From NCBI GenBank assembly GCA_037441245.1, contig JBBISM010000064.1:1-11975 (forward strand): a DNA stretch of 11,975 nucleotides. Direction: 5' to 3'. Both the position numbers and the translations under genes were made by a program. Below the pieces are notes generated by a model, which ran no database searches, was not told the origin of the DNA, and was given only the letters and a program-made list of their open reading frames with translations. Positions within the stretch are counted from its first letter, which is position 1; each line of letters begins with the position of its first letter. Of the stretch, positions 1 to 11,975 are shown piece by piece. Source of the DNA: Ignavibacteria bacterium (lineage in GTDB: Bacteria; Bacteroidota; Ignavibacteria; Kapaibacteriales; UBA2268).

Positions 1-421
1 CAGCGGTAACGTTATGTTCTAGCATAGCTTCGAGAAGTGCTGATTGAGTTTTAGGAGGTGTTCGATTTATTTCATCAGCAAGTACGATATTAGCAAATAT
101 AGGACCTTGGACAAATCGGAATTCCTTTTGACGTGTTGTGATGTTTTCTTCGATAACCTCGGTTCCTGTAATATCGCCCGGCATCAGATCGGGAGTGAAT
201 TGTATTCGTGAAAATTTTAAATTCAATGTTTGGGATAAAGTACGGATAAGTAGGGTCTTGGCTAATCCTGGTACACCGATTAATAAGCAATGCCCATTTG
301 CGAATAAAGCGATTAAAAGTTGTTCTATAATATCTTTTTGCCCGATGATAACCTTGCTAATTTCATTACGGACTTTGTTAATACTTTCGTTTAGAAATTT
401 TAGTTTTTCTGTGTCTTTCAT
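1..421 (-). CDS. MoxR-family AAA+ ATPase (N-terminal ~140 aa; C-terminus lies beyond the left window edge)
   Basis: Not in the ORF track because the frame is still open at position 1. Reverse-strand translation from the ATG at complement(419-421) reads [93 protein letters not shown]...[38 protein letters not shown] with no stop codon. Walker A (GVPGLAKT), FTPDLMP(G/S)DITG and Walker B/sensor ([20 protein letters not shown]) are hallmark MoxR motifs. Confidence 0.75.
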
Positions 422-536
422 TTATGATCCAATGATAAATCCAAAATGTATAATAGTATTTAACATTAACGGTTAAATAGACATTTTAGTAAAACAAAAT
501 GTTGATTATTCTATTCAGAAATTACTATTGGGGTAT

Positions 537-1505
537 CTAATTCTTTTTCTTTCTTATTTTTCGAACGGTTTTCTTTTTCCGCAGTAATTGCGAAAAAGGA
601 TATACTTCAGATAATTCATAATTTTTTTCGGCGAAATGAATCAACAGGTCAGAAGTTTTTTCAATAAGCCAATTGAAGTTATGCTCTAATAAAAGCGATT
701 TGTCGGCATTTGGAGTCATATTAAGAAAATCCATCACAATAGGAATATCATCTTTAACTGCGAATTCGATAGCATTGAAATCAAATCCGAGAGCTAAACA
801 AATCTTTTTGGCAATATTTTCAATTTTTTTTGTCAATTTACTTTCAATGCTCGGTTCGTCGGGTGAATATCTTAGATGCTGTGGTTTGGTCGGGTCGTAT
901 TTCATAATTTTGACATTCTTTTGCCCGATAACATAGCATTGATAGTAGTTGTCATAGTCAATTGCCTCTTGCAATATCATAATTCTATCGATAGTAAGGT
1001 CATAAGCTGAGAAGAATTCGAGCTTATTATATACTTTAAAGGCTGTGTAAAACCCATTGATTCTGTTCGATTTTAAATAGGCTGGAAACTTAATGTATTC
1101 GAAAATTTCATCCCAATTTAATGGGAAAATTAAGTTTCTCATCGTTTCTGAGCAAGTTCCTGGGGGATGCTCTTTGCTTGGAATGATAACAGTTCTAGGA
1201 ATTTTAATTCCTAATTTGGTTGCTAATGAAGCGTGGAAAAAGTTATCGTCAGCACAAGACCAGAAGGGGTCGTTGATAACTTTTGTTCCATTCAAGGCTG
1301 ATTGTTTGAGTATAGATTTATAGAATGGTACTTCATTGGATACTCGGTCAAAAATAACATCGTATTTTAGGGGTTTATCTATTGTAACGCCGCCAACTTG
1401 AATTAGTTCTGCTTTGATTTCATTATGGCCTAAGTCGTTAATATAGTCAATTAATGCAGGGGGAAAACTTTGCTCCATACCAAAAAAAATTCCGATTGAC
1501 TTCAT
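537..1505 (-). CDS. ATP-grasp fold ligase-like protein (RimK/GshB-like), with a Lys/Arg-rich C-terminal tail
   Basis: 322-aa ORF. NDPFWSCADDNFFHASLATKLGIKIPRTVIIP resembles the ATP-grasp N-lobe segment (RimK: DK...LL...GIP.P.T). A later VMDFLNMTPNA resembles the catalytic E/D-x-N...P segment. C-terminus is LLRKKKTVRKIRKKKN. The family call is tentative, from motif resemblance only. Confidence 0.45.
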   Translation of the reverse strand: MKSIGIFFGMEQSFPPALIDYINDLGHNEIKAELIQVGGVTIDKPLKYDVIFDRVSNEVPFYKSILKQSALNGTKVINDPFWSCADDNFFHASLATKLGIKIPRTVIIPSKEHPPGTCSETMRNLIFPLNWDEIFEYIKFPAYLKSNRINGFYTAFKVYNKLEFFSAYDLTIDRIMILQEAIDYDNYYQCYVIGQKNVKIMKYDPTKPQHLRYSPDEPSIESKLTKKIENIAKKICLALGFDFNAIEFAVKDDIPIVMDFLNMTPNADKSLLLEHNFNWLIEKTSDLLIHFAEKNYELSEVYPFSQLLRKKKTVRKIRKKKN

Positions 1506-1652
1506 AGCTCTTCCTTCCCAATTAAATTGGATTATTTATAATGGTAATTAAATTAAACACAAAAATAAGAAAATCTTATTTCTTATATTATCCTAAACTT
1601 GAAAATAATTATCTTGTTTATATCAAAATTATTTTAAAAAGTATTTTAATTT

Positions 1653-2315
1653 ATGAAATTAACGGAAAAATTATTAATTTCCATACAATTTTATTCAGAC
1701 GCAAAAAATATGTTTGAGATTTATTTAGCTTTTTTAGTTTTTGGCGGATTATTGTTAGCAGGTTCGCTAATATTTGGTAGTGAAAGTCATACTGATGCAG
1801 ATGTTCATAGTGGCGTTGATTTGCATATAAGCGATACTCATCCCGTAGCTGGCGAAACACATTCTATTGAACACTATGCCGAAGGGAAAGGTGTAGTAGA
1901 GGCTATCAAATTTGTATCGTTTAGAAATTTTATCTATTTCTCTACTTTTTTTGGACTGACAGGAACATTACTGACGCTATTTGAAATAGCTCTATTTTTG
2001 TCTCTACCATTATCAATATTGGTTGGTGGTATTTCTGGTTATGCTGGGTACAGATTTATGAAATACTTGAAATCGAGCGAATCAGGGGAGATTATAAGTA
2101 TGACGGATTTAGTTGGTCGAATTGCCGAGGTAACATTAAATGTATTTAATGATAAGCCAGGTAAGGTAAAAATAGAATTTGGGGGAAAGTTTGAAGAATT
2201 TATCGCAATTTTATCTGAAGAATCACAAAAAAATGAATATCTCAAAGGAGAAAAAGTTTTAGTAATTGATATAGCCAATAATAAATTAATAGTTACAGAT
2301 TTCGAAATATTATAA
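1653..2315 (+). CDS. NfeD-like membrane protein (YuaF/YqiJ type, partner of SPFH/flotillin proteins)
   Basis: 220-aa ORF with N-terminal hydrophobic helices (IYLAFLVFGGLLLAGSLIFG; LLTLFEIALFLSLPLSILVGGISGYAGY) and a soluble beta-rich C-terminal domain (GRIAEVTLNVFNDKPGKVKIEFGGKFEEF...GEKVLVIDIANNKLIV) typical of the NfeD OB-fold. Its stop overlaps the AGGGGG RBS of the downstream flotillin gene. The true start may be the internal Met 19 codons downstream (MFEIYLAF...). Confidence 0.65.
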   Translation: MKLTEKLLISIQFYSDAKNMFEIYLAFLVFGGLLLAGSLIFGSESHTDADVHSGVDLHISDTHPVAGETHSIEHYAEGKGVVEAIKFVSFRNFIYFSTFFGLTGTLLTLFEIALFLSLPLSILVGGISGYAGYRFMKYLKSSESGEIISMTDLVGRIAEVTLNVFNDKPGKVKIEFGGKFEEFIAILSEESQKNEYLKGEKVLVIDIANNKLIVTDFEIL

Positions 2316-2323
2316 GGGGGTTT

Positions 2324-3823
2324 ATGTTTGGATTCATTATTCTAATTGCATTCTTAGTAGTTATAGGAATATTTATTGTGATGTTTGCTATAACTCGACT
2401 TTTACTGATAGCACAACCAAACGAGGTAATAATATTATCAGGTCGCCGTCGCAGGCTTCCAAGTGGAGAAGTCGTCGGTTATAGAATTATACGCGGAGGC
2501 AGGGCACTTCGAATACCTTTCATCGAGAAAGCAGCACGTATGTCTCTCGAGACGATACCAATCGAACTGTCGGTTACAAATGCATATTCCAAAGGTGGAA
2601 TACCTTTGAAGGTCGAAGCGATTGCCAATATTAAGATTGATTCTACTGAACCCGCTTTCGGCAATGCTGTTGAACGATTTTTGAATATGAGGAGGGAGCA
2701 AATACATGCCATTGCCAAAGATACACTTGAAGGTAATTTAAGGGGAGTTTTAGCTTCTTTAACACCAGAAGAAGTCAATGAAGATAGATTGAAATTTGCA
2801 GAAGTCTTGATTGATGAAGCTGTAGGCGATCTGAATCAATTAGGTTTGAGGTTAGATATATTGAAAATAACGAATATCTCCGACGAACGAGGCTACCTTG
2901 ATTCGATTGGAAGAATGAAAACTGCTGAATTGCTTGCAAATGCAAAAAAAGTCGAAGCTGAGAAAAAAGCAGAGGCAGAGGAAGCAGAAGCATTAAGCGA
3001 GGAAAGAGCTCAAAAGGCACGCTCGAGAGCTCATCAAGAAATTGAAACTGCTCGTATCAATTCCGAGCAAAATGTATTAATAATAAACGCTAATAAAGAA
3101 GCGGAAACAAAAGAAGCTGAAGCAAATGCTCTCGCTCGTGCAGAAAGAGTAAAAGCTCAATCCAATCAGGATATCAACATTGCCCAAATTGTAGCTCAGC
3201 AGAATGTTAAAATTACCGATACAAAAGCTCAACAGGCTATAGAAATTGAACGGAACAATCTCAGAATCAAGAAAGCTGAATTAGAAAAAGATGCTGTAAT
3301 AAAAGAAAAAGAAGCCGAAGTTGCTGGTAAGAAAGCACAAGTGGTTTTTGAGCAAACACTAGAAGAAGAACGGGTTAAATTGCAGCAAAAGAAATTACTG
3401 GCTGATGTTATCGAGCCAGCAAAAGCAAAAAAAGAAGCTATGGAATTGGAAGCAAAAGGTCATGCCGCATCAATTTTTGCTGATGGCGAGGCAAAAAGAG
3501 CTGTACTCGACCAAATGATTGCTGTTTATAATGCCGCTAAAGGAACGGGCGAAAAAGTCTATATGCTGAATATTTTACCTCAAATTGTTGATTCAATTGT
3601 CAGTACAATCAAACAAATTAAGATTGATAAGTTGACTGTGGTTGATACAGCTGGAATCGCTTCCGATGGTGGCTTAACGAAATTAGTAAATCAATTTCCT
3701 GGATTAGTGACCTCAATAACCGAAATGCTCGAAAATACAACTGGCGTTGACATTTTCAGTCATTTTAAAAAACAGAATACAAGCAAATCAGACGAAGCAG
3801 CAGAACAGTCAAATCAGGAATAA
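2324..3823 (+). CDS. Flotillin-like SPFH/Band-7 protein (FloT/YqiK family)
   Basis: 499 aa. N-terminal TM anchor MFGFIILIAFLVVIGIFIVMFAI, then an SPFH domain (RALRIPFIEKAARMSLETIPIELSVTNAYSKGGIPLKVEAIANIKID), a long Glu/Ala-rich coiled coil (KKVEAEKKAEAEEAEALSEERAQKARSRAHQE...) and a flotillin-type C-terminal region. RBS AGGGGG at 2315-2320, 4 nt before the ATG. Confidence 0.85.
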   Translation: MFGFIILIAFLVVIGIFIVMFAITRLLLIAQPNEVIILSGRRRRLPSGEVVGYRIIRGGRALRIPFIEKAARMSLETIPIELSVTNAYSKGGIPLKVEAIANIKIDSTEPAFGNAVERFLNMRREQIHAIAKDTLEGNLRGVLASLTPEEVNEDRLKFAEVLIDEAVGDLNQLGLRLDILKITNISDERGYLDSIGRMKTAELLANAKKVEAEKKAEAEEAEALSEERAQKARSRAHQEIETARINSEQNVLIINANKEAETKEAEANALARAERVKAQSNQDINIAQIVAQQNVKITDTKAQQAIEIERNNLRIKKAELEKDAVIKEKEAEVAGKKAQVVFEQTLEEERVKLQQKKLLADVIEPAKAKKEAMELEAKGHAASIFADGEAKRAVLDQMIAVYNAAKGTGEKVYMLNILPQIVDSIVSTIKQIKIDKLTVVDTAGIASDGGLTKLVNQFPGLVTSITEMLENTTGVDIFSHFKKQNTSKSDEAAEQSNQE

Positions 3824-3844
3824 AAGATAATCAGATGGCTTCTT

Positions 3845-3880
3845 AGGGCGTATGATTGAACTTCAATACGCCCTTTTTTA
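3845..3880 (+). terminator. Rho-independent terminator of the NfeD-flotillin operon
   Basis: Perfect 9-bp stem AGGGCGTAT (3845-3853) / ATACGCCCT (3866-3874) with a 12-nt loop, followed by TTTTTT (3875-3880), 22 nt after the flotillin stop codon. Confidence 0.75.
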
Positions 3881-4183
3881 TTAAATGGTAGAACGATTGG
3901 CGACAAATTGCAACACGAAATCTTAATGCCAAATTACTAAAACTACGGTAAATTGAGCAATTCGAAATCGGGATTCTGTAAAATTTAATAGTTTCATCAT
4001 ATTAATAAAAAAAAACGTAAAAAATCAATTCATTCAAAGTTGAATAAATCAATAGCTTATGAATGTTTTTTTTGTTTCATTTGATATTTAGCTAAGTCTA
4101 ATAAATATATTAGGTTTTAAATTACAACATAACGTATACATAAAATTTGTGTTATTTGATTTTTGAGTATGAATAAAATATTA

Positions 4184-4204
4184 TTGTAATTACAAAACAT
4201 TGTA
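4184..4204. promoter_or_regulatory. Palindromic element in the sat leader (candidate operator)
   Basis: TTGTAATTACAA (4184-4195) is a perfect 12-bp palindrome. It overlaps a second inverted repeat TACAA-AACA-TTGTA (4191-4204). The element lies 27-47 bp upstream of the sat ATG, just 5' of the GGAG RBS at 4221-4224. Confidence 0.3.
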
Positions 4205-4230
4205 TTATCAATAGTTTAACGGAGAAGATT

Positions 4231-5454
4231 ATGGCAGTAAAATTAATCAGCCCACACGGAAGCCCAGAATTAATCGAATTGTTACCGAAAGGCGAAGAAT
4301 TAACCCAAGAAAAGAAAAGAGCAGAAAAGATGCTCAAAGTTAATATCACCAGCCGAGAAACCGGGGATTTAATAATGATGGGTATTGGAGGATTTACACC
4401 ACTTACTGGATTTATGGGTTATAATGATTGGAAAAGCGTTTGTTCAGAGATGAAAATGCAGAGCAAAAACGGTCTCTTCTGGCCTATCCCAGTAACAGTA
4501 TCTTGCGACAAAGAAACAGCCGATAGAATTAATATCGGCGATGAAGTCGCTCTTTATTCAGATGAGTACGACGAGATTATGGCAACAATGAAAGTTGAAG
4601 AAAAGTACAAAATTGACAAAGAATTCGAATGCAAACATGTTTATAAAACTGTGGATATGGAGCATCCAGGCGTTATAATGGTAATGGAGCAAGCTGAATA
4701 CAATTTAGCTGGTCCAGTCAAAGTTTTATCGGAAGCTACATTTCCAGTCGAGTTCAAAGATGTTTATCAAAGACCATCAGAGTCGAGAAAAATATTTGCC
4801 GAGAAAGGATGGCGAACAATCGCGGCATTACAGTTACGAAATCCTATGCATAGGAGTCATGAATATTTAGCCAAAATAGCGCTCGAAGTATCCGATGGGT
4901 TATATATTCATCAATTAGTAGGAAAATTAAAACCAGGCGATATTCCCGCTGATGTACGTGTCAGATGTATTGATGTCCTGGTAGAAAGATATTTCGTAAA
5001 GGATACTGTAATTCAAGGTGGTTATCCATTGGATATGAGATATGCTGGACCGAGGGAAGCTCTTTTGCACGCACTTTTCAGACAGAATTTTGGATGCACA
5101 CATATGATTATTGGTCGCGATCACGCAGGAGTCGGTAATTATTATGGTGCATTTGAAGCCCAAGATATTTTCGATGAATTATGGGATGGAGCGCTACTAT
5201 GCAAACCATTGAAAATTGATTGGACATTCTGGTGCAGCAAATGCGAAGGAATGGCTTCAATGAAAACCTGCCCGCATACAAAAGACGACAGACTATTATT
5301 GAGCGGTACTATGTTGAGGAAATCCTTATCCGAGGGAAAAGAAGTTCCCAAAGAATTCAGCCGACCAGAAGTTTTAGAAATTTTGCGAGAATATTACACC
5401 GGTTTAACAGAAAAAGTAGAAGTAAAGTTGCATAAAGCTGCAACAGGCGAGTAG
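4231..5454 (+). CDS. sat: Sulfate adenylyltransferase (ATP sulfurylase), dissimilatory type
   Basis: 407 aa. Contains the canonical ATP-sulfurylase motifs [13 protein letters not shown] (QxRNxxHxxHE) and GRDHAGVG, and the overall length and organisation fit. RBS GGAG is 6 nt upstream of the ATG. Confidence 0.95.
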
Positions 5455-5529
5455 TTTGAATTTTAAAAATACTTTATATAAGTAAAGTACATATTTTAAT
5501 CATTTATTAAACAAATAAGGAGATGTATA

Positions 5530-5970
5530 ATGCCAAGTTTTGTAATTGTAGAAAAGTGTGACGGATGCAAGGCACTTGATAAGACAGCCTGCCAGTACAT
5601 TTGCCCTAATGATCTTATGGTTTTGAACAAAGATCTTATGAAAGCCTACAACATTGAACCAGAAATGTGCTGGGAATGTTACAATTGCGTAAAAATATGC
5701 CCCACACAAGCCATTGAAGTTCGTGGATATGCAGATTTTGTTCCTATGGGAGCGCAAGTAACTCCGATGAGGAGCTCTGACTCAATTATGTGGACAGTTA
5801 AATTCCGCAATGGAACGCTCAAACGATTTAAATTCCCCATCAGATCAACCCCAGAAGGAACAGCAGTGCCCGACGGTGGATGGGAAACCCCAAATGATGA
5901 TTTATCAAGCCCATATTTATTTACTGAACCAGCATCACTTAAATTAGATGATTTGTGGAAAAAACAATAA
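5530..5970 (+). CDS. aprB: Adenylylsulfate (APS) reductase beta subunit, two [4Fe-4S] clusters
   Basis: 146 aa. MPSFVIVEKCDGCK...CQYICPNDLM...CWECYNCVKICPTQAI...MWTVKFRNGTLKRFKFPIRSTPEG is near-identical in pattern to known AprB N-termini and the C-terminal tail. RBS AAGGAG at 5517-5522. Confidence 0.95.
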   Translation: MPSFVIVEKCDGCKALDKTACQYICPNDLMVLNKDLMKAYNIEPEMCWECYNCVKICPTQAIEVRGYADFVPMGAQVTPMRSSDSIMWTVKFRNGTLKRFKFPIRSTPEGTAVPDGGWETPNDDLSSPYLFTEPASLKLDDLWKKQ

Positions 5971-6014
5971 TTGATAATTAAATAGTTAATTTTATAAAAT
6001 AATGGAGATTAATA

Positions 6015-7889
6015 ATGGCAAATTTTGAAACTGTAGAAGTCAATACCGATCTATTGATTATTGGTGGCGGTATGTCTGCTTGCGGTGCAGCTGTCGAAGC
6101 CGTTTACTGGGCAAAAAAGCATAATGTTAAAGTTACTTTGGTTGATAAAGCAGCCGTTGACCGTTCAGGTGCTGTTGCTATGGGTTTATCAGCGATTAAT
6201 CAATATGTTGACCTTACAAGCGGTAATAATACTGTAAAAGACTATGTAGATTATGTTCGAAATGACTTGATGGGTATTACCCGCGAGGATTTAGTTGCGA
6301 ACATAGCTCGCCACGTTGATTCATCAGTTCATCTTTTTGAAAAATGGGGATTGCCAATTTGGAAAGATGAAGAAGGAAACTATGTGCACGAAGGTCGCTG
6401 GCAATTAATGATTAATGGAGAATCATACAAAGTTGTCGTAGCAGAAGCTGCTAAGAATGCTCTCGGTATAGATAATATAATCGAGCGTGTATTTGTTGTC
6501 GAGCCATTGCTTGATGGTGATAAGGTTTCGGGCGCAGTAGGATTCAGTGTTAGAGAGAATAAATTTTATGTATTCAAAGCAAAAGCAGTAATTATTGCAG
6601 CTGGTGGGGCGGTTCACGTATTCAAACCACGTTCATCAGGCGAAGGCTTGGGCCGTGCCTGGTATCCACCGTGGAATTCAGGAACAAGTGCTTACTTCAC
6701 TATCAAAGCAGGAGCTGAAATGACCTGCCAAGAAGTAAGATTCATTCCTGTTAGATTCAAAGATGCTTATGGACCTGTTGGTGCTTGGTTCTTATTATTT
6801 AAATCACGCGCAACATCTGCTCTCGGTGGCGAATATATGGTCGAAAGAAAAGGAGAGCTTGAGAATTGGTTACCTTATGGGAAAGTCAAACCAATTCCAG
6901 CAAATCTTCGCAACTGGCTTGGAATGATGGACGTTATGGAAGGCAAGGGACCGATTTATATGAGAACTGAGGAAGCTATCCAAAAATTGGCTGATGCATA
7001 TAAAGATGACCCAAAGGGATACAAGAAAAAAATGAAAGAACTCGAAGAGGAAGCTTGGGAAGACTTTTTGGATATGACTATCTCGCAAGCAATATTATGG
7101 GCAGCAACTAACATATTCCCCGAAGAACGTGCATCGGAAATAGCAGCAGCCGAACCATACTTTATCGGCTCGCACTCAGGTGCATCTGGTGCTTGGGTTT
7201 CGGGTCCGAAAGATCTTGCACCGCAGGAATATTTCTGGGGATATGCGAATATGACAACAGTAAAAGGATTATTCGCAGTAGGCGATGCTTCTGGCGCATC
7301 AAGTCATAAGTTTTCATCGGGTTCGCACGCCGAAGGTCGTATTGCAGCCAAAGCAGCAATTGAATATATTGTAAAAGAGAATCCGACGCATAAATATATT
7401 GATGCCGAGATTAATGCATTGAAGGAAAAAATTCTTAAGCCACTAGATATTTATGAGCAATACTATAAGGAAACAACTGATCCAGACATCAACCCAAATT
7501 ATATTCGACCGAAGATGTTTATGTTCAGACTGCAAAAAATTATGGACGAATATGCTGGTGGAGTATCATCACAGTTCAAGACAAACAAGCCCTTATTAGA
7601 AAAAGGACTTGAGCTACTTGCATTCCTTAAAGAAGACTCAGAACTTTTAGCAGCAGCCGATTTGCATGAACTAATGAGATGCTGGGAGAATGTCCATAGA
7701 ATGTGGCAAGCAGAAGCACACGTTCGCACTATTCTTTTCAGAGAAGAAACTCGTTGGCCTGGGTATTACTTCAGGGCAGATACACCGAAGATAGACAATG
7801 ACAAATGGGAGAAATTTGTAAATCTTACTTACGACAAGAATACTGATAAGTGGGATGTATTTACAAAAGACATTCTCCACATATTTTAA
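6015..7889 (+). CDS. aprA: Adenylylsulfate (APS) reductase alpha subunit, FAD flavoprotein
   Basis: 624 aa. N-terminal FAD-binding fold DLLIIGGGMSACGAAVEA. Fumarate-reductase/succinate-dehydrogenase-like flavoprotein architecture immediately downstream of aprB. RBS GGAG at 6004-6007. Confidence 0.95.
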   Translation: MANFETVEVNTDLLIIGGGMSACGAAVEAVYWAKKHNVKVTLVDKAAVDRSGAVAMGLSAINQYVDLTSGNNTVKDYVDYVRNDLMGITREDLVANIARHVDSSVHLFEKWGLPIWKDEEGNYVHEGRWQLMINGESYKVVVAEAAKNALGIDNIIERVFVVEPLLDGDKVSGAVGFSVRENKFYVFKAKAVIIAAGGAVHVFKPRSSGEGLGRAWYPPWNSGTSAYFTIKAGAEMTCQEVRFIPVRFKDAYGPVGAWFLLFKSRATSALGGEYMVERKGELENWLPYGKVKPIPANLRNWLGMMDVMEGKGPIYMRTEEAIQKLADAYKDDPKGYKKKMKELEEEAWEDFLDMTISQAILWAATNIFPEERASEIAAAEPYFIGSHSGASGAWVSGPKDLAPQEYFWGYANMTTVKGLFAVGDASGASSHKFSSGSHAEGRIAAKAAIEYIVKENPTHKYIDAEINALKEKILKPLDIYEQYYKETTDPDINPNYIRPKMFMFRLQKIMDEYAGGVSSQFKTNKPLLEKGLELLAFLKEDSELLAAADLHELMRCWENVHRMWQAEAHVRTILFREETRWPGYYFRADTPKIDNDKWEKFVNLTYDKNTDKWDVFTKDILHIF

Positions 7890-7897
7890 TTCCAAAA

Positions 7898-7932
7898 GGC
7901 ACCTGTGGATACAACCACAGGTGCCATTTTTA
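7898..7932 (+). terminator. Strong Rho-independent terminator downstream of aprA
   Basis: Perfect GC-rich 11-bp stem GGCACCTGTGG (7898-7908) / CCACAGGTGCC (7915-7925), 6-nt loop ATACAA, then ATTTTT (7926-7932). Begins 9 nt after the aprA stop codon. Confidence 0.8.
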
Positions 7933-7995
7933 AATATAAAATTTAGAGGCAAAAAGTGCAATTGAGTTTTGTATTTAATTATGAAAGGATAATAA

Positions 7996-8256
7996 ATGGA
8001 AAAAATACATTGCAAATACTGCGGTTCAGAAATGCAAAGAATAAATTTACCCCAGGATACAGATTTTAATTGCGAATATTTATATGTATGCTTCAATGAT
8101 GAATGCGGATACTATGTCCGAGGATGGGAATGGATGCGAACTAACTATAATGTTACAGCATCTTATAGGTATAAGTATAATCCATTTTTTGGTGATGACG
8201 GACCAATACCCGTATCATCACCATATACTTGGAAAGATATGATAGCAAAAACTTAG
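7996..8256 (+). CDS. Small Cys-containing zinc-ribbon-like protein (hypothetical)
   Basis: 86 aa. The Cys pairs CKYCGSEM (CxxC) and CFNDEC (CxxxxC) lie ~22 residues apart, suggesting a Zn ribbon or rubredoxin-like knuckle. RBS AAAGGA before the ATG. First gene after the aprA terminator, followed by the next gene after 18 bp. Confidence 0.5.
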   Translation: MEKIHCKYCGSEMQRINLPQDTDFNCEYLYVCFNDECGYYVRGWEWMRTNYNVTASYRYKYNPFFGDDGPIPVSSPYTWKDMIAKT

Positions 8257-8274
8257 TTATCAAAAGGTTAAACG

Positions 8275-9069
8275 ATGAATAATATTGATAAAATTAACAA
8301 AACAATTATAAAAGAATATCCGAGATTAGACGAGGATGCAAAATTCGATTTCAAGTGCCATAGCGGATTAAGCTGTTTCAACAAGTGCTGTAACGATGTT
8401 AATATTTTCTTGACACCTTATGATATCATTAGATTGAAAAATAGGTTGGGAATAAGCTCGAGCGAGTTTTTAGAAAAATATACGATAATTCCTATCGAAG
8501 AAAATTTAAAGCATCCAATAGTTATATTGAAAATGAACAGCGAAACATTAGATTGCCCCTTGTTAAGTATAGATGGTTGCACTGTGTATGTTGATAGGCC
8601 TTGGTCTTGCAGGATGTATCCACTTGGAATGGCTTCACCTTCGGAAAGCATAAGCAACGAACAAGAAGAATTTTACTTTTTATTGAAAGAACCCATTTGC
8701 CAGGGATTCACTGAAAATAAAGAATGGACTATCTTGGAATGGAAAGATAATCAAGGTGTCAATGAATATACCGAATTGGGCGAGATGTTTAAAGAAATTT
8801 CTTGCAATGACCACTTTGTGAAAGGCAAAATCACCGAGCCGGTCAAATTGGAAATGTTTTATATGGTTTGCTACGATATTGATAAGTTTAGGGAATTTCT
8901 CTATAGGAGCTCTTTTTTCAAGCGATTTGCAGTAGAAGATGAATTAATTAATAAGATGAGAACAGATGATGTCGAATTATTAACATTCGGCTTCAAATGG
9001 CTTAAATATAGCTTATTTGGAGAGCCAACCCTTAATTTGAAACAAGAATATATGAAACCTATTTTATAG
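8275..9069 (+). CDS. YkgJ/UPF0153-family protein (Pfam 'CxxCxxCC' putative Fe/Zn-chelating domain)
   Basis: 264 aa. N-terminal Cys cluster FKCHSGLSCFNKCCNDV. Central CPLLSIDGCTVYVDRPWSCRMYP matches the family signature C-x7-C-x-Y-x2-RP-x2-CR-x-YP. Variant spacing in the first cluster (C-x5-C-x3-CC). Confidence 0.6.
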   Translation: MNNIDKINKTIIKEYPRLDEDAKFDFKCHSGLSCFNKCCNDVNIFLTPYDIIRLKNRLGISSSEFLEKYTIIPIEENLKHPIVILKMNSETLDCPLLSIDGCTVYVDRPWSCRMYPLGMASPSESISNEQEEFYFLLKEPICQGFTENKEWTILEWKDNQGVNEYTELGEMFKEISCNDHFVKGKITEPVKLEMFYMVCYDIDKFREFLYRSSFFKRFAVEDELINKMRTDDVELLTFGFKWLKYSLFGEPTLNLKQEYMKPIL

Positions 9070-9107
9070 TTCAATTGGAGTATAGTGAATAATTAGAAGG
9101 AAATAAG

Positions 9108-10376
9108 TTGAACAACGGGAAACAATTAAATAGTGATATTGAATTCATTCGCCACTTAAAAAAGTATGGTGGCGATACAATGAAAAAATGCTTTCAATGT
9201 GCTACCTGCTCGGTAGTTTGTTCGCTATCACCCGTAGAAAATGCATTTCCCAGAAAAGAAATGATAAAAGCAGGATGGGGATTGAAAAATGAACTGGTTA
9301 ATGATCCAGATATTTGGCTTTGCCATGGATGTATGGATTGCAGTCAGATGTGCCCGCGTGGAGCAAGACCAGCTGATCTAATGGGCGCTATAAGAAGCTA
9401 CATCTATCGTTTTTATTCTACTCCGAAATTTATGGGGAAAGCACTATCGGAACCAAAATATTTACCTTATTTATTGATACTACCGACAATATTAATATTC
9501 ATATTGCTATTAGTAACTCAAGGGGGAAATCTATCTGCTATTGATTGGTCTGTTCATCAGTTTAAGTATAAAGATTTTATAGCTCACGGACCAATTGAGG
9601 TTCTTTTCATTTTTGGAAATATACTAGTATTTGCATTCGCATATATAGGGTTCAAAAGATATTGGGATGACTTACATCAACATAATAATTATCAACCAGT
9701 TCAGGGTTTAATTCCATCATTCATTCAAGTAATAAAAGAACTTGCCTTGCACAAAAAATTTGATAAATGCCCAACAAATTCAGCACGTTATTATGGGCAT
9801 TTATTTATTTTTTATGGATTTGTAGGAGCTTTGATAGCCACAGCTATAGTTGTAGCAAATATATTTGGGGATAAGCTTGGCTTATTCAATGAATTTTTGC
9901 CAGAGCATATGAATATGCCACTATATTTATTGGGGGGCGTGAACTTCGATGACCCAAATGAAGTGATTGAATTGATTGGGCTTATAGTGAAAAGCTTTGG
10001 TTTATTGGCAGGAACATTACTGGTTATCGGTGGGTTGTTATTGTTAGTTAAACGGCAAGTTACCGAAGACCGAGAAGGGAAATCCACCTATTATGATATG
10101 CTATTTTTGTGGATTCTTTGGGGAGTGTCGTTTACTGGAATGTGCTGTGTATTTCTTCGACTGCTTGAAGTACCAATTATTGCTTATCCAACGTATTTCG
10201 TGCATTTAGTATTAGTATATTGCTTGCTTTGGTATATGCCTTATTCAAAATTTGCACATATGATATATAGATTTATGGGATTAACCTATTTGAAGATGTA
10301 TGGTAGGGATGCAAAGATTGAAATTTTCGATAAAAACTTAAAAATAAATAAAGTTACACAACAAGTAACAGTATAG
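9108..10376 (+). CDS. QmoC-like protein: an HdrC-like 2x[4Fe-4S] domain fused to an HdrE/NarI-like di-heme cytochrome b membrane domain
   Basis: The ORF track starts at TTG 9108, preceded by AAGGA at 9097-9101. An in-frame ATG at 9180 is an alternative start. Two ferredoxin motifs with the long HdrC-type spacer: [12 protein letters not shown] ... ~33 aa ... [12 protein letters not shown]. About six predicted TM helices follow ([109 protein letters not shown]). Conserved His residues (AHGP, YYGHLF, FVHLV, FAHMIY) are positioned like heme-b ligands. No CCG motif, so not DsrK/HdrD. Confidence 0.6.
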
Positions 10377-10404
10377 AAATTCTAAACTTATTACAGGAGT
10401 AGAA

Positions 10405-11607
10405 ATGGTAAATAGAAAATTTGAAACTCCATTACTCGACCAGCTTGAGAGCGGAGAGTGGCCAAGTTTCGTTACAGAAATTAAAATGGCTGCTGAAACT
10501 AACCAAATGGCAAATAGTTTACTCGGTTTGCTCGAGCAATCATACGAGGAAAAAATTGGTCACTGGAAGCATGGAGGGATTGTAGGTGTTATGGGATATG
10601 GTGGGGGTGTCATTGGTAGATATACAGACTTACCCGAGAAATATCCTGATATTTCGCATTTCCATACGATGAGAATTAACCAACCAGCAGGTTGGTTCTA
10701 CACAGCTGAAGCCTTGAAGCAAATATGTGATGTTTGGGACCGATATGGCTCGGGATTAACAAATATGCACGGTTCGACGGGAGATATTATATTGCTAGGA
10801 ACAAGAACAGAAAATTTAGAACCAACATTCAATGAGCTAACGCATTTAGGATTTGATTTGGGGGGGTCGGGCTCTGCAGTTCGCACTCCTAGCTGTTGCT
10901 GCGGAATGGCAAGATGCGAATGGGCTTGCTATGATACAATGGCTTTGACATATTATATAACAATGCGTTATCAAGATGAACTACATAGGCCAGCATTCCC
11001 TTATAAGATGAAATTTAAAATGTCGGGTTGCCCAAATGATTGTGTAGCATCGGTCGCAAGAGCAGATATATCAATCATTGGTACCTGGCGAGATGAAATT
11101 CAAATCAATCAGGAGGAAGTAAAGAAGTATCAAGATAATGGGACAAATATTTTTAAAGAAGTTGTATTGAACTGCCCAGCTAAATGTATTGATTGGGATG
11201 GCAATGAGATTAAGATAGACAATTCGAATTGTCGCCATTGTATGCATTGTATTAATGTATTACCTAAAGCATTAGCACCTGGAAAGGATAGAGGAGCAGC
11301 GATACTTATCGGCTCGAAAGCCCCAATTATCGAGGGCGCATTGTTATCATCAGTATTTGTACCATTCATCGAAATCGAAGAACCCTATGATGATTTAGAG
11401 CTATGGGAATTAATTGACAATATGTTCGACTTATGGTGCGAAGAAGGTAAGAACCGAGAAAGAATAGGCGAATTTATTCAAAGAGTAGGATTGGGCAATT
11501 TCATTGAAGCAGTCGGATTGCCACCGATGCCAGAAATGATTGCATTCCCGAGAGAAAATCCGTATATCTTCTACGAAAGCTTTTTCGAAGAAGAAGTGGA
11601 AGAATAA
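10405..11607 (+). CDS. dsrA: Dissimilatory sulfite reductase alpha subunit
   Basis: 400 aa. N-terminus ...[19 protein letters not shown] and internal [35 protein letters not shown], siroheme/[4Fe-4S] Cys cluster [32 protein letters not shown], and ferredoxin insert [28 protein letters not shown] are collinear with characterised DsrA proteins. RBS AGGAG at 10395-10399. Only 28 bp after the preceding gene. Confidence 0.95.
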
Positions 11608-11656
11608 AAATAATTGTTTATCATAATTAAGTTAAATAAATTGAAGGAAATAAAAA

Positions 11657-11975
11657 ATGTCAGATCAAGCACCAGAGAGATTAACTGATATTGGCCCACC
11701 GCATTACACAAAATATTTGCCACCAATTATTAAAGAGAATTACGGTCAATGGAAATATCACGAAATACCGAAACCAGGCGTTTTGGTTCATACAGCTGAA
11801 TCGGGGGCTAAATTGTATTCAGTTAGAGCAGCAAGTCCAAGATTATTAAGCACTAATAAAATCAGAATGTTCGCTGAATTAGCTGAAAAATATTGCGATG
11901 GATATTTACGCTTTACTTCACGAAACAATGTAGAATTTTTATTGACAGATCCCAACAATATTGACCCATTGATAG
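11657..11975 (+). CDS. dsrB: Dissimilatory sulfite reductase beta subunit (first 106 aa; continues beyond the right window edge)
   Basis: Open frame from ATG 11657 (RBS AAGGA 11643-11647): MSDQAPERLTDIGPPHYTKYLPPIIKENYGQWKYHEIPKPGVLVHTAESGAKLYSVRAASPRLLSTNKIRMFAELAEKYCDGYLRFTSRNNVEFLL. Matches the conserved DsrB N-terminal region (DIGP...WKYHEI.PGVL.H.AESG...RFT.R.N.EF). Confidence 0.9.
   Translation, partial: MSDQAPERLTDIGPPHYTKYLPPIIKENYGQWKYHEIPKPGVLVHTAESGAKLYSVRAASPRLLSTNKIRMFAELAEKYCDGYLRFTSRNNVEFLLTDPNNIDPLI

Follow-up and report, generated by a model that had tools for sequence, protein, structure and literature searches.

The loci of Desulfovibrio and Desulfobacterium hold sat and aprBA-qmoABC in one place and keep dsrAB(D) and dsrMKJOP apart, and the separation of dsrAB from sat/aprBA-qmo in classical sulfate reducers, against which the original prediction for the present DNA had been framed, is supported by the literature (PMC2702500). 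The green sulfur bacterium Chlorobaculum has the order sat-aprBA-qmoABC. On Wadden Sea fosmids from uncultured bacteria, the sat, apr and dsr genes have been described as lying close together (Mussmann et al. 2005, J Bacteriol 187:7126, as relayed in PMC2702500 and PMC6338057), and in these secondary accounts the clustering is read either as a 'metabolic island' or as a conserved progenitor; the fosmid DsrAB are 73-75% identical to those of Kapabacteria (Thiel et al. 2019 Table 4, PMC6338057). The closest described system is the order sat-aprBA-hyp-hyp-qmoC-dsrAB-dsrD-dsrN-hyp-dsrL-dsrC-dsrM2-dsrK2, reported for 'Ca. Thermonerobacter thiotrophicus' and related Kapabacteria MAGs (OPB56 / GTDB family UBA2268), with qmoAB and dsrTMKJOP elsewhere in the genomes and with cluster transcripts that co-vary in situ (Thiel et al. 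2019, PMC6338057).

The window, that is, the whole stretch of 11,975 nucleotides analysed here, carries this same arrangement, which is the lineage-typical Kapabacteria 'supercluster' published in 2019, the idea of clustered genes or a metabolic island dating from 2005. Taking all parts of the explanation together, we are confident that the locus represents a chromosomal dissimilatory sulfate-reduction 'supercluster' of uncultured Kapabacteria (Bacteroidota/FCB), lineage-typical in its arrangement and most likely operating in the reductive direction.

Gene content and order of the cluster

Open reading frames and family scores placed sat, aprB, aprA, a three-gene module, dsrA and the start of dsrB on the plus strand of the window, confirming the predicted contiguous, single-strand run of sat, aprB, aprA, dsrA and dsrB. 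Assignments were judged against curated NCBIfam cutoffs, all of which were exceeded by sat, aprB, aprA, qmoC and dsrA. The features are as follows:

3846..3879, plus strand: terminator-like hairpin, GGGCGTAT...ATACGCCC then T6, after a flotillin-like gene (read directly from the sequence)
4231..5454, plus strand: sat, sulfate adenylyltransferase (ATP sulfurylase), 407 aa; NCBIfam NF003166, 515 bits (cutoff 387); Pfam PUA_2 and ATP-sulfurylase
5530..5970, plus strand: aprB, APS reductase beta subunit, 146 aa; TIGR02060, 202.5 bits (cutoff 135.65); Pfam APS-reductase_C
6015..7889, plus strand: aprA, APS reductase alpha subunit (flavoprotein), 624 aa; TIGR02061, 912.8 bits (cutoff 641.75)
7898..7931, plus strand: GC-rich 11-bp hairpin with a U-tract, 9 nt past the aprA stop codon (terminator scan match)
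7996-10376, plus strand: three-gene module znf86-ykgJ-qmoC, between aprA and dsrA
7996..8256, plus strand: znf86, soluble four-Cys zinc-ribbon protein, 86 aa; Pfam Ogr_Delta (PF04606), 34.2 bits (gathering threshold 26.3)
8275..9069, plus strand: ykgJ, soluble YkgJ-family (CxxCxxCC, PF03692/COG0727-type) cysteine-cluster protein, 264 aa; Pfam CxxCxxCC, 35.9 bits (cutoff 23)
9108..10376, plus strand: qmoC, membrane cytochrome b / HdrC-like Fe-S subunit of the Qmo complex, 422 aa, TTG start; NF038018, 397 bits (cutoff 300)
10405..11607, plus strand: dsrA, dissimilatory sulfite reductase alpha subunit, 400 aa; TIGR02064, 554.8 bits (cutoff 392.85)
11657..11975, plus strand: 5' part of dsrB, 106 codons, cut by the window end; at full length on contig CAYMAD010000043.1 360 aa, 504 bits (cutoff 341.5)

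QmoC combines two CxxCxxCxxxC motifs with a multi-helix hydrophobic C-terminal domain, and the best PDB matches of DsrA are the A. fulgidus and Desulfovibrio DsrA (E about 1e-150). From znf86 through ykgJ and qmoC to dsrAB the intergenic gaps are tight, at 18-49 nt.

Contig CAYMAD010000043.1 (L001), a 20.6-kb metagenomic MAG contig at NCBI, is 99.94% identical to the window (7 substitutions, two of them within dsrA) and runs on past its end with dsrB-dsrD-like-dsrN-hyp145-dsrL-dsrC-dsrM-dsrK, so that the whole pathway cluster spans ~15.5 kb on one strand. DsrAB, DsrC and DsrMK are thus all encoded on this contig, and the DsrC C-terminus (...GAC(x10)GCV) has both of its conserved redox cysteines. 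Beyond position 11975, where the original prediction had pointed to dsrC, dsrD and possible mobile-element boundaries, we found dsrC and a gene with weak DsrD-family matches and, over the 19.3 kb of the contig covered, no mobile-element boundary. The latter gene, conserved, 84 aa long and located directly after dsrB in the dsrD position, gave weak, sub-threshold Pfam DsrD matches in 4 of 14 orthologs in a permissive scan (best E 0.012), along with weak winged-helix matches; an hhalign comparison with a D. vulgaris DsrD sequence, useful as a lead only, was likewise weak and sub-threshold, and single-sequence and profile searches found no DsrD match in the PDB. In the literature the gene in this position is named DsrD (Thiel et al. 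2019, PMC6338057; Diao et al. 2023). The contig carries no rRNA or marker genes, and its best-matching loci are labelled Ca. Kapabacteria or Kapaibacterium.

Compared with the canonical loci, the enzyme families and the inferred chemistry are the same and a qmo gene again follows aprBA. However, in the canonical aprBA-qmoABC layout qmoA and qmoB come right after aprA, whereas here aprA is followed by a hairpin, by the two extra cysteine-rich genes znf86 and ykgJ, and only then by qmoC; moreover, dsrAB and most dsr accessory genes adjoin on the same strand. We found no qmoA or qmoB in the window, nor in the 19.3 kb covered of the contig's 20.6 kb, and the GltD-type DsrL was the only HdrA-like ORF on the contig.

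Recurrence and inheritance

Comparing synteny across public genomes, as had been proposed, revealed qmoC followed by dsrA in 17 of 58 informative species-representative loci, among them published MAGs and a closed chromosome; none of these 17 had qmoA or qmoB within 10 kb of the module. MS-B_bin-24 (L035), ChocPot (L010) and the closed 5.46-Mb Kapabacteria chromosome (L061) share the order at 46-87% amino-acid identity. The match to the cluster of Thiel et al. extends to gene order and strand, to the lack of qmoAB in the cluster, to the same two conserved hypothetical genes and to low GC (34-38% in the published MAGs, 36.5% here). Yet the present locus comes from another species or genus, its proteins being 57-87% identical to those of MS-B_bin-24, and its left flank holds moxR and flotillin genes rather than the guanylate kinase of the Thermonerobacter group. 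The nearest public relative is the Kapabacteria MAG N1_Bin_METABAT__253_1 (L021), with proteins 59-95% identical.

The gene order is no undescribed oddity, as the original prediction would have had it, but published and recurrent in 17 species-level genomes. What that prediction had named as its own refutation, a common and already described order, essentially applies, albeit in a lineage that is uncultured rather than well studied. With the order in print for Kapabacteria since 2019 and the island idea since 2005, we rate its novelty as low; as another species-level example, by which a low-GC Kapabacteria MAG joins the putative non-classical sulfate reducers, the locus matters little in itself. 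Part of the arrangement also reaches beyond this type. Ignavibacteria/Kryptoniota-type loci (qmoA-qmoB-sat-aprBA-znf-ykgJ-qmoC) and Zixibacteria-type loci (qmoC(-)|sat-aprBA-znf-ykgJ) have the same sat-aprBA-hairpin-znf-ykgJ core, at identities of 70-89% for Sat and Apr and 40-67% for the zinc-ribbon and YkgJ proteins, but dsr is mostly not adjacent and qmoAB often lie directly upstream of sat; in some of them an H+-pyrophosphatase gene is inserted between aprA and znf.

How the cluster came to be one unit was a second matter on which the original prediction had ventured two suggestions, a compact ancestral arrangement or a laterally mobile island. Across 15 genomes, all 11 genes of the cluster have correlated distance matrices (r=0.95 between AprA and DsrA, Mantel p<=5e-4). 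Composition is as uniform as had been noted at the outset, with GC of 0.32-0.41 and GC3 of 0.22-0.37 in cluster and flank genes alike. The window and its nearest relative have the left flank (moxR, h322, h220, flot) in common, and each subclade tends to keep its own conserved flanks. These observations argue, with considerable assurance within the explanation as a whole, that this Kapabacteria clade has passed the cluster down as a single unit whose genes diverge together. To that extent the ancestral suggestion stands, confined to this clade; the broader progenitor or metabolic-island idea was, according to the account in PMC2702500, already put forward by Mussmann et al. in 2005. A stable, co-inherited apr-dsr fusion in at least 17 species-level genomes supports regarding the fusion as a synapomorphy-like marker for DSR-positive Kapabacteria rather than as a mobile island.

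That the cluster is instead a sulfate-reduction 'metabolic island', whether laterally mobile or of recent acquisition, we regard as improbable. The entire pathway does fit within about 15.5 kb on a single strand, and the idea was raised for DSR gene clusters on environmental fosmids whose DsrAB are among the closest to those of Kapabacteria. However, neither integrase nor transposase genes occur in 19.3 kb of the contig, tRNA and Rfam scans returned nothing, and a repeat search found only chance repeats; with a composition like that of the flanks and no tRNA, integrase or repeat boundary, there is no sign of recent mobility, and the shared flanks and the co-divergence of all cluster genes likewise speak against it. 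Five related loci forming one subclade (L005, L008, L011, L016 and L030) do carry a conserved ORF upstream of sat with an InsA-like zinc ribbon and weak Mutator-transposase matches, which leaves room for an ancient transfer of the whole block, either into the FCB group or between its members, as do the rearranged forms of apr-dsr linkage in three Zixibacteria-like loci (L052, L065 and L070) for mobility in general. Still, these ORFs are 52-73% identical to one another, marking them as old orthologs rather than fresh IS copies, and the present contig has none. Equally, an assembly or binning chimera might be suspected from a short 20.6 kb metagenomic source contig, but the ykgJ-qmoC-dsrA junction, with its gaps of <50 nt, recurs in 17 assemblies produced independently by different studies, the closed 5.46-Mb chromosome among them; we accordingly rejected an artefact, whose probability we consider negligible.

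Hairpins and the znf86-YkgJ pair

The hairpin behind the flotillin-like gene, missed by the consensus terminator scan on account of its 12-nt loop, appears from its sequence to delimit the transcription unit of the cluster on the left. It is separated from sat by an AT-rich spacer of about 350 bp, in which transcription probably starts, past the flotillin-gene terminator; a sigma-70 promoter scan showed no enrichment over shuffles, and Bacteroidota promoters are different in any case.

The hairpin behind aprA looks like an intrinsic terminator. The spacer in which it lies (7887-7995) has a folding energy of -39.6 kcal/mol (z=-7.9), and 58 of 59 related loci have a hairpin at this position, with differing sequences and a mean of -25.3 kcal/mol versus -10.9 for shuffles. 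By structure and position, it may serve as a partial terminator or as a 3' mRNA stabiliser that parts sat-aprBA from the downstream genes, and would then probably set sat-aprBA mRNA higher than that of znf-ykgJ-qmoC-dsrAB and what follows. Its conservation in position suggests a shared way of tuning the sat-aprBA transcript against the downstream genes.

The two genes behind this hairpin correspond to those that Thiel et al. 2019 (PMC6338057) show as 'conserved hypothetical', znf86 being the first and ykgJ the second. Four cysteines (C6, C9, C32 and C37) are invariant in znf86, alongside a conserved GWxWM...SYR motif. The YkgJ-like protein has eight in the alignment (C28, C34, C38, C39, C94, C102, C112 and C142), the family motif C..(7)..C..YxxRPxxCRxxP and a C-terminal helical domain; its AF2 model (pLDDT 75) found no match in the PDB by fold, nor did its sequence. 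It has 3512 homologs and occurs in at least 554 species genomes, and searches of the sulfur-metabolism literature for YkgJ, CxxCxxCC or COG0727 returned nothing relevant. In 62 of 65 loci from Kapabacteria, Ignavibacteria, Zixibacteria and Kryptoniota, aprA lies directly upstream of the znf-ykgJ pair, neither member of which has a relative of solved structure. Judged by this linkage, the pair is part of the apr locus, not of the dsr locus, and that it stays beside aprA while qmo and dsr change places fits a subunit or maturation factor better.

A regulatory role has its own arguments: znf86 and YkgJ might act as redox- or metal-sensing regulators (an Ogr/Delta-like activator with a Cys-cluster sensor) of the sulfate-reduction genes in facultative organisms. 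The Pfam family matched by znf86 comprises phage transcription activators, Kapabacteria also possess cytochrome oxidase and would have to change between modes of respiration, and the pair heads the downstream gene block just past a terminator-like hairpin; in two loci (L072 and L079) it adjoins genes for toast-rack proteins and an ECF sigma factor, and apr is absent from the neighbourhood. Yet the confident predicted model of znf86 resembled no solved DNA-binding protein in a fold search, neither a Pfam scan nor the AF2 model revealed a recognisable DNA-binding domain in the YkgJ-like protein, and the constant linkage to aprA again points elsewhere, making regulation an unlikely role. As a working view, znf86 and YkgJ could be accessory to the APS reductase/Qmo step, as a pair that binds a metal or Fe-S. 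More specifically, and tentatively, they may constitute an unrecognised lineage-wide accessory of APS reductase/Qmo electron transfer, whether as an adaptor or additional redox module linking QmoC/QmoAB with AprBA, or as a dedicated maturation factor. If true, APS reduction in sulfate reducers of the FCB group would rely on a variant machinery. Their place in the apr locus across several FCB lineages already makes the two 'hypothetical' genes concrete candidates for the poorly understood delivery of electrons to APS reductase.

Pathway and direction

While genes, order and conservation were observed directly, the roles that follow draw on the established functions of the families. Sat would convert sulfate to APS, which AprBA would reduce to sulfite with electrons from the menaquinol pool passed through Qmo, QmoC being supplied by this cluster and QmoAB presumably from elsewhere in the genome, as in the relatives studied by Thiel et al. 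DsrAB and DsrC would then reduce sulfite, with DsrMK re-reducing the DsrC trisulfide. DsrN is predicted to amidate sirohaem, and the DsrD-like protein and the DsrL-2-type NAD(P)H oxidoreductase may modulate or feed DsrAB.

The same genes could in principle run in reverse, oxidising sulfide or sulfur to sulfate (rDsr-Apr-Sat) as in the Chlorobia relatives. DsrL, historically a marker of oxidisers, is encoded in the cluster, Sat, AprBA and Qmo are common to oxidisers and reducers, and the lineage is sister to the green sulfur bacteria, the Chlorobia being sulfur oxidisers. Against oxidation, a DsrD-like gene comes right after dsrB, dsrEFH are missing from the cluster and from the rest of contig CAYMAD010000043.1, and transcripts are reported to peak under anoxic conditions; we give this direction little credence. 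The pathway, as read from its gene content, most likely runs reductively, in line with the assignment of Kapabacteria DsrAB to the reductive type (Thiel et al. 2019, PMC6338057; Diao et al. 2023) and with the report that Kapabacteria of UBA2268 combine reductive DsrAB with DsrD and DsrL-2C and that their transcripts support reduction (Diao et al. 2023).

Gene content of the window and its continuation

A six-frame ORF listing combined with profile searches (Pfam, NCBIfam) showed plus-strand genes running without a break between position 4231 and the window end, preceded by four left-flank genes unrelated to sulfate reduction:

Within 1-3823, minus strand: MoxR-type AAA ATPase gene (moxR), cut by the window start
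Within 1-3823: h322, 322-aa ORF with a weak RimK/ATP-grasp match
Within 1-3823: h220, 220-aa membrane protein with hydrophobic segments, no family assigned
Within 1-3823: flotillin/Band-7 gene (flot), 8-nt spaced
4231-5454, plus strand: sat, profile score above the curated cutoff
5530-5970, plus strand: aprB, score above the curated cutoff
6015-7889, plus strand: aprA, score above the curated cutoff
7996-8256, plus strand: znf86, 86-aa ORF, Pfam Ogr/Delta-like zinc finger
8275-9069, plus strand: YkgJ-like 264-aa ORF, Pfam CxxCxxCC (YkgJ family)
9108-10376, plus strand: qmoC, NCBIfam qmoC 397 bits (cutoff 300)
10405-11607, plus strand: dsrA, score above the curated cutoff
From 11657, plus strand: dsrB, 5′ part, running off the window end after 106 codons

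As all the named enzymes scored well above curated family cutoffs, the original prediction that sat, aprB, aprA, dsrA and dsrB lie contiguously on the plus strand was confirmed; neither qmoA nor qmoB was found in the window by these searches. A terminator-like hairpin closes the flotillin-like gene, and an AT-rich spacer of ~350 bp separates it from sat. A second hairpin, of 11 GC-rich base pairs with a U-tract (7898-7931), begins 9 nt past the aprA stop codon; the predicted folding energy of the 109-nt aprA-znf86 spacer is −39.6 kcal/mol (z = −7.9). Among 59 related loci of several FCB lineages (aprA-znf spacers of L002-L081), 58 have a comparably strong hairpin of differing sequence at the matching position (best 45-nt window, mean −25.3 kcal/mol vs −10.9 for shuffles). 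From these predicted folds, the element probably acts as a partial terminator or stabilises the mRNA 3′ end, which would raise the sat-aprBA transcript level above that of the downstream genes.

The window aligned at offset 241 to the 20.6-kb public MAG contig CAYMAD010000043.1 (GCA_964388315.1; here L001), with seven substitutions in 11,975 bases (window positions 21, 2031, 2076, 8373, 10070, 10848 and 11523). Two are silent; of the five missense changes, four are conservative and one replaces Cys by Ser in the 220-aa ORF. L001 was the one public contig with an exact copy of the 264-aa protein, whereas DsrA had no exact match, as the substitutions explain. The window is thus a near-identical variant of this contig, not a verbatim copy. 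Beyond the window end, L001 carries these further genes on the strand of the cluster:

dsrB, full length, 504 bits (cutoff 341.5)
84-aa gene in the dsrD position, downstream of dsrB
dsrN
L001:14770-15207 (outside the window): 145-aa hypothetical gene, between dsrN and dsrL
dsrL, GltD-like Fe-S flavoprotein with a C-terminal ferredoxin domain
dsrC, both C-terminal redox cysteines present
dsrM, NarI-like
dsrK, CCG-type

Nearly the whole core pathway lies in one ~15.5-kb block of L001, with intergenic gaps of 16–140 nt. A search past position 11975 for dsrD and dsrC thus recovered dsrC, while the dsrD position holds a gene only weakly DsrD-like. The 145-aa protein, the "hyp" given by Thiel et al. 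2019 for this position, is soluble and helical, was present in all 15 full clusters (55–86% identity) and gave no Pfam or NCBIfam match; two E..H-containing helices are reminiscent of ferritin-like proteins.

Recurrence and published precedent

The 264-aa protein had 3512 homologs at E ≤ 1e-3, the best 120 of which were 55–100% identical and came from sources named, for example, Ca. Kapabacteria/Kapaibacterium, Ignavibacteria or Bacteroidota. At least 554 genomes (one per GTDB species) encode a relative; we took the best 80 of these loci with 10-kb flanks and used tblastn to locate all 19 proteins of L001 in them. The complete order reappeared in L002, L004, L005, L008, L013, L014, L016, L019, L021, L023, L027, L030, L035 (the published MS-B_bin-24 MAG) and L061 (a closed 5.46-Mb Kapabacteria chromosome), and a partial order in L007, L010 (the published ChocPot MAG), L011 and L015. 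The nearest relative among these 80, the Kapabacteria MAG locus L021, was 59–95% identical per protein and shares the moxR, h322, h220 and flot genes.

This recurrence, including on a closed chromosome, rules out an assembly artefact at the apr-dsr junction, which is genuine and typical of the lineage; ykgJ-qmoC-dsrA was found in 17 of the 58 loci with sufficient downstream sequence. The order published by Thiel et al. 2019 (PMC6338057) for "Ca. Thermonerobacter thiotrophicus" (Kapabacteria) is, gene for gene, that of L001. The arrangement, originally called atypical, is so against classical cultured sulfate reducers, but in its source lineage it had already been described as the norm. The cluster is therefore a further species-level example of a known arrangement.

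Several MAGs with plainly Kapabacteria-like loci (L002, L005, L007, L008, L011, L023, L027 and L030; full cluster, 80–88% AprA identity) carry the record title "uncultured Hyphomicrobiales bacterium", probably because this batch of MAGs was given a wrong taxonomic label.

Pathway direction and inheritance of the cluster

We consider it probable that the pathway runs in the reductive direction, given the gene in the dsrD position, the absence of dsrEFH from L001 in profile searches, and lineage-level evidence: the Kapabacteria family UBA2268 is classified as having reductive DsrAB, DsrD and DsrL-2C, and its in situ transcripts favour sulfate reduction in anoxic conditions (Diao et al. 2023, PMC10591310). 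A closed Kapabacteria genome combines the sulfate-reduction pathway with cytochrome oxidase (Kadnikov et al. 2020). DsrL in L001 is a caveat to the reductive reading. The matches of the 84-aa protein to Pfam DsrD (obtained for 4 of 14 orthologs, the best at E 0.012) and to other winged-helix families were weak, and searches of the PDB found no DsrD.

Clustered sulfate-respiration genes were interpreted by Mussmann et al. 2005, as summarized in PMC2702500, as a "metabolic island" or conserved progenitor, and the DsrAB on their fosmids are listed among the nearest relatives of Kapabacteria DsrAB (PMC6338057). For the present cluster, a compact ancestral or laterally mobile island had been raised as a possibility. 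Over the 19.3 kb of L001 covered, however, scans for tRNAs and Rfam elements and profile searches for integrases and transposases found none, a repeat search gave chance-level repeats only, and GC and GC3 were alike in cluster and flank genes, in line with the uniform composition noted originally. Moreover, when each of the eleven cluster genes was compared pairwise across the 15 loci with a complete set, the resulting distance matrices were strongly correlated (AprA-DsrA r = 0.95, AprA-DsrB 0.91, YkgJ-AprA 0.85; Mantel p ≤ 5e-4), arguing for a single history of the apr genes, the module and the dsr genes. Flanks were kept within subclades and differed between them, which fits a chromosomal locus diverging alongside its hosts. 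The sole hint of mobility, absent from L001, was a ~385-aa ORF (InsA-like zinc ribbon, weak Mutator-transposase match) that precedes sat in a single subclade of Kapabacteria:

L016:3926-5080
L030:4180-5385
L005:1133-2290
L008:123-1286
L011:2867-4009

These copies are 52–73% identical to one another and hence old orthologs, possibly domesticated rather than an active IS. These observations do not support recent mobility of the cluster; it may have entered the FCB group en bloc in the distant past.

The znf86-YkgJ pair

In published descriptions, the Apr-linked pair is mentioned only as "two conserved hypothetical genes" (PMC6338057), and our literature search found no paper linking the YkgJ family to sulfur metabolism. 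Predictions make both proteins soluble. In znf86, four cysteines are invariant (CxxC...CxxxxC) and a GWxWM...SYR segment is conserved. The YkgJ-like protein combines eight invariant cysteines, among them those of the family motif C-x7-C-xYxxRPxxCRxxP, with a C-terminal helical domain.

The two genes adjoin in 76 of 77 informative loci, and aprA is their immediate upstream neighbour in 54 of 65. In eight more (L026, L028, L032, L037, L039, L048, L068 and L078; Ignavibacteria-type), a membrane H+-translocating pyrophosphatase gene intervenes (PF03030, 946 bits; e.g., L028:7547-9667), placing PPi removal beside sulfate activation. Unlike this linkage, qmo and dsr positions vary. The order is qmoA-qmoB-sat-aprBA-znf-ykgJ-qmoC in loci of the Ignavibacteria/Kryptoniota type; in those of the Zixibacteria type, qmoC either lies divergently upstream of sat or opens the order qmoC-qmoA-qmoB-sat-aprBA-znf-ykgJ; and only the Kapabacteria type has dsr fused downstream. 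The pair thus belongs with apr and not with dsr.

Its fixed place after aprA, the cysteine clusters and the tight spacing (18 nt in the window; 8-nt overlap in L006 and L009) lead us to regard it, tentatively, as a putative metal- or Fe-S-binding accessory of the APS-reductase/Qmo step. Rival readings are a redox-sensing regulatory pair, which seems somewhat less likely, and a maturation factor. Three of the 65 loci are exceptions: in L070, sat-aprBA-dsr is inverted beside the pair, and in L072 (9686-10840) and L079 no sat or apr gene lies within 10 kb of the pair, whose neighbours encode an ECF sigma factor and toast-rack (DUF4097/LiaF-like) and bactofilin-like proteins. This last context is the only one that speaks against a strict Apr role.

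In Ignavibacteria-like loci (L017-L062), the slot after ykgJ holds two very different QmoC types, one 70–80% identical to the QmoC of L020 and the other ~30% identical to it and ~43% to that of the window.

Follow-up and report, generated by a model that had tools for sequence, protein, structure and literature searches.

A zinc-finger and YkgJ-type gene pair linked to aprBA and qmo genes across several bacterial phyla, a candidate accessory of the APS reductase electron path

The window analyzed here, an 11,975-nucleotide stretch of contig JBBISM010000064.1 (assembly GCA_037441245.1), belongs to a single long cluster of genes for dissimilatory sulfate reduction from an uncultured Kapabacterium (Bacteroidota); all genes described from the window lie on the forward (+) strand. 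The cluster begins with sat (4231-5454), encoding sulfate adenylyltransferase (Pfam ATP-sulfurylase and PUA_2; NCBIfam NF003166, 515 bits), followed by aprB (5530-5970; TIGR02060, 202.5 bits; Pfam APS-reductase_C) and aprA (6015-7889; TIGR02061, 912.8 bits) for the beta and alpha subunits of APS reductase. Immediately 3' of the aprA stop codon lies a GC-rich stem-loop with a T-rich tail (7898-7925), and then come X (7996-8256), a gene for an 86-aa soluble, acidic zinc-finger protein; Y (8275-9069), encoding a 264-aa soluble protein of the YkgJ/PF03692 type with putative Fe-S clusters; and qmoC (9108-10376), with a TTG start and a 422-aa product. These are followed by dsrA (10405-11607; TIGR02064, 554.8 bits), for the alpha subunit of dissimilatory sulfite reductase, and by the 5' part of dsrB (11657-11975), which is truncated by the window end and was placed from the gene table of the source contig (L001), the window being shifted by +241. 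The three ORFs between aprA and dsrA were recovered at the coordinates and on the strand given in an initial annotation of this DNA, as were the gaps of 18 bp (X-Y), 38 bp (Y-qmoC), and 28 bp (qmoC-dsrA). Beyond the window, the 20.6-kb source contig continues as dsrB-dsrD-dsrN-145aa-dsrL-dsrC-dsrM-dsrK, for a full cluster order of sat-aprBA-X-Y-qmoC-dsrAB-dsrD-dsrN-145aa-dsrL-dsrC-dsrMK. HdrA-like genes for QmoA or QmoB were found neither in the window nor on the source contig, in agreement with the earlier statement that none stands beside aprBA, and the description of the gene set between aprBA and dsrAB as non-canonical likewise holds. A search of the window against Rfam returned zero RNA families.

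The hairpin at 7898-7925, a strong, terminator-like structure that does not appear in the initial annotation, has an 11-bp stem, eight of whose pairs are GC, and folds with a predicted dG of -21.8 kcal/mol. In all 32 loci examined, the best hairpin of the aprA-X spacer was comparable (predicted dG -16 to -30 on the native sequences) and of differing sequence, starting 2-53 nt past the aprA stop codon in 29 loci and beyond that distance in L046, L009, and L012. The element is probably a partial terminator or mRNA-stabilizing structure that sets aprBA expression above that of the downstream genes, and it suggests a Qmo-like output of X, Y, and qmoC that is lower than that of AprBA. At the qmoC/dsrA junction, a scan found no terminator-like site, in line with the initial annotation. 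A sigma-70 promoter scan of the window performed no better than on shuffled sequence and is uninformative here; Bacteroidota promoters differ from the sigma-70 consensus.

Its sequence identifies the 422-aa gene as an ordinary qmoC, with an HdrC-like domain fused to a cytochrome b domain of about six transmembrane segments. The protein matches the NCBIfam equivalog NF038018 at 397.2 bits (cutoff 300), with residues 10-394 aligned to positions 2-360 of the 360-position model, and residues 7-97 match the HdrC chain 8rvv_C (E 1.4e-16), supporting the QmoC and HdrC-like assignments first proposed for it. The cysteines of its two CxxCxxCxxxC [4Fe-4S] motifs (C28/31/34/38 and C72/75/78/82) are kept essentially without exception, in 68-69 of 69 orthologs. 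There are approximately six hydrophobic segments, and, where two hemes b would call for four His ligands, the only invariant histidines are H231, H366, and H384; H160 is found in 41 and H215 in 48 of the 69, although alignment uncertainty may contribute to these two counts. Such a protein would be expected to serve as the membrane, quinol-interacting subunit of Qmo.

The product of X has four cysteines (C6-x2-C9-x22-C32-x4-C37) and, after them, an invariant tail rich in aromatic residues (Y39, G43, W44, W46, M47, S56, Y57, R58, G69, and P70). It scores 34.2 bits against the Pfam Ogr_Delta zinc finger (PF04606), above the gathering cutoff of 26.3, and all 27 aligned X members match this model at E<=0.01, with some orthologs (L090, L091) falling under the gathering cutoff. 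The match and the four-Cys spacing support the original Zn-ribbon-like call. The protein has a pI of 5.2 and no transmembrane segments, and its homologs 3' of aprA in L090, L091, and L092 were detected at E values of 1e-41 to 1e-44. Between the FCB genomes and the contigs of the Y paralog-B clade described below, X proteins share 40-50% identity, as compared with 25-27% for QmoC, a degree of conservation that would fit a constrained protein-protein interface. A tblastn search of X against 50,697 phage records yielded zero matches, and the genomic context of X is a respiratory operon at all loci rather than that of a phage or prophage activator. A PDB sequence search with the X profile gave no match. 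Two other small genes were considered as X and set aside: the 82-aa Cys-rich gene that precedes the tandem Y paralogs of L088 and L089 lacks homology to X, and DVU0851, located 3' of qmoC in Desulfovibrio vulgaris, was treated as unrelated because this extra operon gene reportedly has no homologs outside Desulfovibrio.

Residues 28-127 of Y match Pfam PF03692 (CxxCxxCC) at 35.9 bits, above the cutoff of 23. The assignment to the YkgJ/UPF0153 family is thus sustained at the level of the profile, although the cysteine signature is not the literal CxxCxxCC; instead, Y carries CX5CX3CC (C28-x5-C34-x3-C38C39) and four further cysteines (C94, C102, C112, and C142), and the eight are kept in at least 106 of 110 representatives. 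The protein is soluble and acidic, with a C-terminal helical domain. By analogy with FliB, a flagellin methyltransferase whose CX4CX3CC motif holds one oxygen-sensitive [4Fe-4S] cluster, Y is a putative Fe-S protein. The suggestion that it might be an analogue of DsrK found no backing, as the PF02754 CCG domain was not detected in Y and a confidently predicted structural model gave no structural match to HdrB or DsrK. Searches of Y against NCBIfam and of its profile against PDB sequences also returned no match. At 50% identity the family divides into 154 clusters, no member of which has a solved fold, and in a neighbor-joining tree every apr-linked Y falls in one clade. Homologs from Nakabusa and Mushroom Spring are about 59-61% identical to the Y of the window.

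The genomic surroundings of the pair were surveyed in 80 species-representative loci, with denominators that shrink to the loci informative for each feature. X lies directly 5' of Y at 77 of 77 informative loci, with a spacer of 60 bp or less or an overlap at all but three, some of the large overlaps being over-extended ORF calls. X and Y are a fixed pair, translationally coupled in many loci. Upstream and on the same strand, aprA was found at 62 of the 66 loci with enough DNA, and the order aprBA-X-Y recurred in every additional contig of the apr-linked clade that was sampled (L002, L003/L004, L090, L091, L092, and L093). The constant neighbor of X-Y across phyla is aprBA, mostly with qmo genes: qmoC is present at 66 of 80 loci, immediately after Y at 48 of 72, and the arrangement qmoA-qmoB-sat-aprBA-X-Y-qmoC occurs at 23 of 80, in Ignavibacteria and Kryptonia. 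Likewise, sat-aprBA-X-Y-qmoABC is seen on an Armatimonadetes-type contig and an unassigned metagenome contig (L090, L092). Zixibacteria have qmoC in divergent orientation to the operon, and L055 and L093 have no qmoC between Y and dsrA. A dsrA gene lies within 10 kb at only 20 of 80 loci. A protein-database search with Ignavibacteria QmoB returned at least 120 matches, all of the listed ones being of the Ignavibacteria type with identities of at least 74%. Cluster c46, which precedes sat in L009 and L015, was considered as a divergent qmoAB and rejected; it encodes a pair of T9SS-secreted proteins.

A second, independent arrangement emerged from a metagenome scan of Y relatives run with alignment A4. 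On contigs of a Y paralog-B clade, the named members of which are Desulfobacterota, sat-aprBA-qmoABC-X faces two tandem Y paralogs in convergent orientation. Among the informative paralog-B loci, 16 of 31 have an X homolog and 9 of 19 have qmoB. No apr or qmo gene lies in reach of Y-family members at L075, L082, L088, and L089, or at approximately half of the paralog-B loci.

The gene order of the window is identical to that of 'Ca. Thermonerobacter thiotrophicus', published as 'sat-aprBA-hyp-hyp-qmoC-dsrAB' (Thiel et al. 2019, PMC6338057), and the two 'hyp' genes are X and Y. In that study, the 'two conserved hypothetical genes' were left unnamed and were not traced outside its four genomes; qmoAB and dsrTMKJOP were located elsewhere in these closest described relatives and co-transcribed. 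In Table S1 of the same work, X, Y, qmoC, aprA, dsrA, and qmoB of 'Ca. Thermonerobacter' apparently share one k-means cluster, and the text assigns the sulfate-reduction genes to night, low-oxygen expression clusters. Literature searches on YkgJ together with apr, on qmoD, and on COG0727 returned nothing relevant. Apart from these two hypotheticals, the searchable literature yielded no YkgJ-family protein with a link to Apr/Qmo, in keeping with the initial view that such a protein was undescribed.

We tentatively read X-Y as a soluble zinc/iron-sulfur protein pair that assists the AprBA-Qmo electron path, a function that we infer from sequence and gene context. In this scheme, QmoC would oxidize menaquinol and pass electrons via hemes b and its pair of [4Fe-4S] clusters to QmoAB; these subunits, whose genes lie at another site in this lineage, would deliver the electrons to AprB and then to AprA. 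X and Y would form a soluble heterodimer with a presumed complement of zinc and Fe-S, Y possibly holding one or two clusters on its eight cysteines as FliB holds its own, and this heterodimer would bind the Apr-Qmo assembly, where it could serve as an additional relay or entry point for electrons or, alternatively, as a redox-dependent coupling or assembly factor, with an output that, to judge from the aprA 3' hairpin, may lie below that of AprBA. The conserved order and linkage to aprBA and qmo, the second arrangement, the apparent co-expression, the high conservation of X, and the capacity of eight cysteines for Fe-S binding all argue for such a role. Set against it are the membership of X in a phage transcription activator family, Ogr/Delta, which would favor regulation over electron transfer, and the few Y-family loci with no apr or qmo gene in reach. 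In addition, the X-Y pair was not seen in the experimentally studied Apr-Qmo system of Desulfovibrio, and is therefore not a universal requirement.

There is also a niche for such an accessory: QmoABC binds AprBA, but electron transfer from quinol through Qmo to Apr has not been reconstituted, an assay with a menaquinol analogue, QmoABC, and AprBA having failed, and a 'third partner' was proposed (Ramos et al. 2012). It is tempting to see X-Y in this place, as a soluble Zn/Fe-S heterodimer that brings or gates a second, lower-potential electron for AprBA-QmoABC, a more specific proposal that we regard as decidedly unlikely. Were it true, menaquinol-dependent APS reduction would become feasible by confurcation in Kapabacteria, Ignavibacteria, Zixibacteria, and Kryptonia, which encode the pair beside apr/qmo, and further in the organisms behind the Armatimonadetes- and Elusimicrobiota-type contigs and, in rearranged form, the contigs of the Desulfobacterota-affiliated clade.

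The family membership of X leads instead to a regulatory pair, which we consider possible though improbable: X would be an Ogr/Delta-type activator and Y an oxygen- or redox-sensitive Fe-S sensor controlling it, and together they would switch on apr, qmo, and dsr under anoxia in these largely facultative lineages. The above-threshold Ogr_Delta score of the window's X and its shared C-x2-C-x22-C-x4-C spacing are what such a pair would predict, as are the oxygen-sensitive cluster that FliB builds on a similar Cys motif, in situ transcription at night and at low oxygen, and the reduced expression of X and Y implied by the hairpin; in the paralog-B clade, moreover, X stands near the operon end, followed only by a SEC-C motif gene. 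However, the Ogr_Delta scores are modest, dropping under the gathering score in L090 and L091, no phage relative of X was found by tblastn, and the invariant aromatic tail extends beyond the 47-position model. Many X-Y loci encode a histidine kinase and response regulator of their own, regulators are seldom found, across several phyla, embedded and translationally coupled amid the genes that encode two interacting enzymes, and the cross-phylum conservation of X exceeds that of QmoC.

A role outside steady-state electron flow, in which X-Y would mature, repair, or protect AprBA or Qmo by inserting or repairing Fe-S clusters or by shielding the enzymes from oxygen or sulfite, appears equally improbable. 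The pair is Cys-rich, soluble, and acidic, probably expressed under the level of aprBA and tied tightly and specifically to it; most of the lineages in which it resides are also capable of oxygen respiration (Kapabacteria have terminal oxidases; Table S2 of Thiel et al. 2019), while a strictly anaerobic model organism works without it. Conversely, neither X nor Y resembles a Pfam or NCBIfam family of known Fe-S assembly factors or chaperones, and the frequent location directly before qmoA or qmoC suits a Qmo-side role equally well. We know of no dedicated maturation factor for APS reductase.

HdrC normally pairs with a Cys-rich subunit, HdrB. The idea from the initial annotation that X, Y, and QmoC make up a minimal menaquinol:acceptor oxidoreductase, either replacing QmoAB to feed AprB or acting as a DsrK analogue on DsrC trisulfide, could draw on the 20.6-kb contig without qmoA or qmoB, on the 38-bp gap between Y and qmoC, and on the HdrC-like N-terminal domain of QmoC with its expected HdrB-type partner, but it is very improbable and largely refuted by co-occurrence, as related Kapabacteria with the same operon have and transcribe qmoAB, X-Y belongs to the same operon as qmoA and qmoB in 23 loci and accompanies a complete qmoABC in L090 and L092, dsrMK sits on the same contig as X-Y-qmoC and dsr genes are not near most X-Y loci, qmoC is divergent in Zixibacteria and missing between Y and dsrA in L055 and L093, and Y has neither a CCG domain nor an HdrB/DsrK fold match. 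The anticorrelation with qmoAB and dsrMK that this idea anticipated was not seen; qmoAB is co-operonic with X-Y as just described, dsrMK follows in the Kapabacteria loci, and QmoC itself is ordinary. Since X-Y co-occurs with qmoAB across these loci, it most probably adds to QmoAB and does not replace it, and the constancy of aprBA rather than dsr as its partner argues against a DsrK-like role. Other parts of the same annotation have fared well, namely the expectation that HMM searches would back the YkgJ and QmoC/HdrC-like calls (PF03692 and NF038018, both above cutoff) and the syntenic linkage of the gene set, which is strongly conserved across loci.

For the incompletely explained supply of electrons to APS reductase in sulfate respiration, X-Y, as a possible accessory of the AprBA-Qmo path, provides a concrete candidate. 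The two genes are almost constant companions of aprBA and qmo, standing beside them in species-level genomes that number more than 60 and span several phyla, and they recur in a second gene arrangement on contigs of a clade with named members in the Desulfobacterota. Even if X-Y proves to be a regulator or maturation factor, it would add a component to the Apr/Qmo module of the non-classical sulfate reducers discovered in recent years, and it would be a useful marker.

Compared with the canonical QmoABC-AprBA systems of Desulfovibrio and of green sulfur bacteria (sat-aprBA-qmoABC), the locus shares an equivalog-level QmoC encoded after aprBA, and the QmoA and QmoB of its relatives are typical, being HdrA-like with an extra FlpD/MvhD domain in QmoB. 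In contrast, qmoC is split from qmoAB in Kapabacteria and Zixibacteria, and X and Y are inserted between aprA and the qmo gene(s), outside the described three-subunit complex. The nearest described locus, that of 'Ca. Thermonerobacter thiotrophicus', belongs to a different organism, the window being derived from another, low-GC Kapabacteria MAG. Ogr/Delta activators and X have in common the C-x2-C-x22-C-x4-C spacing and, for the window's X, a score above the Pfam cutoff; X differs in its respiratory operon setting without phage context and in a conserved Trp/Tyr-rich tail that lies outside the Pfam model. Like the HdrB and DsrK CCG subunits, Y is a soluble, Cys-rich protein encoded beside an HdrC-like domain, here the N-terminus of QmoC. 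Finally, Y resembles YkgJ/UPF0153 proteins, including FliB, in being soluble with eight conserved cysteines and an N-terminal Cys cluster (CX5CX3CC in Y versus CX4CX3CC in FliB), but it forms a distinct subfamily, approximately 265 aa long and marked by a helical C-terminal domain of its own, shows no sign of SAM chemistry, and is encoded beside apr/qmo, whereas FliB is flagellar.

The initial annotation proposed that an 86-aa protein (X; 7996-8256, + strand) and a 264-aa protein (Y; 8275-9069, + strand) form, with a QmoC-like protein, a module replacing QmoAB or DsrK. Its coordinates, spacing (18/38/28 bp), and domain assignments were all correct by ORF check, Pfam, and NCBIfam; the observation stands, the interpretation is supported in part, and the replacement mechanism is not. 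On the + strand, sat (4231-5454), aprB (5530-5970), aprA (6015-7889), and dsrA (10405-11607) each match an NCBIfam equivalog with a score far above the cutoff, and only the start of dsrB, after dsrA, lies inside the window. GC content is ~30-44%. X scores 34.2 bits against Pfam PF04606, the Ogr/Delta-like zinc finger (cutoff, 26.3), and Y scores 35.9 bits against PF03692, the CxxCxxCC/YkgJ family (cutoff, 23). The next gene (9108-10376, + strand; 422 aa) matches the qmoC equivalog NF038018 along its entire length, at 397 bits against a cutoff of 300, and is an ordinary qmoC. Its product has a pair of invariant CxxCxxCxxxC motifs; the N-terminus is HdrC-like (E 1e-16 to HdrC chains), some six hydrophobic segments can be counted, and H231, H366, and H384 are invariant. 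The PDB search gave no Qmo structure. In addition to its eight cluster cysteines, QmoC carries a ninth invariant one, C221, which is kept in 69/69 orthologs and immediately precedes hydrophobic segment three.

An exact sequence match puts the window on the 20.6-kb contig CAYMAD010000043.1 of MAG GCA_964388315.1. Downstream of dsrA, this source contig reads dsrB-dsrD-dsrN-145aa-dsrL-dsrC-dsrM-dsrK, which puts a DsrMK module a few kb further on. The 145-aa protein (14770-15207 of the source contig, L001) has no Pfam match, is kept between dsrN and dsrL in 15 loci at 56-86% identity, and corresponds to the "hyp" in Thiel's dsrN-hyp-dsrL, making it another uncharacterised, conserved member of the dsr cluster. 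Upstream of sat are a 322-aa ORF without a Pfam family (537-1505, - strand), a weak NfeD-like membrane protein (1653-2315, + strand), and a 499-aa SPFH/flotillin protein (2324-3823, + strand), and the same trio precedes sat in L024, a "Candidatus Kapabacteria" MAG that is the nearest relative at species level among the collected genomes (79-80% identity in Y and 95% in AprA).

The order sat-aprBA-X-Y-qmoC-dsrAB-dsrD-dsrN-145aa-dsrL-dsrC also occurs in a Kapabacteria chromosome (complete, 5.46 Mb) and, followed by dsrMK, in "Bacteroidetes/Chlorobi group bacterium Naka2016". Exactly this gene order has been reported for "Ca. Thermonerobacter thiotrophicus" (Thiel et al. 2019; PMC6338057), in whose MAGs qmoA adjoins qmoB elsewhere in the genome (on another contig in Table S2) and the full dsrTMKJOP set is also present. 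Table S2 of that study places both hypotheticals within the transcribed "DSR cluster" and labels one of them "Predicted Fe-S-cluster oxidoreductase" (COG0727), and the positions of X, Y, qmoC, aprA, dsrA, and qmoB in one alphabetical run of Table S1 indicate that they apparently share one sheet; the paper places the sulfate-reduction genes in the night, low-oxygen k-means clusters D and E. The arrangement of the locus is already published, and qmoC is a known gene; the two hypothetical genes are so far unnamed and unstudied, and no account of them as a widespread apr/qmo-linked pair, in several phyla and with a second arrangement, was found in the searchable literature.

A Y profile scanned against one genome per GTDB species found relatives in at least 554 genomes, and the best 80 loci were retrieved. 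These are named Kapabacteria, Ignavibacteria, Zixibacteria, and Kryptonia, with several titled "uncultured Hyphomicrobiales". TPA bins bearing the latter name (L005, L008, L010, L011, L014, L026, L030, and L033) carry a Kapabacteria-type cluster with 60-67% Y identity and 83-88% AprA identity, and their organism labels are evidently wrong. Among these best 80 loci, with neighbour counts restricted to those with enough flanking DNA, X lies directly upstream of Y in 77/77 informative loci, aprA lies upstream on the same strand in 62/66, and a qmoC-family gene directly follows Y in 48/72. Over all 80, a qmoC-family gene is present anywhere in 66 loci, qmoA and qmoB in 23, and dsrA within 10 kb in 20. 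X and Y are a fixed pair whose tie to aprBA and qmo spans phyla and which coexists with QmoAB.

In 23 Ignavibacteria/Kryptonia loci, the operon order is qmoA-qmoB-sat-aprB-aprA-(hppA)-X-Y-qmoC; its 420-aa and 750-aa proteins have QmoA and QmoB architectures with HdrA-like FAD and Fe-S domains, the 750-aa QmoB bears an additional C-terminal FlpD/MvhD domain, and close relatives of this protein are called QmoB by JGI. Likewise, an Armatimonadetes-type contig (L090) and an unassigned high-GC metagenome contig (L092) carry sat-aprBA-X-Y-qmoA-qmoB-qmoC. X-Y thus coexist with complete Qmo, and the anticorrelation with qmoAB earlier raised as a question does not hold. An Elusimicrobiota MAG (L091) has sat-aprBA-X-Y beside dsrC and genes resembling dsrMKJOP, and the small proteins of L090, L091, and L092 are clear X homologs (E 1e-41 to 1e-44 with the X profile). 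In Zixibacteria, qmoC is on the opposite strand, upstream of sat; the ENA contig L093 reads sat-aprBA-X-Y-dsrAB. In L093 and a Zixibacteria MAG (L055), dsrA directly follows Y (~9800-11050), and hence the place of qmoC after Y is not fixed, even before dsrAB.

Eight Ignavibacteria loci (L029, L031, L035, L040, L042, L051, L071, and L081; ~7500-9670 in each) have hppA, encoding a 706-aa membrane-bound ion-translocating pyrophosphatase, between aprA and X, which agrees with removal of Sat-made pyrophosphate. Genes that recur near qmoAB-sat-aprBA-X-Y-qmoC clusters with no dsr close by (L020, 12126-20520; L031, 12012-19862; L067, 1828-3822; L090, 15074-18849) include those for TauE/SafE-type anion exporters (up to three copies; in L090 one of them is fused to a multiheme cytochrome), a cytidylate-kinase-like protein (PF13189), an 880-aa protein resembling PEP-synthase/PPDK_N, a histidine kinase and response regulator, and a DVU0150-family protein. 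This gene set suggests that genomes perhaps lacking Dsr have a module centred on sulfite or APS.

With 154 clusters at 50% identity (E<=1e-30), the Y family is of moderate size, and full-length members reach as low as ~29% identity. A neighbour-joining tree placed every apr-linked Y protein in one clade and the family members named Desulfobacteraceae, Desulfobacca, Thermodesulfobacteriota, and "Deltaproteobacteria" in two further clades, as tandem paralogs. A metagenome scan with one of these, the paralog-B clade, yielded 80 contigs, with the second Y paralog directly upstream in 56/58 informative cases, an X homolog (sharing 40-50% identity with X of the window) on the opposite strand 1-3 kb downstream in 16/31, and qmoB further downstream in 9/19. 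The longest contigs (L109, L128-L130, L142, and L161) read sat-aprB-aprA-qmoA-qmoB-qmoC-X-(SEC-C motif protein), convergent with the tandem copies Y'-Y''; Pfam confirmed this layout in L129, and L137 and L159 show its qmoA-qmoB-qmoC-X portion. In L087 and L146, the tandem paralogs converge with qmoAB-hdrCB. No apr/qmo lies within reach in about half of the paralog-B contigs, so the link there is frequent, not obligatory. Two gene orders in distant lineages, both joining X and Y to apr/qmo, support a functional link far better than one conserved operon would; the second arrangement comes from a clade whose named members are Desulfobacterota. The SEC-C protein (250-254 aa; L129, 4233-4997, - strand; L161, 4055-4807, - strand) has an N-terminal SEC-C zinc-binding motif and follows the X homolog, closing the sat-aprBA-qmoABC-X operon. 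One Deltaproteobacteria lineage (RBG_13_43_22 type) has a different 82-aa Cys-rich protein before two tandem Y paralogs (L088, 6730-6978; L089, 6710-6958; also L094, L097, L100, and L108); it was rejected as X, being non-homologous, and no apr/qmo lies within 8-10 kb of it.

Located 9 nt past the aprA stop codon is a GC-rich stem-loop (7898-7925) whose 11-bp stem pairs perfectly and which carries a T-rich tail. All 32 aprA-X spacers examined, from within L001-L074, have a strong best hairpin (dG -16 to -30 kcal/mol, computed without a shuffle control) of differing sequence, starting within ~55 nt of the aprA stop in 29/32 and further downstream in L046, L009, and L012. The hairpin likely acts in partial termination or 3' stabilisation and probably keeps aprBA more highly expressed than X-Y-qmoC; sat-aprBA transcripts would then be the more abundant. 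No terminator-like site was found between qmoC and dsrA.

X is soluble and acidic (pI 5.2), without a TM segment, with four invariant cysteines (C6-x2-C9-x22-C32-x4-C37) and an invariant aromatic-rich tail (Y39, G43, W44, W46, M47, S56, Y57, R58, G69, and P70). Each of 27 aligned members hits Ogr_Delta with E<=0.01, some of them scoring under the gathering threshold; tblastn found no phage relatives, and no relatives were found in the PDB. A regulatory pair, an Ogr/Delta-like activator with an Fe-S redox sensor, seems an unlikely explanation. About equally improbable is a role in maturing or protecting AprBA or Qmo in lineages exposed to oxygen. Replacement of QmoAB or DsrK is largely refuted by the co-occurrence of X-Y with complete Qmo and their tie to aprBA, not dsr, and retains hardly any likelihood.

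Our preferred, still tentative reading is that X and Y may pair as a soluble Zn/Fe-S heterodimer that partners AprBA-Qmo, serving as a further electron relay, an entry point, or a coupling factor. It draws on the location of X-Y, flanked by genes for two complexes whose mutual binding is established, on a cysteine content of Y adequate for Fe-S clusters, on the better conservation of X across phyla (40-50% identity versus 25-27% for QmoC), and on the fact that no one has yet reconstituted electron transfer from quinol through Qmo to Apr, for which a third partner has been proposed (Ramos et al. 2012). A direct bearing of the pair on the question of how electrons reach APS reductase appears rather doubtful. 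For one of the two proteins, the fold lacks a solved representative. Soluble and acidic (pI 5.0), Y has the cysteine pattern C28-x5-C34-x3-C38C39 plus C94, C102, C112, and C142, with a helical C-terminal domain after them; all eight cysteines are kept in at least 106/110 representatives, and the structure model from a 148-sequence alignment is confident (pLDDT 87.4; pTM 0.84). The sole biochemically studied protein with a similar motif found in searches is FliB, which has CX4CX3CC, also possesses eight conserved cysteines, and binds one oxygen-sensitive [4Fe-4S] cluster.
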